NCBI GenBank assembly: GCA_001512495.1
Contig: LFRU01000032.1
Location: 45,765 to 109,764, forward strand
Length of the DNA: 64,000 nt
Origin: Syntrophothermus sp. DTU052
GTDB lineage: Bacteria > Bacillota > Syntrophomonadia > Syntrophomonadales > DTU052
Direction: 5' to 3'
The translations under genes and the position numbers were made by a program. A model generated the notes under the pieces. The model was given only the letters and a program-made list of their open reading frames with translations. It had not been told where the DNA came from and ran no database searches. Of the stretch, positions 1 through 64,000 are shown piece after piece; within the stretch, counting starts at the first letter, position 1, and each line of letters opens with the position of its first letter.

Positions 1-17
1 ATTCTACCAAACCATGA

Positions 18-1085
18 GTGCAGGGGGAGATTATGGCAAAAAAAATAGTTGTCCTTGGCAAATGGTTGTTAAGAGCGGGGCTTGGCCTAACTGTATTGAT
101 AATGGGATTGGGCTATGACCCTGCTCCCTGCTTTCGGACTTTACAGGATTGGGCGTACCATGTTTCAGTTAACGGCCGGGAGTACGCATACGCCCTCGAT
201 GTATCCAAAACCGGCGGAGAGTACTTGCTGAGGTCGAATATTGGAGGGTTGGGGGACCGGCCGGATGGTTTGTCATGGAAAAAGCTTCTGAGTTCTGCCG
301 GGGTGGTTATTAACGAACCGGTTGATATGGTGGCCTCACACATGCAGCCCATTAAGGGGTTGACCACTGCGGTATCGGCCATGGCAGATCCCCCGGGGAC
401 TTCCTTTGAGGGTGGATTACATCCGACGCCTGATGTACAGGATAGTGATACCGACTACGATATAGTTGTCAACGATCGCTATCCGCCGGTGGCGATCTAC
501 TGCACTCACAGTTCCGAGACTTATCTTCCTGATGACAATCGCACCCACTCGGAGAGGGAGCGGGGTTTGATTAATGATGTGGCCCTGGAACTGGCCAAGC
601 ATCTCAGCCAGTTAAGCTTTCGGGCGGTTTTTATAGATACCATTCATGATTCGCCGGAATACACCGAGTCCTATGTAAAATCCAGGCAAACGGTCAAGCA
701 GTTGCTGGAGGAGGATAGCAGTTGGGGTGCCATCATCGACGTGCACCGGGATTCGATACCGGGGCAGAAAACCGGCGCTGTCGTGGATGTTAACGGGAGA
801 AAGGCTGCTCAGATTCTCATCGTGGTGGGCAGCGACCAGCGGAAAAGCAACCCGCAATGGGAAAAGAACCTGGAGTTTGCGGAGAAACTGTACAGTGAAG
901 CCGAGAACAATTACCCGGGTTTAATCAGGGGAGTCAGGATCAAACCGGGTACCTATAACCAGGATCTTTATTCACCGTCGATCCTGATTGAGGTCGGTAA
1001 TGAATACAACAGCCTCGAGGAGGCTAACTACGGAGTAACCCTTTTTGCCCAGATCCTCGCCCGGGTATTACTGGAAGGGAATTGA
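18..1085 (+). CDS. spoIIP: Stage II sporulation protein P (SpoIIP)
   Basis: 355-aa ORF with an N-terminal membrane anchor and SpoIIP-type C-terminal blocks (DVHRDS, ILIVVG, NPQWEKNLEFA, PSILIEVG). It lies upstream of lepA as in Bacillus. The start could be the ATG at 33. Confidence 0.85.
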   Translation: MQGEIMAKKIVVLGKWLLRAGLGLTVLIMGLGYDPAPCFRTLQDWAYHVSVNGREYAYALDVSKTGGEYLLRSNIGGLGDRPDGLSWKKLLSSAGVVINEPVDMVASHMQPIKGLTTAVSAMADPPGTSFEGGLHPTPDVQDSDTDYDIVVNDRYPPVAIYCTHSSETYLPDDNRTHSERERGLINDVALELAKHLSQLSFRAVFIDTIHDSPEYTESYVKSRQTVKQLLEEDSSWGAIIDVHRDSIPGQKTGAVVDVNGRKAAQILIVVGSDQRKSNPQWEKNLEFAEKLYSEAENNYPGLIRGVRIKPGTYNQDLYSPSILIEVGNEYNSLEEANYGVTLFAQILARVLLEGN

Positions 1086-1086
1086 A

Positions 1087-1401
1087 ATGAGGTGCTTTTA
1101 CCTGATCATCCTGCTGGCGGCAGGTATTCTGGTGCTGGGCATGGGGATAACTGCCGAATCCCTTGAAGAACTGGGAGGGAAGCCGGTAACCGTTTTGGCA
1201 CTGGATAGCAAGGGCAGCAGTGCCAGGCTTACCTTCCTGGGTGAGGATTATGAGTTCCGTTTATCCGCCGACAGCATGACCGATTGGCCGGCAACCAAAC
1301 ACCTTTTCAGCCGCCGCCTGAAAGACAGCCTGCAATGGGTTCTAGACTGGTGTCAGGACCTGGCCTTTACCAAAACCCTGGACCTGCCTGTTTTTCCTTA
1401 A
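1087..1401 (+). CDS. Small membrane-anchored hypothetical protein (occupies the yqxA slot after spoIIP)
   Basis: The in-frame ATG at 1087 inside ORF 1045..1401 gives 104 aa starting MRCFYLIILLAAGILVLG (signal/TM segment). I can name no motif. Confidence 0.5.
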   Translation: MRCFYLIILLAAGILVLGMGITAESLEELGGKPVTVLALDSKGSSARLTFLGEDYEFRLSADSMTDWPATKHLFSRRLKDSLQWVLDWCQDLAFTKTLDLPVFP

Positions 1402-1486
1402 GATATCCCTCATCCCGCTGACCTTCCTTTTTTCAGTAATTGTTTGCATCGTTCGTGATTTAGGATATATTTATGCTTAACGCTGC

Positions 1487-3073
1487 TTGGAGTTGTTACC
1501 TATGCCGGAGGGGAAAACGATCGCCAAAGTTGCCGGTTACTTGATGGTGACCATGCTGATAGCCCGGGTATTGGGCTATGTCCGAGACATGGTCATCTAT
1601 TCATGGTTTGGACAAACCTATGTGACCGATGCTTATAATGCGGCTTTCTCAATTCCCGACTTTATTTATATGCTCCTGGTGGGAGGGGCCCTGAGTTCTG
1701 CACTCATCCCTGTTCTGGGCCAGTACCTGGCTCGGGGAGAAGAAGAGGAAGCCTGGAAGGTAACCAGTCTGATCCTCAACTGGACCGTCCTGTTCCTGAT
1801 ACTTCTTATTATCCTGGGTATGGTTAAAACCCGGGTTCTGATAACCCTTCTGGTTCCGAAGCTGCCTCCGGAAACTATTGAGCTCGCTGCCAGTCTTACC
1901 CGGGTAATGCTCATCCAGACCTTTTTTATGGCCCTGAGCGGCATATCCCTGGGGGTCTTAAATGCCCGCAAGCATTTTATTTTACCCGCACTGGGAGGGA
2001 TCGTTTATAACCTGGGGATAATACTGGTGGGGGTAATGCTGGCTCGTCAGTGGGGCATCATGGCCTTTTCCGTGGGGGTGGTGGTCGGATCGGCCCTCAA
2101 TTTTGCCATACAGATTCCGGCTCTGGCCCGGGCCGGGATCAGGTATTACCCTATCCTGAACCCGAAACATCCGGGGCTTAAGCAGATGTTGATCCTGATG
2201 GTACCGGTAGTCATAGGCTTGTCAGTAACCCAGATCAACCTGTTTGTAAACCAGAACCTGGCATCAGGACTGCCTGAGGGCTCAATATCGGCTCTGCGCC
2301 TGGCCCAACGTATCATGCAGCTGCCGGTTGGCATATTTGGAATGTCGGTAGCCATGGCAGTATTTCCTACCATGACCGAGCAGGTGGCCAGAAACAATAT
2401 TACTGAATTCAAACGTCTATTCTCCCTGGGGTTGCGCGGGGTTTTCATTATTACCATTCCGGCCGCCCTGGGCTTAATGGCCTTGCGGGAACCGCTTATT
2501 GTTTTGCTTTTCCAGCAAGGGCAGTTTGACGCCCAGGACACCCTGGCCACGGCTCAGGCCCTGTTCTACTACTCCATCGGGCTTTTTGCCTACAGTGCCC
2601 TGCAGCTGGCAAACCGTATTTTTTACTCGCTTAGAGACACCGTTACCCCGGTGCTGGTCGGGATTACTTCCATTACACTGAATATTGCCCTCTCGATTCT
2701 GTGGATTAAGCCCATGGGACACGAGGGCCTGGCCCTGGCTTACTCGGTTGCCGGGATATTTAATATATTGCTCTTGATCGTGATTATCAGGAAGAGGCTG
2801 GGCCGTATTGGGGGGGGAGTCTTAGCCAGGAGCTTCCTGGTAGCGGTTTTGGGCTCGCTGATAATGTATCTCGGGGCCCGCTACGGAGCGACCTGGGTAG
2901 GGTCCTGGCTGGTTTTTACACCCAAGGTAAATGCCCTTATAATGGTTTTGACGGGGCTGGGACTTGGAGCGGGTATTTACGGTATAATTATTTCCGTATT
3001 CCGCCTGGAAGAAACCGAACTGGTATTTGATATTATTAGAAAACGCCTGCCCGGGTTAAGATACCGGGTCTAA
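1487..3073 (+). CDS. murJ: Lipid II flippase MurJ (MviN family)
   Basis: 528-aa polytopic membrane ORF. The N-terminus ARVLGYVRDMVIYSWFGQTYVTDAYNAAFSIPDFIYMLLVGGALSSALIPVL is typical of MurJ/MviN. The start may be the ATG at 1502. Confidence 0.85.
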   Translation: MELLPMPEGKTIAKVAGYLMVTMLIARVLGYVRDMVIYSWFGQTYVTDAYNAAFSIPDFIYMLLVGGALSSALIPVLGQYLARGEEEEAWKVTSLILNWTVLFLILLIILGMVKTRVLITLLVPKLPPETIELAASLTRVMLIQTFFMALSGISLGVLNARKHFILPALGGIVYNLGIILVGVMLARQWGIMAFSVGVVVGSALNFAIQIPALARAGIRYYPILNPKHPGLKQMLILMVPVVIGLSVTQINLFVNQNLASGLPEGSISALRLAQRIMQLPVGIFGMSVAMAVFPTMTEQVARNNITEFKRLFSLGLRGVFIITIPAALGLMALREPLIVLLFQQGQFDAQDTLATAQALFYYSIGLFAYSALQLANRIFYSLRDTVTPVLVGITSITLNIALSILWIKPMGHEGLALAYSVAGIFNILLLIVIIRKRLGRIGGGVLARSFLVAVLGSLIMYLGARYGATWVGSWLVFTPKVNALIMVLTGLGLGAGIYGIIISVFRLEETELVFDIIRKRLPGLRYRV

Positions 3074-3085
3074 TGGAGGGTCTTT

Positions 3086-4885
3086 GTGGATAATATTCGG
3101 AACTTCTGTATCATCGCCCATATCGATCACGGCAAATCGACCCTGGCCGACCGCCTGATGGAGTATACCGGAACCCTCTCCCAGCGTGAGATGCGGGAGC
3201 AGTTCCTGGATACCCTGGATCTGGAACGGGAACGGGGCATCACCATCAAGCTGACCCCGGTTCGACTGGAGTACAAGGCCCGGGACGGACAGACGTATAT
3301 ACTGAACCTGATCGATACTCCCGGGCATGTTGATTTTACTTATGAGGTATCGCGCAGTCTGGCGGCCTGTGAGGGGGCCCTGCTGGTAGTTGATGCCTCT
3401 CAGGGGATTGAAGCCCAGACGCTGGCCAATGTGTACCAGGCGATGGAGCAGGACTTGGAAATTATCGGGGTGTTGAACAAGATAGACCTGCCCAATGCCG
3501 AACCGGAACGTGTTATTGACGAGATGGGTGATGTCTTGGGAATTGTCCCCTCGGACATTATTCGGGTGTCGGCCAAGCTGGGCCAGGGGGTTGAGGAGGT
3601 CCTGGAAGCGTTGGTTGCCAGGGTGCCGCCTCCCCGGGGAGATGCCGGCCGGCCCCTGCAGGCACTGATTTTTGATTCCTACTTCGACTCCTACCGCGGA
3701 GCTATCAGCTACATAAGGGTTTTCCAGGGGCAGATCAAAAAAGGGGATCTGATCCGCATGATGGCAACCGGCAAGGAGTATGAGGTCTCCGAGATCGGGA
3801 TCTTCACTCCCCGCATGAAACCGGTGGAGGTTTTGAAGGCCGGAGAGGTAGGTTATCTGGCGGCCGGAATAAAGAACGTTCTTGACACCCGGGTCGGAGA
3901 TACCATAACCTCTGCCAAAACGCCGGCGCCGGCCCCTCTGCCGGGCTACCGCCGGATTAAGCCGGTGGTGTTCTGTGGTTTATACCCGGTGGAAAACAGT
4001 GAGTTTGAAAGGCTGCGTGATGCTCTGGAGAAGCTGAGGCTGAATGATGCTTCCCTGCAGTTTGAACCGGAGACCTCGGAGGCCCTGGGGTTTGGCTTCC
4101 GCTGTGGCTTCCTGGGACTGCTGCATATGGAGATAATCACCGAAAGGCTGGAGCGTGAATACAACCTGGAATTGATCATCACCGCCCCCAGCGTTGTCTA
4201 CCAGGTGCTGCTGGAGAACGAAGAAGTAATCGAGGTTGACAATCCTGCTCAGTGGCCGCCAATCGGTCAGATCCGCCAGGTCAAGGAACCATATGTGCAG
4301 TCCACCATAATGGTTCCCGACGATTTTATCGGGAGCATCATGGAACTGTGCCAGGAGAAACGCGGCACCTTCAAGAACATGGAATACCTCTCACCTCACC
4401 GGGTGATGCTGGTCTATGATATGCCTCTTTCCGAGATCATCTATGATTTTTTTGATGCTTTGAAGTCGAGAACGAAGGGCTATGCCTCTTTCGATTATGA
4501 GATAATCGGCTATGTAGAATCTGAGTTGGTTAAGCTGGATATCATGTTGAACGGGGAAATAGTGGACGCTCTGTCGTTTATCGTGCACAAGGACAAGGCC
4601 TATCCCCGGGCCCGGACCATTGTGGAAAAGCTGCGCCGGATCATCCCCCGGCAGCTATATGAAGTCGCCATTCAGGCGTCCATCGGCAGCCGGATCATTG
4701 CTCGGGAAAATGTCAAAGCCAGGCGCAAAGATGTGCTCGCAAAATGCTACGGTGGTGACATAACCCGCAAGAAAAAACTGCTGGAGAAACAGAAAGAAGG
4801 TAAGAAACGCATGAAACAGATTGGTAGGGTTGAAGTCCCTAAAGAGACCTTTATTTCTGTTTTGGACATGGATGATGACCGATGA
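3086..4885 (+). CDS. lepA: Elongation factor 4 (LepA)
   Basis: 599 aa. GTPase motifs [14 protein letters not shown] and NKID are present, with a LepA-specific C-terminal domain. An RBS GGAGGG precedes the GTG start. Confidence 0.97.
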
Positions 4886-6144
4886 TGGATGGAGAGAATA
4901 CCAAAGGGGGCAGAGAACGGGAATATAATCCTTCAGATGCGGCCAGGGGCCTGACAAACACTGTCCTGCCGGACGCGGCTGACTCTGGGTCAAGACCGAT
5001 GGGCATTTATATACATTTTCCATTCTGTTTACGCAAGTGCTCCTATTGCGATTTCTATTCCATCCCCTACCAGGCAGATTTGGCAGAAGAATACTGCAGC
5101 GCTCTTTGTTGTGAGATTGAGAGGGTCGCCGACCGACAGGAATGGGGAACGGCTATATCCGTTTACCTGGGCGGCGGCACCCCGAGCTTGATGTCGCCGG
5201 CCCAGATCCAAAGGCTGTTTGCTCATATCCATAGATTCTTCACCGTAGCTGCCGACTGCGAAATAACCATGGAAGCCAATCCGGACACCGTCAGCCTTGA
5301 TCGACTGAAAGCCGGCTGTGAGGCAGGGATCAACCGGATCAGCCTGGGGGTGCAGTCCTTTAACGAATCCGAACTTGAGCTCCTGGGCCGGATTCATTCC
5401 CGGGATGCGGTTTGTCGAAGTGTTGAGAATGTGGTGAAAGCAGGAATAACCAATTACGGGCTTGATCTTATTTACGGCATTCCGGGACAGGGTCTGCCGG
5501 AATGGCTGCACAATCTGGAGGAGGCCATTAAACTGGTCCCTGCTCACCTTTCCTGTTATCTTTTACAGATGGAGGAGATGGTTCCGCTGGCGCTCCGCCT
5601 GCAGAAAGGGGAGGTGGCAGCTCTGCCGGAGGAGGAGGAGTCCGACATGTACTACGCCGCTGTGAACCGCCTTAAGCATGCAGGTTATCAACACTACGAG
5701 ATCTCTAATTTCTGCCGACCCGGGGCAGCCTGTCGTCACAATCTGAACTACTGGGAGGCCGGTGATTATCTGGGAATCGGTGCTGGAGCAGTATCTTTTA
5801 AGGGCGGCGTGAGATACTGGAATCTACCTCAAATCCGGCAGTACACCCGGAACCTTCTATCCAAGGGCTCGGAACCGCCCCGGGAGGTTCTGGAATCCCT
5901 AATATCAAGGGAACAGTTGGGGTGTGATGCCATGATCATGGGGCTCAGGATGATCCGGGGGATTAATGTAGATGAGTTTGAAAAGCGATTTGGATTGCAG
6001 CCTCAAACGGCGTTTGCAGATGCTTTGCAGAAAAGCAGGGAAGAGAGGTTGCTGGAGTATCATCATCCCTGGCTGCGCTTGACCCCGCAGGGGTATTTTC
6101 TATCCAACCGTGTGTTTGTGAGGATACTGGAAGCAATTCTGTAG
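4882..6144 (+). CDS. hemW: Radical SAM heme chaperone HemW (HemN-like, oxygen-independent coproporphyrinogen oxidase family)
   Basis: Radical SAM motif [11 protein letters not shown] follows [10 protein letters not shown], and a HemN_C-like C-terminus is present. ATGA overlap with the lepA stop. An alternative start is the ATG at 4999. Confidence 0.85.
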
Positions 6145-6223
6145 AAAGCTGGGAATGAGCCCCTGGAGTCGTCCAGGTATATTGGCAGCAGGCCCAGAGC
6201 CCTGGGTTCAGGACTGTCCTGGC

Positions 6224-6252
6224 TTGACAAAGGAAATGACTGGTGTTATTTT
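6224..6252 (+). promoter_or_regulatory. Putative sigma-A promoter of the hrcA operon
   Basis: TTGACA at 6224-6229, a 17-nt spacer, then TGtTATTTT (an extended -10-like element) ending at 6252, immediately upstream of CIRCE. Confidence 0.35.
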
Positions 6253-6264
6253 CTTAGTAAGATA

Positions 6265-6291
6265 TTAGCACTCAACTCCCGAGAGTGCTAA
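6265..6291 (+). promoter_or_regulatory. CIRCE operator (HrcA binding site)
   Basis: Perfect match to the consensus TTAGCACTC-N9-GAGTGCTAA: ttagcactc aactcccga gagtgctaa. It ends 4 nt before the hrcA start. Confidence 0.92.
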
Positions 6292-6295
6292 CAGG

Positions 6296-7336
6296 GTGAT
6301 TGCTATGAAGCTGGATGAACGTAAAAAGGCGATTCTCGAAGCGGTCGTAAAGGAGTATGTTCGAACCGCGGAGCCCATAGGATCGCGAGCTATTGTCAAA
6401 AAACGCAATTTGGGGGTCAGCCCGGCAACGGTGCGCAACGAGATGGCTGATCTTGAAGAGATGGGCTTTCTGGAACAACCTCATACCTCATCAGGACGCA
6501 TTCCCTCGGAAAACGGCTTCCGGTATTTTGTTGATTACATGATGGTGAAAGAACAGTTTACTCCTGAAGAGGAGGAATACCTGAGAAATATGCTTTCTCA
6601 GAAGATTGAGGACATCTCCACCGTCATCCGGCGGACTGGGAATGTCCTGGCTCAATTCACCAATTATGCCTCGGTGGTCATCACCCCTCCGATGTCGGCC
6701 GGCAAACTGCTGCATCTGCAACTGGTGCCGGTAGGGCACAGGCAGGCTCTGGTGGTCATGGTAACCGATCTGGGCAATGTAATTCACAGGCGGATAGAAG
6801 TGCCGGAATCCATCGAGGCTCAAGACTTGGAGGACCTGTCCCGGCTGTTTACCAAAAATCTCCAGGGAGCTCATTTTGACAGCATTGGCCGTACCGTGCT
6901 GAACAGTCTGCGTCGCGAACTGCTGCATCGACGCCAGTTTATTGAGAAGGTTTTAGAAGCCATTGAGATGACCATGGGTAATGATGAGAATGAAAGGGTA
7001 TTCATTAATGGAGCCTTGAATATCGTCAATCAGCCTGAATTCAAGGATTTTGAGAAGCTCCGCAGGCTGCTGCTGGCTCTGGAAGAACATGAACTCATTA
7101 AGAGTCTGGTAAGTGAAACCGGACTGCGAGAGGTAAAAATAAAAATAGGAACCGAGAATGAGGCCGAGGAGATTAAAGAACTCAGCGTGGTTTTCACCAC
7201 TTATGTGGTTGATGGCAACGAAAAGGGCAGAATAGGATTGATCGGTCCGGTAAGAATGGAGTACTGGAAGGCATCAGCCTCGGTGGAAAAAGTCCGCGAT
7301 ATTGTACAGGAAATAATCCATGATATGTCGAGATAG
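6296..7336 (+). CDS. hrcA: Heat-inducible transcription repressor HrcA
   Basis: 346 aa. N-terminal winged helix (RKKAILEAVVKEYVRTAEPIGSRAIV...SPATVRNEMADLEEMGFLEQPHTSSGRIPS) and position before grpE-dnaK-dnaJ. The start may be the ATG at 6305. Confidence 0.95.
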   Translation: MIAMKLDERKKAILEAVVKEYVRTAEPIGSRAIVKKRNLGVSPATVRNEMADLEEMGFLEQPHTSSGRIPSENGFRYFVDYMMVKEQFTPEEEEYLRNMLSQKIEDISTVIRRTGNVLAQFTNYASVVITPPMSAGKLLHLQLVPVGHRQALVVMVTDLGNVIHRRIEVPESIEAQDLEDLSRLFTKNLQGAHFDSIGRTVLNSLRRELLHRRQFIEKVLEAIEMTMGNDENERVFINGALNIVNQPEFKDFEKLRRLLLALEEHELIKSLVSETGLREVKIKIGTENEAEEIKELSVVFTTYVVDGNEKGRIGLIGPVRMEYWKASASVEKVRDIVQEIIHDMSR

Positions 7337-7416
7337 GAGACATTAACGGGAAACCAGGTCCATGCAGGACAGGAAACTGACAACCGTTTCGAGACTCTGG
7401 TTAACACACCACCGCG

Positions 7417-8087
7417 GTGCGGGTGATTTCTCAGGCCGTGGAAGGCACCATCGGGCCGAAAGGCCTGGACATCATGATGGTCGATAGCTATGGCAATGTG
7501 GTCATCACCAATGATGGGGTTACTATCCTCAGCCTTATGGAGGTTAACCACCCGGCGACCAGGATGATAATTGACGCAGCCAAGGTTCAGCATGAGGAGG
7601 TGGGGGATGGCACTACAACGGCCACCATTATGGCATCAGCCATCATTGCAGAAGGTCTGAACCAAGTCCTTAAGGGAGTGCGGTTACCAAGGTTCTGGAA
7701 GGGATCCGCCTGGTCATATCTTATGGACTGGAAGAGATTAAGAGGTGCTTGCGCCAGGTTTCAGGATGGAAGGATCCGCTGCTTTATGCAGCCGCGGTAG
7801 CCGGATGTGGAGATGAGGAAATTGCCCGGCTCGTCATCGAAGTCGGCTCAATTATTGGTCAACAACAGCTCCAGGAAGCTGGATTCAAGTTTGAGGATGC
7901 GGTCATGGCTCGTTGATTGCGATACCGGGCATTTGATAACGGCCGGGGAGGCCGGGATCTGGATCCGACATTGGTCAAGGTCAAGGCTCTGCCCACCGGT
8001 GAGGTGGCAACAGCTATCCTACGGATAGACACGATGATTAAGAAAAAGGAATTGCCAGAACCAAAGAGTGCAGGGATCAGGTTATAA
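7417..8087 (+). pseudogene. Decayed thermosome-type (group II/III, Cpn60/TCP-1 family) chaperonin gene
   Basis: Frame 1 from 7417 encodes the equatorial-domain block ...GPKGLDIMMVDSYGNVVITNDGVTILSLMEVNHPATRMI...EVGDGTTTATIMASAII. A 1-nt frameshift occurs near 7681 and an in-frame TGA at 7914-7916. The C-terminal piece DPTLVKVKALPTGEVATAILRIDTMIKKK ends at 8085-8087. Only about 220 codons remain and the apical domain is absent. Confidence 0.75.
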
Positions 8088-8099
8088 TGAGGTGACGGA

Positions 8100-8693
8100 A
8101 TGAATAACGAAAGAACCCGTGAAATGGATCTGGAAAAGGAGAACGCACCTGAGCATTTATCCGAAGGTGATAACCAGCCAGAAAAGGAAACTGAAGAGAC
8201 GAGTGACGAAGCCGGCCTACTGCGAGAACAGCTGGAGGCGGAGAGGACCAAAGCCCATGAATACTATAACAAATACATGAGGGCCTTGGCGGATTCTGAA
8301 AACCAACGCAAGCGGTGGCAGAAGGATAAAGAAGAGCTGCTTCGTTATGGAAATATGCCTTTACTGCAGAAGCTGTTACCGGTGGTGGATGACTTCAAGA
8401 GGGCCAAGGCGGCCATAGAACAGGGAGGAGACATATCCTCGCTCCTCAAAGGGGTTGAATTGATAGAAAAAAGACTCCTGGACCTGCTTGAACAGGAAGG
8501 GGTTGCAGCTATTCCCGCCGAGGGCGAGATGTTTGATCCCCGGGTTCACGAAGCATTCAGCATAGATGAAAGCGGACAATACCCTGACGGTACCATAGTC
8601 CAGGAATTTCAGACCGGATACACCTATCTGGAACGGGTGCTGCGTCCCAGTATGGTGGTGGTGGCTCAAACCAGGTCAGCGGAAGAGGAATAA
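8100..8693 (+). CDS. grpE: Nucleotide exchange factor GrpE
   Basis: 197 aa. Acidic N-terminus, a coiled coil (RALADSENQRKRWQKDKEE) and a GrpE C-terminal beta domain, located between hrcA and dnaK. Confidence 0.95.
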   Translation: MNNERTREMDLEKENAPEHLSEGDNQPEKETEETSDEAGLLREQLEAERTKAHEYYNKYMRALADSENQRKRWQKDKEELLRYGNMPLLQKLLPVVDDFKRAKAAIEQGGDISSLLKGVELIEKRLLDLLEQEGVAAIPAEGEMFDPRVHEAFSIDESGQYPDGTIVQEFQTGYTYLERVLRPSMVVVAQTRSAEEE

Positions 8694-8823
8694 ATACTGG
8701 CAGGGGCCCCGGTTCTACAAGGGATATTTGGCATCTTGAAACGGATTGTGGTTGTCGGGGATTTTTTAGATTTTGAATTTGAACAATTGAAAGCAAACTA
8801 GAGATGTCAACGGAGGTGCTTTT

Positions 8824-10629
8824 ATGGGCAAAGTGGTAGGTATTGATTTGGGGACTACGAACTCCTGTATTGCATTTATGGACGGCAACGATGCTACGGT
8901 GATAACCAACAGCGAAGGAGAAAGGATTACTCCCTCAGTAGTAGGGTTTTCCAAAACCGGTGAGAGGTTGGTCGGCCGTGTAGCCAAAAGACAGGCGGTT
9001 ACCAACCCTGATAGAACGATCCTTTCTATCAAACGGCATATGGGTACCAAATACCGGGTAAAGATAGATGATAAAGAATATTCTCCACCCGAGATTTCGG
9101 CCATGATCCTGCAGAAGATGAAAGCTGATGCGGAGGCCTATCTGGGGGAACCTGTTACTCAGGCAGTAATCACAGTCCCGGCATACTTTACCGATGCCCA
9201 GAGGCAGGCGACGAAAGACGCAGGCAAGATTGCGGGTCTTGAGGTATTGCGTATTATCAATGAACCTACGGCCGCCAGCCTGGCCTACGGGCTGGATAAA
9301 GAGGGGAGCCAGATCATCCTGGTTTTTGACCTGGGAGGAGGAACCTTTGACGTTTCTATCCTGGAGATTGGGGAAGGGGTTTTTGAAGTCAAGGCTACCA
9401 GCGGTAACAACCGTCTGGGCGGTGACGATTTTGATGACCGTATCATAGAATACCTGGTTAATGAGTTTAAGAAATCTACCGGGGTTGATCTCAAAGCTGA
9501 CAAGATGTCCAAGCAGCGCCTGAAAGAAGCTGCTGAGAAGGCCAAACATGAGCTTTCCACCTTAACCAGTACCGATATAAACATTCCCTTTATAACGGCC
9601 ACATCCGAGGGTCCTCTACACCTGGATCAGACGCTGACCCGGGCCAAATTTGACGAACTCACAGCCGATTTGGTGGAGAAAACCATGGGACCTACCCGCC
9701 AGGCTTTGAAGGATGCAGGACTGAAACCGGAGCAGATCGACCGGGTCATCCTGGTAGGTGGTTCAACCAGGATGCCGTCCGTACAAAGGGCAATCAAGAA
9801 TTACCTGGGCAAAGAACCGTATAAGGGGATCAATCCGGACGAAGTGGTGGCCATCGGGGCGGCCATTCAGGGGGCGATCCTGGCCGGTGACGTCAAGGAC
9901 GTGGTGCTCCTGGATGTTACCCCGCTCAGTTTGGGGATTGAGACCCTCGGCGGTGTGTTCACCAAAATGATAGAACGCAACACCACTATACCAACCTCCA
10001 AGAGCCAGATATTTTCTACTGCGGCGGACAACCAGACCTCGGTGGAAATCCATGTCCTCCAGGGGGAGCGTTCTATGGCCAAGCACAATGTTACCCTGGG
10101 ACGTTTTCATTTGGAGGGGATTCCCCCGGCACCGCGGGGCGTACCTCAGATTGAGGTCAACTTTGATATTGATGTCAACGGGATTGTAAATGTCAGCGCC
10201 AAAGACCTGGCGACGAACAAAGAGCAGAAGATCACCATTACTTCTTCCTCAGGCCTTACCAGCGAGGAGATTGAAAAAATGGTCAAAGAAGCTGAGAAGT
10301 ACGCCGAAGAGGACCGTAAAGCCCGGGAAGCGGCAGAAGCACGTAACCAGGGAGACAGTATGGTCTACCAGGCGGAAAAGGCCATTAAAGATTTCGGAGA
10401 AAAGGTAGACGCGGCTTTGATAGATAAGCTCAAGGCCGGCAAAGAAGAATTATCGCAAGCCCTGGCCGGCGATGATATAGATTTAATCAAGAAGAAAACG
10501 GAGGAGCTCACCACTGCCATATATGAGGTTACTGCCAAAGCATATGAGCAGGCGGCTCCTGAAAGCAGTGAACAACCTGACGACGGGGTTTATGATGCTG
10601 ATTACGATATAGCGGATGACAACAAGTAA
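8824..10629 (+). CDS. dnaK: Molecular chaperone DnaK (Hsp70)
   Basis: 601 aa with the Hsp70 signatures [19 protein letters not shown] and [11 protein letters not shown]. Confidence 0.99.
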
Positions 10630-10640
10630 AACCAGCCGGG

Positions 10641-10678
10641 AGAGGAATAAGAGGAACCAGTTTTCCTCTTACTCCTTT
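10641..10678 (+). terminator. Intra-operon hairpin / partial terminator between dnaK and dnaJ
   Basis: Stem of about 16 bp with one mismatch (agaggaataagaggaa / ttcctcttactcct) around a 6-nt loop, ending in TTT. It begins 12 nt after the dnaK stop. Confidence 0.4.
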
Positions 10679-10827
10679 GGGTGACAACGTATTGTATGGT
10701 TATGCCATCTCCGGGATGTGATATAGTATTAAAAGGTCGCCAACTGTATTTTGATACCAGTGTTAATTCCAGGCGGCAGAGTATATAGCCGATCATTTTA
10801 TTCTGTCCTCCGAAAGGTGGTTTTATT

Positions 10828-11940
10828 GTGGCAAAGCGGGATTACTATGAGATCTTGGGTGTTTCCCGTAATGCTTCTCCAGAGGAAATAAAAAAGGCCT
10901 ATCGTAATGCGGCCTTAAAATACCATCCCGATGTGGCAAAAGACAAGGAAGAGGCTGCGGTCAAAATGAAGGAACTGAACGAGGCCTACGCTGTGCTCAG
11001 TGATGAGCAGAAGCGCAGACAGTACGACCAGTTTGGCCATGCAGCCTTCGATCCCAATCAGGGGTTTGGCGGTGGTTTTGATTTCGACCTTGGTGGCATG
11101 GGCGATATCTTTGATATCTTTTTCGGCGGCGGCGGTCGGCGCCGCCGTACGGGTCCCCAACGGGGTGCAGACCGCGAAATGCAGGTGGTTATTGATTTTG
11201 AGGATGCCGCTTTTGGCGTGGAAAAGGAGATCCAGTTCCCCCGCCTGGAAGATTGCGATGTCTGCGAAGGCAGCGGTGCAGAACCGGGTACTTCGCCGAA
11301 AACATGTCCCACGTGCAATGGCAGGGGTCAGGTGCGTAATGTACAGAGTACACCCCTGGGGAGATTTGAAACGCTCAGAACCTGCAACCGCTGCGGGGGC
11401 AGCGGCAGGATAATTGAAAAGCCGTGCAGAACCTGCCACGGTCAGGGAAAAGTCAGGCGTAACCGGCGTGTTACCCTGCGGGTCCCCGCCGGGGTAGATA
11501 CCGGATCCAAGCTCCGTATGCCGGGGGAAGGAGAACCGGGTATAAATGGAGGTCCTCCCGGGGATCTTTACGTTTACGTCCAGGTTAAGCCCCACAAGGT
11601 ATTTCAACGTCGCGGGTTTGATATATACTGTGAGATCCCGATAACCTTTATCCAGGCGGCTCTGGGCGATGAGGTGGAGGTGCCGGTCCTGGACGGCAGT
11701 GGAAGCATAAAGGTCCCGGAGGGAACCCAGACCGGAGCCAGTTTTACTTTGAAGGGCAAGGGGATCCCGCACATCAGGGGGAACCGGCGTGGTGACCAGA
11801 TTGTGTTTGTTAAGGTGGTTACTCCTACCCGACTGACGGAAAAGCAGAAGGAATTACTCAGGAAGTTTGAACAGGAAGAGGAGAAAAAACATGAACGTAA
11901 AGGTATTTTCAATAAAGTAAAGGATGCCTTCACCGGATAA
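10828..11940 (+). CDS. dnaJ: Co-chaperone DnaJ (Hsp40)
   Basis: 370 aa. J domain with HPD (YHPDV), a G/F-rich linker and four CxxCxGxG zinc-finger repeats. Confidence 0.97.
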
Positions 11941-11973
11941 ACCTTTTCATTAATATGCTGGATTAAGAATGAC

Positions 11974-12900
11974 TTGGGAGTGAAAGCTGTGGAATGGAGT
12001 GAGATCCGGGTCTCGACAGAAGAACCCTGCGCTGAGGTTATCGCAGGGTTGTTTCACGAATGGGGAGCAGGTGGGGTGATAATTGAGGATCCCCACGCCA
12101 TCCGCCAGCATATTGCTCAGGGGAACTGGGAACTCCACGGTTTTGAGCAGGAGTACCTGGAAAGGAGTTCTGTCGTCATCAGAGCGTTCTATCCCGCTCC
12201 TTACACGCTGACCTCCAAGCAGATAGACGACCTGAGAACCGTAGCCGGTAATAGCTGCCATATTGAAGTCCTGACTGTGCAGGATGAAGACTGGGCCAGC
12301 AACTGGAAGGCCTATTATCACCCGGCCCGCGTCGGGCGCAGGCTGGTGATCAAACCGTCGTGGGAGTCCTATACCCCGCAAGGGGAAGACCTGATTATCG
12401 AACTGGATCCGGGGATGGCATTTGGAACCGGCACTCACATCACGACCCGCCAGTGTCTGGAGATGATGGAGATTTCTCTTATTCCCGGGCAAAGGGTATT
12501 GGACATCGGCACCGGGTCCGGCATCCTGGCTATTGCCGCCGCCAAACTGGGTGCGGGCGAGGTGAAAGCCATTGATATTGATCCGGTGGCAGTGGAAATC
12601 GCACAGCAGAACATCAGACAAAACGGGGTTGAATCCCGGGTAACTGCGGTACACCAGGACCTGGCCGAGTTTTGGGCGCCGGAAGCAGATCTGGTGACCG
12701 CCAACCTGACGGGCCCGGTTCTCCGCCAACTGCTCGAACGCCTGATCTCTCTCACCCGCTCGGGCGGGCGGATGATCCTGGCCGGTATTGGCCGAGAACA
12801 GTGGCCGCAACTGCAAACTGTTATGATCCAAAAGGGGCTGATTCTTGAGAAAACGAACCGGGATGAGGATTGGGTAGCGGTCCTGGCCAGGAGGCCGTAG
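11974..12900 (+). CDS. prmA: Ribosomal protein L11 methyltransferase PrmA
   Basis: 308 aa. SAM motif VLDIGTGSGILAIAAAKLGA, a PrmA-type N-terminal domain, and the conserved position after dnaJ. Confidence 0.9.
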   Translation: MGVKAVEWSEIRVSTEEPCAEVIAGLFHEWGAGGVIIEDPHAIRQHIAQGNWELHGFEQEYLERSSVVIRAFYPAPYTLTSKQIDDLRTVAGNSCHIEVLTVQDEDWASNWKAYYHPARVGRRLVIKPSWESYTPQGEDLIIELDPGMAFGTGTHITTRQCLEMMEISLIPGQRVLDIGTGSGILAIAAAKLGAGEVKAIDIDPVAVEIAQQNIRQNGVESRVTAVHQDLAEFWAPEADLVTANLTGPVLRQLLERLISLTRSGGRMILAGIGREQWPQLQTVMIQKGLILEKTNRDEDWVAVLARRP

Positions 12901-12904
12901 TGTT

Positions 12905-13660
12905 ATGCGCCGTTTTTACCTTGCTTCTGACAATTTGAATCGAGACCGGATATCGATCAGCGGGGAAGAGGCCCGCCATATAGCCGTGGTCTTGCGGTTA
13001 AAGCCCGGAGATGTGATCAGTGTATTTGATGGCTCCGGTTATGAGTATCAGGTCAGTCTCTTATCTGTTGCCAGCAATCTGGTGGTTGGACGGGTGCTTT
13101 CCCGCGAGCTGAGTGCGGCTGAGCCCCCGGCACTCATAATCCTGGTGCAGGGTCTTGCCAGAGGGGAGAAGATGGATTACATAATACAGAAGTCGGTGGA
13201 GTTGGGGGTTGGCCGGATTATTCCCATTCAGACTGAGCATTCGGTGGTCAGACTTGATTCTCAAAGGGCTGAGAACAAGATAAGGCGCTGGAACAGGTTG
13301 TCGCTGGAGGCCTGTAAGCAGTGCGGGCGCAGTCAACCCCCGCCGGTGGAAGAGTTGTCCGATCTCGGCACGGTTTTGAAAAGGTTTTCCGGGATGCCCG
13401 GCATCTTCTTCTATGAAGGGTGTAAAGAAAAGCCCCTGAGAGCATTAATCAAGCAGCACCGCCAGGCCATGCTGGAACGGGGAACAGTCATATTTATCGG
13501 CCCCGAAGGAGGATTCTCCAGGGATGAGGCACAGTTGGCGGAGGACAGCGGGATCATGCTCTCCGGTTTGGGACCCCGCACCCTGCGGACCGAGACCGCG
13601 GGACTGGTGGCATTGTCAATTCTGATGTATGAACTGGGGGACCTGGGAGGCTGCAGGTAA
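12905..13660 (+). CDS. rsmE: 16S rRNA (uracil1498-N3)-methyltransferase RsmE
   Basis: 251 aa. PUA-like N-terminus plus the SPOUT C-terminal motif GPEGGFSRDE...LGPRTLRTETA. Confidence 0.9.
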   Translation: MRRFYLASDNLNRDRISISGEEARHIAVVLRLKPGDVISVFDGSGYEYQVSLLSVASNLVVGRVLSRELSAAEPPALIILVQGLARGEKMDYIIQKSVELGVGRIIPIQTEHSVVRLDSQRAENKIRRWNRLSLEACKQCGRSQPPPVEELSDLGTVLKRFSGMPGIFFYEGCKEKPLRALIKQHRQAMLERGTVIFIGPEGGFSRDEAQLAEDSGIMLSGLGPRTLRTETAGLVALSILMYELGDLGGCR

Positions 13661-13765
13661 ACAGGTTCCGGCCTGAATTCTTCATGACCTTGAAAAGACT
13701 TGGAAAGGAGAGCCGGCCAGGTGGGAAAACACAGAATACCCGACCATGCAGAGGCTACCGGTAAT

Positions 13766-15115
13766 ATGAAAACTGCCGCCCAAACGACTTCTTTCCCCCA
13801 GGGTGCTTTTACCGGCAGCCAACGGGTATCGTTGTTTACCCTGGGATGCAAGGTAAACCAGGTAGAGACTGAAGCCCTGAGAGAGGAGTTCATTCACCAC
13901 GGTTTTCAAATCGCTGATCCATCTGAAGCGGCTGATATATATGTGATCAATACATGTGCAGTCACCCGGACTGCGGAAAAGAAGTCGCGCGCCATTATAC
14001 GCCGGGCTCGAAGAAGCAACCCCCACAGTCTGGTGGTTGTGACCGGCTGTTACGCTGAGCTGGCCAAATCAGAGCCGGCTCATCGGCTGGATGTCGACCT
14101 GTTGGTATCCAACCAGGATAAAGAGTTCCTGGTTGAGTGCATAAACCGGTACTTGCGGCAGGAAGGGGAGACTTCCTACGACTCGAGCCGACTGCGGCCG
14201 ACCCGATACTCCTATCACCACCGGCGGACTCGTGGGTTTATTAAAATCCAGGATGGGTGTGAGAATTGTTGCTCCTACTGCATAGTGCCCCGGCTGCGCG
14301 GGCCGGTGAGGAGCAAGCTCCCTGAGCATGTGCTGGAAGAGATTCAAAGCATGATAGATAATGATTACCGGGAGATTGTGCTGAATGGGATTCACCTGGG
14401 GCATTACGGGAAAGATATGGAAGGGTGGGACCTAACCGGGCTGCTCAAGCTGATTCTGGCTCGGGTTTCGGGAGACTATCGAATTCGTCTGGGTTCAGTG
14501 GAACCGACGGAAATCAATGAGGAATTAGTTGAGCTGGTTATAAATGAGCCCCGTTTATGCAAACACCTGCACATCCCATTGCAGAGCGGCAGTGACAAGA
14601 TCCTTCAGTCCATGAACCGGCATTACAAGGCCGGCGAATACCTTGAGCTCCTTACCGACCTGTATTTGCGAGAACCGAAAATGGGGCTGACCGCCGATGT
14701 CATGGTGGGTTTCCCCGGGGAAGGGGAATGGGAGTTCAGGGAAACATATCAGTTGATACAGAACAGTCCCTTAAATGACCTGCATGTATTCCGCTTTTCT
14801 GTCCGCCCGGGAACTAGGGCTGCACTGATGGAGAACCAGGTGAGCGAAACGATTAAAAAGGAACGCAGTCAGCAATTGATTGAACTGGGACGTCGCCGGC
14901 GAGCCTCGTTTTTGCAGAGCCTGATCGGTGCACAGTTGCAGGTGCTGACGGAGGAAACGGCTCCGGGGGGAATGCGGGGTCTGAGCGAGAACTACGTGGA
15001 GGTAATCGTAGAAGGAGCCAAAGATACCAACCGCTTTTACCCCGCCGGGATTTATGGGCTCAAGGATGACTCGCTGCTGGCAGGAAGGGCCGCGGCCTTC
15101 AACCCGGAAGCTTGA
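13766..15115 (+). CDS. mtaB: tRNA t6A37 methylthiotransferase MtaB (MiaB-like radical SAM)
   Basis: UPF0004 N-terminal domain (FTLGCKVNQVETEAL), a radical SAM Cys motif (CENCCSYCIVP) and a TRAM-like C-terminus. It occupies the yqeV position. The ORF opens at 13700 (TTG). I prefer the ATG at 13766, but the start is uncertain. Confidence 0.85.
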   Translation: MKTAAQTTSFPQGAFTGSQRVSLFTLGCKVNQVETEALREEFIHHGFQIADPSEAADIYVINTCAVTRTAEKKSRAIIRRARRSNPHSLVVVTGCYAELAKSEPAHRLDVDLLVSNQDKEFLVECINRYLRQEGETSYDSSRLRPTRYSYHHRRTRGFIKIQDGCENCCSYCIVPRLRGPVRSKLPEHVLEEIQSMIDNDYREIVLNGIHLGHYGKDMEGWDLTGLLKLILARVSGDYRIRLGSVEPTEINEELVELVINEPRLCKHLHIPLQSGSDKILQSMNRHYKAGEYLELLTDLYLREPKMGLTADVMVGFPGEGEWEFRETYQLIQNSPLNDLHVFRFSVRPGTRAALMENQVSETIKKERSQQLIELGRRRRASFLQSLIGAQLQVLTEETAPGGMRGLSENYVEVIVEGAKDTNRFYPAGIYGLKDDSLLAGRAAAFNPEA

Positions 15116-15264
15116 TTTCTGAACATTAATACAATTAGAATATATTTGACAATACTTTCCCCCGATTTACAGCATGGGTCGGATTGAAAAAAGGGGAAGT
15201 TGCTGAATCAGGAAGGAATATTTCGACGGATAGTTGAATCAATAATCATAAAAGGGGTGAAGAC

Positions 15265-15594
15265 GTGACCGAATGCGTGTTTTGCAAGATAATCAACAAG
15301 GAGATTGACTCCTCGATAGTCTTTGAAGATGACGATGTTTTGGCTATAAACGATATCAACCCCCTTGCGCCTGTTCATATCCTCCTGATGCCCAAGAAAC
15401 ACATCGCTAATCTGGATGACATGCAAGAGTCTGATCAGGGCTTACTCGGATATATACAGTTCCGGGCCCGGGAAATTGCACGGCAGGTTGGTTTGGACGG
15501 CAACTTCCGGTTAATGACCAATTGTGGAGAGAAAGCGGGACAAAGGGTGTTTCATTTGCATTACCACCTCCTGGGCGGCAAAGATATGGAATAG
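15265..15594 (+). CDS. HIT-family (histidine triad) nucleotide-binding protein
   Basis: 109 aa. CVFCKI near the N-terminus and the histidine triad HLHYHLLGG. Confidence 0.9.
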
Positions 15595-15679
15595 CGGTGG
15601 CTGTCTTGACGTTGGGGTGGGGCAAGGAGTAGAATGTAGAGGTATGTTGCAACGGCTATATGAGGAGGGGAGGGAAAAG

Positions 15680-15865
15680 ATGAGCGAAGTAAAAGTCGGA
15701 AAAAACGAATCCTTAGATAGTGCTATAAAGAGATTTAAACGCTCCTGTCAGCGAGCGGGCATAATGCAGGAAATGAGAAAACACGAGCATTATGATAAAC
15801 CTAGTGTCAGGAGAAAAAAGAAGGCTGAAGCCGCAAGGAAAAAGAAGAAAAAACTAGGGAGGTAA
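15680..15865 (+). CDS. rpsU: 30S ribosomal protein S21
   Basis: The ATG at 15680 follows an RBS (GAGGAGGGGAGGG). The 61-aa product reads [28 protein letters not shown]...[15 protein letters not shown]. The 5' part of ORF 15524..15865 is a spurious extension. Confidence 0.95.
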
Positions 15866-15868
15866 CCG

Positions 15869-16321
15869 ATGGCCCTGAAGGATTCTCTAGTCGCTGATAT
15901 GAAAGCGGTTATGAAAGAGGGCCGGGATAAGACCAAACTATCAGTGTTGAGGCTCCTAAAAACCGCTGTTCAATATGAGGAAATAGAGAAAAATCGCGAG
16001 CTTAACGATGAGGAGATTCTAGAGGTTATAGCTCGGGAGATCAAACAGCGGCAGGATGCTATCCCGGACTATCAGCGGGCCAACCGGGAAGAAGCTGTTA
16101 AGAAGCTTAGAGAAGAAATCGAGTATCTTCAAACCTACCTCCCCCAGCAGATGACAGAAGACGAGATCCGCGACCTGGTGTTGCAGGTGATTCAGGAAAC
16201 CGGGGCCACAGGTCCTGGAGATATAGGCAAAGTCATGAAATCCATTATTCCGCGGACCAAAGGACGGGCTGACGGAAGACGGGTTAATAACATGGTAAGA
16301 CAAATCCTCGAATCGAAATAA
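15869..16321 (+). CDS. yqeY: GatB/YqeY domain protein
   Basis: 150 aa, MALKDSLVADMKAVMKEGRDKTKLSVLRLLKTAVQYEEIEK... with a GDIGKVMK motif. Conserved neighbour of rpsU. Confidence 0.85.
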   Translation: MALKDSLVADMKAVMKEGRDKTKLSVLRLLKTAVQYEEIEKNRELNDEEILEVIAREIKQRQDAIPDYQRANREEAVKKLREEIEYLQTYLPQQMTEDEIRDLVLQVIQETGATGPGDIGKVMKSIIPRTKGRADGRRVNNMVRQILESK

Positions 16322-16449
16322 TAGCCTGGTGGGACTGAAGTCCGGGGACCAGGCTTTTTCCTTTTCTTGAACCATAATTTAGGTCTGATATAGAATAGAA
16401 TTCAGTATAATCTAATCATCATGCAGCAGAGTGTATTGGAGGTATCACC

Positions 16450-16566
16450 GTGGCTTTTATGAAAAAAGGTATGCAGAGACGTAACCAGCGTATAGTGCTG
16501 TATATCATTGTGTTTCTGGTTATAATCAGTTTTCTGCTTACAATTGTCCTCCCCCTCTGGATGTAA
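16450..16566 (+). CDS. Possible small membrane protein (38 aa), below the ORF-track length cutoff
   Basis: GGAGG followed by 6 nt and GTG at 16450. The product VAFMKKGMQRRNQRIVLYIIVFLVIISFLLTIVLPLWM has a basic N-terminus and one TM helix. I recognise no homology. Confidence 0.35.
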   Translation: MAFMKKGMQRRNQRIVLYIIVFLVIISFLLTIVLPLWM

Positions 16567-16572
16567 TCGGGG

Positions 16573-16790
16573 TTACACGAACTCCAAATCGTTAGATGCG
16601 ATGAGCATGGTTTGGGCTGCGGCCTGTAGAAACTGAATTCACCCGCGTCGTAAGCGAATATCCAGATTGGAAGGGGGCTCATCGCATATGAACAGTTGCG
16701 GGTGCATAGCCTGCACAGCAGCTATGGGGACCATTCCTATCGACATGGAGCATGTCGCTGTGTCCAACCACCATTTTTCACCATCCTTTT
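16573..16790 (-). pseudogene. Possible relic of an ABC-transporter ATPase (signature to D-loop/H-loop region)
   Basis: The minus-strand translation reads ...IGMVPIAAVQAMHPQLFICDEPPSNLDIRLRRG*IQFLQAAAQTMLIASNDLEFV*, which fits the ABC pattern P.L.L.DEP.SNLD...R (Walker B/D-loop) followed by T.I.V(T/S)HD..E. A neighbouring frame has NGGWTQRHAPCR, resembling SGGQRQRVAxGR. It is interrupted by stops and no Walker A is found. Confidence 0.3.
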
Positions 16791-17138
16791 CCTCCATTCT
16801 CAAGATCTAATTGGACTTCTCAATTGCTGGGGAAGCTTCATCTTTCAGCCGGGTGAAAAGTATGCTTGGTCTCCCGGCCGACTGTTGACGCCTCCTTATA
16901 CCAAATAAGAAGCCGTGAAAACACCAGGCGAAAACGGTCAGCATAACCAAAAATTATCCGGCTGGGCTTGAACTATTGGTTTTTGTAAAAACCTCAACCA
17001 CTCTTGCCAGGATAAATATGACCTATGGAAGGCAAACCGTTTCCCCGGGCGGTTATTCCCTCCAATACTTCCCGGCAGTGATTGGGCGAATCGGCCTGAG
17101 AGACAAAGCATAAAGTGTAGTGAACGGGAGGGAGTTTC

Positions 17139-17423
17139 GTGCCCAAGAAGCCAAGGCCCGACAGACTAGAGCAGATTCTGGGCGACATGCTGGAACTGCC
17201 AAAAGATCTGGTTTTGGATCTGCCACGTCTGGTTGTTATTGGTCAACGGGAACTGTACCTGGAAAACCACAAAGGGATAATCGAGTATGGGGATTGCTGC
17301 ATTAAGATCAACCTAAGCCGCGGACTCTTGGAGATAGAGGGCGAGGGTTTGGAGATAAAGCTGATTATGCCGGACGAGGTTACCATTACCGGGTTGATTA
17401 AAAGCCTCCGTTTTGTCGAATGA
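17139..17423 (+). CDS. yqfC: Sporulation protein YqfC
   Basis: 94 aa. PKDLVLDLPRLVVIGQRELYLENHKGIIEYGDCCIKIN...ITGLIKSLRF is typical of YqfC. GGGAGGGAG RBS before the GTG start. Confidence 0.85.
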   Translation: MPKKPRPDRLEQILGDMLELPKDLVLDLPRLVVIGQRELYLENHKGIIEYGDCCIKINLSRGLLEIEGEGLEIKLIMPDEVTITGLIKSLRFVE

Positions 17424-17502
17424 AGCAGACACCCGAGCAGCCGGAATCTTTGGCCCCGGTGGCGAGACAACAAATCCTATTTGGTTGGCGAGGGGGTAGG
17501 TT

Positions 17503-18714
17503 ATGAGTATTAACCGTTGGTTGGACTACCTGGGAGGAATTATAACCGTACGGGTGCGCGGTCCCTATCCGGAAAAAATAATTAACCTGGCCCTATCCCG
17601 AGGGTTGTTCCTCTCCGATATCAAGCGGGATGGACAGGATGTTTATTTCAGCATGCGTAGAACCGGTTATAAAGCGCTGGCAGGCATCGCGGAAAAATTC
17701 GGCTACCAGGTAGAGGTTTTAAGCCGCAAAGGGCTTCCCTATTACCGTCAGACTTTGCGGCGGCGATGGATGATGTTAATCGGAGCCCTGGTGTTTATTC
17801 TGGTGTTGTACATACTGTCCTCATTGGTGTGGTTTTTGGAGGTCCGGGGGACCAATAACGTCAAAAAGGAAGCAGTGACCCGGAGTGCCGCCAACTTTGG
17901 TCTCCAGCGCTACGCTTTTAAGGGGAGTCTGAACAAGACGCTCATCGAAGAGGGCATTTTAAGGGAAATCCCGGAGTTATCGTATGTACAGGTGAATATA
18001 AAAGGAGTTAAAGCCACAATCAAGGTGGTGGAAAAGGTGCTGCCCGCAGAGCAGCTTACCGGTCCCTGCAACCTGGTAGCCAAAAGAGGCGGGATTGTGG
18101 AGGAGGTAATGGTTCTGGATGGCACCGCCATGGTTCAGAAAGGGGAGACGGTTGGAGCGGGTAATATCCTTATTTCGGGAACAATTATACCACAAGGGGA
18201 GTACCCTGATGATATGATACCTCCCCCCCGACTGGTTAAAGCCCAGGGTGTAGTTAAGGCCCGGGTTTGGTATGAAGGGTACGGGGAGCACCCGCTGTTG
18301 GAGGAGAAGACCGTTCCCACCGGTGCCTCGGCCGAAAGCATCAGTCTGGAAACCCCCTGGGGTAAATGGGATATCAAACGTCCGCAGCAGAGTTTCACCT
18401 CCTTCGAAGTCCAAAAATCAGGCCAGGTATTGAAAACCCCCTGGGGCAAGATATCGTGGAAGCGGGAAACGTTTTGGGAAACCAGGGTCCAAACGGAAGA
18501 ATTCGACCCGGAGGTAGCTTTAGAAATTGCCCGGCAGCAGGCACTGGCCAACCTCAGGGAGGAAATAAAAGGAGCCGAAAAAATACTAAGCACCAAAACC
18601 AGGCTGATTTCATCTGCGAGCGATAACATAATACGTGTAAAAGCCGAAGCGGAGGTGCTCGAGGATATCTGCCGTCCGCAGCCGCTGAATATGGAGGAGG
18701 AACTGCCAAGTTAG
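17503..18714 (+). CDS. yqfD: Sporulation protein YqfD
   Basis: 403 aa. The N-terminus (LDYLGGIITVRVRGPYPEKIINLALSRGLFLSDIKR), a single central TM segment and the position after yqfC all fit YqfD. Confidence 0.85.
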   Translation: MSINRWLDYLGGIITVRVRGPYPEKIINLALSRGLFLSDIKRDGQDVYFSMRRTGYKALAGIAEKFGYQVEVLSRKGLPYYRQTLRRRWMMLIGALVFILVLYILSSLVWFLEVRGTNNVKKEAVTRSAANFGLQRYAFKGSLNKTLIEEGILREIPELSYVQVNIKGVKATIKVVEKVLPAEQLTGPCNLVAKRGGIVEEVMVLDGTAMVQKGETVGAGNILISGTIIPQGEYPDDMIPPPRLVKAQGVVKARVWYEGYGEHPLLEEKTVPTGASAESISLETPWGKWDIKRPQQSFTSFEVQKSGQVLKTPWGKISWKRETFWETRVQTEEFDPEVALEIARQQALANLREEIKGAEKILSTKTRLISSASDNIIRVKAEAEVLEDICRPQPLNMEEELPS

Positions 18715-19015
18715 GTGTTTTCGGGCAGGGAAACGATTTGCCGGGTTTCTCCGGGAACTGAAGACATGGCGCTGAAAAGGCCTCAACATCAACCGCCCAG
18801 TAACTATGGGCGAACACCCGCCGGCGGGCACCAAAGTTGATTGCCCGCGCAAGGCACCATCCTGGAGGGATGTGGGCTATCGACAGAGAACACTTGAGGA
18901 GATAGGTGAAAACACTAAACCATGTATTGAATAAAGAATCACCGGTATGCAATCGCCTGCCGGGGCATGACAGAGACCTTCGGCCTACCACGATGCGGAC
19001 ACCCTTATTTTAATG

Positions 19016-19024
19016 TGTTATAAT
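19016..19024 (+). promoter_or_regulatory. Putative extended -10 promoter element for phoH
   Basis: TGtTATAAT lies 38 nt upstream of the phoH TTG start. No good -35 element. Confidence 0.4.
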
Positions 19025-19061
19025 ACTCACATTATCAACCATTTAGTAGGAGGTCTGATGA

Positions 19062-20048
19062 TTGCCCGAAAAAGAGACGTGGGTGAGTATACCAAACAAC
19101 CTGGATGCCGCCATATTTTTTGGTTCCTACGACGATAACTTTAAGCACCTGGCACAACTCTGCAGAGCAGAATTGTCCGCCCGGGGCGGAGATATCCATA
19201 TCCGTGGAGAAGAGGATGCGGTGAACGAGGCCGAGGCCTTGATTTATGCCCTGCTTGATATCGTCAGGACCGAGAAACAGCTGACCCCGGCAGACATTAG
19301 CTACGCCGCCGACATAACCCGAAAAGGACTGTCTATAAAGCACCAGGACATCGTTTCCGGAACCATCCTGACCACCGCCCGTGGTAAATCAATTAAGGCC
19401 AAGACTCTTGGACAGAAGAAGTATGTGCAGGCGATGGCCGATAATGACATCGTGTTTGCAATTGGACCGGCCGGGACCGGAAAAACTTATCTGGCAGTGG
19501 TAATGGCGGTAAGAGCTCTACGCAACAAGGAGGTTCAGCGCATCATCCTGGTAAGACCTGCGGTAGAAGCCGGTGAAAAGCTGGGTTTCCTGCCCGGGGA
19601 TTTTATTGAGAAGGTGAACCCTTACCTGCGTCCTCTTTACGATGGTCTCTTTGATATTCTGGGGCTGGATGTAACTCAGAGATATATGGAAAAGAACATT
19701 ATTGAAGTGGCTCCCCTGGCCTATATGCGGGGACGCACCCTGAATGATGCCTTTATTATCCTGGATGAGGCGCAGAACACCACCCCGCAACAGATGAAGA
19801 TGTTTTTAACCCGTTTGGGGTTTGGATCCCGGGCGGTAATTACCGGAGATATCACCCAGGTTGACCTGCCCAAGGAAGAATTTTCCGGATTAATTGAGAT
19901 ACAGAAGATCCTGAAAGGCATCGAAGGGATATCCTTTAACTATCTCAACCGGGAGGATGTAGTCAGGCATCCACTGGTGCAGAGGATAATTGACGCTTAT
20001 GAAGAATACGAAACGGCAGAACCGGAAGACAGTCGGGCGAAGGATTGA
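19062..20048 (+). CDS. phoH: PhoH-like ATPase
   Basis: 328 aa. Walker A GPAGTGKTYLAV and Walker B FIILDEAQN. AGGAGG lies 8 nt before the TTG start. Confidence 0.93.
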   Translation: MPEKETWVSIPNNLDAAIFFGSYDDNFKHLAQLCRAELSARGGDIHIRGEEDAVNEAEALIYALLDIVRTEKQLTPADISYAADITRKGLSIKHQDIVSGTILTTARGKSIKAKTLGQKKYVQAMADNDIVFAIGPAGTGKTYLAVVMAVRALRNKEVQRIILVRPAVEAGEKLGFLPGDFIEKVNPYLRPLYDGLFDILGLDVTQRYMEKNIIEVAPLAYMRGRTLNDAFIILDEAQNTTPQQMKMFLTRLGFGSRAVITGDITQVDLPKEEFSGLIEIQKILKGIEGISFNYLNREDVVRHPLVQRIIDAYEEYETAEPEDSRAKD

Positions 20049-20054
20049 TTCCGC

Positions 20055-22229
20055 ATGATATCAATTACTTTTCTGCGAGACTACCTGAGAAAAACCATAT
20101 TCAGTAGGATGGGACGCCAGGTCTTCATTTACTTGGGTTTTTTTCTTCTGGTGATCTTTATTATTTCCAGCAACTTTATGGGGGCCCAGGTGGACCTTAA
20201 GCCAGGTCAGATCAGCCCGCGAAACATAAGATCGCCTCACACTGCCATCATTACCGATGAGGCTCGGACCAAGGAGTTGCAGGAAAAAGCGGCCCAACAG
20301 GTGCGCAAGGTATACCGGGAGGATCGGGAGGCCCTGGCGGAGGCTGAACAGGATGTCAGCGATTTTCTGGCTCAGGTTAACGGGATCAAACAAAATGAGG
20401 CTTTGACCCGGGCGGAGAAGATAAATCAGCTGCAGGTTCTCGTGTCAGGCATTATTGACACCTACGACCTGGAAGGTTATAAATCATCTGAACTGGCAGC
20501 CTATCTGGCCGATGCCGGTGAAGATGATATGGTAAGTGTTAAAGAGGGTACACTGCTTACCCTCAACCGTCTGATGAGTCAGCCGATTACGGAGGAAGCA
20601 CTCCCCACCGTAGCTGCTCAGGTAAAGGAACGGGCCGAGATGCTGTCCTATCTGCCCCAGGCACGGAATGTGGTAGAAGTAATGACCATCATGGCCTTGA
20701 GACCGAATCTCATCTACGACGCTGCCGCTACTGATGAGGCGATTGAGGAAGCGGTAAAACAGGTCCTGCCGGTGCAGCGGACCATTCAACAGGGGCAGAT
20801 GATAATCCGTGAAGGGGATCCGGTTACCCAGGAGCATATCGACATTCTTAAGCAGCTCGGGGTGCAGCGTTCCGCCAGCCTGGGGGTAACCCTGGGAGGG
20901 GTGGCTATGTTTGTGGCGATGATATTCATGCTGTCCATTGCCTACCTGAGGATGTATCACCGCGATATATTAAAGCAGGGTCGGCTGATGATGTTACTGG
21001 GGCTGATATTTGTTTTGATAGTAGCCATTGCCAAGGGGATAATGGTTCTTCAAATCGGAGACCGGCCGGAGATCAATGCCCTGGTTGGTTATCTCATCCC
21101 GGTGTCAGCAGGTTCCATGCTGGTAGCAATACTTTTGAACCCCCAGGTTGCTTATCTCTTTACCTTCGTGGCGGCTGTTTTTGTGGGGATGCTCAGTCAG
21201 GGAACCCCGGTCCCATTTGTAGCCAATGCTTTTGTGAGTGGTGCAGTCGGGGTTTTATGGGTGAGCCGGTTAAACCAAACCGGTGATCTGGCCAGATCAG
21301 GCCTTTATATAGCAGGGGTTAATACCCTGACGATTATTACCATGTCGATGCTGTATACCGGCATGACGGGTACCATGATTTTGACCGGCGTCTTTTTTGG
21401 CATCCTGAACGGTTTTTTATCGGCCATCCTGACAATAGGACTGCTGCCGTATCTGGAAACGGTTTTCTCGGTAACCAGCATGGTAAAACTGCTCGAATTG
21501 TCAAATCCTAATCAGGAACTGCTGAGGAAACTGCTGGTTGAAGCCCCCGGAACCTATCACCACAGCATAATGGTCGGCAATCTGGCCGAATCAGCGGCTG
21601 AGCGCATTGGCGCACATCCGCTAACGGTGAGGGTGGGGGCTTATTACCATGATATCGGCAAGCTGAAGAGACCCTACTTTTTTGTGGAGAACCAGCTGGC
21701 CAGCGATAACCCCCACGAGAAAATCGCTCCCAGTTTGAGTGCCCTGATTATTACCTCACATATCAAGGACGGAGTGGAAATGGCTCGTGAGAAACGGCTG
21801 CCGCCTCAGATAATAGACTTCATCGAACAGCACCACGGCGACAGCCTGGTTAAGTACTTTTACAGCCGGGCACTGGAGGAGGACAAGGAAGGTAATGTGA
21901 ATCAGGAGACCTTCCGCTACGAAGGACCCAAACCACAGAGCAAGGAAGTCGCTCTGGTGATGCTGGCCGACTCAGTCGAAGCTGCGGTCCGCTCCCTGCA
22001 AGATCCAACGCAGGGAAGGATAGAGGGTATGGTTCGCCGGATAATCAAAGAAAGGCTTAATGATGGTCAACTGGATGAATGCGACCTTACTTTCCGCGAT
22101 CTGAACATAATCGCCGAGAGCTTTTCCAAGGTCCTGACCGGAGTCTATCACAGCCGCATCGAATACCCGGAAACGCTGGCGCGGGAATTTGAGGGGGGGA
22201 AGGGTGAACATGAAAGTAGCGGTAATTAA
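20055..22229 (+). CDS. 7TM-receptor HD-domain phosphohydrolase (YqfF/PgpH family, c-di-AMP phosphodiesterase-like)
   Basis: 724 aa. Extracytoplasmic N-terminal domain, seven TM helices and a C-terminal HD domain (YHHSIMVGNLAE...YYHDIGK...HHG). Confidence 0.87.
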   Translation: MISITFLRDYLRKTIFSRMGRQVFIYLGFFLLVIFIISSNFMGAQVDLKPGQISPRNIRSPHTAIITDEARTKELQEKAAQQVRKVYREDREALAEAEQDVSDFLAQVNGIKQNEALTRAEKINQLQVLVSGIIDTYDLEGYKSSELAAYLADAGEDDMVSVKEGTLLTLNRLMSQPITEEALPTVAAQVKERAEMLSYLPQARNVVEVMTIMALRPNLIYDAAATDEAIEEAVKQVLPVQRTIQQGQMIIREGDPVTQEHIDILKQLGVQRSASLGVTLGGVAMFVAMIFMLSIAYLRMYHRDILKQGRLMMLLGLIFVLIVAIAKGIMVLQIGDRPEINALVGYLIPVSAGSMLVAILLNPQVAYLFTFVAAVFVGMLSQGTPVPFVANAFVSGAVGVLWVSRLNQTGDLARSGLYIAGVNTLTIITMSMLYTGMTGTMILTGVFFGILNGFLSAILTIGLLPYLETVFSVTSMVKLLELSNPNQELLRKLLVEAPGTYHHSIMVGNLAESAAERIGAHPLTVRVGAYYHDIGKLKRPYFFVENQLASDNPHEKIAPSLSALIITSHIKDGVEMAREKRLPPQIIDFIEQHHGDSLVKYFYSRALEEDKEGNVNQETFRYEGPKPQSKEVALVMLADSVEAAVRSLQDPTQGRIEGMVRRIIKERLNDGQLDECDLTFRDLNIIAESFSKVLTGVYHSRIEYPETLAREFEGGKGEHESSGN

Positions 22230-22680
22230 CCGGCAGACCGCGTGTAAGTGGGAAGATACTTACGAATCTCTCATCCGCAAGGCTGTTGACCAAGTAGGCA
22301 GGATGTGCCGGCTGTCGCCGGATTGTGAGGTCAACGTGGTCATTGTGGATGCCGATGATATAAAGGAATTGAATTGTGTTTATCGGGGAGAGGACAGGGT
22401 AACCGATGTCCTGTCCTTTGGTATGATGGAAATGCATGAGGATGAACCTGAATATGAAATTCCCGAACCCGACAATATGCTGGGAGATATTGTAATATGT
22501 ATGGAGAAAGTATTGGCCCAGTCAGAGGAGTACGGCCACACCCCGCAGAGAGAATTGGCCTACCTGACTGTACATGGGATGCTGCATCTCCTGGGCTACA
22601 ATCATGAAGATGAGAGTGAACGGACTTTGATGCGTTCTATGGAAGACAAGCTTATGGAAGGATTGAACCTGCAGCGGTGA
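22210..22680 (+). CDS. ybeY: rRNA maturation endoribonuclease YbeY
   Basis: Metal motif HGMLHLLGYNHED. The ATG at 22210 follows an RBS (GGGGGGAAGGGTG). The ORF track starts 21 nt earlier. Confidence 0.92.
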   Translation: MKVAVINRQTACKWEDTYESLIRKAVDQVGRMCRLSPDCEVNVVIVDADDIKELNCVYRGEDRVTDVLSFGMMEMHEDEPEYEIPEPDNMLGDIVICMEKVLAQSEEYGHTPQRELAYLTVHGMLHLLGYNHEDESERTLMRSMEDKLMEGLNLQR

Positions 22681-23054
22681 AGTCGCGAAGTTTTTGGGCC
22701 AGCCTGCACGACGCTGTCTGCGGGGTGGTTTACGCTTTGGCTTCCCAGCGCAACATGAAGATACACTTGATTGCTGCTCTCCTAGTGGTCGCGGCTGGAT
22801 TGTTTCTGGGGTTGAACCGGGTGGAGTGGTCGGTGATCATCTTGACCGTCACCGCCGTTTGGGCAGCCGAGATAATGAACACATCGCTGGAGAAGGTGGT
22901 CGATCTGTTGAGTCCCCAGTATAATGTAGTGGCAGGCCGGGCGAAAAACATAAGTGCCGGGGCCGTGCTGGTCACTGCGTTGGGTGCAGTATTGGTGGGG
23001 ATAATGATCTTCGGCCCCCGGATAATACAATGGTTGGAGGGGTTTTCCCGGTGA
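22677..23054 (+). CDS. dgkA: Diacylglycerol / undecaprenol kinase DgkA
   Basis: 125 aa with three TM helices and the motif AAEIMNTSLEKVVD. The GTG start overlaps the ybeY stop. Confidence 0.88.
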   Translation: MKSRSFWASLHDAVCGVVYALASQRNMKIHLIAALLVVAAGLFLGLNRVEWSVIILTVTAVWAAEIMNTSLEKVVDLLSPQYNVVAGRAKNISAGAVLVTALGAVLVGIMIFGPRIIQWLEGFSR

Positions 23055-23443
23055 CAGATCTTGAATTGATGAAAATTGCTCAGGAAGCCAGGGAACATGC
23101 ATATGTACCGTATTCCGGGTTTAAAGTCGGAGCAGCTCTGTTAGACAGGAGCGGCCGGGTTTTTTCTGGATGCAATGTGGAAAATGCCTCTTTTGGACTG
23201 ACGATATGTGCAGAGAGGGTAGCCGTTTTTAAGGCCGTATCCGAGGGTCTTAGCCAGTTTTGCAGGCTTTTGTTAACCGGTGGTGAGGAAATCATCACTC
23301 CTTGTGGGGCCTGCCGGCAGGTTTTGGCCGAATTTGCGCCCGACCTGGTTGTGATCTGCGCTTCTGATTCCGGCATGATGGTCCAGTATGATCTAAAACA
23401 ACTACTCCCCCAGAGTTTTGCTCTGCAGCAGAGGGAGGATTAA
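23051..23443 (+). CDS. cdd: Cytidine deaminase
   Basis: Zinc motifs CAERVA and PCGACRQ. The GTG at 23051 is preceded by GGAGGGG and overlaps the dgkA stop (GTGA). The ORF track begins at 23030. Confidence 0.9.
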   Translation: MTDLELMKIAQEAREHAYVPYSGFKVGAALLDRSGRVFSGCNVENASFGLTICAERVAVFKAVSEGLSQFCRLLLTGGEEIITPCGACRQVLAEFAPDLVVICASDSGMMVQYDLKQLLPQSFALQQRED

Positions 23444-24328
23444 ATGGCGACCAAATCCGGGTTTGTCAGTATAGTCGGGCGTCCCAATGTCGGCAAGTCC
23501 ACTTTGCTTAACAGCATAATTGGCCAGAAAGTGGCTATTGTCTCCGATAAACCACAGACAACCCGCAACCGGATACAGGGGATTTATACCACCAGTAGGG
23601 GACAGGTTATTTTCATAGATACGCCGGGTATCCACAAGCCCAAGCACCAGTTGGGTGAGTATATGGCGGATATTACCTCTCGTGCTTTGCGGGAGGCGGA
23701 CCTGATCCTGTATGTGGTGGATGCTTCTGTACCTCCTGGTGTGGGGGAGGATTATATCATCAACAGCCTGATTAACCTTGAACCCTCTGTCTTCCTGGTG
23801 CCCAATAAAATTGACCTGGTTGATGAGAGTCAGGTTATGAACGTGATCCAGCGGTTGGGGACCAAGATGAAGTTTGCAGAAGTGATTCCGGTTTCGGCTG
23901 CCAGAAACCGCAACCTTGATCGCTTGGTAGACGCATTGTTTGACTATCTGCCGGAAGGTCCCCTGTATTATCCGGAAGGTGAGTATACCGATCAGCCGGA
24001 ACGCTTTATCGTCGCCGAGTTTATAAGAGAGAAAGCCCTCTATCTGACCAGGGAGGAAGTACCGCATTCACTGGCCGTAGAGATCGAGGATTTTGAACCC
24101 CGTAATAATTTGATATATGTACGGGCCACCATCTACACGGAAAGAGAATCCCAAAAGGGAATTGTCATCGGCAGGAACGGCTCCATGCTTAAAAAGATTG
24201 GTCAGATGGCCCGGCAGGATATTGAGAACCTCCTGGGGAGCCAGGTGTATTTGGAACTGTGGGTCAAAGTCAAAAAGGACTGGAGGAACAACGAGGTACA
24301 ACTCAGGAATTTGGGATACAGGTTTTAA
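23444..24328 (+). CDS. era: GTPase Era
   Basis: 294 aa. G1 GRPNVGKST, G3 DTPG, G4 NKID, and a C-terminal KH domain. Confidence 0.97.
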   Translation: MATKSGFVSIVGRPNVGKSTLLNSIIGQKVAIVSDKPQTTRNRIQGIYTTSRGQVIFIDTPGIHKPKHQLGEYMADITSRALREADLILYVVDASVPPGVGEDYIINSLINLEPSVFLVPNKIDLVDESQVMNVIQRLGTKMKFAEVIPVSAARNRNLDRLVDALFDYLPEGPLYYPEGEYTDQPERFIVAEFIREKALYLTREEVPHSLAVEIEDFEPRNNLIYVRATIYTERESQKGIVIGRNGSMLKKIGQMARQDIENLLGSQVYLELWVKVKKDWRNNEVQLRNLGYRF

Positions 24329-24340
24329 GGGGGGTACTCT

Positions 24341-24994
24341 TTGGATATCGCACCGGTTATTGATTCTACGCTGCTGAAAGCAGATGCTACCCGGGAGGAT
24401 ATCGTTAATCTTTGCCGCGAAGCCGTGGAGTTGAGTTTCGCGGCGGTTTGTGTCAACCCGGTAAGGCTGGAAACAGCCGTATCAGCTCTGCTGGGTTCGA
24501 ACGTGGCGCCCTGTACCGTAATTGCTTTTCCTTTGGGAGCGGTGAGTCCCGAGGACAAGGCCCGGGAAGCAGAAAGGGTTCTGGAGATTGGTGCCCGGGA
24601 GATTGATATGGTAGCCAATATTGGGGCGGTTAAAGATAGGGAATGGGCCGTAGTGGCCGAGGAGATACGCCAGGTCGCCCGGAAGGTGGAGGATGCGGGA
24701 GGTATCCTCAAGGTCATTGTGGAAACGGCTCTGCTGACTCGGCAGGAACTGGAGCAGATCTGTTACCTGGCCCGGGACGAGGGTGCGGACTACATCAAGA
24801 CCTCCACCGGTTTCAGCACCAGGGGGGTCAGCCTGGAGGATGTGCGGCTGATTAAGGGGTTTGTCGGTGATGATATAAAGATAAAGGCCTCGGGAGGTAT
24901 CAGGGAGTACCGGTTCGCTCTCCAGCTGCTTGAGGCCGGGGCTAACCGGTTGGGAGTCAGCAGTGCCCGGAACCTGTTAAAGGATAGTGTTTAG
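24341..24994 (+). CDS. deoC: Deoxyribose-phosphate aldolase DeoC
   Basis: 217 aa. IDSTLLKADAT, VCVNP, the catalytic-Lys context ILKVIVET and DYIKTSTGF...IKASGGIR. Confidence 0.92.
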   Translation: MDIAPVIDSTLLKADATREDIVNLCREAVELSFAAVCVNPVRLETAVSALLGSNVAPCTVIAFPLGAVSPEDKAREAERVLEIGAREIDMVANIGAVKDREWAVVAEEIRQVARKVEDAGGILKVIVETALLTRQELEQICYLARDEGADYIKTSTGFSTRGVSLEDVRLIKGFVGDDIKIKASGGIREYRFALQLLEAGANRLGVSSARNLLKDSV

Positions 24995-25117
24995 AACTGC
25001 AAGCAGATAAGATAATCCGCCCTGCCATTCCATTCCGTAAACGTCGAAACCATCGAACAGCAACCAGCCCTAAGGGGCGAGGAATAGAATTCCCAACATT
25101 ATTGCATAACTAGGGTT

Positions 25118-26128
25118 ATGATGAGGTTGGTCCTGCTTACAATAACGGCGGCAGCCACCTTTATAGCACTGGTTGTTAATGGTTTGGTCTCTTATCGCAC
25201 TCCGCTGGTGGCCGCGATGGTGGATGGTTACGGAGCGGCTGTTGCCAATCTGGCTCCGCTGGAGGTGATCCATCCGGGAGGTTTGCGGGATGGGATTCTG
25301 ACAGCGGAACACCAAAAACAGTTGGCGGAGGGCAAATGGACCGGACTGAACTGGAGAGAACTGCCGCAACATGAACAAAAACCGGGAACATTGGCGGTAC
25401 TGGCGGTAACCCCGGATGCTTCAGATTATGCTGCCATCGTCAGCGGGTGCCTGGAAAAGCGGATCAAGGTGGTGGCGGAGAGTTCGGGAATGGATGCCTG
25501 GCACACCACAGCCCAGGGGTGGGTCGGGTTGCAAAACCTGACCTCTGAGGTTCTGCGGGTGGTTGTTTTCGATGGCGGCCATCACCTGCCGACTCTGGGT
25601 TTACAGCCGGACCTGCTGATTGTACCCGTAACCATGGGCTATATCGCCCACGGCCATACCCGGGATGCCATGAGGGTGGAGGAACTACTGGCTATACTTG
25701 AGCGTGAACAGATTGAATGCCCGGTAGTAGCCGTGCCCCGCTGGGGACTGGTGAAAACCACCGCGTCCATGAACCGAATTGTCATCCGCGCCCTCGCTTT
25801 GGTGGCGACTGGGGACGCAAGGCACTTCCAGGAGGGAGAGGTTCTCGGATCCCGCTGCACCAGGTACCGCAAGGCATCATTCCTGTATGTTAATTATCTC
25901 CAGGGAACGGACTGGGGTTGGTTGGAGTCCGCCAATACGGACCATGTCGAGCGCGTATACCTGGCGTTCAATTACGACCTGGTCAGGCGGGAGCAGGCGG
26001 AAGAGGTCATAAAAAAACTCAAAGGGTCAGGGCTGCAGGTGGAGTTGGCCAATGAGCCCCTCCATGTAGCCGGGATTATCATTCGGGGAGGCATGAGATG
26101 TATCAGCGCACGGATGCCCTGGTACTGA
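25118..26128 (+). CDS. Hypothetical membrane-anchored protein (no recognisable domain)
   Basis: 336-aa ORF with one N-terminal TM helix (LVLLTITAAATFIALVVNGLV). It is co-oriented with era and recO and overlaps the recO start by 31 nt. Composition looks protein-like, but I can assign no motif. Confidence 0.6.
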   Translation: MMRLVLLTITAAATFIALVVNGLVSYRTPLVAAMVDGYGAAVANLAPLEVIHPGGLRDGILTAEHQKQLAEGKWTGLNWRELPQHEQKPGTLAVLAVTPDASDYAAIVSGCLEKRIKVVAESSGMDAWHTTAQGWVGLQNLTSEVLRVVVFDGGHHLPTLGLQPDLLIVPVTMGYIAHGHTRDAMRVEELLAILEREQIECPVVAVPRWGLVKTTASMNRIVIRALALVATGDARHFQEGEVLGSRCTRYRKASFLYVNYLQGTDWGWLESANTDHVERVYLAFNYDLVRREQAEEVIKKLKGSGLQVELANEPLHVAGIIIRGGMRCISARMPWY

Positions 26129-26859
26129 AGTCATTTGATTTAAGAGAGACTGACCAGATCCTCACGATTTTTTCTCGGGAGTTGGGCAAAATACCGGTAG
26201 TGGCCAAAGGGGTGAAAAAACCCCAGAGCACGCTGCGCGGACTGGTGCAGCCTTTCTGCTACTCCCAGTTTTTCATTACCCGTTCCGGGGAGATGTACCT
26301 GATTACCCAGGGCCGGATTAATGAGTTCTTTGGCAATATCCGTGAAGACCTGGATAAGACCCTGCAGGCCATATACATCCTGGAGCTGCTGGATAAGAGC
26401 ACGGTGGAGCGGGACCCGAACCCCCCCCTGCTCGATCTCACTCTTCAGGTCTTGCATTATATGAATGACAATCCGGCGTCTTCAATATATCTGCGGTTTT
26501 TTGAGGTAAAGCAGCTCGGGCTGGTTGGTTTTGCTCCCGTGCTCAACCGGTGCTGTAACTGCCACCAGACCGACCACCTTAACTACTTCAGCCCGGGCGA
26601 GGGAGGTGCGCTGTGCAGTGATTGTGCCTCGAGAGTAGGGGGTAATCGAGTAATGCCGGCCACCCTGGCGGCGCTGCGCACCCTGCAGCAGGGCGGGTTG
26701 AAGATTATTCCCCGCATGTGTCTTTCTCCGGCGGTGCTGGAGCAGATGGAGAAGATAATGGAGGATTACCTGGAATTCTACCTGGAAAGAAAGCTGAACC
26801 TCAAACAGGTCATGAAAACCCTAAAGGCGCCAAAGGTGTCAAGGGGACGGTTCTCTTGA
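26098..26859 (+). CDS. recO: DNA repair protein RecO
   Basis: 253 aa. OB-fold N-terminus (DALVLKSFDLRETDQILTIFSRELGK) and a zinc finger CCNCHQ...CSDC. RBS GGGGAGG. The last 8 codons and the stop fall inside the left inverted repeat of the adjacent element. Confidence 0.92.
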   Translation: MYQRTDALVLKSFDLRETDQILTIFSRELGKIPVVAKGVKKPQSTLRGLVQPFCYSQFFITRSGEMYLITQGRINEFFGNIREDLDKTLQAIYILELLDKSTVERDPNPPLLDLTLQVLHYMNDNPASSIYLRFFEVKQLGLVGFAPVLNRCCNCHQTDHLNYFSPGEGGALCSDCASRVGGNRVMPATLAALRTLQQGGLKIIPRMCLSPAVLEQMEKIMEDYLEFYLERKLNLKQVMKTLKAPKVSRGRFS

Positions 26860-27234
26860 CACCATTTATGATTAAGGTGTCAAAGGACGGCAGGCCGTGT
26901 GAAGACTGGATTTGTTTCGTAATTATTATGCGTGCCAAGCACCTTCGCCGTCTTGCGGCTCGCTCCAATGTTCTTCGCCTACATCCCCGCAACTCGTTTC
27001 TTTGGGCGGGACAGCCGGCATATACGGCATCCATCCCGCAGTGCCGGTATTTCGCCATCCGTGGCGAAATAGTCCCGCCCTGGACTCAGAATAACTTCGT
27101 TGGGGAATGTAACGGCTCGTCACAACGTCACAACGTCGCTCACTCGCAAGCTAGCGAAGGGGTGTCAAAGGAACCGTCCCCATGACACTAAGGTGTCGAA
27201 AAGGTGTCACGAGAACCGTCCCCCTGACACCTTT
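26832..27234. repeat. MITE-like element: 32-bp terminal inverted repeats flanking a structured non-coding core
   Basis: The left end aaaggtgtcaaggggacggttctcttgacacc (26832-26863) matches the reverse complement of the right end (27203-27234) at 30/32 positions. Extra partial or full units occur at 26876-26890, 27161-27188 and 27192-27200. The core has nested helices: gggcgggac/gtcccgccc at 27004-27012/27072-27080, and atttcgcca/tggcgaaat at 27049-27057/27062-27070. No credible ORF. Confidence 0.7.
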
Positions 27235-27241
27235 TACGTAA

Positions 27242-27271
27242 TTGACAATCGATCCTTACGGTTGCTAAACT
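27242..27271 (+). promoter_or_regulatory. Putative sigma-A promoter of the glyQS leader
   Basis: TTGACA (27242-27247), an 18-nt spacer, then TAAACT (27266-27271), just upstream of T-box stem I. Confidence 0.5.
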
Positions 27272-27284
27272 TTAACTAAAATTC

Positions 27285-27503
27285 ATACCTGCGATGAAAG
27301 AGCAAGTAGGCCTGGAATACCTTCTTGCAGAGAGCCGGGAGGGGTGGGAACCTGGTAGAAGGAACGGGTTGAAAGGCACTCTGGAGCAGCGGGAGGAAAG
27401 CCGGAAAAGGTTAGTAAAACCCGATTTATGAGAGGGCGTTACGCCAATCAGGGTGGAACCGCGGGCCAAGCTCGTCCCTGCTATGGGAACGAGCTTATTT
27501 CTT
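27285..27503 (+). promoter_or_regulatory. T-box riboswitch leader, glycine specifier (GGC)
   Basis: Stem I start tgcgatgaaagagcaagtag. Specifier-loop context gaaaGGCa (GGC at 27375-27377). T-box motif AATCAGGGTGGAACCGCG (27446-27463). Terminator aagctcgtccc...gggaacgagctt followed by atttctt, ending at 27503. It lies directly before glyQ. Confidence 0.9.
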
Positions 27504-27519
27504 ATAGGGAGGAATCGAA

Positions 27520-28446
27520 TTGGCGTTAACATTTCAAGGAGTAATCTTAACCCTGGAAAAATTCTGGGGAGATAAGGGGTGTATTATTCAGCAGCCCTAT
27601 GATGTGGAAAAAGGTGCGGGAACTATGAATCCGGCGACCTTTCTGCGCGCTTTGGGTCCCGAACCCTGGAACGTAGCTTATGTCGAGCCGTCACGACGGC
27701 CGACCGACGGTCGTTACGGGGAGAACCCCAATCGCCTGCAGCACTACTACCAGTACCAGGTGATCCTGAAACCATCACCGGATGATGTACTGGAGCAGTA
27801 CCTGGACAGCCTCCGCCAATTAGGAATTGAACCGGAAAAGCACGATATAAGGTTGGTGGAGGACAACTGGGAGTCACCTACCCTTGGCGCCTGGGGCTTA
27901 GGCTGGGAGGTATGGCTGGACGGGATGGAGGTAACCCAGTTTACCTACTTCCAGCAATGCGGAGGGTTTGATTGTTATCCCGTATGTGCGGAAATAACAT
28001 ATGGTATTGAAAGACTGGCCATGTATATACAAAACAAGGAGAGCGTTTACGACATCGAGTGGATTGAAGGAATAACCTACGGTGATATTCACCACCAGGG
28101 GGAGATTGACTACTCACACTACAACTTCAATGTGGCTGATGTTGAGACCCTCTTGACCATGTTCCAACTTAGTGAACAGGAGGCCCTGCGGGTATTGGAA
28201 AAGCGATTGGTTCAACCGGCCTATGACTATGTATTGAAGTGTTCCCACCTGTTTAATCTCCTGGATGCACGGGGAGCCATCAGCGTTACCGAGAGAACCG
28301 CCTATATCGGCAGGATTCGCAACCTGGCCCGCTCCGTTGCCAGGGAATATCTGGCACAGCGTGAGAGGTTGGGCTACCCCCTGCTAAAGGATGCGGCCCG
28401 CCGGGAACTTCTGGGATTGGATAAAGGGGGGAAAGTCAGTGAATAA
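27520..28446 (+). CDS. glyQ: Glycine--tRNA ligase alpha subunit
   Basis: 308 aa. [48 protein letters not shown] is highly characteristic of GlyQ. TTG start after GGGAGG. Confidence 0.97.
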
Positions 28447-30505
28447 GGAACTGCTGCTGGAGATCGGAACCGAGGAAATGCCGGCGTTACTGTTGCCGGC
28501 AGCAATTGATGATTTAAGGAAGCTGGCGGAATCGGAGCTCAGTGCGGCCCGATTATCATATAGTAACCTGCGCATCGGGAGTACGCCCCGGCGTCTGACC
28601 CTTATGGTAGAGGGACTTGCAGACAAGCAGGCAGAATATGTGCGCGAGGTAAGAGGCCCCAGGGCTGACAAGGCCTTTGACGCTGAGGGCCGACCGACCA
28701 AAGCAGTTCAGGGCTTTGTCCGGAGCCAGGGGGTCTCCCTGGACGACCTGATCACCCGGGAAGCAGGGGGACACACCTACATCTTTGCTTCCATAAGAGA
28801 ACAGGGGCAACCGACAGTTCAGGTCCTACCTGAGGTGCTGCGCCGGATAATAACCGGGATGTCATTTCCCCGGTCTATGCGTTGGGGGTATTCCGAGGTC
28901 CGGTTTATACGGCCCATACGCTGGATAGTGGCCCTTTTCGACGGTGAGGTGATACCGTTGGAAATTGAGAATGTTACATCTGGAGACTTAACTTACGGAC
29001 ACCGCTTTCTTCATCCTCAAGCCATCAAGGTTAAGGGGATTGATGAGTATATCGAAAAACTGCGCCAGGCTTACGTTATAGTTGATGTTCAGGAACGCCG
29101 GGAGTGGATCTGGGAACAGGTCACAAGGGAAGCCGAGAACCAGGGGGGAATGGTGTTGAAGGATGAAAAGCTCCTGGAAGAGGTAACCTTCCTGGTGGAA
29201 TACCCCACTGCTTTTGCCGGGACTTTTTCCTCCGACTATTTAAGCATACCCCCGGAGGTCCTGGTTACCAGCATGAAGGAGCACCAGCGGTATTTTCCGG
29301 TTGTTGATAATCAGGGCAACCTGATGCCGGTGTTCATCGGGGTGCGAAACGGAACCAATGATAATATTCAGGTGGTGGCCGAGGGGAACCAGCGGGTGCT
29401 GAAAGCCCGCCTGGATGATGCCTATTTCTTTTATCGGGAGGATACCAAAGAACCTCTGGAGAGCAAAGTCAAGCTGCTGGACAGAGTGATTTACCAGGCC
29501 CGGCTGGGGACTATCGGAGAGAAGGCCAGGCGGCTGCAGAACCTCTCCGCATTTATAGCTCGGGAGCTCGGGTTTGAGCAGATAGAACAGACGAAACGGG
29601 CGGCTCTGTTGTGCAAGGCTGATCTGGAGACCAACATGGTTTATGAATTCCCTGAACTGCAAGGGATCATGGGGCGCAACTATGCCCTCCGGGATGGTGA
29701 GGATCCGGTGGTAGCCCAAGCAATCTTTGAACACTACCTCCCGCGCTTTGCCGGGGACGAACTGCCGGTTACCGCTCCGGGGATCGCACTTTCCCTGGCT
29801 GAGAAGTTCGACAACCTGGTGGGGAACTTTGCCATCGGAGTGCGACCAACCGGATCCCAGGATCCCTATGCCCTGCGGCGGCAGGCCTTGGGGATCGTGG
29901 CTATGGTTCTGAACTCCAGGCTGGAACTGGATCTGGACAAGGTTATTCGCAGGTCTTACCGTGAATTTAAAGCCCGTCTTGACCTTAACGAGGAAGAGAC
30001 TGTAAGTTCGGTTATGGATTTTATTCGGCTCCGACTGCGGGGTGTACTGCAGGATGAGGGAATACCATATGATATCCTAGATGCGGTTATTAATCTGGAT
30101 GTTTCCCAACTGCTGCTGATGAGTGAGAGGGCCAAAGCTTTGATAGCAATTAAAGAACAGCCCTATTTTGAGGACTTGATGGTAGCCTTCAACCGTCCTT
30201 TCAACCTTTCCCGGAAGGAGAGGAGCCAACTTGTTCGACCGGAGTTGTTTGAGGACCCGGCCGAACAGGAGCTGTATCAAGTAACCCTGAAGTTGAATCA
30301 GGAATTACCAGGTTATCTAAATCGGCGAAGGTACTCCGCTTATTGCGAAAAGCTGGCTGCTACGAGGCCTTACCTGGATACCTTCTTTGAGCGCGTAATG
30401 GTCATGGTTGAAGACGATCAGATTCGGGAAAACCGCTTGGCGCTCTTAAAGCAGGTGGTTCAAATGTTCCTCAATTTTGCCGACTTCTCCAAACTGGTGG
30501 TTTGA
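28439..30505 (+). CDS. glyS: Glycine--tRNA ligase beta subunit
   Basis: The GTG at 28439 overlaps the glyQ end. The product starts [15 protein letters not shown] and carries a GlyS body and an anticodon-binding C-terminus. The ORF track opens at 28391. Confidence 0.95.
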
Positions 30506-30601
30506 AATCCTTTGACATTATTTGAGGGATTACTTAATCTATATAGTGTATATGATTAATGCCATTTTGGAGCAAAAAGTATAGCATATTGAGGTGGCGC
30601 G

Positions 30602-31255
30602 ATGTTCGACCTAAGTCAGCGGCAGGAACGGATAATCGAGATTGTTAGAAAGCAGGGGCCGATTACCGGAGAGAAGATTGCAGAAATACTGGATGTTACT
30701 CGAGCGGCTCTACGCCCTGATCTGGCAATTTTAACTATGTCGGGATACCTGGAGGCCAAACCACGGGTCGGATACACCTATAAGAGTGAAGGCTTTCACA
30801 ATGCCATCCGTCGTATTCTAAACCAGTACCGGGTGAGAGATGTTAAATCCATGCCGGTAGTGATCCCCGAGACCTCCAGTATCTATGATGGCATCGTTAC
30901 TCTATTTACCGAAGATGCAGGGACTATCTATGTGGTTGACAAGGATAATTACCTGACAGGGGTTGTATCGCGAAAAGATTTTCTGAAGACTGCTCTGGGG
31001 CAGACTGATCTGTTCAAGGTTCCCGTAAGCGTAATCATGACCAGAATGCCCAATGTCATAACCTGTACGCTGGACGATAAGGTGGTTGAGGCTGCCAGAA
31101 AAATTGTGACCCATGAGATTGACAGCCTGCCGGTGGTTAAGGTATTTGTTGATGATCGGGGAGATGAGAAGCTGGAGGTAGTTGGCCGCATCACCAAAAC
31201 CAATATTGCACGACTGTTTCTGGACCTCGCTTATAAGAATACTAAGGAGGTTTGA
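30602..31255 (+). CDS. CcpN-like transcriptional regulator (HTH + tandem CBS domains)
   Basis: 217 aa. N-terminal HTH (RQERIIEIVRKQGPITGEKIAEILDVTRAALRPDL) and two CBS repeats. It is followed by a yqfL-type kinase gene, as in the B. subtilis ccpN-yqfL pair. Confidence 0.8.
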   Translation: MFDLSQRQERIIEIVRKQGPITGEKIAEILDVTRAALRPDLAILTMSGYLEAKPRVGYTYKSEGFHNAIRRILNQYRVRDVKSMPVVIPETSSIYDGIVTLFTEDAGTIYVVDKDNYLTGVVSRKDFLKTALGQTDLFKVPVSVIMTRMPNVITCTLDDKVVEAARKIVTHEIDSLPVVKVFVDDRGDEKLEVVGRITKTNIARLFLDLAYKNTKEV

Positions 31256-32080
31256 TTGTTGACTAAAGTCATTCCTGGTGTTTACATAATATCGGACTCG
31301 ATTGGAGAAACCGCGGAGATGGTGGTAAGGGCAGCGACCAGCCAATTTGACTCCGGCAAAATCGAGATTAGAAGGATACCGAATGTTGGCGATACAGATA
31401 CTATAGACAGGGTGGTAGAACAGGCTCTTGAGACCAGGGCTATGATCGCCTTTACCCTGGTATTGCCGGAACTCAAAGAATACCTGCTGCAAAAAGCGGC
31501 TTCAGCCGGGGTCATTACTGTCGATGTTTTATCTCCGATAATAGAAGCCGTTGAGCGCTCTACCGGGCTGAAACCTCACCGTGAACCCGGTATTCTGCGC
31601 AAGGTTGACGAGATCTATTTCCGCCGGGTGGAAGCAATTGAGTTTGCAGTTAGGTACGATGACGGCAAGGATCCGCGCGGGATAATGTTGGCCGATATCG
31701 TGCTGGTGGGGGTATCACGCACTTCAAAGACCCCGGTTTCCATGTACTTGGCACACAAGCGGCTCAAGGTGGCCAACGTGCCTCTTGTACCCGAGGTTGT
31801 CCCGCCTGATGAACTGTTACAGGTGGAGAAGGGTAAGCTTATCGGGTTAACCATAGATCCCCAGCAGCTTCTATCCATACGCAAAGAACGGCTTAAGAGC
31901 CTGGGATTGATGGCAGACGCCAATTATGCCAATGAAAGCAGAATTCTTCAGGAGATGGAGTTCGCTCAAAAAGTTATGCGCCGATTGGGCTGTCCCGTAA
32001 TTGATGTTACCAACCGGGCAGTGGAGGAGACGTCCAGTAAAATTCTTGAAATCTACTATAGGGGGTTAAGTCATGTCTAA
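31256..32080 (+). CDS. Pyruvate, phosphate dikinase regulatory protein (PDRP; DUF299 kinase/pyrophosphorylase, YqfL family)
   Basis: 274 aa. P-loop-like GVSRTSKTP and the DUF299 architecture. It lies immediately upstream of, and overlaps, ppdK. Confidence 0.9.
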   Translation: MLTKVIPGVYIISDSIGETAEMVVRAATSQFDSGKIEIRRIPNVGDTDTIDRVVEQALETRAMIAFTLVLPELKEYLLQKAASAGVITVDVLSPIIEAVERSTGLKPHREPGILRKVDEIYFRRVEAIEFAVRYDDGKDPRGIMLADIVLVGVSRTSKTPVSMYLAHKRLKVANVPLVPEVVPPDELLQVEKGKLIGLTIDPQQLLSIRKERLKSLGLMADANYANESRILQEMEFAQKVMRRLGCPVIDVTNRAVEETSSKILEIYYRGLSHV

Positions 32081-34718
32081 GAAGTATGTCTTCCTGTTTG
32101 ATGAGGGCGGCGGTTTGAGCAAGGAACTGCTAGGAGGTAAGGGAGCAAATCTGGCGGAGATGACCAGGATCGGACTGCCGGTTCCCCCTGGATTCACTAT
32201 CAGTACCGAGGCCTGCAATGAGTATTATCGCAGTGGCAACCAACTGCCCGCTGGATTGATGGATGAGGTCCGGGCAGCACTGAAGAAGATAGAGGAAAAA
32301 ACCGGGAAAAAGTTTGGGGATCGTGATAATCCGCTGCTGGTTTCGGTAAGATCGGGTGCGGCCATTTCCATGCCGGGGATGATGGATACCATTCTTAACC
32401 TGGGATTAAACGACGAAGCGGTTGAAGGTTTGGCCAAGCTGACCGGTGATAAACGGTTTGCCCGGGACTGTTACCGCCGATTCATCCAGATGTTCAGCAA
32501 TGTGGTCCTGGATGCGGAACATGGGATGTTTGATGCAGTAATGGAGCGCTACAAGAAACGGCTGAACCTCGACTTTGATTATGAGATCGCAGAGGACAAA
32601 CTGCTGGATATAATCAATGAGTATAAGGAGATTGTCACCCGGACTACCGGCCGTGTATTCCCGCAGGATGTGCAGGAACAGTTGGAGATGGCAATAATCG
32701 CAGTATTCAAGAGCTGGAACACCCCGAGGGCCAAAGTATACCGTAAAGCCAACAAGATCTCCGATGAACTTGGCACAGCGGTCAACATCCAGTCCATGGT
32801 CTTCGGCAATATGGGTACGGATTCCGGTACCGGTGTAGCCTTTACCCGCAACCCATCGACTGGTGAGCACGAACTCTATGGAGAATTTTTGATCAACGCA
32901 CAAGGGGAAGATGTTGTGGCCGGTATTCGTACCCCATCGCCCATCAGCAAGCTTAGAGAGGAACTGCCTGATATATATGACCAGTTTGTACAGACCTGCC
33001 AAACCCTGGAGCAACACTACCGGGAAATGCAGGATGTTGAGTTTACAGTTGAGAAGGGGAAACTCTACATGCTGCAGACCCGGACCGGCAAGCGTACGGC
33101 GCGGGCCGCGGTCAAGGTTGCCTATGATATGGTTCACGAAGGCCTGATTTCCAAGAAGGAAGCTTTGTTAAGGGTCGAACCGGAGCAGCTGGATCAACTG
33201 CTTCACCGCCAGATTGATCCCCAGGCCGAGCTTGCGGTTATTGCCCGCGGGCTTCCGGCTTCTCCCGGCGCAGCTTCCGGCAAGGTGGTTTTTGATGCGG
33301 ATGAGGCTGAAAAGGCCGGTAATGAAGGGGAAAAAGTTGTTCTGGTTCGAAATGAAACTACCCCGGACGATATCCACGGCATTATCAAGGCCGAGGGTGT
33401 ATTGACCGCCCGCGGTGGCATGACCAGCCACGCAGCCGTGGTAGCCCGTGGGATGGGCAAACCGTGTGTTTGCGGATGTGAAGCCTTGAATATCAACGCC
33501 GACGCGGAAGAGGTGACAGTAAACGGGAAAACAATAAAAAAGGGAGATATCATCTCCATTGACGGGTCCACCGGAAACGTGTTTTTTGGTGAGGTCCCCA
33601 TGATTGATCCGACCTTCAGTGTCGAATTTGAGACCCTGTTACAGTGGGCTGACGAGTTTAAGCAGCTATCGGTTCGCGCCAACGCCGACAACCCGGAAGA
33701 CGCACAGAGGGCTCGGGAATTTGGGGCCGAGGGTATTGGGTTGTGCCGCACTGAGCACATGTTTATGGCCACGGAACGCCTGCCAATTGTGCAGGAAATG
33801 ATCATGGCGGATTCCCTGGAGCAGCGAGAAAAGGCTTTGGCCAAACTGCTCCCGTTACAGCGGGGAGACTTCTACGAGATCTTTAAGGTGATGGAATCCC
33901 TGCCGGTTACGGTTAGGCTTCTGGATCCACCGCTCCATGAGTTCCTCCCCAATGATAAAGAATTGATGCTGGAGATAGCCGAGCTGCGTTTCCGAGGCGG
34001 AGATGCCAGGTTGATTGAGGAGAAGGAGCTTCTGCTCAAAAAGGTTACCAGCCTGCATGAAGCCAACCCCATGCTGGGACATCGCGGTACCCGGCTGGGA
34101 GTAACGTATCCCGAGATATACCGCATGCAGGCTCGGGCAATTTTCGAAGCCACGGCGCAACTGAAAAAAGAGGGAGTCAATGTGCTTCCGGAGGTAGAGA
34201 TCCCGTTGGTGATGGATATAAAAGAACTGACCGCCATGAAGCAGGAAGTCCTTGATATTTATCAGGAGGTGGCCAAAGAAACCGGGATCGAATTTGAATT
34301 CAAGGTTGGCACTATGATAGAGCTGCCAAGAGCATGTCTGGTGGCTGAAGAGATTGCAGTAGAGGCCGACTTCTTCTCCTTCGGCACCAACGACCTCACC
34401 CAGACTACCCTGGGATTCAGCCGTGATGATGCGGAAGGAAAGTTTATCCCCATATACCTTGAAAAGAAGATAATCAAGGATAACCCCTTCGCCGTGCTCG
34501 ACCGTCAGGGAGTAGGGACCTTGATGAGGATGGCAGTTGAAAAGGGCCGCCAGACCAAACCTGACCTCCTAATCGGCATTTGCGGGGAACACGGCGGAGA
34601 GCCAAGCTCCATTGAATTCTGTCACCTGCTGAGTCTGGAGTATGTAAGCTGCTCACCCTATCGGATTCCCGTAGCCCGATTGGCAGCTGCCCAGGCGGCG
34701 ATTAAGCATCAAGGATGA
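32073..34718 (+). CDS. ppdK: Pyruvate, phosphate dikinase
   Basis: 881 aa. ATP-grasp N-terminus, phosphohistidine motif GGMTSHAAVVARG and a PEP-utilising TIM-barrel C-terminus (GLCRTEHMF, SFGTNDLTQ). Confidence 0.98.
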   Translation: MSKKYVFLFDEGGGLSKELLGGKGANLAEMTRIGLPVPPGFTISTEACNEYYRSGNQLPAGLMDEVRAALKKIEEKTGKKFGDRDNPLLVSVRSGAAISMPGMMDTILNLGLNDEAVEGLAKLTGDKRFARDCYRRFIQMFSNVVLDAEHGMFDAVMERYKKRLNLDFDYEIAEDKLLDIINEYKEIVTRTTGRVFPQDVQEQLEMAIIAVFKSWNTPRAKVYRKANKISDELGTAVNIQSMVFGNMGTDSGTGVAFTRNPSTGEHELYGEFLINAQGEDVVAGIRTPSPISKLREELPDIYDQFVQTCQTLEQHYREMQDVEFTVEKGKLYMLQTRTGKRTARAAVKVAYDMVHEGLISKKEALLRVEPEQLDQLLHRQIDPQAELAVIARGLPASPGAASGKVVFDADEAEKAGNEGEKVVLVRNETTPDDIHGIIKAEGVLTARGGMTSHAAVVARGMGKPCVCGCEALNINADAEEVTVNGKTIKKGDIISIDGSTGNVFFGEVPMIDPTFSVEFETLLQWADEFKQLSVRANADNPEDAQRAREFGAEGIGLCRTEHMFMATERLPIVQEMIMADSLEQREKALAKLLPLQRGDFYEIFKVMESLPVTVRLLDPPLHEFLPNDKELMLEIAELRFRGGDARLIEEKELLLKKVTSLHEANPMLGHRGTRLGVTYPEIYRMQARAIFEATAQLKKEGVNVLPEVEIPLVMDIKELTAMKQEVLDIYQEVAKETGIEFEFKVGTMIELPRACLVAEEIAVEADFFSFGTNDLTQTTLGFSRDDAEGKFIPIYLEKKIIKDNPFAVLDRQGVGTLMRMAVEKGRQTKPDLLIGICGEHGGEPSSIEFCHLLSLEYVSCSPYRIPVARLAAAQAAIKHQG

Positions 34719-34794
34719 GATAAATAAGGCCCCGAAATGAAGTTTCCAAAGCCTCATATATTGAGGGATAGACGACAAAAAAGAATTGGGACAA

Positions 34795-34835
34795 GGGTAC
34801 TGACACTTAATAATTAAATGCCAGTACCCTTTTTT
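34795..34835 (+). terminator. Rho-independent terminator of ppdK
   Basis: Stem gggtactg/cagtaccc (34795-34802 / 34822-34829) followed by TTTTTT (34830-34835). Confidence 0.7.
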
Positions 34836-35025
34836 CGTAATTGTCGAAGGACATCAATTTCTCATACCCAAACATTATTAGACAGCAAAGAGGCAACAGC
34901 AACGGTAGTGGATTAGTAGTAACCTCTTTGACCATGACCGCAGTCGATGTAGATGCTGCTATTGGAGGGTACACCGGCTTGACGGAATGTTATTTTTCCA
35001 TCGAACGGTACATACGGTGGTGTGG

Positions 35026-35063
35026 GAGGTCGGCTGCCCGTTAATGGGCAGCCGACCTCCCCG
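35026..35063. terminator. Perfect 16-bp hairpin (terminator-like, no U-tract) between convergent units
   Basis: gggaggtcggctgccc gttaat gggcagccgacctccc. It sits 18 nt beyond the 3' end of the minus-strand gene remnant at 35081. Confidence 0.5.
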
Positions 35064-35080
35064 ATGAGGTTTTAAGTGTT

Positions 35081-36790
35081 TTATATTGAATAATGAAAGA
35101 TGACTGAATCGCCTAGGACCCAAATCTCTTCATGTCCGTCAACGGTAAGTTTGATGGCCCGGGCTTCACCCAGGTATCCGGTTTCTTTGGCAATGTCCAT
35201 GTCAAGGTCACTGCCGGGAGGGTAATCAGTATTGTAGGTTACGGTCCAACTGCTGCCATCAGTGGAGGTTAAGATTACTTCGGGTGCCGGTTGCCCACTT
35301 CCGTCATCATCTTGAACGTTCTTGGTGATGCCCCTGGCCAGGAACCTCCCATCCACGTATACCACGTCATTTAGCATATAGGGGAAGTGCTGTTCTACCA
35401 GCTTCCATTTCACTGCGTCGTCCGAGGTATAGATGTAACTCCGAAAATCGTCATCGTTCAGGTAGTTCCGTTTATCGAAAAGTCCGCCCACAGCTACATA
35501 TTTTCCCGCTCCAAAAGCCACTGAATTAATGGATGCGGTAGCTAGGCCATCAAAAGGCAGTACCTCATACGCAATAGAGGTGCCGGTCTTTCGGTCAAAG
35601 GTAAAGATGGCTCCGCCATAAGCCTCGGGGAAATCATGGCTGGAGTAATCCCTGGTGCCGGCGGCAATAAATAGTCCGTCTCCGTTGTACAGTATATCCC
35701 GGAAACCATAGGGGTTGGCCGGTACTGCTACCGGCCATGTATTGCCGGCATCGGATGAGACCAACAGGTCATTTCTGGTTTCATGGATAAAGAGCAGATC
35801 ACCGGCAGCCCCACTTTTTTCGTAGACACCAATGTAGTCACCCACATATTTAAGACTATCATTATTGTACAAATAAACAGTATTGGTGTAGGCCCCTTCC
35901 ATACTGGTAACAATAAAGGTTCCGTTGGCAAAGGACAGGCTCCGGAACAGCCTGTTGGGGTATATCGTGGACGACCATTCACCATTATCAGGCAGGACTG
36001 CCATCAAGGAACTTTGCGAAGCATAGTTTACGCCTATCACAGCCATCATTCCATTGCCATAGGCAATGTTGCCCAATCCATATCCCCGCAGTCATCAATC
36101 CTGAAGGACTGCCACAAGTTTCCATCCGTACTGGAAAAACAGTTATTACCTCTGCCAACTATTATGAAATGGCCGTTACCTTATGCAATTGACTCACCAG
36201 CGGTTACCTCTTCGATAACAGTCCCTTGCTGACCATCCCGAGATTTAATGGGGTGATTCTGCTGCCGGACAACGATGAACTGTGAACCTCCAAAAGCTAT
36301 GTCGCGAAAAAACCAGTCATTCCGGAGATATCCACCTTGGTCCACTCGATGCCATCCTCGGAATAAGCGATTTCATCATTGGAAATGGCTACAAAACGGT
36401 TATTGCCAAAGGCTACTGCTTCGGCTGATAAGCCACTCCAAGTCTGGGACCATGTCTTTCCGTTGTCAGTTGAGCGAATCACCGATCCGCCATCTCCGAC
36501 CCCGATGTACATTCCATTGCCATAAGCATAATCCACGATTTGCTTGCCGGAGATGTGGACATAATTAATCTCTCGGCCTTCCACCGCTTCACCTGCTTGA
36601 ATGTTGGCCGTTAGGGTTATATCCCGGGCCGGCATCGTGAACCAGGCGTCCTCGGAATCGGCTATTACCTGACCATTTTCATCGGTCCAGTTTACGAACA
36701 TATAACCGGGATAAACTGCCACATTTATGTTCACCTCGGTCCCGGCCAAATAATTCCCGGAGCCTTTGGTTACCCGGCCTTTAATCCTGA
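35081..36790 (-). pseudogene. Eroded gene for an Asp-box (BNR-like) beta-propeller protein with an N-terminal Listeria-Bacteroides-type repeat
   Basis: The minus-strand reading frame is split into pieces (36790-36297, 36296-36077, 36076-35081). Recurrent motifs are (I/V)AYGNG and SxDxGxxW (STDNGKTWSQ, SEDGIEWTK, SSTDGNLWQS, SSDAGNTWP, TSDDAVKWK, TSTDGSSWT). There is a frameshift at the A6 run 36307-36312, a TAA in place of the Tyr of IAYGNG at 36181-36183, and a second frameshift near 36080. There is no ATG or signal peptide at the 5' end, where a stop immediately precedes KEPIRIKGRVTKG. Confidence 0.7.
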
Positions 36791-36891
36791 TTGGTTCTTT
36801 TTATCATTTCAGTTGATTATTGTACTGATATCATGGATTATTATTGTAGGCAGAGAATCAAGCCCAGCAAAAATAACAGGGAGGTTTTCCG

Positions 36892-37284
36892 GTGAAAGAA
36901 GTATATGATTTTTTGAAGAAATGCAAAACCTATTTCCTGGCTACCGTTGACGGTGACCAGCCCCGGGTGCGTCCCTTTGGGACTATAGACCTATTTGAGG
37001 GCCGGCTCTATATCCAAACCGGCAAAGTCAAGAATGTCTCCCGGCAGATGCAGGACAATCCCAAGGTTGAAATCTGTGCTTTTGATGGTGACCAATGGCT
37101 GCGGGTGGCGGCAACCGTGGTACGGGATGACAGGATAGAAGCCAAACAGCACATGTTGGACGCCTATCCAGTTTTGCAGGAATGGTATAAAGCGGATGAT
37201 GATAATACGGAAGTCTTATATCTGAAAGATGCTACCGCAACGTTTTACTCATTTACAACTGAACCACGTGTTATCAGGTTTTAG
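36892..37284 (+). CDS. Pyridoxamine 5'-phosphate oxidase-like FMN-binding split-barrel protein
   Basis: 130 aa. FLATVDGDQPRVRPFG...LYIQTGKVKNVSRQMQDNPKVEICAF is typical of the PNPOx-like family. Confidence 0.8.
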   Translation: MKEVYDFLKKCKTYFLATVDGDQPRVRPFGTIDLFEGRLYIQTGKVKNVSRQMQDNPKVEICAFDGDQWLRVAATVVRDDRIEAKQHMLDAYPVLQEWYKADDDNTEVLYLKDATATFYSFTTEPRVIRF

Positions 37285-37299
37285 GGTGTTATTTTTTGC

Positions 37300-37346
37300 G
37301 GCCGCAGGGCGCCGGCAAGCTCCGCCAGCCCCTGCGGCCTGTTTTC
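37300..37346 (+). terminator. Rho-independent terminator
   Basis: 10-bp GC stem ggccgcaggg/ccctgcggcc (37300-37309 / 37330-37339) with a 20-nt loop, followed by tgtttt. Confidence 0.6.
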
Positions 37347-37531
37347 CAGGCATGCCCATCTTATCCTTATATTAAGTTAATCCGACCATTATTTTAGACC
37401 CCTCTCTTAATAATTGCTCCTCAAGGCTGCTCCTCTCTAATAACCGCCCCGGCGGGTAGACCGGGTTTGTTGAAAGACCCGGACCAAGGTTACGATAAGT
37501 ACTAGTTACTAAGAAGGGGGGAGAAGGTAGC

Positions 37532-38491
37532 TTGAGCAACAACCGTATGAAGCAGAGGCTGACATCAATTCTCATGGGAATTTTCCTGGTTACAGCCATA
37601 TTTTTTCCCGTGACCAGTTGTTATGCCGCTTATGGGGACAGGCTATTGTACACCGGAACCGTGGGAGATGATGTCCGTGAGCTCCAACGCGACTTGACAG
37701 GGATTGGCTACGATACATACGGCGTGGATGGGATTTTTGGTCCCAAGACCCTCAATGCTGTACAGTCTTTTCAGAAAGCCAATGGCCTCGTCGTTGATGG
37801 GATTGCCGGCCCTAACACCAAAGCCAAACTGACGGAATTGGTATCTCAAAAGGGGTTTACCTACACGGTAGTCAGCGGGGATAGTCTCTGGTTGCTGGCC
37901 AACCGTTATGGCAGTACTGTGGCTGCCATCAAACAGGCTAATGGCCTGACATCAGATATTATTTACGTGGGGCAAAAGCTGACAATACCGGGAGGTGGCA
38001 GCCAGACAATACCGGAAGGCAATAATCCGCCGGCCAACCCCGGAAACAGCAATCCACCCAGCCGTGGTGACCGCTACGGACAACTGATTGACTGGTCCCA
38101 GGTCAAGAATATCTTTAAAGTGGGCATGGTAGCCACCGTTACTGACCTTGACACCGGAACTACGTGGCAGGTCAAGCGCATGGGCGGCAGCAACCATGCG
38201 GATTGCGAACCGCTGACGGCAGCGGACGCCGCCAAGATGAAAGCAACCTGGGGCGGCCAATGGAGCTGGGCACGCAGGGCCATAATTGTTTCAGTGGCCG
38301 GGCAAAAGATTGCGGCCTCACAACACGCGATGCCTCATGGATCACAGACGATCACCAACAACAATTTTCCGGGGCATTTTTGCATTCATTTTCTCAACAG
38401 CATGACCCATGGTGGAAACCAGTGGGCGCCATCACCGGCTCATGCTGACAGTGCCCACCAGGCAGCAGTCAGAAGAGCAGCCGGCAGGTAA
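37532..38491 (+). CDS. Secreted peptidoglycan-binding protein: PG_binding_1 + LysM + unassigned His/Cys-rich C-terminal domain
   Basis: 319 aa. Signal peptide, then PG_binding_1 (VRELQRDLTGIGYDTYGVDGIFGPKTLNAVQSFQKANGLVVDGIAGPNT), LysM (YTVVSGDSLWLLANRYGSTVAAIKQANGLTSDIIYVGQKLTIP), a Pro/Asn linker, and a C-terminal domain of about 140 aa with HADCEP...MPHG...PGHFCIHFLNSMTHGG. Confidence 0.8.
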   Translation: MSNNRMKQRLTSILMGIFLVTAIFFPVTSCYAAYGDRLLYTGTVGDDVRELQRDLTGIGYDTYGVDGIFGPKTLNAVQSFQKANGLVVDGIAGPNTKAKLTELVSQKGFTYTVVSGDSLWLLANRYGSTVAAIKQANGLTSDIIYVGQKLTIPGGGSQTIPEGNNPPANPGNSNPPSRGDRYGQLIDWSQVKNIFKVGMVATVTDLDTGTTWQVKRMGGSNHADCEPLTAADAAKMKATWGGQWSWARRAIIVSVAGQKIAASQHAMPHGSQTITNNNFPGHFCIHFLNSMTHGGNQWAPSPAHADSAHQAAVRRAAGR

Positions 38492-38617
38492 CCCCGGTAA
38501 TTTCTGATTATCATGTAAGTGGTTACAAGCGACTCGATGCGGCACAGAAAGGAAAAATTGAAATCTGATCAATAGCATCGTTGCTTGGGTTGTAGTTTTA
38601 ATGGACTTAAATAAGGC

Positions 38618-38652
38618 AGCAGGCCCAGGGTAAAACCCGCGGCCTGCTTTTG
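38618..38652. terminator. Hairpin terminator between convergent genes
   Basis: Stem agcaggcc/ggcctgct with an inner ggg/ccc helix, followed by TTTTG on the plus strand. It lies between the LysM gene (+) and the DUF342 gene (-). Confidence 0.5.
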
Positions 38653-38679
38653 CCAAGACAATAGGTTGAAGAAATGAGG

Positions 38680-40191
38680 TTATAATTCCCCCTCATCACC
38701 GATAAATATCACCTGATTTCGAAGGTGGTTGTAAAAGGCGGTAGCATTTGTCACCGGCTGTTCCAGCAAAAACTCTTCGTATCTTATGTGGAACTCCACG
38801 CCCACATTCGCGAGGAGTCCCATGATGCCCAGTCCCCGGCCCCCGCACTTGTTAATCAGATCCTGGCGTTCTTGCCGCAAGTGGTGGAGACTGTTAACCC
38901 GCTTTGAATACCTGGACAGCTGTTCCCGCAACTCCTGCCGGAATTCCTCTTTTCCAGTCAGGCCTTTGAACTGCGAGATGAATGTCTTTATTTCGCGTTC
39001 CAGGGATTTTATGGTCTGGGAGATCTGCTTCATCCTGGCTGGATTAACGGGGCCATGGGCGGCCGGTTCATCACGACCCTGTGTTTTCTGAGGATCGAGG
39101 TGTTTTTTCTGCTGGTTCGCGGGTTTATATTCCTTGATGGTTTTGAAATAGACCGCTTTTCCTACTGACAGGGAAGAATCAAAAATAAAATCATCAATCA
39201 CCAGGTTTCGCCCGGCAGCTACGGTGGATTCCTCTATGAACGGCGCTTCTATATTGCCGCCGGCTTTCACCTGGGACTGTCCGGCGATGCCACCTTTGAC
39301 AAATACCGAGCCGTTAACCGAGATTACGGTACCCCCTTCCAGGGTGCCGCGGATTTCCACATCATCCTGGGCCTGAATGTGCGTACCGGGGCCAACATTG
39401 CCCATAACCAGAACCATTCCCTTAGCTGATATGGCTCCCATCTCCAGGTCGCCCGCAATGGTGTTGAGATCGGTTATATGCAAAACGGATTCTTCCCAGG
39501 TTAATGCTCCATCCCTGCCGGCCAGAGCCGTATTTCCTTTAACAATAACCGAATTCCCCACCTTGAATTCCAGGTTTCTTCCCGGCAGGGGGTGTACAAT
39601 CTCGCCCATTACGTTGCAGCCAAAAACCCCCAGGGTGGAGGGTGTTCTCTGGGCAATCACATCACCTTCGCGGACCTGGATGATGTATCCGGGTTCATAG
39701 GCAAAGCCGTCTTCAACTGGTGCCGGATCGAGTTCGGGTTGATTGTATACATAAGTGATGCTTGCATCCAGGCCTGGTTCCGGAGGGTTCCCGGTGGCGA
39801 TTACCTCGCGGAAAGCCGGTCGCTTCAAGTTGATCAGGGTTTTTATTCTTTCCAGGTTGACCCCGTGAACAACCTGCTTATCCTTTAGCTTCTGGTACAC
39901 CTCATCCAGAGGCACCTTTTCTCCGGGTCGGATGTTCAGGGTAAGCAGAGCCGACATCTTACCCGGGCCCACTGTTATTATGATTTTACCGTCCGTTGAT
40001 TCTTCCGGCTTCAATTGCAATAAGATCTCCTGCCCGACCTTGGCATTTACCACTTCCCGCATTATCTTGCTGACATCAACATCAAGGTTGTGCCGCTTAA
40101 TTTCCTGTGACAGGAGATTAAGGTCAACTTTCCCGGTGACTTTAAGATAGTAACCATCGAAGGTTTCTATAATTCGGAAGTTAGCCGACAC
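38680..40191 (-). CDS. FapA/DUF342 family protein
   Basis: The GTG at 40191 is preceded by AAAGGGAGAG, giving 503 aa. The FapA-type N-terminus (FRIIETFDGYYLKVTG...VPLDEVYQKLKDKQVVHGVN), the beta-helical core (GNIEAPFIEESTVAAGRNLVI) and a C-terminal coiled coil all fit. The upstream 75 codons of ORF 38680..40416 look spurious. Confidence 0.75.
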   Translation of the reverse strand: MSANFRIIETFDGYYLKVTGKVDLNLLSQEIKRHNLDVDVSKIMREVVNAKVGQEILLQLKPEESTDGKIIITVGPGKMSALLTLNIRPGEKVPLDEVYQKLKDKQVVHGVNLERIKTLINLKRPAFREVIATGNPPEPGLDASITYVYNQPELDPAPVEDGFAYEPGYIIQVREGDVIAQRTPSTLGVFGCNVMGEIVHPLPGRNLEFKVGNSVIVKGNTALAGRDGALTWEESVLHITDLNTIAGDLEMGAISAKGMVLVMGNVGPGTHIQAQDDVEIRGTLEGGTVISVNGSVFVKGGIAGQSQVKAGGNIEAPFIEESTVAAGRNLVIDDFIFDSSLSVGKAVYFKTIKEYKPANQQKKHLDPQKTQGRDEPAAHGPVNPARMKQISQTIKSLEREIKTFISQFKGLTGKEEFRQELREQLSRYSKRVNSLHHLRQERQDLINKCGGRGLGIMGLLANVGVEFHIRYEEFLLEQPVTNATAFYNHLRNQVIFIGDEGEL

Positions 40192-40221
40192 ATTAACTCT
40201 CCCTTTAGTGGAATTTAATAA

Positions 40222-40230
40222 ATTATAACA
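40222..40230 (-). promoter_or_regulatory. Putative extended -10 element for the DUF342 gene
   Basis: The minus strand reads TGtTATAAT about 30 nt upstream of the GTG start. Confidence 0.35.
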
Positions 40231-40482
40231 CATAAATTTATTCCAGCTATGGAAAATACTCAATATGACTTTGCCAACCAGGATTATTTGGTTGTTTAGA
40301 GTATGGTTTTTCATATATGGCCCGATCATTAGATAAGCCATAAAACACTTGATTTGGGCTCCTCCTCCAAGTTTTTGCATGGACAAGACTTGACTGCCCC
40401 AGAGAAGCAGAATCATTTTTTTTAGAGGAACATACTACATAAGAAGCGTATATTTATTAAGGTACACAATCGGAGGTGAATT

Positions 40483-41112
40483 ATGAATCATATAACGGAT
40501 TATCGTCCGCTTATCATCGGGATAAACGGCAGTCCCAACAAGGAGGGGAATACCTCGGTATTAATGGCCGAGGCCTTAGCGGTATGTGCCAAGATGGGAG
40601 CCGATGTCCAACTGATTCGGTGCAGCGAGGCGTTGAAGGGATTAAAAGCCCCCTTTTGTGTTCACTGTCAATCACCATGCCAATCCCGGTGTGCAGAGGG
40701 TAAACCACTGGAAAAGGCATTACAGAGCTTGGGAAGGGCTGATGGGATAATAATTGGGAGTCCGGTCTATTTCGGAACCGTTTCCGGCCAGCTTAAAGCC
40801 TTCTGGGATAAAACCCGCACTCTCCGTTCCCGCAAGCGATTGCTGAATGTGGTGGGGGGAGCCATTGCAGTAGGAGGAAGCCCCTATGGCGGACAGGAAA
40901 CTGCTGTTCAAGCCATTCATCACATGATGCTGGTGCACGGCATGTTAGTTGTAGGGGATGGATATATCGACGACGACTGTGGACACCTGGGAGCTATGGC
41001 CCAGCGGCCTTCGTTGGAGGACGGGCATGCCCTGGAAAGGGTCGGCATCCTGGCCAAGCGAGTGGTGCAGGTGGCTCGCGCTACCCGGGGTATCAGGGTG
41101 GACAGGGGATGA
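40483..41112 (+). CDS. Iron-sulfur flavoprotein-like NADPH-dependent FMN reductase
   Basis: 209 aa. Flavodoxin-like fold motifs (IIGINGSPNKEGNTS, IIIGSPVYFGTVSGQLKAFWD) plus a compact Cys cluster CVHCQSPCQSRC reminiscent of Isf proteins. Confidence 0.75.
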   Translation: MNHITDYRPLIIGINGSPNKEGNTSVLMAEALAVCAKMGADVQLIRCSEALKGLKAPFCVHCQSPCQSRCAEGKPLEKALQSLGRADGIIIGSPVYFGTVSGQLKAFWDKTRTLRSRKRLLNVVGGAIAVGGSPYGGQETAVQAIHHMMLVHGMLVVGDGYIDDDCGHLGAMAQRPSLEDGHALERVGILAKRVVQVARATRGIRVDRG

Positions 41113-42104
41113 ATATCAGACAGCAGTATCAACAGTTCGAGGACCAGTTTTTGTCTCCTTATGCAGTAAGGAGTAAGGACACCAAAGGGCGCATGAGGTA
41201 TCTACCTCCATGTGAGGTTCGTACTGATTTCCAGCGGGACCGAGACCGTATTATACATTCCAAGGCCTTTCGCCGCCTAAAACATAAGACCCAGGTGTTT
41301 ATTGCTCCCGAGGGCGATCATTACCGAACCCGGCTCACTCACACGCTGGAAGTAGCTCAGATAGCGCGTACCATTGCCAGGGCCCTCAGATTAAACGAGG
41401 ATTTGACGGAAGCTATTGCTTTGGGGCATGACCTGGGACATACACCATTTGGACATGCCGGGGAACATGCTCTTAACCGTTTACTGCCGGGAGGTTTTCG
41501 TCACTATGAACAGAGCCTCCGAGTAGTAGATATTCTGGAAGGCGATCAGGGCTTAAACCTTACTTATGAGGTACGCGACGGCATACTTAAACACAGCGGT
41601 GATGCCGAACCGGAAACCCTTGAGGGAATGGTGGTGAAGATCTCCGATCGTATAGCCTATATAAACCACGACATTGACGATGCCCTGCGAGCCGGCAAGA
41701 TCAGGATTGAAGAACTGCCGTATGATTGCTTGGAAATTCTGGGTCGCAAGCATAGCGAACGGATCAATACCATGGTTCGGGACACTATTCTGCACAGTAC
41801 GGGAAAACCGAGGGTTTCCATGAGCAGCGAAGTGGGGGAGGCCACTCAAAAGCTAAGGGATTTCTTGTTTAATGTGGTTTATATGGGGATTGAAGCCCAA
41901 CAAGAGGAAAGCAAAGCCCGTTTTATCATTGAAAAGATATTCCGTTTGGTTTTAGATCGACCGGAACTTGTCAGCGGTGAGCATGGCAAGAATATCATGG
42001 GGGAAAGGGAGGCGGCAGACTTTGTCGCCGGTATGACCGATCGTTATGCCATAAGGTTTTTTTCCAGCCACTTTCTGCCGATGTCGGTGGCCGATCTGGG
42101 TTGA
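41109..42104 (+). CDS. dGTPase-like HD-domain triphosphohydrolase
   Basis: 331 aa. FQRDRDRIIHSKAFRRLKHKTQVF, RLTHTLEVAQIAR and GHDLGHTPFGHAGE. Commonly found upstream of dnaG. Confidence 0.88.
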   Translation: MNIRQQYQQFEDQFLSPYAVRSKDTKGRMRYLPPCEVRTDFQRDRDRIIHSKAFRRLKHKTQVFIAPEGDHYRTRLTHTLEVAQIARTIARALRLNEDLTEAIALGHDLGHTPFGHAGEHALNRLLPGGFRHYEQSLRVVDILEGDQGLNLTYEVRDGILKHSGDAEPETLEGMVVKISDRIAYINHDIDDALRAGKIRIEELPYDCLEILGRKHSERINTMVRDTILHSTGKPRVSMSSEVGEATQKLRDFLFNVVYMGIEAQQEESKARFIIEKIFRLVLDRPELVSGEHGKNIMGEREAADFVAGMTDRYAIRFFSSHFLPMSVADLG

Positions 42105-42132
42105 GGGGACCAGCGGAAGGGGGGGGAAAAGG

Positions 42133-43968
42133 ATGAACGGTGGTCGTGATCAAGAGCTGATAAGACAGATTGAATCACACATCGACATTGTGGATATAAT
42201 CGGGGAAAGAGTCGAGTTAAGCAGGCGCGGGAACCGTTACTGGGGACTCTGTCCTTTTCATTCTGAAAAGACCCCCTCATTTTCCGTTTCCCAGGAGAAG
42301 CAGCTTTTTTACTGCTTTGGCTGTCACCAGGGCGGCAATGTTTTTACTTTTCTTAAAAAGCACGATAAACTCGAATTCCGAGAGGCTTTGCAGTACCTGG
42401 CCAATAAGGCCGGCATCGATATCAGCCGCTATCAGTCACTACGTCCGTCGGCCAAAGGGGCCCGGGATAACACCATTATTGAGATTAATCAGGAGGCGGC
42501 CCGGTTTTACCATGAACTTCTTATGAGCGATTCCGGCGGGACCGCCAGGGAGTATCTCCTTGGGCGCCAGGTGGATCCAAAAACCGTAGAAAAGTTTTGT
42601 CTGGGATATGCGCCTGATGACTGGCGACAACTGGAAGAATACCTTTTGGCAAAGGGCTATCCCATTGAAGCCATTACGGAATCAGGGCTGGTGAGAAGAA
42701 GCCGGCGTGGCGATTTATATATTGATTTTCTGCGCAACCGCATAATATTTCCTATACATGACTTGAGCGGAAGGATAATAGGTTTTGGTGGGCGGCTTAT
42801 TAGCGGCGAAGGCCCCAAATACCTGAACTCGGCAGAAAACCGGGTTTTTTCAAAACGTTTTCACCTGTTTGGTTTGTATCACGGGCGTGAGGCCATTCGA
42901 TCGGCTTCCGAGGTGATACTCGTAGAAGGGTATATGGACTGCCTGGCATTGCACCAGTATGGTATTGCCAATGTGGTTGCCACCCTGGGCACTGCGTTTA
43001 CTCGGGAGCAGGCAAAACTCATCAAAAGATTTACTGAAACTGTTCTGGTGATGTATGACGGGGATGAAGCCGGGCAGCGGGAAACCATGCGTGCGCTGGG
43101 TGTTTTACATCAGGAAGGGATTTATGCACAGGTCATTCCCTTACCGCCGGGCATCGATCCGGATACTTTGGTTCGAGAAAAAGGAAAAGAGGAATTCTTG
43201 AATTTCGTACAGAATAATAGAGTTACCGTTACCGAGTATAAGCTGGGAAACTACATAAAATCCGGTTTAGCCGCCAATTTGGAAAGAAAGGTTGAGATTC
43301 TCTGGAGCCTGTTTCCTGAGGTTGACCGAGTCAAAAGTGTTTTGGCGCAGGAAAGGCAACTCAATATTTTGGCGCACCGTTTGGACCTTCCGGAGGGTGA
43401 CGTTAAACGCGAATTTAGTTCATGGAAAAGGCGCAAAGGCTCAGTTGGCAGTATCAGGAATAGAAACCGGGTATTTAGAAATAATAGAAAACGCGAAGAA
43501 AAACGAGAAAGCCGCCATTTTGAGGAAAGATTGCTGGTTAGAATGATTGCCGATCATGATCTGTATTCAAAAATCAAAAAAGAGTTTGGAATTGACGCCT
43601 TTTCTGACCCTTCGCTTAGAAACCTGGCATTGACTTTTGACGGTGTTTGCTCAACCGGCGAACCACGGGAGGCCCAGGACCGCTTTATGGAAAAGATCGT
43701 CACCGATGATGAGATGAGTGCCATTTGGGCCAGAATATGTATGCTGGAGGAGGAAAACCCGCTGACAGCATACGAGATAGACCACTATATAAGACGTCAG
43801 GTGGTTTTGCGTGAAAGATCCCAGTGGCAGGAATTCGGAGCCCAACTCGCGGAAATTGAATTAAATGGCGATTTTTTCTCTGTTTTAGGGTCCATTGTCA
43901 GGCTGGGGAATATGACTTTTGGAAGGGCCGGAAAGGAGGGATCTCATGAAAGCGGAAAAGAAACTTGA
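42133..43968 (+). CDS. dnaG: DNA primase DnaG
   Basis: 611 aa. Zinc finger [29 protein letters not shown] and a TOPRIM domain ([14 protein letters not shown]). Confidence 0.96.
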
Positions 43969-45034
43969 TGAAGCGATAAACAGCCTAACCGAAAAGGGTA
44001 AGAAGAAGGGCACGCTTACCTATGAAGAGGTAATGGATGAATTGCAGGGGTTCAGCTTGGAACCCGACCGCATTGAAGAGATATATGATTCTCTGCAGAG
44101 TCACGGCATTCAGGTAGCACCTGAGACTTTTGATGAGTTGGAAGATACGGAGGACCATTCGGAAAACGAGACGGAAGACGTTGAGATCGCAGTTCCGGAA
44201 GGGGTTGAGGTCGATGATCCGGTCCGCATGTACTTAAAGGAGATTGGTAGAGTTCCGCTCTTGAATGCGGCTGAGGAGATAGAGTTAGCCAAGCGTATCG
44301 AACAGGGAGATGAGGAAGCCAAGCGAAAACTGGTGGAAGCCAACTTGCGGCTGGTGGTCAGCATTGCCAAACGTTATGTTGGCCGGGGAATGCTTTTCCT
44401 GGATCTGATTCAGGAAGGGAACCTTGGGCTGATGAAGGCGGTAGAGAAATTTGACTATAAGAAAGGCTTCAAATTCAGCACCTATGCCACCTGGTGGATC
44501 AGGCAGGCCATTACCAGAGCCATAGCTGATCAGGCGCGTACCATCAGGATCCCAGTTCATATGGTGGAAACAATTAATAAGCTGTCCCGGGTGCAGCGCA
44601 CGCTTCTTCAACAGTTGGGGCGTGAACCGCTGCCGGCCGAGGTAGCTAAGGAAATGGAAATCTCAGTTGAGAGAGTCATGGAGATAATCAAGGTGGCCCA
44701 GGAACCGGTATCATTGGAGACGCCCATTGGAGAAGAGGATGACAGTCATCTGGGAGACTTTATTACTGATGAGGATGCAGAATCTCCAGAGGAATCAGCT
44801 TCTTTCGTCCTCCTCAGGGAACACCTGGACGGCATTCTGGAGACCCTGACTGAACGCGAGGAGAAGGTACTGCGCCTGCGCTTCGGGTTGGACGATGGCA
44901 AACCCAGAACTCTGGAAGAAGTCGGTCAGGAATTTGGGGTTACCCGGGAGAGGATCCGGCAGATCGAGGCCAAGGCTTTACGAAAGCTCAGACACCCTTC
45001 ACGCAGTCGGAGGCTTAAGGACTACATTGAGTAA
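43946..45034 (+). CDS. sigA: RNA polymerase primary sigma factor SigA/RpoD
   Basis: The ATG at 43946 follows GAAAGGAGGG. Region 2 ([16 protein letters not shown]) and region 4 ([29 protein letters not shown]) are present. It overlaps the dnaG end by 23 nt. Confidence 0.97.
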
Positions 45035-45054
45035 CCCTCATAATGCCCTTAAGC

Positions 45055-45079
45055 TTGGCGATAGTCGCCAGTTTTTTTT
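45055..45079 (+). terminator. Rho-independent terminator of sigA
   Basis: Stem ttggcga/tcgccag with a short loop, followed by T8 (45072-45079). Confidence 0.7.
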
Positions 45080-45092
45080 CTCTGCAATTCAG

Positions 45093-45121
45093 TTGACTTT
45101 GCTTGGGATCCATCTTATAAT
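45093..45121 (+). promoter_or_regulatory. Near-consensus sigma-A promoter of the tRNA cluster
   Basis: TTGACT (45093-45098), a 17-nt spacer, then TATAAT (45116-45121), 18 nt before the first tRNA. Confidence 0.8.
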
Positions 45122-45138
45122 AGACTTTGCTGAGCCGC

Positions 45139-45213
45139 TCCTCGATAGCTCAACGGTAGAGCAACCGGCTGTTAACCGGTAGGTTGTAGGTTCGAATCCT
45201 ACTCGGGGAGCCA
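45139..45213 (+). tRNA. tRNA-Asn (GTT)
   Basis: 75 nt. Acceptor stem tcctcga/tcgggga, then G and encoded CCA. Anticodon loop ctGTTaa. T-loop ggttcgaatcc. Confidence 0.93.
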
Positions 45214-45220
45214 TTAATTT

Positions 45221-45296
45221 GGGCCTATAGCTCAGTTGGTAGAGCTACCGGCTCATAACCGGTTGGTCCCAGGTTCGAGTCCTGGTAGGCCCACCA
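45221..45296 (+). tRNA. tRNA with CAT anticodon (probably tRNA-Ile2/lysidine type; elongator Met not excluded)
   Basis: 76 nt. GGGCCTATAGCTCAG..., anticodon loop ctCATaa, encoded CCA. It lacks the initiator features. The GGnCC acceptor and CUCAUAA loop resemble Bacillus tRNA-Ile2. Confidence 0.85.
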
Positions 45297-45367
45297 AACG
45301 GGAAGTCGGAGACCGGAAGTTGGATGCCGAGGTTTTCAATCCGGTCCTCGGATAGCAATAAAATCAT

Positions 45368-45442
45368 GGCCCCATGGTCAAGTGGTTAAGACACCGCCCT
45401 TTCACGGCGGTAACTGGGGTTCGAATCCCCATGGGGTCACCA
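45368..45442 (+). tRNA. tRNA-Glu (TTC)
   Basis: 75 nt. GGCCCCATGGTCAAGTGGTTAAGACACCGCCCTTTCACGGCGG... is nearly identical in pattern to Bacillus tRNA-Glu. Encoded CCA. Confidence 0.95.
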
Positions 45443-45447
45443 TAATT

Positions 45448-45523
45448 GGGCGATTAGCTCAGCTGGGAGAGCACCTGCCTTACAAGCAGGGGGTCGGCAG
45501 TTCAAGCCTGTCATCGCCCACCA
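45448..45523 (+). tRNA. tRNA-Val (TAC)
   Basis: 76 nt. GGGCGATTAGCTCAGCTGGGAGAGC, anticodon loop ctTACaa, encoded CCA. Confidence 0.94.
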
Positions 45524-45530
45524 CGAACCA

Positions 45531-45560
45531 AACGGCGGACTTCTTAAGAGGTCCGCCGTT
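45531..45560. terminator. Hairpin at the end of the tRNA cluster / convergent gene boundary
   Basis: 10-bp stem aacggcggac/gtccgccgtt with a 10-nt loop, lying between tRNA-Val (+) and the 3' end of the minus-strand tautomerase gene. No clear U-tract. Confidence 0.5.
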
Positions 45561-45562
45561 AG

Positions 45563-45955
45563 TTATACTTTAATCTCAAAGCCTAGATCAACTTCGTTGG
45601 CCGGTATGCCTCCACGGATTCCCCAATTTTCAAGTGGCGGATCATGAAGAACGATAGTAATGTCATCCCCGTTTATGCCGGGTGATTGACTGAGATTCCT
45701 GACGATTGCTGAATACAGATTTTTCTTAGCCTCCAGGCTTCTACCCTCAAAGGCGGTAATTTCAATTAGGGTAAACCGCTCCGTCTTGGTTGGAGCGGTC
45801 TCAAAATTCTCTCTTTCCAATTCATACAGCCTTTGCATTCTGTCGTAATCGGGAATTCGGAAGGCTTCAACCAAAGCCGCATGTATTCCATCCAATAAAG
45901 CCTGCTTGTACTCTCGACTCTTGCCCTCGATTATTTCAACCTTAACCAGCGGCAT
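45563..45955 (-). CDS. Tautomerase-family protein (4-OT superfamily, long form)
   Basis: 130 aa starting MPLVKVEIIEGKS (Pro1 after Met). Two beta-alpha-beta halves. Confidence 0.8.
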   Translation of the reverse strand: MPLVKVEIIEGKSREYKQALLDGIHAALVEAFRIPDYDRMQRLYELERENFETAPTKTERFTLIEITAFEGRSLEAKKNLYSAIVRNLSQSPGINGDDITIVLHDPPLENWGIRGGIPANEVDLGFEIKV

Positions 45956-46006
45956 GTTATTTCACCTCACTCCAAGATTTTGTGCTTATTCCCATTAATC
46001 CACCTG

Positions 46007-46702
46007 TCATAGCTCGTTAATCTTCCGACCAAACATCACCACAAAGCTGAAATACTTGTAGACACAATCAACATCTGAAAAACCGGCCTCCTCCAACCAG
46101 TTTAACTGATCCTCCAATCTGGCCATCTTGTCCAATTTGGTTCTTTCATAGGCGGACTGGAGATCCTCTGTGGTTAAGGCGCTGTTTTCGACTTTGCGTT
46201 TCCAGTCTTTCTTGTACAGGGTTTCTAAAAAAGGCGTGCTGCCAAGTACCTGGTCCGCATTTATAAACACACCGCCCGGATTTAAGATGGAATAGATGGT
46301 CTGAAACAGCTGTTTTTTCTGTTCGTCCGGCAGATGATGAATCGACAGGGAGGAGAGTACTATGTCGTATGTGTTATCGAATCGGTGCTTCGTATAATCA
46401 TCAACTATGTATATGACGCCCGCTGCATCTTTCAGTCTTTCTCTGGCTACTTCCAGCATCTTTTCGGAGATATCAATCAAGGTTAGCCTGGCAACGGGAA
46501 ATTTCTGAAGAACCATAGACGACAGGAGCCCGGTTCCGGCGCCAACATCCAAAATAGCGGGGTTCTGTTTATCCGTCTCGGCAAGGGAAACAGCGATAGA
46601 ATAAAAGTCGTTAAAGCATGGTATCAGCATTCTCCTTTGAGCATCATATTGGCGGGCGTAATCATCAAACTTTTCCTTTACGTGTTGGTAATCAGAAGTC
46701 AT
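46007..46702 (-). CDS. Class I SAM-dependent methyltransferase
   Basis: 231 aa. Motif I ILDVGAGTGLLS, followed by LIDISEKML and GGVFINAD. Confidence 0.85.
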   Translation of the reverse strand: MTSDYQHVKEKFDDYARQYDAQRRMLIPCFNDFYSIAVSLAETDKQNPAILDVGAGTGLLSSMVLQKFPVARLTLIDISEKMLEVARERLKDAAGVIYIVDDYTKHRFDNTYDIVLSSLSIHHLPDEQKKQLFQTIYSILNPGGVFINADQVLGSTPFLETLYKKDWKRKVENSALTTEDLQSAYERTKLDKMARLEDQLNWLEEAGFSDVDCVYKYFSFVVMFGRKINEL

Positions 46703-46849
46703 AAATTAAGCCTCCATCGCTTCTAATGGGGTTTGAGGCAAGATTGATTTATGGCGGGATACTTTTAGTGTTGAGCGGCTGCAATTCCGATATGAATCAT
46801 TACGGTATGACAACGGCCGTAGAATCATTATACCATATTGCCCGCCAGG

Positions 46850-47617
46850 TTAGCGGGCCACCAGTACGGTGTTCAGAAAAGCCCGGGTGCTTTCTTGGCG
46901 CGGGTTTAATAGGACCTCTTCCGCTGGTCCCTCTTCGACGATATACCCTTCTTCCATGAAGAGTACGCGGTGTGCCACCTCACGGGCAAAACCAATTTCA
47001 TGAGTGACGACGATCATGGTCATGTGTTCCATGGCCAGATCCTTCATAACTTTTAGGACTTCACCGGTAAGAACCGGATCCAGGGCCGAGGTTGGTTCAT
47101 CAAAACAGAGTATATCCGGGTTCATGGCCAGAGCCCGGGCGATAGCCACCCTTTGCTGCTGTCCTCCTGATAGTTCAAAGGGATAATTATCAGCCTTATC
47201 CTCCAACCCAACCTTCTGCAGAAGGGTTCTGGCGTTGGCCAGGGCCTGCTCCAAATCCATTTTCTGCACCAGAACCGGGGCCAGCGTCAGGTTTTCCATG
47301 ACCGATTTGTGAGGAAACAGATTAAAGTTCTGAAAGACCATGCCTATTTTCCTTCTCATCTCTGCTGAATCCTGGGCGCTGGCATAGTATGCTTTACCAT
47401 CCGGCCCGGTTTTAACCAGCAACTGCCCGCCAATTTCGATCGTACCCCGATCAATCGTTTCCAAACGGTTCAGGCAGCGGAGAAAGGTACTCTTCCCCGA
47501 ACCGGAGGGGCCGATAATGGCCACAATTTCCCCCTTATTTATCTGCAGAGATACTCCTTTCAATACCTCCAGTGTTCCAAAACTTTTATAAATGTCAGAG
47601 GCATGAAGTACCTGCAT
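46850..47617 (-). CDS. Amino-acid ABC transporter ATP-binding protein (GlnQ-like)
   Basis: 255 aa. Walker A GPSGSGKST, signature LSGGQQQRVAIARAL, Walker B ILCFDEPTSALD. Confidence 0.95.
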   Translation of the reverse strand: MQVLHASDIYKSFGTLEVLKGVSLQINKGEIVAIIGPSGSGKSTFLRCLNRLETIDRGTIEIGGQLLVKTGPDGKAYYASAQDSAEMRRKIGMVFQNFNLFPHKSVMENLTLAPVLVQKMDLEQALANARTLLQKVGLEDKADNYPFELSGGQQQRVAIARALAMNPDILCFDEPTSALDPVLTGEVLKVMKDLAMEHMTMIVVTHEIGFAREVAHRVLFMEEGYIVEEGPAEEVLLNPRQESTRAFLNTVLVAR

Positions 47618-47629
47618 TCCCGGTCACTC

Positions 47630-48271
47630 CTAACGATAATAATCATACCTGGATTCCAGCCATTTGAAGAATAATTGAATAGCGGCCGTCATAGCCAGGT
47701 AAAAAACAGCAGCCACAATAAAGGGTACAAACAGAAAATCTCGAACAGCCGCTATCTTGGCCGCTCTCAGCAATTCGTTCATGCCGATGGCATAGACCAG
47801 AGCCGTATCCTTGATCAGATTAATAACCTCGTTGCTGACAGGAGGCAGAACCAGCTTGAACATCTGCGGCAGAATGATGGTCTTCATAGTCTGAAAGCGA
47901 GAAAGCCCTAATACATCGGCTGCTTCAAACTGTCCGCGATCGATAGACTGGATCCCGGCACGAAAGATCTCCGCCAGGTAGGCTGCATAGTTCAAAACAA
48001 AGGCAATAACAGCAGCCGTCATCCGGTCGAACTTAATACCGGCGACGCCCAGCCCAAAGTAAACAAAAAGGACTTGTAAGAGCAAGGGGGTACCCCGAAA
48101 AAGCCAGACATAAAACTGCATAAAAATATTCAAGGGAGGGAACTTGGACATCCGGGCTATGGCCAGAATGATCCCCAAAGGAATGGACATAACCAGGGTT
48201 AAAAAAAATAACTGTAATGTCAAAGCCGTTCCCTCAAGCAGTGAAGGGAGCAGGTTAAGCAAATACTGCAT
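47630..48271 (-). CDS. Amino-acid ABC transporter permease (His/Glu/Gln/Arg/opine family)
   Basis: 213-aa polytopic protein. The EAA-like loop EAADVLGLSRFQTMKTIILPQ is present. Confidence 0.93.
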   Translation of the reverse strand: MQYLLNLLPSLLEGTALTLQLFFLTLVMSIPLGIILAIARMSKFPPLNIFMQFYVWLFRGTPLLLQVLFVYFGLGVAGIKFDRMTAAVIAFVLNYAAYLAEIFRAGIQSIDRGQFEAADVLGLSRFQTMKTIILPQMFKLVLPPVSNEVINLIKDTALVYAIGMNELLRAAKIAAVRDFLFVPFIVAAVFYLAMTAAIQLFFKWLESRYDYYR

Positions 48272-48378
48272 GACAGCCCTCGTGCATCGTTAATAAGAAT
48301 TATAAAACAAGCTTGATCAAACAGCCCAATTAATAGTGATTACAAGAGATCACAGCTCTCATTATTGATAACGCTTAT

Positions 48379-48411
48379 GACAGGCTAACAGCGCACTGCT
48401 GTTAGCCTGTC
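48379..48411 (-). other. Strong intercistronic hairpin after the substrate-binding-protein gene
   Basis: 14-bp stem gacaggctaacagc/gctgttagcctgtc with a 5-nt loop, lying between the SBP stop (48436) and the permease start (48271). No U-tract, so it is probably an mRNA-stabilising or attenuating stem. Confidence 0.5.
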
Positions 48412-48435
48412 CAACCAAGCGGGTTATTGATGGGG

Positions 48436-49263
48436 TTATTTCTTAATGATATCTTCTCCAAACCACTTGATCGAGATTTGGGAAGCCGTCCCGTCAGCCT
48501 TCATAGCGTCGAGCGTTTTATTGAGTTCATCCAGAAAAGCCTGGTCGGATTTTCTGACGCCGACTCCAAATTCTTCTTCACCAAAATCCTCGGTCAGTAC
48601 TGTGTAAGTATCAGGTTTCTTGGAGATATAGTACAGTCCGACCACCTCGTCAACCACCACCGCATCCAAACGGCCGGTGCTCAAATCCAGGAGGGCTTCG
48701 TCATTACTGGAGAATTCCAGGATTTTTCCCAATGACTGGAAGGTCTCCGCATCTTTCTCAACCGCTTTCTTGGCACTGCTGCCTGCCTGTAGGCCTATGG
48801 TCTTTCCGGCCAAATCTTTCTTGCTGGTAATTTTCGAACCTTTCTGTACTACAATAATCTGGTGATCGGCGATGTAGGGCTCGGTAAAGTTGATCTGCTT
48901 CAATCTGTCCTCGGTTATGGTACATCCATTCCAGATAACATCAATATCACCTATGTTCAGGGTTTCGATTACCGTATCCCAGACAACAGGCTGGAACTTT
49001 ACTTCTACTCCCATTCTCTTGGCGGCTTCTTTGGCCAGATCGATATCAAAACCGACTATTTCATTGGTACCTTCCTCACGGAAACCCATGGGAGGAAATG
49101 CATCATCAAGACCGACCGTAAAGTACCCCTGTTCCTTAATTTTCGTCCAGGAATCGTCAACTTCACCGCTGTCTTGCGACCCGGTTCCACAGCCGGTCAA
49201 TAACAGCAATGTGGAGAAACATAACAGCACGATCAGAGCCAACTTCCTTTTCAAAATCTGCAA
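48436..49263 (-). CDS. Amino-acid ABC transporter substrate-binding lipoprotein (family 3 SBP)
   Basis: 275 aa. Lipobox LLLLTGC, and PBPb motifs (GLDDAFPPMGFRE, GFDIDLAKE). Confidence 0.93.
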   Translation of the reverse strand: MQILKRKLALIVLLCFSTLLLLTGCGTGSQDSGEVDDSWTKIKEQGYFTVGLDDAFPPMGFREEGTNEIVGFDIDLAKEAAKRMGVEVKFQPVVWDTVIETLNIGDIDVIWNGCTITEDRLKQINFTEPYIADHQIIVVQKGSKITSKKDLAGKTIGLQAGSSAKKAVEKDAETFQSLGKILEFSSNDEALLDLSTGRLDAVVVDEVVGLYYISKKPDTYTVLTEDFGEEEFGVGVRKSDQAFLDELNKTLDAMKADGTASQISIKWFGEDIIKK

Positions 49264-49713
49264 CCTCCTTATGAATTCAAACTTAACTATTACTTTACTG
49301 CATTAAACTATCCTAGTAAACAGATAATTATGGATACAACCAAAACCTATGAGACACATGACAAATGTGGTGTTTCAAACCGGCTCTGAAAGAGAAAACA
49401 ACAGCACTCAGGAGGGCGGCATGGTTGCGGGAGCTTGCCCACATAATTTTGTCAAGTACGCACCCGGTGATCTCCATTTCACAGGACATTCCTTTTATCG
49501 CCAACTATTGTAGTGAGGTCATGAAAGCGTTAAGCATGCTGTATATCTGCTTGTTGAAAAAGAAATGTAATTTAATGGAAGGATAATCAAGACGCAATTC
49601 GATTAATTTTGGAGGATAATGAAGGTTTTTATCGAAATAATTACACGAATGAGTGTCTGTCCGCTGTCAGAGTTGGCTCGCAGCAAAGAACTATCATAGA
49701 AAGGAGATTGGAA

Positions 49714-51405
49714 ATGGGAATCGCGGATCAGGAACTAATCAAAAGGAGACCCTGGGTCAAATTCTATGACGTTGACACGCCCGCAGAAATTCGTTACCCC
49801 AAGTTCGCGGTGCAGGATATGCTGCGGAACACAGCTACCATGTTTCCGGACAAAGTAGCTATCTGGTTTTACGGTAACGAAATTACTTTTTGGGAACTGT
49901 ATAATACAGTCAACCGCTTTGCTCAGGCCCTGCTTGCTTTGGGTGTGAAGAAGGGGGACCGGGTAGGCATAATGCTTCCCAACTCCCCGCAGTTTGTGAT
50001 TGCATTTCAAGCGGTATTAACCGTCGGCGGTATTGTAGTCAATATGAATCCCATGTATACGGTTGATGAGATGAAGTCGATCGCGGACACTACCGATCCC
50101 GTCATGATAATCGGGTATGACGGCATCATTGACAACCTGAAGGCCTTTTCCGAAATCAGGCCGACTACCCATGTGGTTGTGACCAGGCTGGCCGATTACA
50201 TTCCCGGAGCAGGTGTAAGTTCAGCCGCTGATCTGGGACTAAAACCGGAGTGGCACCACTTTGCGGATCTGCTCGCCAAAACAGAAAGCTGTATCCGGCC
50301 GCGCATCGATATTGACCCGGTAAAAGAACCGGCTGTTATCCAGTTTACCGGCGGGACTACAGGTTCCCCCAAAGGAGCAACCCTCTCGCACTACAACCTG
50401 GTAGCGGCCATTCACGCTACTTATTACTGGGGCAGAACCCTGATCGGAAGGATCCCCGAATCCCAGCGCAATGTGCTGTCCATTATCCCTTACTGTCATG
50501 TTTATGGTCAGGGAAACTGTATGGGTTACGGAATACTGGCGGCTGCTACCCAGATCATCCTGCCCCGTTTCGAAATCGATGAAGTAATGGATACCATTGC
50601 CAAATTCGACAAGATAGTTTACTTCCCGGCAGTTCCCACCATGCTCAATGCGATAGTAAATCATCCGCGGGCCGCTGAACTGGAAATTGGCCGCCGGATT
50701 ACCTTCGTTGGCAGTGGGGCTGCTCCCTGTCCCCCTGACCTTGTTAACAAACTCCTGGATATGAATGTTTACTATCAGGAAGGATACGGGATGAGTGAGA
50801 CCACAGCTCAAGCCACATCCGGACCACCTATGGCTCTGAAGAAATTTGGAAGTGTGGGAGTACCGTACCCGGATGTGGATCTGAAGATAATTAATCCCGA
50901 TACCGGTGAAGAGCTGCCGAGAGGCGAAGTCGGAGAGATAGTTATGACCTCGCCTTACGTCATGATGGGCTACTGGAACAACCCCGAGGAAACAGCGAAG
51001 CAGCTGAAAGACGGGTGGATATATACCGGTGACCTGGCCTATATGGACGAAGACGGGTTTGTTTTCCTGGTCGATCGCTCCAAGGATCTGGTCATTGCCG
51101 GTGGTTATAACATTTATCCAGTGGAGGTTGACGGTGTTATTGCCGGACATCCCAAGGTCTATGATGTTATGTGCGTGGGAATCCCCGATGAGTACCGAGG
51201 GGAGACCTTGAAGGCATTCATCGTACCGAAACCGGGTGAGACCATATCCGAGGAGGAGATCGTTGCCTACTGCAAGGAGAAGCTGGCTCCCTACAAGGTG
51301 CCAAAGCTGATCGAATTCCGGCCTGAGGTACCGCGTACTCCGACGGGCAAAGCCTTACGTCGGATTCTTCGCGACGAGGAATTGGCCAAAAAGGCACAGA
51401 AATAA
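49714..51405 (+). CDS. AMP-dependent acyl-CoA synthetase (long-chain-fatty-acid--CoA ligase-like)
   Basis: The ATG at 49714 follows AAAGGAG. AMP-binding motif FTGGTTGSPKGA, plus YGMSET, GWIYTGDL and PRTPTGKALRR. The ORF track starts 105 nt earlier. Confidence 0.92.
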   Translation: MGIADQELIKRRPWVKFYDVDTPAEIRYPKFAVQDMLRNTATMFPDKVAIWFYGNEITFWELYNTVNRFAQALLALGVKKGDRVGIMLPNSPQFVIAFQAVLTVGGIVVNMNPMYTVDEMKSIADTTDPVMIIGYDGIIDNLKAFSEIRPTTHVVVTRLADYIPGAGVSSAADLGLKPEWHHFADLLAKTESCIRPRIDIDPVKEPAVIQFTGGTTGSPKGATLSHYNLVAAIHATYYWGRTLIGRIPESQRNVLSIIPYCHVYGQGNCMGYGILAAATQIILPRFEIDEVMDTIAKFDKIVYFPAVPTMLNAIVNHPRAAELEIGRRITFVGSGAAPCPPDLVNKLLDMNVYYQEGYGMSETTAQATSGPPMALKKFGSVGVPYPDVDLKIINPDTGEELPRGEVGEIVMTSPYVMMGYWNNPEETAKQLKDGWIYTGDLAYMDEDGFVFLVDRSKDLVIAGGYNIYPVEVDGVIAGHPKVYDVMCVGIPDEYRGETLKAFIVPKPGETISEEEIVAYCKEKLAPYKVPKLIEFRPEVPRTPTGKALRRILRDEELAKKAQK

Positions 51406-51440
51406 TACCGTTCAAGATGTAACAGCATAGAGTAGTTATA

Positions 51441-51482
51441 AATCCCGCGTGGAGAGATTGATTGCCACGCGGGATTATTATG
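51441..51482 (+). terminator. Rho-independent terminator of the acyl-CoA synthetase gene
   Basis: 12-bp stem aatcccgcgtgg/ccacgcgggatt followed by an AT/T-rich tail. Confidence 0.6.
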
Positions 51483-51680
51483 TTTAATGTTTGGCAAAGG
51501 AGCCGCATTATCACCCGCGAATATCGTGGCCTGCGGCCGGGCTCATCAAACCGGAAGCAGTACTTCAGCCAACCGTATCAGAGCCCGGTTAAACCTCCCC
51601 CTTATATTGAACGCTTTCAACAAGCGGTAAGGTTTGTATAATGTGGAGTTGATGATTACAACCGAAAGCGCAGTGGGTCT

Positions 51681-52247
51681 TCAGGCAGCATGGTATTCTA
51701 CGGCCAGCCGAGGCCACAAAGTCGAATCTTCATGATCCCGACTGTAAAATCCAAGTATTCCGTCTCTGTCTTCAGGACCTTTTAAGACCAACCCCAGGTT
51801 TATAAAGGAGCCATCGTACCATCCCCGGGCCAGTGCGGTTACATCCAGCAGTATTAATCCCAGGTAACCGGGTTGAATGGTAATGGTGTCGGCAGGAGTA
51901 TTAGTGTATAACGGCTGTTTATTCCAGTTAACCGTATACTCATGCCAGTGTTGTTTGATCATGTAAGCACTCAAGGTTGTTGCTTCGCGGGTTTCATTAC
52001 GAATCAGATGAAGCAGTAATTTTGCCGATACGATATCGCTGCCCGGTGGTATGTAGTTCCCCCCCAGACAACTGAAATCGAATTGGATGAGGCTCCGATA
52101 TATATCCCCGGGTCCTTGAAACCGGTTACAGAACAGGTGGGACGACCCGCCGTAGTTCTTGCCGGCGCTGTACTCGGCTACATAACTGTCCTTGCACGGG
52201 GGGAAGAAGATTTTTGCCGGGTGTCTGCTGTTCCCTTGGATATTCAA
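51681..52247 (-). CDS. DNRLRE-domain protein without signal peptide
   Basis: 188 aa. KDSYVAEYSAGKNYGGSSHLF...RSLIQFDFS...IVSAKLLLHL...WHEYTVNWNKQP...DVTALARGW fits the DNRLRE (CBM96-like) domain pattern. TTG start 11 nt after AAAGGAGG. The in-frame upstream region is open but has no canonical start codon. Confidence 0.65.
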   Translation of the reverse strand: MNIQGNSRHPAKIFFPPCKDSYVAEYSAGKNYGGSSHLFCNRFQGPGDIYRSLIQFDFSCLGGNYIPPGSDIVSAKLLLHLIRNETREATTLSAYMIKQHWHEYTVNWNKQPLYTNTPADTITIQPGYLGLILLDVTALARGWYDGSFINLGLVLKGPEDRDGILGFYSRDHEDSTLWPRLAVEYHAA

Positions 52248-52503
52248 TAGAGAATCAGCCTCCTTTGGGAATGTTACCGCTTGGGCGGAGTAACTTGACC
52301 AGAATGAGATTGAGAAATCAACAGGCTGTGGCGCCGGCCAATTGATATTGAAACTGAAAGCGTGAGGTGAAACCTGATCATTACAACCTGCGGATTAAAG
52401 CGAGACGAGCCTATGGGTTAAGGTTTGGTACCGGTGCCGTGGCGCCGCTTGCTGCCGCCCCGGGAAGCATTGAGAAAGTCGCTGTTGATAGCCGTTTTTA
52501 TGG

Positions 52504-52530
52504 AAAAAACCGGTATGACACCGGTTTTTT
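52504..52530. terminator. Bidirectional Rho-independent terminator
   Basis: aaaaaaccggt atgac accggtttttt. It lies 22 nt downstream of the minus-strand gene ending at 52552. Confidence 0.65.
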
Positions 52531-52551
52531 CGCGGGATAGGGTATTTCCAT

Positions 52552-52830
52552 CTAGGTAAAGGTGCGCGCGATGATGGTAATCTGATTGATGGGAATATAG
52601 TTGATCTGAGCTCCCACAACAGTGATGAAGCTGGGATTGATGTCGGTCAGGATTCCCTCTACCGCCGCCACATCGCCTTCAGTCAGTACTCTGACTCTCT
52701 GCTGCCAGAGGCTGAACAGCAGGGTAAAAAAACTCGTTCCGGCTATTCCGCCCAATCTGCCGAATCCGCAGTCATTGAAGTCAAGCTTGCGATCAAACCG
52801 GCCTCCAACCAAGCCACCATTGATGCTCAT
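52552..52830 (-). CDS. Small hypothetical protein, DUF2642-like (Sm-like beta-rich C-terminal half)
   Basis: The ATG at 52830 follows GAAGGAGGG, giving 92 aa. The C-terminal half VRVLTEGDVAAVEGILTDINPSFITVVGAQINYIPINQITII resembles the DUF2642 pattern known from Bacillus small proteins. This assignment is from memory only. Confidence 0.55.
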   Translation of the reverse strand: MSINGGLVGGRFDRKLDFNDCGFGRLGGIAGTSFFTLLFSLWQQRVRVLTEGDVAAVEGILTDINPSFITVVGAQINYIPINQITIIARTFT

Positions 52831-52917
52831 GATATCCCTCCTTCTCGTCAAATCAGTAGTCAAAGGGCCCTAGACTTGGTTTAGTTTATTCGGAGGGAAT
52901 TCCAAATGTTCCATTAT

Positions 52918-53121
52918 TTACCTACCAGCGTTTTTCTGCTTGCTTTTATTGCTTGAACCCTTTTGCGAGCTGCTCTTGCTGAGCGTAAAACGGGCTGTGG
53001 ATTGGGTGTTCTGAATGGAACCTTTATTGCCGCATGGGCAGGCTAACGTCATTTTAACTGGTGGCTTTTTGATCACGGCTCCCAAAAACTTGCCGCATTT
53101 TGAACAGGTTATTCTGTACAC
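52918..53121 (-). CDS. Small zinc-ribbon protein with Ser/Lys-rich tail
   Basis: GTG start 8 nt after AGGAGG, giving 67 aa. CSKCGK...ACPCGN (CxxC...CxC) is followed by a low-complexity basic tail. Confidence 0.55.
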   Translation of the reverse strand: MYRITCSKCGKFLGAVIKKPPVKMTLACPCGNKGSIQNTQSTARFTLSKSSSQKGSSNKSKQKNAGR

Positions 53122-53685
53122 CTGGCTCTCCTCCTTTCTGAAATTGGCTTACATAATAGAAAGAAGCTTTAATGAAAAAATATGGGAAACCGCAATAGAT
53201 TGTGCGTTGGGGAAACTAGGAAGACAAAAAACAACGGGCAATAAAAAAGCCCGGTGACCGGGGTGTTAGCTTAAGGGGTTGTGGTGGTGGAGGATTTAAT
53301 TAACCTTGCACAGGAAGAACCAGAGTCCTCTTTGGAAGAAACTAACCTTACTCAAGGAGTAACCACTCTATCAGGCAGGTAATAACCTCTCTAAGGGATA
53401 CGCTTCTCAGGGAAGGAAACCAACCTCCACCACCTATTTCAGTATATGCAGAAGGAAACCAGATTACTATTGGGAACTTTTTCTGAAATAACGCGAGTCT
53501 TAGTAGTTTATTAAGATTGTCTAAAGAAAGACTGCCGAAATAACATCTCCTGAGTAAGATTGGTATCATTAAGAGAGGAAAGAAGAATGATGGCATTAAA
53601 ACCATGGTTGTCAAGAAAGAGTGTGATTGAGCGTAGGGCGGCTGGATACCTGGATACATTTCATTAACTTGGCAATTTAATTTGG

Positions 53686-54396
53686 TTGGTGGCGATTATG
53701 GTGATGAGAATTTCCTCCAGGTTAATGAGCATTGCTGATCTGGTGATTGCCGGTGAGCCGGTAGCGGACATCGGTTCCGATCATGCCCTGCTCGCCTGTT
53801 ATCTGGTAGATGAAGGCCGCTGTCCCCGGGCAATCTGTGGCGAACTGGGAGAAGGACCGTATCGCCGGACCTTTGAGGCCGTTTGTAAGTATGGTCTGGA
53901 CCATCTGATCGAGGTGCGGCAGGGTAATGGATTGGAGGTACTGGCAGTGGGAGAAGTGGCGACGGTTGTTTTGGCGGGGATGGGGGGTAATACCATAGTC
54001 AGTATTCTAAATGCGTCACCTCCCAAAACCCAAAGCTTTAATCGCCTGGTTTTACAGCCGATGAATGCCCTGGTAGAGGTACGCCGTCTGGCAAGCTCTA
54101 AGGGGTGGAGTATTGAGAAAGAGACGGTAGTTAAGGATGGAGATTACTATGTCAACCTGGTTTTGAATCCCCGGTGCCGGCAGGATAACAAGCTATCCGA
54201 AACCGAGTTGAGATGGGGCCCACTTCTCATGCAGGACGCCCAAAAAGAACCGGTGGTTAGGGACTATTATCGCTTCCAGTTGGACAAATTGGAACGGATA
54301 ATTGCGGGGATTCCGAAGCACAGTACAGGGCGTTCTCTGAGGCGGAAGCAGGAATATGAGAAGAGAAAAAAAGAATTGGAGGAGGTATTGAAGTGA
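53686..54396 (+). CDS. trmK: tRNA (adenine22-N1)-methyltransferase TrmK
   Basis: 236 aa. RLMSIADLV...VADIGSDHALLACYLV...AGMGG is typical of YqfN/TrmK, and it is followed by yqfO. The start may be a few codons downstream. Confidence 0.88.
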   Translation: MVAIMVMRISSRLMSIADLVIAGEPVADIGSDHALLACYLVDEGRCPRAICGELGEGPYRRTFEAVCKYGLDHLIEVRQGNGLEVLAVGEVATVVLAGMGGNTIVSILNASPPKTQSFNRLVLQPMNALVEVRRLASSKGWSIEKETVVKDGDYYVNLVLNPRCRQDNKLSETELRWGPLLMQDAQKEPVVRDYYRFQLDKLERIIAGIPKHSTGRSLRRKQEYEKRKKELEEVLK

Positions 54397-55508
54397 AAGT
54401 CAAGAATGGAATGGTTTTTGACCGGCTGGAGGTTCTGGCGCCGCCGTATCTCGCCGAAACCTGGGACAATACCGGCTTACAGCTCGGCGCTAAAGATCAG
54501 ACGGTGGAAGCGGTACTGATAACCCTGGATGTAGATGACAGGGCTGTGGATATGGCTTTAGAGGTGGGGGCTAACCTCATAATCAGCCACCATCCGCTTT
54601 TCTTTAATGGGGTCAAGACAATTGACTACGAGTCGCTACCGGGCCGGTTGATAAAACGGCTAATCAAACATGATATCACTGTTTATTCAGCCCATACCAA
54701 CCTGGATCTGGCTCCCCGCGGATTAAGTCAGTACCTGGCACTGGAACTGGGACTAAGTAACATAAAACCGCTGGGAACAGTCAAGTCACAGCAATTAATG
54801 AAGCTGGTGGTTTTTGTGCCGGAAACCCATTTAGATAAAGTGCGTCAAGCCGTAAATGATGCGGGGGCGGGTTTCATCGGCAACTACCGGGATTGTAGTT
54901 TTCGCTCTCCAGGTGTGGGCACCTTCAGGCCCCTGGAAGGCAGCCAGCCTTTTTTGGGCAGTACGGGGATTTTGGAGGAAGTAGCTGAATACCGCCTCGA
55001 GGTTATTGTGCCCGCGGAGATTCTGAGCCGGGTGGTGCAGTCCATGATTGGCGCCCATCCCTATGAAGAGGTGGCTTATGACCTGATACCTCTCAATAAC
55101 AGCGGCGAAACATACAGCTACGGCAGACAGGGAGATCTGCCGGAGGCGCTGACTCTGGAGGAACTGGCTGGGAGGGTAAAAAACCTGTTAGGGGTAGAGT
55201 ACGTAGCAGTGAGCAGTCCGGAGCTGAGTCGGGTGAAGAAAATCTGTTTGGTTCCGGGTTCGGGAGCGTCAATGATTAAAACGGCTCTGCAAGCAGGCTG
55301 TCAGGTTATGATAACCGGCGATATAAAATATCATGAAGCCAGGGAAGCCTTGGAATCCGGTCTGGCTCTTATTGATCCCGGACATGACGGCATGGAGCTG
55401 TTGGTAGTAGATATGCTAACATCTTTCCTGGAGGAGATAGCGCGAAACGAGAATTGGGATGTTAAAATTCACGGACTTAAAGAGGAGTATTTGTGGCGAA
55501 AACTATAA
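54393..55508 (+). CDS. NIF3-family protein (YqfO; GTP cyclohydrolase 1 type 2 homologue)
   Basis: 371 aa. WDNTGLQLG, ISHHPLFF, YSAHTNLD, a PII-like insert, and C-terminal ITGDIKYHEA. Confidence 0.9.
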   Translation: MKVKNGMVFDRLEVLAPPYLAETWDNTGLQLGAKDQTVEAVLITLDVDDRAVDMALEVGANLIISHHPLFFNGVKTIDYESLPGRLIKRLIKHDITVYSAHTNLDLAPRGLSQYLALELGLSNIKPLGTVKSQQLMKLVVFVPETHLDKVRQAVNDAGAGFIGNYRDCSFRSPGVGTFRPLEGSQPFLGSTGILEEVAEYRLEVIVPAEILSRVVQSMIGAHPYEEVAYDLIPLNNSGETYSYGRQGDLPEALTLEELAGRVKNLLGVEYVAVSSPELSRVKKICLVPGSGASMIKTALQAGCQVMITGDIKYHEAREALESGLALIDPGHDGMELLVVDMLTSFLEEIARNENWDVKIHGLKEEYLWRKL

Positions 55509-55528
55509 GGGGACAGGAGAGATAACTA

Positions 55529-55660
55529 ATGGTGGTGACTACCGAAACTACACTACTAGTATTACTGGCAGCGTTTTTGCTCTTTATTAGCGCCATTACG
55601 CTGGGGCTTAGAGGAGCAAAAAACAAGAAAGATGACGATGATTGGGATCGCCGCATCTGA
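55529..55660 (+). CDS. Possible small membrane protein (43 aa), below the ORF-track cutoff
   Basis: GGAGAG followed by 7 nt and ATG. The product MVVTTETTLLVLLAAFLLFISAITLGLRGAKNKKDDDDWDRRI has one TM helix and a charged tail. It starts 21 nt after the yqfO stop. Confidence 0.35.
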   Translation: MVVTTETTLLVLLAAFLLFISAITLGLRGAKNKKDDDDWDRRI

Positions 55661-55914
55661 AGCTGCAATTTAAGAAATGTTGCCTGGACAGGGCACAAAA
55701 AGAGGAAAGAATCCTGCCGGCATCAGATATGAATTATCAGGCTTTTTTGTGAACGAATTCTTATAGATCCCGAAAAATGGGCAAAAAATTAGATCAGAGA
55801 AGCATGGTTTGCGAAAAAATGGTTATCTTAATAAAAAAATATTAGAAAAAAGAAGGATTTCCCAAGTTCTTGAGGAACTTGATCAGGGAAAAAATCCGTA
55901 AGGGAGGTCGCGTG

Positions 55915-56235
55915 GTGAACAAAACGGGACTGGTAAAATCTTTGGCGGAAAAGGCAGGCGTAACCCAAAAAGATGCAGCCAAGATTCTTGATTCTGTGCT
56001 GGACTCGATTCAAACTGCATTAGCGCAGGGAGAAAAGGTCCAAATCATCGGGTTTGGTACATTTGAAGTCAGAGAACGCAAAGCCAGAAACGTCATTAGC
56101 CCGGCAACAGGAAAAGAAATCAGGGTTCCAGCTACCAAGGTTCCAGCATTCAAACCGGGCAAATCATTGCGGGAAGCGGTTGCCATTAAAGCACCCGAAA
56201 AGAAAAAGGGAGCTGCCAAGGCTAAGAAAAAGTAG
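55915..56235 (+). CDS. hup: DNA-binding protein HU with short Lys-rich C-terminal tail
   Basis: GTG start 7 nt after GGGAGG. MNKTGLVKSLAEKAGVTQKDAAKILDSVLDSIQTAL...FGTFEVRERKAR...PAFKPGKSLREAV is followed by IKAPEKKKGAAKAKKK. Confidence 0.92.
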   Translation: MNKTGLVKSLAEKAGVTQKDAAKILDSVLDSIQTALAQGEKVQIIGFGTFEVRERKARNVISPATGKEIRVPATKVPAFKPGKSLREAVAIKAPEKKKGAAKAKKK

Positions 56236-56274
56236 CCGTTTCCTTTAGTCCGGATATGATATCTCAAAAACAAA

Positions 56275-56313
56275 AAGAACAGCGAATGTCGTAAGACGTT
56301 TGCTGTTCTTTTC
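56275..56313 (+). terminator. Rho-independent terminator of the HU gene
   Basis: Stem aagaacagc(gaatg)/(cgtt)gctgttctt running into a T-run (56309-56312). Confidence 0.7.
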
Positions 56314-56322
56314 ATTAATGGA

Positions 56323-56719
56323 CGCGAGCAAATCTGTAAGCGGAGTTCTGTTAAAGATAGTCATCTATCTGGGATGGCAGTTGCCTGCCACCTCTAGCGA
56401 CCCAACCCGGGAGCGGAGTGGGCAACTCCAATGCTCCCCTATTTGGTCTTGCTCCGGGTGGGGTTTACCTAGCCGACCAGTCGCCTGACCGCTGGTGAGC
56501 TCTTACCTCACCGTTCCACCCTTACCGAAAGTGGGAAACTGTATTTAGAAATCGCCATGATTAAACTAACTTCATAATGCAGGTTCCCACTTTCGGCGGT
56601 TTGTTTCTGTGGCACTATCCTTGAGGTTGCCCTCACTGGGTGTTACCCAGCACCCTGCCCTGTGGAGCTCCGACTTTCCTCAGGTCAATTTTGACCCGCG
56701 ACTATCCGATTTACTCGCG
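56323..56719 (-). ncRNA. rnpB: RNase P RNA, bacterial class A
   Basis: The minus strand reads CGCGAGTAAATC...GAGGAAAGTCGGAGCTCCACAGGGCAGGGTGCTGGGTAACACCCAGTGAGGGCAACC...ACAGAAA...GGTAAGGGTGGAACGGTGAGGTAAGAGCTCACC...AAACCCCACCCGGAGCAAGACCAAATAGGGG...ACAGAACTCCGCTTACAGATTTGCTCGCG. All universal RNase P blocks and the P1 pairing are present. Confidence 0.95.
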
Positions 56720-57010
56720 CCACGTATTATACAACTATTATTTGTGCATGACAAGTTGAAATATGACACAGAATTGGAATAACTAGTGGCGAAAAGACGT
56801 CAAGTTGCTCCGAAAGAACAAGCTGAACCATGAAAACCGCAGGCCCATTGAGAACAAAGCTTTCAAACCCTGGTAGAATTTATGCTTTTGGTTTGCAGGA
56901 AAAAGCGAATTGGGAGAGAATATTAACAAGGAATTGAATGGTCGTCTTATGTCAGGATACGTATTGCACACTGATCCGGCTAGATGTGGCGGTTGCGAGG
57001 AGGTGAAATC

Positions 57011-57313
57011 GTGGCGGCAATACTTGACAATACTATTGTTCAACTGGTAGTGGTAATCGTCGGTATTTGGGCTTTTTGGAAATTCTGCACCTTTGCCAAG
57101 AAGTTTTCTCTTCCTGGTAAGGTTAAGTTGGTGACATACATCATAACCGGCTTAGGTGTAGTGTTTTTGAATTGGCTTTTCAGTTCTGCCAAGCAAGGAA
57201 TGGGAGCACAAGTGGTGCTGACCAATCCCAAGCTGATGGCAGTTACGATTATTGCATCGCTTTTTATGGTGCTTCTTTTCTCCTTTGCTTTGATGGCGGA
57301 GACAAAGGCATAA
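57011..57313 (+). CDS. Hypothetical small membrane protein (3 predicted TM helices)
   Basis: The GTG at 57011 follows GAGGAGGTG, giving 100 aa, hydrophobic throughout. A strong terminator follows. Confidence 0.55.
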   Translation: MAAILDNTIVQLVVVIVGIWAFWKFCTFAKKFSLPGKVKLVTYIITGLGVVFLNWLFSSAKQGMGAQVVLTNPKLMAVTIIASLFMVLLFSFALMAETKA

Positions 57314-57327
57314 TCAGACTATCGGCA

Positions 57328-57350
57328 GGCGGCAGGAGCCGCCTTTTTTT
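57328..57350 (+). terminator. Rho-independent terminator
   Basis: ggcggc agga gccgcc followed by T7. Confidence 0.8.
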
Positions 57351-57505
57351 GTGGGTAGTTTGGATAACCTGTCCCGACACTCCGTTTAGGATTATAATAA
57401 ACTGTGGGCCTTGAAAAACCCGTTGCGGGTATCCTTTTAAGCGAGGCTGTCATCTGGTCAACCAGAGCTTCGGGCATAATCATAAATAAATCGGAGGTTA
57501 ACCCA

Positions 57506-58294
57506 GTGGCTAAGGAGATAGTAACAACCCGCAAAATAGCCCGGTTTGATATGAACCGCGGTCTTACCGAATTGGAAGACGTAGTGGTCAGCGAACAGGC
57601 CCTTACCATACACGTTAACGGATCGGAACTGGTCACCCTATTATGTACCCCGGAACACCTGGGGGATTTAGCGATCGGGTATTTGGCCGGCGAAGGATTT
57701 ATAAAAGACCCTGATGATATCATGGAGCTTAAAGTGAATCAGGAAACTGGAGAATGCATGGTGCTCCTGAAAGGGTCGCACAGCATCACCGAAAGGACAT
57801 ATCTCAAACGGTATGTGACGACAGGTTGCGGCAAAGGCATTTCTTTTTATCAACTCGCAGATGCACGTCTGAGCAAAGAGCTGCCCCGTGATTACCGGTT
57901 ACAACCGGCTATGATTATCGATATGATGAGAACCCTCCTGGAAAATTCAAATCTGCACCGTGATACGGGAGGAGTGCACACGGTTGCTCTGGGGCAAAAC
58001 GGGAGGCTTTTAATTCAACGGGATGACATTGGCCGACACAATGCTGTGGATAAGGTGTTCGGTTACTGCCTGCGGAATAATGTTAATACTGAGGACAAGG
58101 CCCTGGTAATAAGCGGACGTATTTCTTCCGAGATCGCCTTGAAAGCAGTCAAGATGCGGATACAGATTTTGATATCAAAATCAGCACCCACTGATATGGC
58201 GATAGAATTTGCGGAAGACTTGGGGCTTACGCTGGTCGGGTTTACCCGGGGGAGCAGGTTTAACATTTATACCCATTCGTACCGGATAGCTTAA
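57506..58294 (+). CDS. fdhD: Formate dehydrogenase accessory sulfurtransferase FdhD
   Basis: The GTG at 57506 follows GGAGG, giving 262 aa. FdhD motifs TTGCGKG and DIGRHNAVDKVFG are present. The ORF track opens at 57404. Confidence 0.9.
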   Translation: MAKEIVTTRKIARFDMNRGLTELEDVVVSEQALTIHVNGSELVTLLCTPEHLGDLAIGYLAGEGFIKDPDDIMELKVNQETGECMVLLKGSHSITERTYLKRYVTTGCGKGISFYQLADARLSKELPRDYRLQPAMIIDMMRTLLENSNLHRDTGGVHTVALGQNGRLLIQRDDIGRHNAVDKVFGYCLRNNVNTEDKALVISGRISSEIALKAVKMRIQILISKSAPTDMAIEFAEDLGLTLVGFTRGSRFNIYTHSYRIA

Positions 58295-58307
58295 GGAGGG
58301 CGTATGC

Positions 58308-58805
58308 ATGGTACCGGTGGTTTCCTTTATCGGTCGCCATAATTCGGGCAAGACCACGATCCTGGAAAAGGTCGTTAGCTATTTTTGTGCTCAGGGTTAT
58401 CGCATAGGGGTGATCAAGCATTCTTCACATGATTTCACCATAGACGTTCCGGATACGGATTCTTATCGATTGGCAAAAGCCGGAGCCCGGGCGGTGGTTG
58501 TATCCTCACCCCAGAAGATGGCTTTTTACAAACAGGTGCAGAGGGATTATCCCCTGGATGAATTGTGCCGGCTGATGCAGGAAGATGTCGACATCATTTT
58601 TGCTGAAGGCTTCAAACGGGAGCACCAGCCTAAAATCGAGGTGGCCAGGCAGTATATTAGTGGGGAGTTGATTCGACCCAGTAATCTGGTTGCTATGGTA
58701 ACAGATTTTCCGGTCAGTCAGAGCGATGTGCCGGTATTCGGATTTGACGAGGTCGAATCCTTATGTCGCTATATACAGGATATGTTTATAGACAGCAAGT
58801 ACTGA
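58308..58805 (+). CDS. mobB: Molybdopterin-guanine dinucleotide biosynthesis adapter protein MobB
   Basis: 165 aa. P-loop GRHNSGKTT, and VIKHSSHDF. Confidence 0.9.
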   Translation: MVPVVSFIGRHNSGKTTILEKVVSYFCAQGYRIGVIKHSSHDFTIDVPDTDSYRLAKAGARAVVVSSPQKMAFYKQVQRDYPLDELCRLMQEDVDIIFAEGFKREHQPKIEVARQYISGELIRPSNLVAMVTDFPVSQSDVPVFGFDEVESLCRYIQDMFIDSKY

Positions 58806-58814
58806 GGTGGTTGG

Positions 58815-60623
58815 GTGGATGATCGCTTAAAAGTTAGAATTTATACTGCGTCCGAGCCACTGGTTTCATGGGTAGATAAAGGGCAGACCGTATGGGAATC
58901 GGTGCAGCAAGCCGGGATCATACAGAGGGGCGAATGCGGGGGACGGGGATTATGCCTTAAGTGTAAGGCCCGGGTAAGTGGCGAAGTCTCGCCTCCTACC
59001 GATGAGGAACTCTCTGCTTTAAGTCCGGAAGAGATCTCCCAAGGTTACCGGTTGACCTGCAAGTGTCGCGTTCTGGGTGAAGCCTCGGTCTTCCTCCGGG
59101 ACATCAGGATCGCCGACTGCAAAACTGGGCTCTTAATGTATGAAAGGTACCCCGGTGTACTGTCAGCGATTCAAACTGTAAATACCCACATACCACGTTT
59201 TGACCGGATGAACCCCGTACCGCTGCTGGAACGAATACAGGAGGCCTTTAAGGGCTATGAGCTGGAGATAACTCCTTCCGACCTGAACATGATATCCAAA
59301 CTGGATAAGGGTGATGGCTTTAGGGTAGTCGGCGGTCTGTTTAATTCGACGGTGCTGCGTATTCATTCTCAGGGGAGCGGCTCCTTTTTGGGAGTAGCTC
59401 TCGATATTGGAACCACCTCCTTGTCCTGTGCCCTGATTGACTTAGTGAGTGGAGAGCTGCTGGGACAGGGATGTACCACCAACTCTCAGATTGCTTACGG
59501 TCGGGACATACTGGCGCGCATCAGCTATGTTATGGACAATGAGCAGGGGTTGAAGGTGCTGCAGGAAAAGGTTATGGGGGATATCTCCAGTATGATAAAA
59601 ACCTTGCTGCCCAAGCTGGATGCTGATCCTGAAGACATACTGGAGATAGCCGTAGTCGGTAATCCTGTAATGCTGCACCTTTTTCTGGGATTAGATCCCC
59701 GGGGACTGGGGCGAGCCCCCTATATGGGGTTGTTTAGAGACGCAGCTTCGGTGCGAGGGGGAGGCCTGGGAATCCCCATGCATCCTGCGGGGCGGGTCGT
59801 ATTATTACCGCAGATTGCCGGTTTTTTGGGCTCGGACATTGTTGCCTGTCTTTTGGCTATTGACGGCGGTTCCCAAGCGAGTTTTTTGCTGATAGACATA
59901 GGTACTAACGGCGAGATGGTCCTAAAACATAAAGACTTGCTGCTGGCCTGCTCCGTTGCAGCCGGACCAGCTTTTGAGGGCGGAGATATCACCAGCGGTA
60001 TGGTGGCCCGTACGGGAGCCATTGACCGCTTCTGGTTGGAGGATGGAAAGCTTAATTACAATGTGATCGGTGGCAATAAACCGGAGGGGATATGTGGATC
60101 CGGACTGATTGACCTGCTCCATATTTTTCTGGAAACCGGGGTGCTGGATGAGACTGGTCTTATTAACACAGAAAGGTACTGTGGAGCATGGCATGACACC
60201 GATAGGGGTGTGGAATTGATAATTGTCGATGGTTCCGAGACCGATTCGGGGATTCCGGTAGTTTTTAATCAACAGGATGTGCGTCAGCTCCAGTTGGCCA
60301 AAGCCGCAGTGCGAGCCGGAGTTGATATTCTGATACAGGAGGCCGCGATAGCCCCGGGGGATATAGGTGAAGTGATGTTCGCCGGTGCATTTGGCAATTA
60401 CCTGAACCCCAAATCGGTTTTGGGGATAGGTATGATTCCACAGTTTCAACCGGGGGAGATTAAGGCCATTGGGAATGCCGCTCTGCGAGGAGCTATGGCC
60501 GCCTTGCTCCTGATTCCGGAAAGAGAGAAGGCGCAGCAATATGCCGGCGAGATAAGAGCGGTGAAACTGGCTGATTACCCGGATTTCTCACGGGTGTTTA
60601 TTGCCAGTATGGCCTTGAAATAG
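58815..60623 (+). CDS. RACo-like protein: [2Fe-2S] ferredoxin domain fused to an ASKHA/DUF4445 ATPase (reductive activator of corrinoid proteins family)
   Basis: 602 aa. N-terminal plant-type ferredoxin Cys pattern (ECGGRGLCLKCK...LTCKC). ASKHA phosphate motifs (LDIGTTSLSC, IDIGTNGEMV) and a C-terminal GNAALRGA. Confidence 0.8.
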   Translation: MDDRLKVRIYTASEPLVSWVDKGQTVWESVQQAGIIQRGECGGRGLCLKCKARVSGEVSPPTDEELSALSPEEISQGYRLTCKCRVLGEASVFLRDIRIADCKTGLLMYERYPGVLSAIQTVNTHIPRFDRMNPVPLLERIQEAFKGYELEITPSDLNMISKLDKGDGFRVVGGLFNSTVLRIHSQGSGSFLGVALDIGTTSLSCALIDLVSGELLGQGCTTNSQIAYGRDILARISYVMDNEQGLKVLQEKVMGDISSMIKTLLPKLDADPEDILEIAVVGNPVMLHLFLGLDPRGLGRAPYMGLFRDAASVRGGGLGIPMHPAGRVVLLPQIAGFLGSDIVACLLAIDGGSQASFLLIDIGTNGEMVLKHKDLLLACSVAAGPAFEGGDITSGMVARTGAIDRFWLEDGKLNYNVIGGNKPEGICGSGLIDLLHIFLETGVLDETGLINTERYCGAWHDTDRGVELIIVDGSETDSGIPVVFNQQDVRQLQLAKAAVRAGVDILIQEAAIAPGDIGEVMFAGAFGNYLNPKSVLGIGMIPQFQPGEIKAIGNAALRGAMAALLLIPEREKAQQYAGEIRAVKLADYPDFSRVFIASMALK

Positions 60624-60690
60624 GGTATTGCTGCAGTACAGTAAGACCCGGTCCCGGGCTGCAGAAATCCGGCAGGGACGCGGGATGGGG

Positions 60691-62004
60691 TTACGGCAAG
60701 TTTTTAAACAGCGGGTTGATTACCATCCCGGTTAACAGCTTGGGATAAAAGTAGGTTGATTTCTGCGGCATCTTGTCTCCGGCCATGGCTACAGCAACTA
60801 CCTCCTGCACCTTGGTGGGGTTAAGCAGAAAAGCCAATTGGTGGCTTCCGTCATCAACCCTGGCTGTTGCCCATTCTCCATCCCGGGTATAATTTATGTT
60901 GTTCTGGCTTCTCCGGTCATCCTCTTTTATCCCCAGCATTTGGGAAAGAACCAGATGGTCGAGCAGGGCCACATCAAGTTTTTTCCAGGAATCGGACATC
61001 TCCTTGGGCATACGGCTTTTGGCCTGGTTCATATTTTTGATCGTCAGAAAATACAGCGATTTTTCCTGGGTGTAAAGGCCAAAGACATGCTTTTTCCTGC
61101 CCCGTTTAGCCAACTCATCCATGAAGCCGGATAGACCTTCAGAAGAATCAAACTCTTGTACTGTGAAGACCTCGGCTAAGGCCGACTTGAATACCTCAAG
61201 ATCCAGATGGTGAACATTTCTTACCACCCGATGAGTTGGTAGAATAACCAGACCTTCATCGTAGAGGTTGACCAGGGTAGCCATAACATAATCATAACCC
61301 TGATGACCTGATTCGCGCATCTGCTTGCTGTACTCCAGAGCTGTTTCATAACGGTGATGTCCATCCGCAATAAAAATCTGTTGGTCCCTGAGATTCGTGG
61401 AAACCGTTTGCAGGGTATTGTCGTCGGTGACTACCCATAAACGGTGTGACTCACCGGCCTCATCAATAATATCCAGGTCAGGCTCGCGACCCTCGATGGC
61501 CTGGCGCAGCGCATTATCTACCAGTTTTTCCGGATCGCTGTACAGCCCAAAGATGGAACTGAAGTTGCACTGGGTAGCCTGCATCAGCTGCAGACGGTCC
61601 GCTTTAGGCTTGGAGAGAGTTTCCTCATGGGGAAGGACCGAGCCTTCCGTGTAGTCTTGGAGCTTCAGGCCGCATATAAAACCACTGCGAGTAACTGTTC
61701 CCCTGGCCCCCGGGAATTCCTGCTGATAGACATACATAGCGGGCTTGGCCTCTGGCAGCAGGGTTTCATCCTCCAACCAGCGGTCCAAGTACTTTTTCGC
61801 CCGGGTATAACGGTTATTCTTTTCGTTATCATCTGGGAATACCAACCCCAGTTCCAGGCGTATGATATTAACCGGGCTTTCAGCATAGTATCTTGCCTGG
61901 GACTTCTCATCAATGATGTCATAAGGCGGGGTCATTACCGATGCCAGATTGGCGATCTTACTTTTATTGTAACGCAACCCAACAAACGGGATAATTTCGG
62001 CCAT
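60691..62004 (-). CDS. DUF1015-domain protein
   Basis: The ATG at 62004 follows GGAGG, giving 437 aa. MAEIIPFVGLRYN...MTPPYDII...IADGHHRYETAL...YFYPKL is characteristic of DUF1015. Confidence 0.85.
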   Translation of the reverse strand: MAEIIPFVGLRYNKSKIANLASVMTPPYDIIDEKSQARYYAESPVNIIRLELGLVFPDDNEKNNRYTRAKKYLDRWLEDETLLPEAKPAMYVYQQEFPGARGTVTRSGFICGLKLQDYTEGSVLPHEETLSKPKADRLQLMQATQCNFSSIFGLYSDPEKLVDNALRQAIEGREPDLDIIDEAGESHRLWVVTDDNTLQTVSTNLRDQQIFIADGHHRYETALEYSKQMRESGHQGYDYVMATLVNLYDEGLVILPTHRVVRNVHHLDLEVFKSALAEVFTVQEFDSSEGLSGFMDELAKRGRKKHVFGLYTQEKSLYFLTIKNMNQAKSRMPKEMSDSWKKLDVALLDHLVLSQMLGIKEDDRRSQNNINYTRDGEWATARVDDGSHQLAFLLNPTKVQEVVAVAMAGDKMPQKSTYFYPKLLTGMVINPLFKNLP

Positions 62005-62315
62005 GGAACAGTTTCCTCCTATACCTATCAATACTCACAATTCTATAATACTTGGAATGATCTTCGCAATGAGATTTTACAGGAACATCAGCACCAACCA
62101 TTGAATACAAACGGAACATATATTTGCCCTGGCGGACTTGTACCTTTTTCCTCGTCTAAGCCCCCTATTTAATCTACGTATATTTGGCAGTACCTTATTA
62201 CAGGTGACCGGGGGCTTTCTTGCATTTTACAAACCATAGTGCTTTAATTTAGACGTGTAAAGTAAAATCTGGTCTATTTGGAATGGTTATCTTTGTGGGT
62301 TTGACGGAGGCTTAA

Positions 62316-63110
62316 GTGCTGATCGACTATCATGTCCATGCTTTGGCCCATGGTGAATACGAGTATTCTTTCTCATGGATCGAGGAATATCTTCGCCGGG
62401 CTCAGGCTCAAAATATAGCCCAAATCGGATTCAGCGAACATGACTGGTTCGAAGAGCGGATAGATATTGAATTGGTCAAAGGGGTTGCTGCTCGTTCTGA
62501 ATTCTGCAGAATGATGGTCAGAGTGGGAATTGAAGTGGACTATAAACCGGGGAGAGAGCCGGAGATAAGTAGGATTCTAGCACAGAAACCCTATGATTTC
62601 GTCATCGGTTCGGTCCATCACCTAGGAGAATGGCCGTTTGATCACCCGGATCATAAAAATGGCTTTCTGCAAAGGGAAATCGATGAGATCTATCAAGAGT
62701 ACTATGCAATGATCGACCGGGCTGTAAAATCGAACCTGTTTGATGTTGTGGGTCATCTTGATCTGATTAAGGTCTGGGGGTTCAAACCGACTGCTCGTCA
62801 GGAAAACCATTTTATCAAACCGCTTTTGCGCGGGATGAGGATGTCGGGCACGGTGGTGGAAATAAACACCGGCGGCCTTCGTAAGCCGGTCAAGGAGATG
62901 TATCCCAGCGAATTACTGTTGCGAGATTTATTTGCCCATAATATCCCCATTACCTTTGGCTCGGATGCTCATCACCCTGAGGAGTTGGGAAGCGGGCTTT
63001 CTGCAGCCTTGCAGACCGCTTGGAAGGTTGGCTACCGGAAGGCATCGGGATTTACCAGGAGACAAAGCACTTCTTATCCATTATCTGAAATAAGGCAGGG
63101 GATCTCATGA
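62316..63110 (+). CDS. PHP-family histidinol-phosphatase (HisJ/HisK type)
   Basis: 264 aa. IDYHVH, GFSEHD, SVHH, HLD, and FGSDAHHPEE. Confidence 0.85.
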   Translation: MLIDYHVHALAHGEYEYSFSWIEEYLRRAQAQNIAQIGFSEHDWFEERIDIELVKGVAARSEFCRMMVRVGIEVDYKPGREPEISRILAQKPYDFVIGSVHHLGEWPFDHPDHKNGFLQREIDEIYQEYYAMIDRAVKSNLFDVVGHLDLIKVWGFKPTARQENHFIKPLLRGMRMSGTVVEINTGGLRKPVKEMYPSELLLRDLFAHNIPITFGSDAHHPEELGSGLSAALQTAWKVGYRKASGFTRRQSTSYPLSEIRQGIS

Positions 63111-64000
63111 ACAGTATTGCAATTCTGGTGGTAAGCCTCGGGATCATTTTAATCGGGGCTGAGCTGTTCACCAATGCGGTTGAATGGTTGGGCAAGAAAT
63201 TGAACCTATCCGAGGGAGCGGTAGGAAGCATACTGGCGGCGGTGGGGACTGCGCTGCCGGAGACTATGATTCCGATTATTGCTCTGATCGGAGGAGGGGC
63301 GGAAGCTGTTAGCATTGGAACCGGGGCCATACTGGGCGCGCCGTTGATGCTGTCGACCCTGGCTATGTTTGTTACCGGTTTTTCCATTGTGCTTTTTCGA
63401 AGACGCCGTGAACACGGGGTAAAGGTAAATGCCAACCCTGAGGTGATGAAAAGGGACTTGGGGATTTTCATGATCGTTTTTACGGCTGCCTTGCTGGCAG
63501 GGACTATGCCGGCTGAGATGAGAAAATGGCAGCTTATTGTGGGCACAGCCATGGTTTTATCGTACTTCTTATATGTGATAGCTACCCTGCAGGACGATAG
63601 TGTGCCGGAGCAGGATCATCTAAGCCCTTGTTATTTTGCGCCCCGTATGATTATACCGAGAATGAGAGTTGTACTCCTGCAGTTGGCCGTGGCTCTGGCC
63701 TTGATTATAGGTGGTGCCCATCTTTTCGTGGGAGCCATAGAGACGGTGGCCCTGGCCTTTGGAGTTCCCGCATTTGTGTTGTCCTTGGTGATTGCGCCGG
63801 TAGCAACGGAATTGCCCGAGAAGTTTAACAGTGTCATATGGGTATCGCGAGGCAAGGATACTCTGGCCCTGGGCAATATTACCGGAGCTATGGTGTTTCA
63901 AGGATCCTTGATTCCTGCTCTGGGCATATTTCTTACCGACTGGCAGCTGGGTACCGGAGCTCTGCTGAGCGGAGCCCTGGCCCTTATATCTTCGGCGATT
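63107..64000 (+). CDS. Sodium/calcium exchanger (CaCA) family membrane protein, 3'-truncated by the window edge
   Basis: The ATG at 63107 overlaps the preceding stop (ATGA). The product reads MNSIAILVVSLGIILIGAELFTNAVEWLGKKLNLSEGAVGSILAAVGTALPET... and later VIAPVATELPEKF...GNITGAMVFQ (alpha-1/alpha-2 repeats). It is absent from the ORF track because no stop lies inside the window. Confidence 0.8.
   Translation, partial: MNSIAILVVSLGIILIGAELFTNAVEWLGKKLNLSEGAVGSILAAVGTALPETMIPIIALIGGGAEAVSIGTGAILGAPLMLSTLAMFVTGFSIVLFRRRREHGVKVNANPEVMKRDLGIFMIVFTAALLAGTMPAEMRKWQLIVGTAMVLSYFLYVIATLQDDSVPEQDHLSPCYFAPRMIIPRMRVVLLQLAVALALIIGGAHLFVGAIETVALAFGVPAFVLSLVIAPVATELPEKFNSVIWVSRGKDTLALGNITGAMVFQGSLIPALGIFLTDWQLGTGALLSGALALISSAI

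Follow-up and report, generated by a model that had tools for sequence, protein, structure and literature searches.

Group III chaperonins and the hrcA-grpE slot

Group III chaperonins, the bacterial 'archaeal-like' branch of the Cpn60/TCP-1 family, are a minor, much-discussed group that matters for the question of how groups I and II originated and for a possible functional link with DnaK. They were first described by Techtmann and Robb in 2010, as cited in PMC5635000, and the branch was also described in PMC12696368, where horizontal transfer was proposed for the family; transfer and loss are the usual explanation for its patchy distribution. The prototype is Ch-CPN from Carboxydothermus hydrogenoformans (PDB 5X9U/5X9V; An et al. 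2017, PMC5635000), whose subunit is divided into an equatorial domain (residues 1-136 and 385-502), an intermediate domain (137-198 and 350-384) and an apical domain (199-349). The nucleotide-sensing loop of groups I and II is absent or shortened in group III, and the genes are located in the DnaK operon 'with one exception' (PMC5635000).

The stretch of DNA analysed here (64 kb; hereafter the window) belongs to an uncultured Syntrophomonadaceae, and its positions 7346-8087 are very probably a non-functional pseudogene, left by a group III chaperonin gene formerly resident between hrcA and grpE. Both the family and the place are known and the decay is of the ordinary kind, with no new system or mechanism involved. 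The remnant occupies the canonical hrcA-X-grpE slot of the family, with CIRCE upstream and dnaK and dnaJ following. A hemW-like radical-SAM gene (4882-6144) is listed within this Firmicute heat-shock unit, and a candidate sigma-70-like promoter (TTGACA-17-TATTTT with TG, 6224-6252, + strand, 10/12 matches in a consensus scan) sits just upstream of a perfectly matching CIRCE operator, the binding site of HrcA (TTAGCACTC-N9-GAGTGCTAA, 6265-6291, + strand). CIRCE at the operon promoter is unique in the 64-kb window, with an expectation of 0 from shuffled sequences. The following genes, all on the + strand, are hrcA, encoding the heat-shock repressor (6296-7336, stop TAG at 7334-7336), grpE (8100-8693), dnaK (8824-10629; Pfam HSP70) and dnaJ (10828-11940), the last recognized by the J domain, G/F region and CxxCxGxG repeats in its sequence. 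Pfam HrcA and GrpE are recorded on identical JGI contigs, and the DnaJ Pfam families on the homologous dnaJ of a related locus (L009). The earlier placement of the remnant inside a CIRCE-controlled hrcA-grpE-dnaK unit was thus borne out by the perfect CIRCE and the gene order. The hrcA-grpE spacer covers 7337-8099 (763 bp, or 767 bp by tblastn in contigs with both flanking genes intact), and a second chaperonin or groEL was not found within the 64-kb window.

The slot was surveyed in 75 related loci with both hrcA and grpE, which were fetched via an HrcA search of GTDB species representatives, so that chaperonin presence was not a selection criterion. A full-length, single-frame group III chaperonin lay between the two genes in 37 of the 75, and a chaperonin with a frameshift in one. 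Short spacers of 71-380 nt without a detectable remnant accounted for 34, and a relaxed tblastn with the 37 intact chaperonins as queries found no remnant in such spacers outside the window's own clade. The statement in the sequence-only reading that intact versions exist in exactly this slot agrees with these 37 loci and with the DnaK-operon statement of PMC5635000.

The intact orthologues from Syntrophomonadaceae that were compared most closely are L090 (159-kb JGI contig Ga0208297_1000192; 519 codons in one frame, HrcA 83% identical in amino acids to that of the window), L013 (JAAYDA010000021) and L009 (an ENA contig with the whole gene and one probable error frameshift). The best intact reference, L090, came from a metagenome scan with the N-terminal block of the remnant, which did not return the window's own population. 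The three share slot, orientation and RBS context (…TAGGGAGACCTTAATG…) with the window and are 78-84% identical in amino acids over the N-terminal block; they contain 510-519 codons in one frame, in contrast to about 247 codon-equivalents in five frame segments in the window. At 5x coverage, the chaperonin gene (1139-2697) and dnaK (3436-5239) of L009 are each split by a single frameshift, probably through errors of assembly and not because they are pseudogenes.

Several observations were made alongside the survey. Four MAGs from PRJNA951521 (L014-L017) are labelled Acidobacteriota, Chitinophagales, Solirubrobacterales and Deltaproteobacteria, but their heat-shock loci resemble those of Syntrophomonadaceae, their HrcA proteins being 52-65% identical to that of the window, and the taxonomic labels look doubtful; L014-L016 show the hrcA-cpn-(grpE) arrangement, and the hrcA-grpE spacer of L017 is empty. 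Short 'TCP-1/cpn60' proteins with out-of-frame-looking tails (P0099, P0065, P0089, P0092 and P0088) are encoded on long contigs, examples being one of 177 aa on a 5.95-Mb contig, one of 99 aa from Desulforamulus aquiferis and one of 109 aa from Syntrophomonas palmitatica. Among the matches below 300 aa, to which this comparison was restricted, such cases raise the possibility that frameshifted or truncated group III chaperonin genes may be common in Firmicutes.

Family identity and anatomy of the remnant

The spacer had been read from its letters alone as a decayed thermosome-like chaperonin gene and not as groEL, and the profile and structure searches, together with the NCBIfam ranking, confirmed this. 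The repaired translation reached 147 bits against Pfam PF00118 (Cpn60_TCP1; cut-off 34.3, E=9.8e-43), and the raw 127-aa ORF within it 103.9 bits (1e-29), so that similarity to chaperonins is far beyond chance. A first stitched translation matched PDB 9rwq at 9.6e-54 and 5x9u (Ch-CPN) at 2e-47 in two blocks (chain residues 25-193 and 477-509). Stitching in the frames of the sequence-only reading, which gave the C-terminal domain an E of 0.086, was dropped, and frame 1 followed by frame 0 was chosen after comparison with L009. Inclusion of the additional segment (D, below) brought the C-terminal PDB domain from 0.086 to 4e-8, aligned over 460-509, and the corrected stitching reached 5e-60 to 9rwq and 1.6e-51 to 5x9u by phmmer against PDB. 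In the same search the best clear group II match was 3.9e-31 (9rwp, about 4e-31), and CCT and thermosome chains followed at about 1e-26. The entries 9rwq (518 aa) and 9rwp (530 aa) are both titled 'Ancestral Group II Chaperonin (ACII)'; 9rwq may be the group III ancestor (ACIII) of PMC12696368, given its 5e-60 match to the remnant versus 4e-31 for 9rwp.

Ch-CPN is the closest solved structure with a natural sequence, and its alignment to the remnant is essentially ungapped over residues 23-189 and 458-507, with a single 1-residue gap in 23-189. Both appear to be short where group II carries the nucleotide-sensing loop, and alignment to group II proteins (9rwp and Mm-cpn 3kfb) requires 7 extra residues in the 130-145 region of the query. 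The remnant shares the signature motifs GPKG-D, ITNDG-TIL and GDGTTT with thermosome and CCT, and the thermosome-type NCBIfam models were its top matches (135 bits, versus at most 90 bits for GroEL models), yet even the intact L090 protein scores only 308 bits against curated cut-offs of 400-671. Unlike archaeal and eukaryotic group II chaperonins, the remnant has a bacterial host and lies in a dnaK operon, inside the same hrcA-grpE-dnaK order as the Ch-CPN gene. GroEL belongs to the same superfamily and, in Firmicutes, follows the same HrcA/CIRCE regulon logic, but the match is much weaker (roughly 34% amino acid identity to E. coli GroEL over 120 residues), and a groES partner is absent beside the remnant. 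Because of the near-ungapped Ch-CPN alignment, the gap to group II, the sub-cut-off thermosome scores and the operon position, the remnant is assigned, by its sequence, to the bacterial group III branch of Cpn60/TCP-1.

The lesions were mapped base by base through DNA alignment to the intact-slot relatives L009 and L090. Chaperonin homology spans 7346-8087; the RBS AGGAG (7335-7339) is kept upstream of it, and the start codon is lost, with ACG at 7346-7348 where the intact references L009, L090 and L013 have ATG. Five segments, all on the + strand, follow one another in different frames. Segment A (7346-7404, frame 2, codons 1-20), placed by the alignment to L009 and L090, ends at a -1 frameshift at 7404/7405 (codon 21), through which segment B (7405-7680, frame 1, codons 21-112) is entered. 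Segment B holds the three ATP-site motifs and is 84% identical in amino acids to the L090 chaperonin. The earlier reading had let the homology begin at 7417; the frame it gave is present there, but the homology starts at 7346, and the lost ATG and the frameshift at 7404/7405, both upstream of 7417, had been passed over. A second -1 frameshift at 7681 turns CCG into CG in the Pro codon of LKGVPV (codon 113), exactly the kind of single-base loss that had been suspected near this position, and leads into segment C (7681-7909, frame 0, codons 113 to about 190), which comprises the end of the N-terminal equatorial segment and the first intermediate-domain segment by the domain limits of PMC5635000.

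Segment C ends in an internal-deletion junction (7905-7911, + strand) with TGGC microhomology, at which the counterpart of L090 nt 565-1373 is absent. The deletion of about 809 nt is out of frame (2 mod 3) and removed codons ~190-457. Since the junction is out of frame, the TGA at 7914-7916, which lies just past it and is read in the old frame, is a by-product and not a nonsense mutation; the in-frame TGA reported earlier does exist, but it does not interrupt the true frame. Segment D (7906-7962, frame 1, codons 458-476) reads WLVDCDTGHLITAGEAGIW and matches WAVDCDTGQVVETRQTGIW in L009 and WVVDCDTGQVVETGKTGIW in L090. A third -1 frameshift at 7962/7963 (TGGGAT to TGGAT, codon 477) leads to segment E (7963-8087, frame 0), with codons 477-519 and the native stop TAA at 8085-8087. 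The peptides quoted in the sequence-only reading are all present at the positions and in the frames given for them; its C-terminal frame (DPTLVKVKAL...) holds after 7962/7963, but 'LRYRAFDNGRGGRDL' is out-of-frame text, as 7906-7962 truly belongs to frame 1. Its lesion list was right on 7681 and incomplete otherwise, missing the lost ATG, the frameshifts at 7404/7405 and 7962/7963 and the ~809-nt deletion. Two further gaps of 3 nt in the remnant are both in-frame.

Altogether about 247 codon-equivalents of 519 are left; a major loss had been recognized correctly, with an estimate of about 220 of 520-540 codons. The N-terminal equatorial segment with its ATP-site motifs, most of the first intermediate segment and the last ~50-60 residues are kept, and the deletion took the entire apical/lid domain along with the second intermediate segment and, from the C-terminal equatorial segment, ~70 residues, the earlier claim about the apical domain being upheld by the corrected alignment and the domain limits of PMC5635000. 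Neither the complete ORF nor the full three-domain subunit of a group III chaperonin is found in the remnant, and it is predicted to be incapable of giving rise to a chaperonin subunit. Unlike Ch-CPN, it has no start codon, carries three frameshifts and lacks residues ~190-457, the apical domain and built-in lid among them, and it is unable to form a ring or fold clients.

A 127-aa ORF survives from GTG 7417 to 7800, consisting of 88 residues of the N-terminal equatorial ATP-site block and 39 out-of-frame residues. It corresponds to protein P0021, recorded on 19 JGI contigs. In JGI/IMG the ORF is called a gene, 'chaperonin GroEL (HSP60 family)', with the pseudogene unflagged, and owing to this label presence surveys would miscount the organism as group III-bearing.

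Sister species and the course of decay

The window forms a tight trio with MAG loci of the two closest GTDB species, L010 (JAKOVY010000066) and L011 (JAAYEQ010000025), at 88-92% nucleotide identity in hrcA, grpE and dnaK, and all three carry chaperonin remnants in the same slot. In the nearest outgroups the 519-codon gene is intact. The spacer remnant of L010 is 298 nt long (L010:5039-5335) and keeps codons 1 to ~31 and ~455-519, and that of L011, of 358 nt (L011:5039-5395), keeps codons about 1-12, ~112-194 and the last ~10. With different parts deleted in each, the three together constitute a natural decay series. Another locus, L012 (Syntrophothermus sp. UBA1445, L012:4990-5140), shows only the last ~40 chaperonin codons; it was considered unreliable because of an 'NN' gap at its hrcA end and because its sister L009 has the whole gene, and the apparent loss may be a scaffold gap. 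The last ~50 nt of the spacer and the grpE RBS (GAGGTGA, 8088-8094, + strand, invariant alignment columns) are conserved in all four species of the clade.

The position of the start codon is destroyed in all three members of the trio (ACG in the window, AAC and AAG in the sisters), which suggests that inactivation probably preceded the split of these species. The frameshifts at 7404/7405 and 7962/7963 are absent from L010 and thus arose after the split, as expected in an already-dead gene. The edges of the large deletions were compared as well. L010 perhaps keeps ~10-15 nt upstream of codon 458 that are missing in the window (37 of 500 shuffles reach the score), and L011 perhaps keeps ~20-40 nt past codon 190 (15 of 500 shuffles when only the expected continuation was searched); an unrestricted search was not significant (204 of 500). 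If anything, these weak signals point to independent, lineage-specific large deletions that ended close to one another. L011 also matches the LKGVPV site of L013 over 17 nt, which was judged spurious, and a four-way MAFFT alignment of the spacers, which misplaced the N-terminal piece of L010, was set aside in favour of pairwise and spliced alignments.

Compared with its sisters, the remnant in the window has changed at 21-22% of aligned sites and shows 4-5 indels per ~200 nt, most of which break the frame. For the neighbouring genes hrcA, grpE and dnaK, pN is 2.4-7.2%, pS 27-33% and dN/dS 0.06-0.20. At ~200 nt per comparison, the remnant appears to be drifting near-neutrally, its divergence being approximately the synonymous rate; its JC distance of 0.25 is somewhat below the flanking dS of 0.34-0.43, which, at the same small length, may reflect weak constraint or later inactivation.

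The course of events could accordingly be pictured as follows. The promoter under CIRCE/HrcA control at about 6224-6291 would have driven the ancestral chaperonin gene together with hrcA and grpE. The remnant presumably remains in this transcript as a long spacer that is for the most part untranslated, since the consensus scan showed no terminator-like site on the + strand between hrcA and grpE (7337-8099). grpE would be translated from its own conserved RBS. Useful translation of the remnant is unlikely because a Shine-Dalgarno sequence is absent before GTG 7417 and the sisters deleted that block, and neutral mutation with a deletion bias would be erasing what is left, with the sisters already down to 298 and 358 nt. 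The loss itself would reflect the dispensability of an accessory chaperonin in this lineage. Together with its two sisters, the window thus offers a dated, base-resolved view of a loss in progress in a free-living anaerobe, in which inactivation probably came first and a different part was then deleted in each lineage, with hrcA, grpE and dnaK strongly constrained throughout and the accessory chaperonin apparently dispensable in the clade.

Competing explanations and neighbouring features

Two of the alternatives concern the origin of the remnant, and both were found to be next to impossible. If the lesions were assembly or consensus errors, the organism would have an intact chaperonin gene of ~1.6 kb at this place; frameshifts in short homopolymers (CC to C at 7681, GGG to GG at 7962) do belong to a typical error class, and in the related 5x contig L009 both the chaperonin gene and dnaK contain frameshifts that are probably errors. 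However, eight contigs from eight separate JGI metagenome samples are base-for-base identical across 7337-8099, their few SNPs and indels being confined to the flanks, and the identity of the remnant in eight independent assemblies excludes an assembly error. The samples are 3300049647, 3300027510, 3300053716, 3300038956, 3300010340, 3300002392, 3300002378 and 3300006840. Nor can a consensus error account for an 809-nt deletion. The tblastn spacer is 767 bp in all seven contigs with both flanking genes intact, the flanking genes of the eight are intact except for a grpE indel in L005 and an N-run in dnaK of L004, and the remnants of the two sister species are even shorter. The assembly-error explanation is effectively refuted, and the remnant is fixed in its population; the intact gene that the sequence-only reading had named as evidence against itself is not there, the eight assemblies all carrying the same remnant. 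The other proposal, that a piece of foreign chaperonin DNA entered an hrcA-grpE spacer which was empty before, could draw on the patchy distribution of group III and the horizontal transfer proposed in PMC12696368. It is almost certainly wrong: between the hrcA stop and the grpE RBS the remnant runs colinear with the intact orthologue, its degree of identity with the closest intact counterpart (84% of amino acids in the best block, ~74-83% of nucleotides) tracks that of the flanks (HrcA 83% of amino acids), and homologous remnants lie at the same place in the sister species.

The remaining alternatives accept the decay and ask whether the product still does something. It is very unlikely that the 127-aa ORF is translated with a residual or new role, such as that of a mini-chaperone or of a factor modulating DnaK or HrcA, although the ORF exists, would lie inside the heat-shock transcript, matches PF00118 at 1e-29 and is invariant in eight samples. 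The stretch before its GTG (7397-7416, ctggttaacacaccaccgcg) contains no Shine-Dalgarno sequence, the native start and first 20 codons are severed from it by the frameshift, and the fragment is an isolated equatorial piece without the C-terminal half that completes that domain (PMC5635000). It is just this block that both sisters have lost (codons ~32-454 are missing in L010 and ~13-111 in L011), and the invariance says no more than that the samples share one clonal population, whose flanks hardly differ either. Retention of the remnant for a cis-regulatory role on grpE-dnaK-dnaJ, through an internal promoter, an RNA structure or polarity-tuning spacing, is similarly improbable. A promoter-like site at 7544-7571 is weak (9/12 in the consensus scan), and the number of such sites, 3 versus 2.5 expected in shuffles, is at chance level; no second CIRCE was found within the hrcA-grpE spacer, the sisters lack most of the region including 7544-7571, and 34 related genomes manage with spacers of only 71-380 nt. 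The conserved 3' end with the grpE RBS, which might be cited for such a role, is explained by the RBS alone. Put more generally, there is little chance that the ORF 7417-7800 fragment or the ~760-nt untranslated RNA still influences the heat-shock operon, be it as an ATP-site fragment acting on DnaK or HrcA or as a polarity/Rho-termination buffer that would set the ratio of hrcA to grpE-dnaK. Were this true, the trimming in the sisters would represent selection on the hrcA:grpE-dnaK expression ratio and not pure drift. A non-functional pseudogene of the resident group III gene is therefore the explanation retained here.

Other features of the window lie well downstream of the heat-shock unit. 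A T-box leader (Rfam RF00230, 94.8 bits; 27285-27482, + strand) stands directly upstream of glyQ and glyS (27520-30505, + strand), which encode the glycyl-tRNA synthetase alpha and beta subunits (Pfam). A cluster of four tRNA genes, Asn(GTT), Met(CAT), Glu(TTC) and Val(TAC), occupies 45139-45523 (+ strand), and a class A bacterial RNase P RNA (320 bits) is encoded at 56321-56717 on the - strand.

Follow-up and report, generated by a model that had tools for sequence, protein, structure and literature searches.

The DNA between recO and glyQS of Syntrophothermus sp. DTU052 raises the question of whether a stretch that looks like a single transposon arrived there as one unit. Within the 64-kb window (the whole stretch of DNA that was analysed), a first-pass annotation had read positions 26832-27234 as one 403-bp MITE-like element with 32-bp terminal inverted repeats (TIRs) sitting on the recO stop codon. 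All the sequence features that it listed are found where it placed them. For the ends, 30 of 32 positions agree between 26832-26863 and the reverse complement of 27203-27234, and the inverted ends extend to 36-nt arms with 92% complementarity. The 403 nt fold far more strongly than shuffled sequences, with z scores of -9.25 (plus strand) and -10.35 (minus strand). Comparison with related loci (given L numbers below) makes it very likely that small mobile DNAs of two unrelated kinds have accumulated in the recO-glyQS interval, namely REP-like hairpins and a MITE that bears a TwoAYGGAY RNA structure. The three options offered by the annotation, a mobile element, a REP-like family or a structured RNA, each apply in part, to a different layer of this composite, and the single 403-bp MITE is not supported. 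For the purpose of annotation, the apparent transposon resolves into three features: hairpins of the REP type, the remnant of a MITE and an RNA family that is already known.

Layers of the recO-glyQS interval

Both apparent TIRs are copies of a ~35-nt hairpin repeat, AAA-GGTGTCA-AGGGGACGGTTCTC-TGACACC-TTT, in which a stem of 7-10 bp (GGTGTCA/TGACACC) closes an asymmetric loop of conserved sequence, GGGGACGGTTC. As had been noted, each end is itself a hairpin and the two loops lie in inverted orientation. When the 64-kb window was searched with the pattern GGTGTCANNGGGACGGTTCNCNTGACACC (up to 3 mismatches), matches were obtained at 26835 (+), 27161 (-) and 27203 (-) only, compared to 0.00 matches in shuffled sequence. 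A scan of the same window for the loop motif revealed no further unit copy, and the window total is 3.5 units.

Unit 1 is complete and spans 26832-26868 in the + orientation (AAAGGTGTCAAGGGGACGGTTCTCTTGACACCATTTA). The recO coding sequence (26098-26859, + strand) ends within this unit, which supplies the last ~9 codons and the TGA (26857-26859), in agreement with the earlier proposal that the final codons and stop of recO are repeat-encoded. The window RecO contains 253 aa and terminates in ...TLKAPKVSRGRFS, compared to 245-247 aa in relatives, where the 245-aa proteins end in ...TLKKF/KKP/KKS; residues 1-234 are accounted for by the Pfam domains RecO_N and RecO_C. Unit 1 explains this odd tail, longer by 8 residues. 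Unit 1 is missing from L122, L124, L126, L130 and L134, and is therefore a recent gain.

Following unit 1, an older REP-like unit is represented at 26874-26890 (+) by its 5' half (AAGGTGTCAAAGGACGG), an inner element having split the loop. The junction ...GACGG|CAGGCCGTGTG is common to L126, L127 and L130, and in L126 the other half unit, ACGGTTCTGTTGACACC, is located at the far end of the element. On the glyQS side, unit 2 (27158-27192, -; core 27161-27189) is complete, abuts the truncated end of the inner element and is absent in L122 and L124. A partial stem copy (AAGGTGTCGAA, 27190-27200; direct-repeat family D2, 42-nt period) lies in the linker to unit 3 (27199-27236, -; core 27203-27231), also complete, which had been taken for the right TIR. 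The half unit, the unit 2 core and the partial stem correspond to the additional units that had been placed just inside both ends.

The glyQS promoter-like site (27242-27271, +; TTGACA-18-TAAACT with TG) and the glyQS T-box leader (27285-27482, +; Rfam RF00230, 94.8 bits) lie outside the repeats and, as originally described, directly downstream. The ATTGACAAT box of this promoter is invariant across all relatives and forms the right border of every insertion at the site. A promoter consensus scan recovered the glyQS promoter together with a weak, inward-facing site by one inverted end of L126 (GTGAAA-16-TATTAT), located on the strand opposite to the RNA.

Comparison with relatives bears out the suggested insertion between recO and the glyQS promoter. 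In distant relatives (RecO at most 76% identical) the core is absent, and three of four run from recO straight into the glyQS promoter; in these three empty sites (L131, L132 and L133) the recO stop is followed by the promoter at once or after a short spacer. In closer relatives (RecO 88-90%) the core is present and complete hairpins are absent. The nearest, L122 and L124, have the interior without complete end units, and in L126 and L134 the interior lies between other ends than in the window. The element occurs in one orientation in the window, L122, L124 and L130, and is flipped in L126 and L134. The contig of L130 breaks inside the element.

A REP-like hairpin family associated with Y1 genes

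A genome scan for the hairpin repeat located it at no fewer than 116 loci. Hosts among the matches listed include Pelotomaculum, Syntrophomonas, Desulforamulus, Lachnospiraceae, Oscillospiraceae and others, and among these matches a 20-base core is identical across distant Clostridia families. Conservation stops beyond ~35 nt, and positions that extend the stem covary. The units are arranged as singlets, as +/- pairs or as tandems with a 31-52 nt period. Among the matches listed, 31 of 157 units were found inside open frames of at least 200 codons, compared to 75% of random positions; i.e. ~80% of units lie outside long open frames, versus 25% of random positions.

At six or more loci, a Y1_Tnp gene encoding a ~250-aa protein is adjacent to the units. 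Inverted units bracket the Y1 gene in L025 (5462+ / gene 5517-6302 / 6279-), L104 (563+ / 621-1367 / 1370-) and L100, while L042 and L099 have one unit ~30 bp upstream of the gene; in L020 the gene is truncated. The Y1 proteins match Pfam PF01797 and score 69.8 bits (E = 2e-19) against NCBIfam NF047646, 'REP-associated tyrosine transposase', for which the cut-off is 80 bits. Their C-terminal residues ~193-247 give sub-threshold matches to HTH_26, HTH_24 and HTH_ParB (E = 0.02-0.1). We consider the hairpin family to be REP-like because the repeat brackets IS200-like Y1 (RAYT/TIRYT-type) transposase genes. Base frequencies of the units did not reveal a GTAG or CGTC head tetranucleotide, the 5' side reading AAA-NN-GTGTCA; CGTC is found in the unit only inside the loop, on the complementary strand. 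The 64-kb window contains no Y1 transposase gene. The possibility that the interior is a decayed Y1 gene was discarded, as tblastn with a RAYT-like protein gave no window match at E up to 1. A literature search for the loop sequences GGGACGGTTC and GAACCGTCCC returned unrelated primer matches only. The link between RAYT/TIRYT-type genes and a hairpin with a 20-base core found across many Clostridia families represents an addition to mobile-DNA biology.

These data bear on two simpler accounts. Insertion of one 403-bp non-autonomous MITE with 32-bp TIRs, entering the recO 3' end whole, would explain the inverted ends, the strong folding of the entire stretch and the insertion relative to distant relatives. 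This is left with almost no probability by the way ends and interior separate: the interior is absent from the end-carrying loci listed (116), and was found without complete units in L122 and L124 and between other ends in L126 and L134. The ends in turn stand alone, in tandem or around Y1 genes elsewhere, and other copies of the interior are bounded by a different inverted-end pair. Alternatively, the ~35-nt hairpins could have arisen in place as functional sites instead of mobile DNA, for instance to terminate transcription in both directions, to stabilise mRNA or to bind a protein. An A-run precedes and a T-run follows the hairpin, the left unit was flagged as terminator-like in a terminator scan (26835-26863), and such secondary roles are known for REPs of other bacteria. 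We regard this as improbable, given that the 20-base core is identical in distant families, that a terminator has no need of a conserved, asymmetric loop such as is found here, that units form tandem and inverted arrays and bracket Y1 genes, and that they are present or absent at the same site between close relatives.

The inner MITE and its TwoAYGGAY structure

The DNA that splits the older hairpin unit belongs to an inner element that is ~325 bp long, has inverted ends of 16 nt (CAGGCYGTGTGAAAAC) and is flanked by direct repeats of 4 bp. Six copies (L126, L184, L142, L166, L203 and L234) have CAGGCYGTGTGAAAAC at both ends. The window contains a truncated copy at 26891-27160 (-), of which the sole surviving TIR (CAGGCCGTGTGAAGAC, 26891-26906, +) is one base off CAGGCYGTGTGAAAAC; on the glyQS side this copy lacks ~60-70 bp, among them the second inverted end. 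That end is also missing in L122 and L124. The first-pass annotation was correct in that a MITE exists here, albeit with other boundaries (26891 to ~27160) and with one end missing. With a single end and no recognisable promoter on the RNA strand, the window copy most likely persists as an immobile relic that probably affects recO and glyQS little.

The window copy is 81-88% identical over 241-272 bp to dispersed copies elsewhere, and MITE copies are 77-95% identical to one another. The MITE was found in 12 metagenome loci that represent at least 9 distinct sites; contigs Ga0208297_1000008 and Ga0208297_1000192 have three and two copies, respectively. All copies are intergenic and contain only spurious ORFs. 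The location is usually the loop of a REP-like hairpin, and rejoining the flanks restores the hairpin in L126 (GGTGTCAAGGTGACGG|ACGGTTCTGTTGACACC) and L166 (CAAACAAGAAAACCGT|CCGTCCCCTTGTTTG). The flanks of L203 and L234 are irregular, at odds with a hairpin that was simply split, and at one site (L155, L170, L148) the element lies outside any hairpin. The 4-bp direct repeats are ACGG in L126, CCGT in L166, ACGT in L184 and GCGC in L142; the latter two are self-complementary, and therefore ambiguous between a duplication and a longer inverted end. Insertion aimed at REP hairpins is here seen in a non-proteobacterial case. A custom hairpin-pair scan of the listed REP loci (116) detected two-AYGGAY hairpins in recO loci only, hence the MITE looks clade-restricted. 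The full L126 element had no blastn match in phage and plasmid collections. As no autonomous element with the same ends was present among the 252 loci examined, the transposase type is a guess from the TIR and duplication signature.

On the minus strand, the MITE body forms a TwoAYGGAY-family structure, an imperfect rod at 26942-27160 (outer arms 26942-26957 / 27145-27160) that ends in a two-hairpin tip at 27009-27075. Hairpin 1 reads UAUUUCGCC-ACGGAU-GGCGAAAUA and hairpin 2 reads CCGGCA..GCGG-GAUGGAUG-CCGU..UGCCGG, with both enclosed by the 9-bp helix GGGCGGGAC/GUCCCGCCC (27004-27012 / 27072-27080). This helix and a 10-bp hairpin (27048-27057 / 27062-27071; 9 bp in the first-pass annotation), the internal helices recognised there, are both perfect. 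The tandem it had placed at 27120-27136 is likewise real, an 8-bp duplication (GTCACAAC x2) in one rod arm that occurs only in the window row of the alignments. The AYGGAY loop of hairpin 1 is ACGGAU (AUGGAU in L134), and that of hairpin 2 is AUGGAU in the window; relatives have AUGGAC or AUGGAG there, the last base not always being Y.

The idea of an unrecognised structured RNA holds as far as the structure is concerned; the family itself is already known, as Rfam TwoAYGGAY (RF01731). The window core gives a local match of 24 bits (E = 0.29), which lies below the threshold of 43. Higher scores were obtained for L126/L202 (47.9 bits), L166 (46.5 bits) and L142 (44.5 bits), with model positions 1-168 of 168 matched in L126, L166 and L142, while L134 (37.5 bits), L122 (30 bits) and L124 (29.8 bits) also fall below the threshold. 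The ends and arms were matched by no Rfam family, other matches within the 403 nt consisting of weak miRNA-type hairpin noise. For 11 copies, a consensus fold with 78 pairs was obtained, and compensatory changes are seen at 9 of these. In all, 97.5% of cells were paired, compared to 36-49% with the partners slid, where 0-2 compensatory pairs were seen, and none of 500 shuffles reached the observed pairing and covariation values. On the Rfam strand, G-U pairs are more frequent than A-C mismatches (17 versus 8 in five orthologues, ~30 versus 8 in eleven copies), in a strand test that is biased by the structure having been predicted on that same strand. A broad covariance model combining the Clostridial cores with marine two-hairpin RNAs was rejected, given poor alignment of the 3' side. 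MITE copies are not independent orthologues, and the conservation and covariation of TwoAYGGAY therefore need a different reading. The family gains a genomic context new to the literature found, that of a multi-copy inverted-end element in hairpin loops.

Two further explanations concern this core. It could be a host sRNA gene, expressed from the minus strand and selected as a CsrA-binding TwoAYGGAY RNA, with the repeats incidental. Conservation is highest in the core throughout the copies, the core is kept with compensatory changes even where inverted ends have been lost (window, L122, L124), and the loops ACGGAU/AUGGAU and AUGGAN fit the CsrA-site proposal (PMC4333381). Furthermore, one base pair of hairpin 2 is restored by a population SNP, C to G at 27035. 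Set against this, the core sequence recurs at dispersed sites as an element in many copies that has inverted ends and target duplications, and its orientation relative to neighbouring genes flips between species. No minus-strand promoter or terminator was found at this locus, and the window, L124 and L126 have different sequences upstream of the RNA, without a conserved promoter in the three. CsrA binding by TwoAYGGAY is itself a published hypothesis; a search for csrA and FliW in the examined loci gave one match, in the unrelated L108, which has no bearing on the source genome. On balance we consider a host sRNA gene unlikely. The same flips could suggest an inverton, i.e. an inner segment turned by a recombinase as a switch for glyQS or recO expression, as 16-nt inverted repeats bound the segment, related species differ in orientation both here and at imuB-dnaE2 (L221 versus the flipped L234), and the L130 contig is broken inside the element. 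The flips are accounted for equally well by renewed insertion at a favoured hairpin target, which also explains why L126 is nearer to paralogues (94%) than to its orthologue in L134 (91%). The window species, recorded in 228 sample blocks, has the same orientation in five assemblies from different samples, which differ at a single base; neither an adjacent recombinase gene nor an outward-facing promoter was found, and the window copy cannot flip because one inverted repeat is missing; a switch is accordingly most improbable. For the MITE itself, it is possible, if doubtful, that in these Syntrophomonadaceae the TwoAYGGAY RNA is either the selected cargo of a self-spreading MITE homing to REP hairpin loops or the folding core that the MITE needs to move. 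Transposition would then spread a GGA-loop RNA of regulatory appearance, a possible CsrA decoy, through the genome; it would return to the same favoured hairpins in both orientations, its structure being kept after end loss. The two repeat systems may also interact, with REP hairpins serving as landing pads and new REP units later overwriting MITE ends (window, L221).

Proposed history and comparison with known systems

The order in which the layers arose can be read from the relatives, and candidate enzymes can be named for the movement of each layer. An IS200-like Y1 (HUH) transposase presumably spreads the hairpin units by acting on the hairpin in single-stranded DNA, as suggested by REP/RAYT and TIRtron/TIRYT systems. 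The ancestor of this Syntrophomonadaceae clade had one old unit just 3' of recO. A MITE, presumably mobilised in trans by a DDE-type transposase, then entered the loop of this unit between GGGGACGG and TTC, with 4-bp target duplications. Its body is a long imperfect palindrome with the TwoAYGGAY structure at the tip, on the minus strand in the window. The MITE end on the glyQS side was subsequently lost, a loss common to the window and its two closest relatives. Three new hairpin units followed, two in tandem on the glyQS side and one at the recO end, the latter replacing the last recO codons and stop and leading to the longer RecO tail.

The hairpin layer resembles the REP/BIME/REPIN sequences and RAYT (TnpA-REP) genes of Proteobacteria, in that short extragenic multi-copy palindromes occur as singlets, inverted pairs and clusters, and in that inverted units flank a single IS200-like Y1 HUH gene and can overlap gene ends. 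It differs in lacking the GTAG or CGTC head, the conserved part here being the loop, in the Y1 protein score falling short of the NCBIfam RAYT cut-off, and in its distribution, as classical REPs are species-specific and the 20-base core is common to many Clostridia families. A further parallel is provided by TIRtrons, in which RAYT-like Y1 genes are flanked by inverted, sometimes self-complementary repeats that form dimers, clusters and moderate families, as seen here. The TIRtron flank motif GGGGWSAS (Di Nocera 2013, PMC3733652) agrees with GGGGACGG of the unit at 7 of 8 positions. TIRYT is equivalent to TnpA-REP subclass 2.1, which has a C-terminal HTH (Quentin 2018, PMC6006769), and the C-terminal tail of the ~250-aa proteins described here may be helix-turn-helix-like, its matches being weak and below threshold. 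For the RAYT/TIRYT-type group, Quentin et al. reported no REP partners (PMC6006769), and the main texts of PMC3733652 and PMC6006769 make no mention of Firmicutes members or of the hairpin sequence.

In its targeting, the inner MITE can be compared to IS1397, ISKpn1, ISPpu9 and ISPpu10, which likewise aim at REP hairpins with a short target duplication. IS1397 inserts into REP loops. Copies of ISPpu9 are described as sitting inside REPs (PMC8450116). These ISs are autonomous, transposase-coding elements of Proteobacteria, whereas the element described here is non-coding, ~325 bp long and found in Syntrophomonadaceae. In its build the MITE is similar to ERIC/IRU, Correia (NEMIS) and RUP, being small and non-coding with inverted ends and a long hairpin fold. 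Those elements are intergenic and co-transcribed with their neighbours. To our knowledge, they contain no recognised Rfam-type RNA core with conserved loops, and we know of no report of REP-loop targeting among them. The RNA core also shares GGA motifs in hairpin loops with the CsrA-sequestering sRNAs of the CsrB and RsmZ type, but differs in having only two such sites per RNA; we are aware of no CsrA-titrating RNA that is a mobile element. A link between TwoAYGGAY and CsrA was proposed by Gardner and Eldai (PMC4333381). The family was defined by two adjacent AYGGAY-loop hairpins inside an outer stem, in Clostridia (Weinberg 2010, PMC2864571). In the literature found it is a free-standing candidate sRNA of unknown function, whereas here it forms the core of a TIR-bounded multi-copy element.

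Layered structure of the recO-glyQS spacer

The recO-glyQS junction is a nest, comprising an old REP-like hairpin, a MITE in its loop and three younger hairpin units. The 64-kb window contains three copies of the unit GGTGTCA-NN-GGGACGGTTC-NNN-TGACACC (26835, plus strand; 27161 and 27203, minus strand), all of them at this junction and against a chance expectation of none. A loop-motif scan found no further copy in the window. The first-pass annotation had described the 403-bp stretch (26832-27234) accurately: its left end (26832-26863) and the reverse complement of its right end (27203-27234) match at 30 of 32 positions, and inverted-repeat analysis of the stretch extends these arms to 36 nt with 92% complementarity. 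The pairs 26835/26877 and 27161/27203 share a period of 42 nt. Strong self-complementarity was confirmed, the 403 nt folding far beyond shuffles (z = -9.25 and -10.35 for the two strands). The recO ORF (26098-26859; RecO_N and RecO_C domains) indeed ends inside the left hairpin unit, and the stretch is followed by a promoter-like site (27242-27271), the glyQS T-box (27285-27482; 94.8 bits) and glyQ (from 27520). Two ordinary features elsewhere in the window, a class A RNase P RNA (56321-56717, minus strand; 320.5 bits) and a four-tRNA gene cluster (45139-45520, plus strand), are unrelated to the finding.

The interpretation of the stretch as a single 403-bp MITE did not hold. Scanning one genome per species for the hairpin unit (20 specified bases) returned at least 116 loci; when the full 403 bp were compared with these by blastn, the ~30-36-nt unit alone matched and never the interior, while the interior is found in relatives without complete units. 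Base frequencies around 156 units show that conservation stops at ~35 nt, the layout being an A-run, two covarying stem positions, GTGTCA, a loop (A)GGGGACGGTTCTYT, TGACAC and a T-run. Units occur as singlets, convergent +/- pairs 15-50 nt apart and tandems with a period of 31-52 nt, and open frames of at least 200 codons contain 31 of 157 units versus 75% of random positions. Carriers among the matches listed include Pelotomaculum propionicicum (at least 14 loci), Syntrophomonas palmitatica, S. zehnderi, Desulforamulus aeronauticus, many Lachnospiraceae, Oscillospiraceae and other Clostridia MAGs, and a few MAGs labelled Coriobacteriaceae, Actinomycetaceae or Tannerella. The 32-bp ends in the window are members of this widespread hairpin repeat and not transposon termini.

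A RecO identical to that of the window is found in Syntrophomonadaceae MAG GCA_012727575.1 and in numerous metagenomes from digesters. Across five assemblies of the window species, the 1.4 kb from recO to glyQ are identical save for a single SNP at 27035, which is C in the window, L117, L119 and L121, and G in L118 and L120. With G, a C-G pair re-forms in RNA hairpin 2, which then reads GCGGC...GCCGU as in all relatives. Loci with RecO 90% (L122) and 88% (L124) identical to the window contain a ~230-bp core in the window orientation and no complete hairpin units. L130 (82%) has the window orientation, its contig ending within the element at 3385, at the 9-bp helix, as expected of multi-copy or palindromic sequence. 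The whole interior is inverted in L126 and L134 (both 81%). The more distant loci are without the core: recO of L131 (76%) is separated by ~47 bp from the glyQS -35 box ATTGACAAT, which is overlapped by the recO stop in L132 (71%) and lies shortly after it in L133 (64%), and L128 (75%) has a different ~50-nt palindrome in place of the core. From these spacer states it follows that the whole window stretch is an insertion, as had been proposed, but one built in steps.

The youngest layer consists of the three complete hairpin units, which are confined to the window lineage. Through the left unit the ancestral RecO tail ...KKF/KKP/KKS-stop is replaced by ...KAPKVSRGRFS-stop, outside the RecO_C domain (residues 82-234). 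A REP-like hairpin was thus already present at the junction when a TwoAYGGAY-bearing MITE entered its loop; the MITE then lost one end before the three younger units arrived, one of them rewriting the recO stop. The L128 palindrome (3245-3290, ~45 nt, GAGTGCATCACTGCATCAGGGGGACTGTCCCCATGATGCACTC) includes a part, TCAGGGGGAC, that resembles the window hairpin units, and hairpin repeats seem to have landed at this junction more than once.

The TwoAYGGAY-like core

A structured RNA had been one suggestion for the interior, and Rfam identifies it as TwoAYGGAY (RF01731). Over the full 168-position model the threshold of 43 bits is passed by L126/L202 (47.9), L166 (46.5) and L142 (44.5); the L134 core reaches 37.5 bits, below threshold, and the window gives a weak local match (27009-27075, minus strand; 24 bits). 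An alignment of 11 copies yields a 78-pair rod with two hairpins at its tip, the first with an ACGGAU or AUGGAU loop and the second with AUGGA followed by U, C or G. In this alignment 97.5% of cells are paired and nine pairs show both-sided changes; none of 500 shuffles reaches the observed values, and slid partners give 36-49% pairing. These covariation patterns show that the fold is maintained; the aligned sequences all descend from one element, however, so the pairing figures are not independent evidence of function. G-U pairs (~30) versus A-C mismatches (~8) fit the Rfam strand. The core is more conserved than the regions beside the inverted ends, and is kept with compensatory changes in copies that lack one end (window, L122 and L124).

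CsrA binding via the GGA loops is a published hypothesis for TwoAYGGAY (PMC4333381). An expressed, functional RNA at the window locus is possible but not likely, since no minus-strand promoter or terminator was found in the window and the sequence upstream of the RNA differs between the window, L124 and L126.

When metagenomes were searched for the 20-nt sequence of the first core hairpin (TTTCGCCAYGGATGGCGAAA), at least 118 loci matched (L135-L252; examples are L135:973-992, L146:4370-4551, L139, L152 and L189), many of them on contigs from TARA marine samples. Of these loci, ~106 are not the Syntrophomonadaceae element. Most of those inspected have an outer stem, an identical first hairpin and a second hairpin whose loop is CAGGGAUG or CAUGGAUG, and some form inverted pairs ~165-200 nt apart. 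Among 16 tested, L140 alone passed the Rfam threshold. These loci appear to form an extensive TwoAYGGAY-like family that is for the most part unannotated, with loops matching the CsrA consensus CARGGAUG.

Target hairpins and orientation of the inner MITE

The interior of L126 is bounded by CAGGCCGTGTGAAAAC and GTTTTCACACGGACTG, with GGTGTCAAGGTGACGG and ACGGTTCTGTTGACACC as outer flanks. If the insert is taken out together with one ACGG, the flanks join into a hairpin unit that differs from the search pattern at one position. The window left junction (26874-26890/26891-26906) is that of L126; the other MITE end is absent, as it is in L122 and L124. Among the metagenome matches listed, the whole element is present in 12 loci at no fewer than nine different sites, intergenic in every case; a single 685-kb contig has three copies, and the contig holding the L126 recO locus has two. 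Six copies have both inverted ends. The rebuilt flanking hairpins differ in stem and share the same kind of loop (L184, GGCAAAAGAACGT/ACGTCCCCATGCC; L166, CAAACAAGAAAACCGT/CCGTCCCCTTGTTTG; L142, GGCAAAAGAAGCGC/GCGCCCCCATGCC). At approximately seven of the nine sites the element occupies a REP-like hairpin and a 4-bp repeat marks the junction; L203 and L234 have irregular flanks, and the site common to L155, L170 and L148 has no hairpin. The inverted ends and accompanying short duplications suggest that a DDE-type transposase moves the element in trans; no autonomous partner of the MITE was found.

The RNA strand is antisense to recO in the window and in L122, L124 and L130, and sense in the two inverted loci, L126 and L134. 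L130 and L126 are mutual closest RecO relatives (89% identity). A second flip is seen in an imuB-like/dnaE2-like spacer, where L221 and L234 have orthologous flanks and opposite element orientations. The element flips while the hairpin halves keep their place, and the L126 copy is 94% identical to same-sample paralogues versus 91% to the orthologous L134 copy. Our preferred account is that the element has repeatedly been excised and inserted again into a favoured hairpin target, or that copies have exchanged with one another; the flips may also have arisen by inversion through the 16-nt ends. A programmed switch is unlikely, given that five assemblies of the window species share one orientation and no recombinase gene lies nearby.

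Several copies have been modified locally. In the imuB-dnaE2 spacer, L221:2470-2730 is decorated like window 26832-26906, a complete hairpin unit standing in place of one MITE end. Its other end adjoins a doublet, half hairpin-TTAATCAYARAT-full hairpin, with 84% identity over 62 nt to window 26832-26906, and CTGACACC occurs three times. Hairpin units may systematically overwrite MITE ends. Part of the 3' arm is duplicated in L122 (3500-3580), the 5' arm of L148 (4742-4806) has a ~28-nt tandem duplication not seen at the same site in L155 and L170, and the window has its own 8-bp duplication (27120-27136); the element arms appear slippage-prone. Beside one inverted end all copies retain TATTATTATGC, preceded by GTGAAA of the end itself. 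Together these form a promoter-like site (9/12 matches) that points into the element, on the opposite strand from the TwoAYGGAY RNA (L126:3544-3571, minus strand; window ~26897-26935, plus strand).

Y1 transposases and known repeat systems

ORF clustering over the hairpin loci (at least 116) gave a single repeat-linked family of ~250 aa with YHIxxRG and HxHLL motifs. These proteins match Pfam Y1_Tnp, score 69.8 bits against the NCBIfam 'REP-associated tyrosine transposase' (cut-off 80 bits) and show a weak C-terminal helix-turn-helix signal. The gene lies between inverted hairpin units in L025, L104 and L100, the same layout as a REPtron/TIRtron, and has a unit ~30 bp upstream in L042 and L099. 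The L025 protein is 32-35% identical to those of L104, L042 and L100, though all are flanked by the same 20-base hairpin core. Proteobacterial REPs are species-specific, whereas here the hairpin is far more conserved than its presumed enzyme.

In a limited literature search we found no mention of an orphan RNA motif within a MITE that targets hairpins. The closest published description of the hairpin units is the TIRYT class (Di Nocera et al., PMC3733652), with flank GGGGWSAS compared to GGGGACGG in the units; the counterpart of this class in the scheme of Quentin et al. (PMC6006769) is TnpA-REP subclass 2.1. Classical REPs have a GTAG head, which is absent from the hairpin units, and we therefore term these REP-like. 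REP/RAYT-like repeats, MITEs, REP-targeting insertion and RF01731 are all of kinds already known; what is new is their combination, in which a hairpin-targeting MITE is built around an orphan RNA motif that was already recognised.
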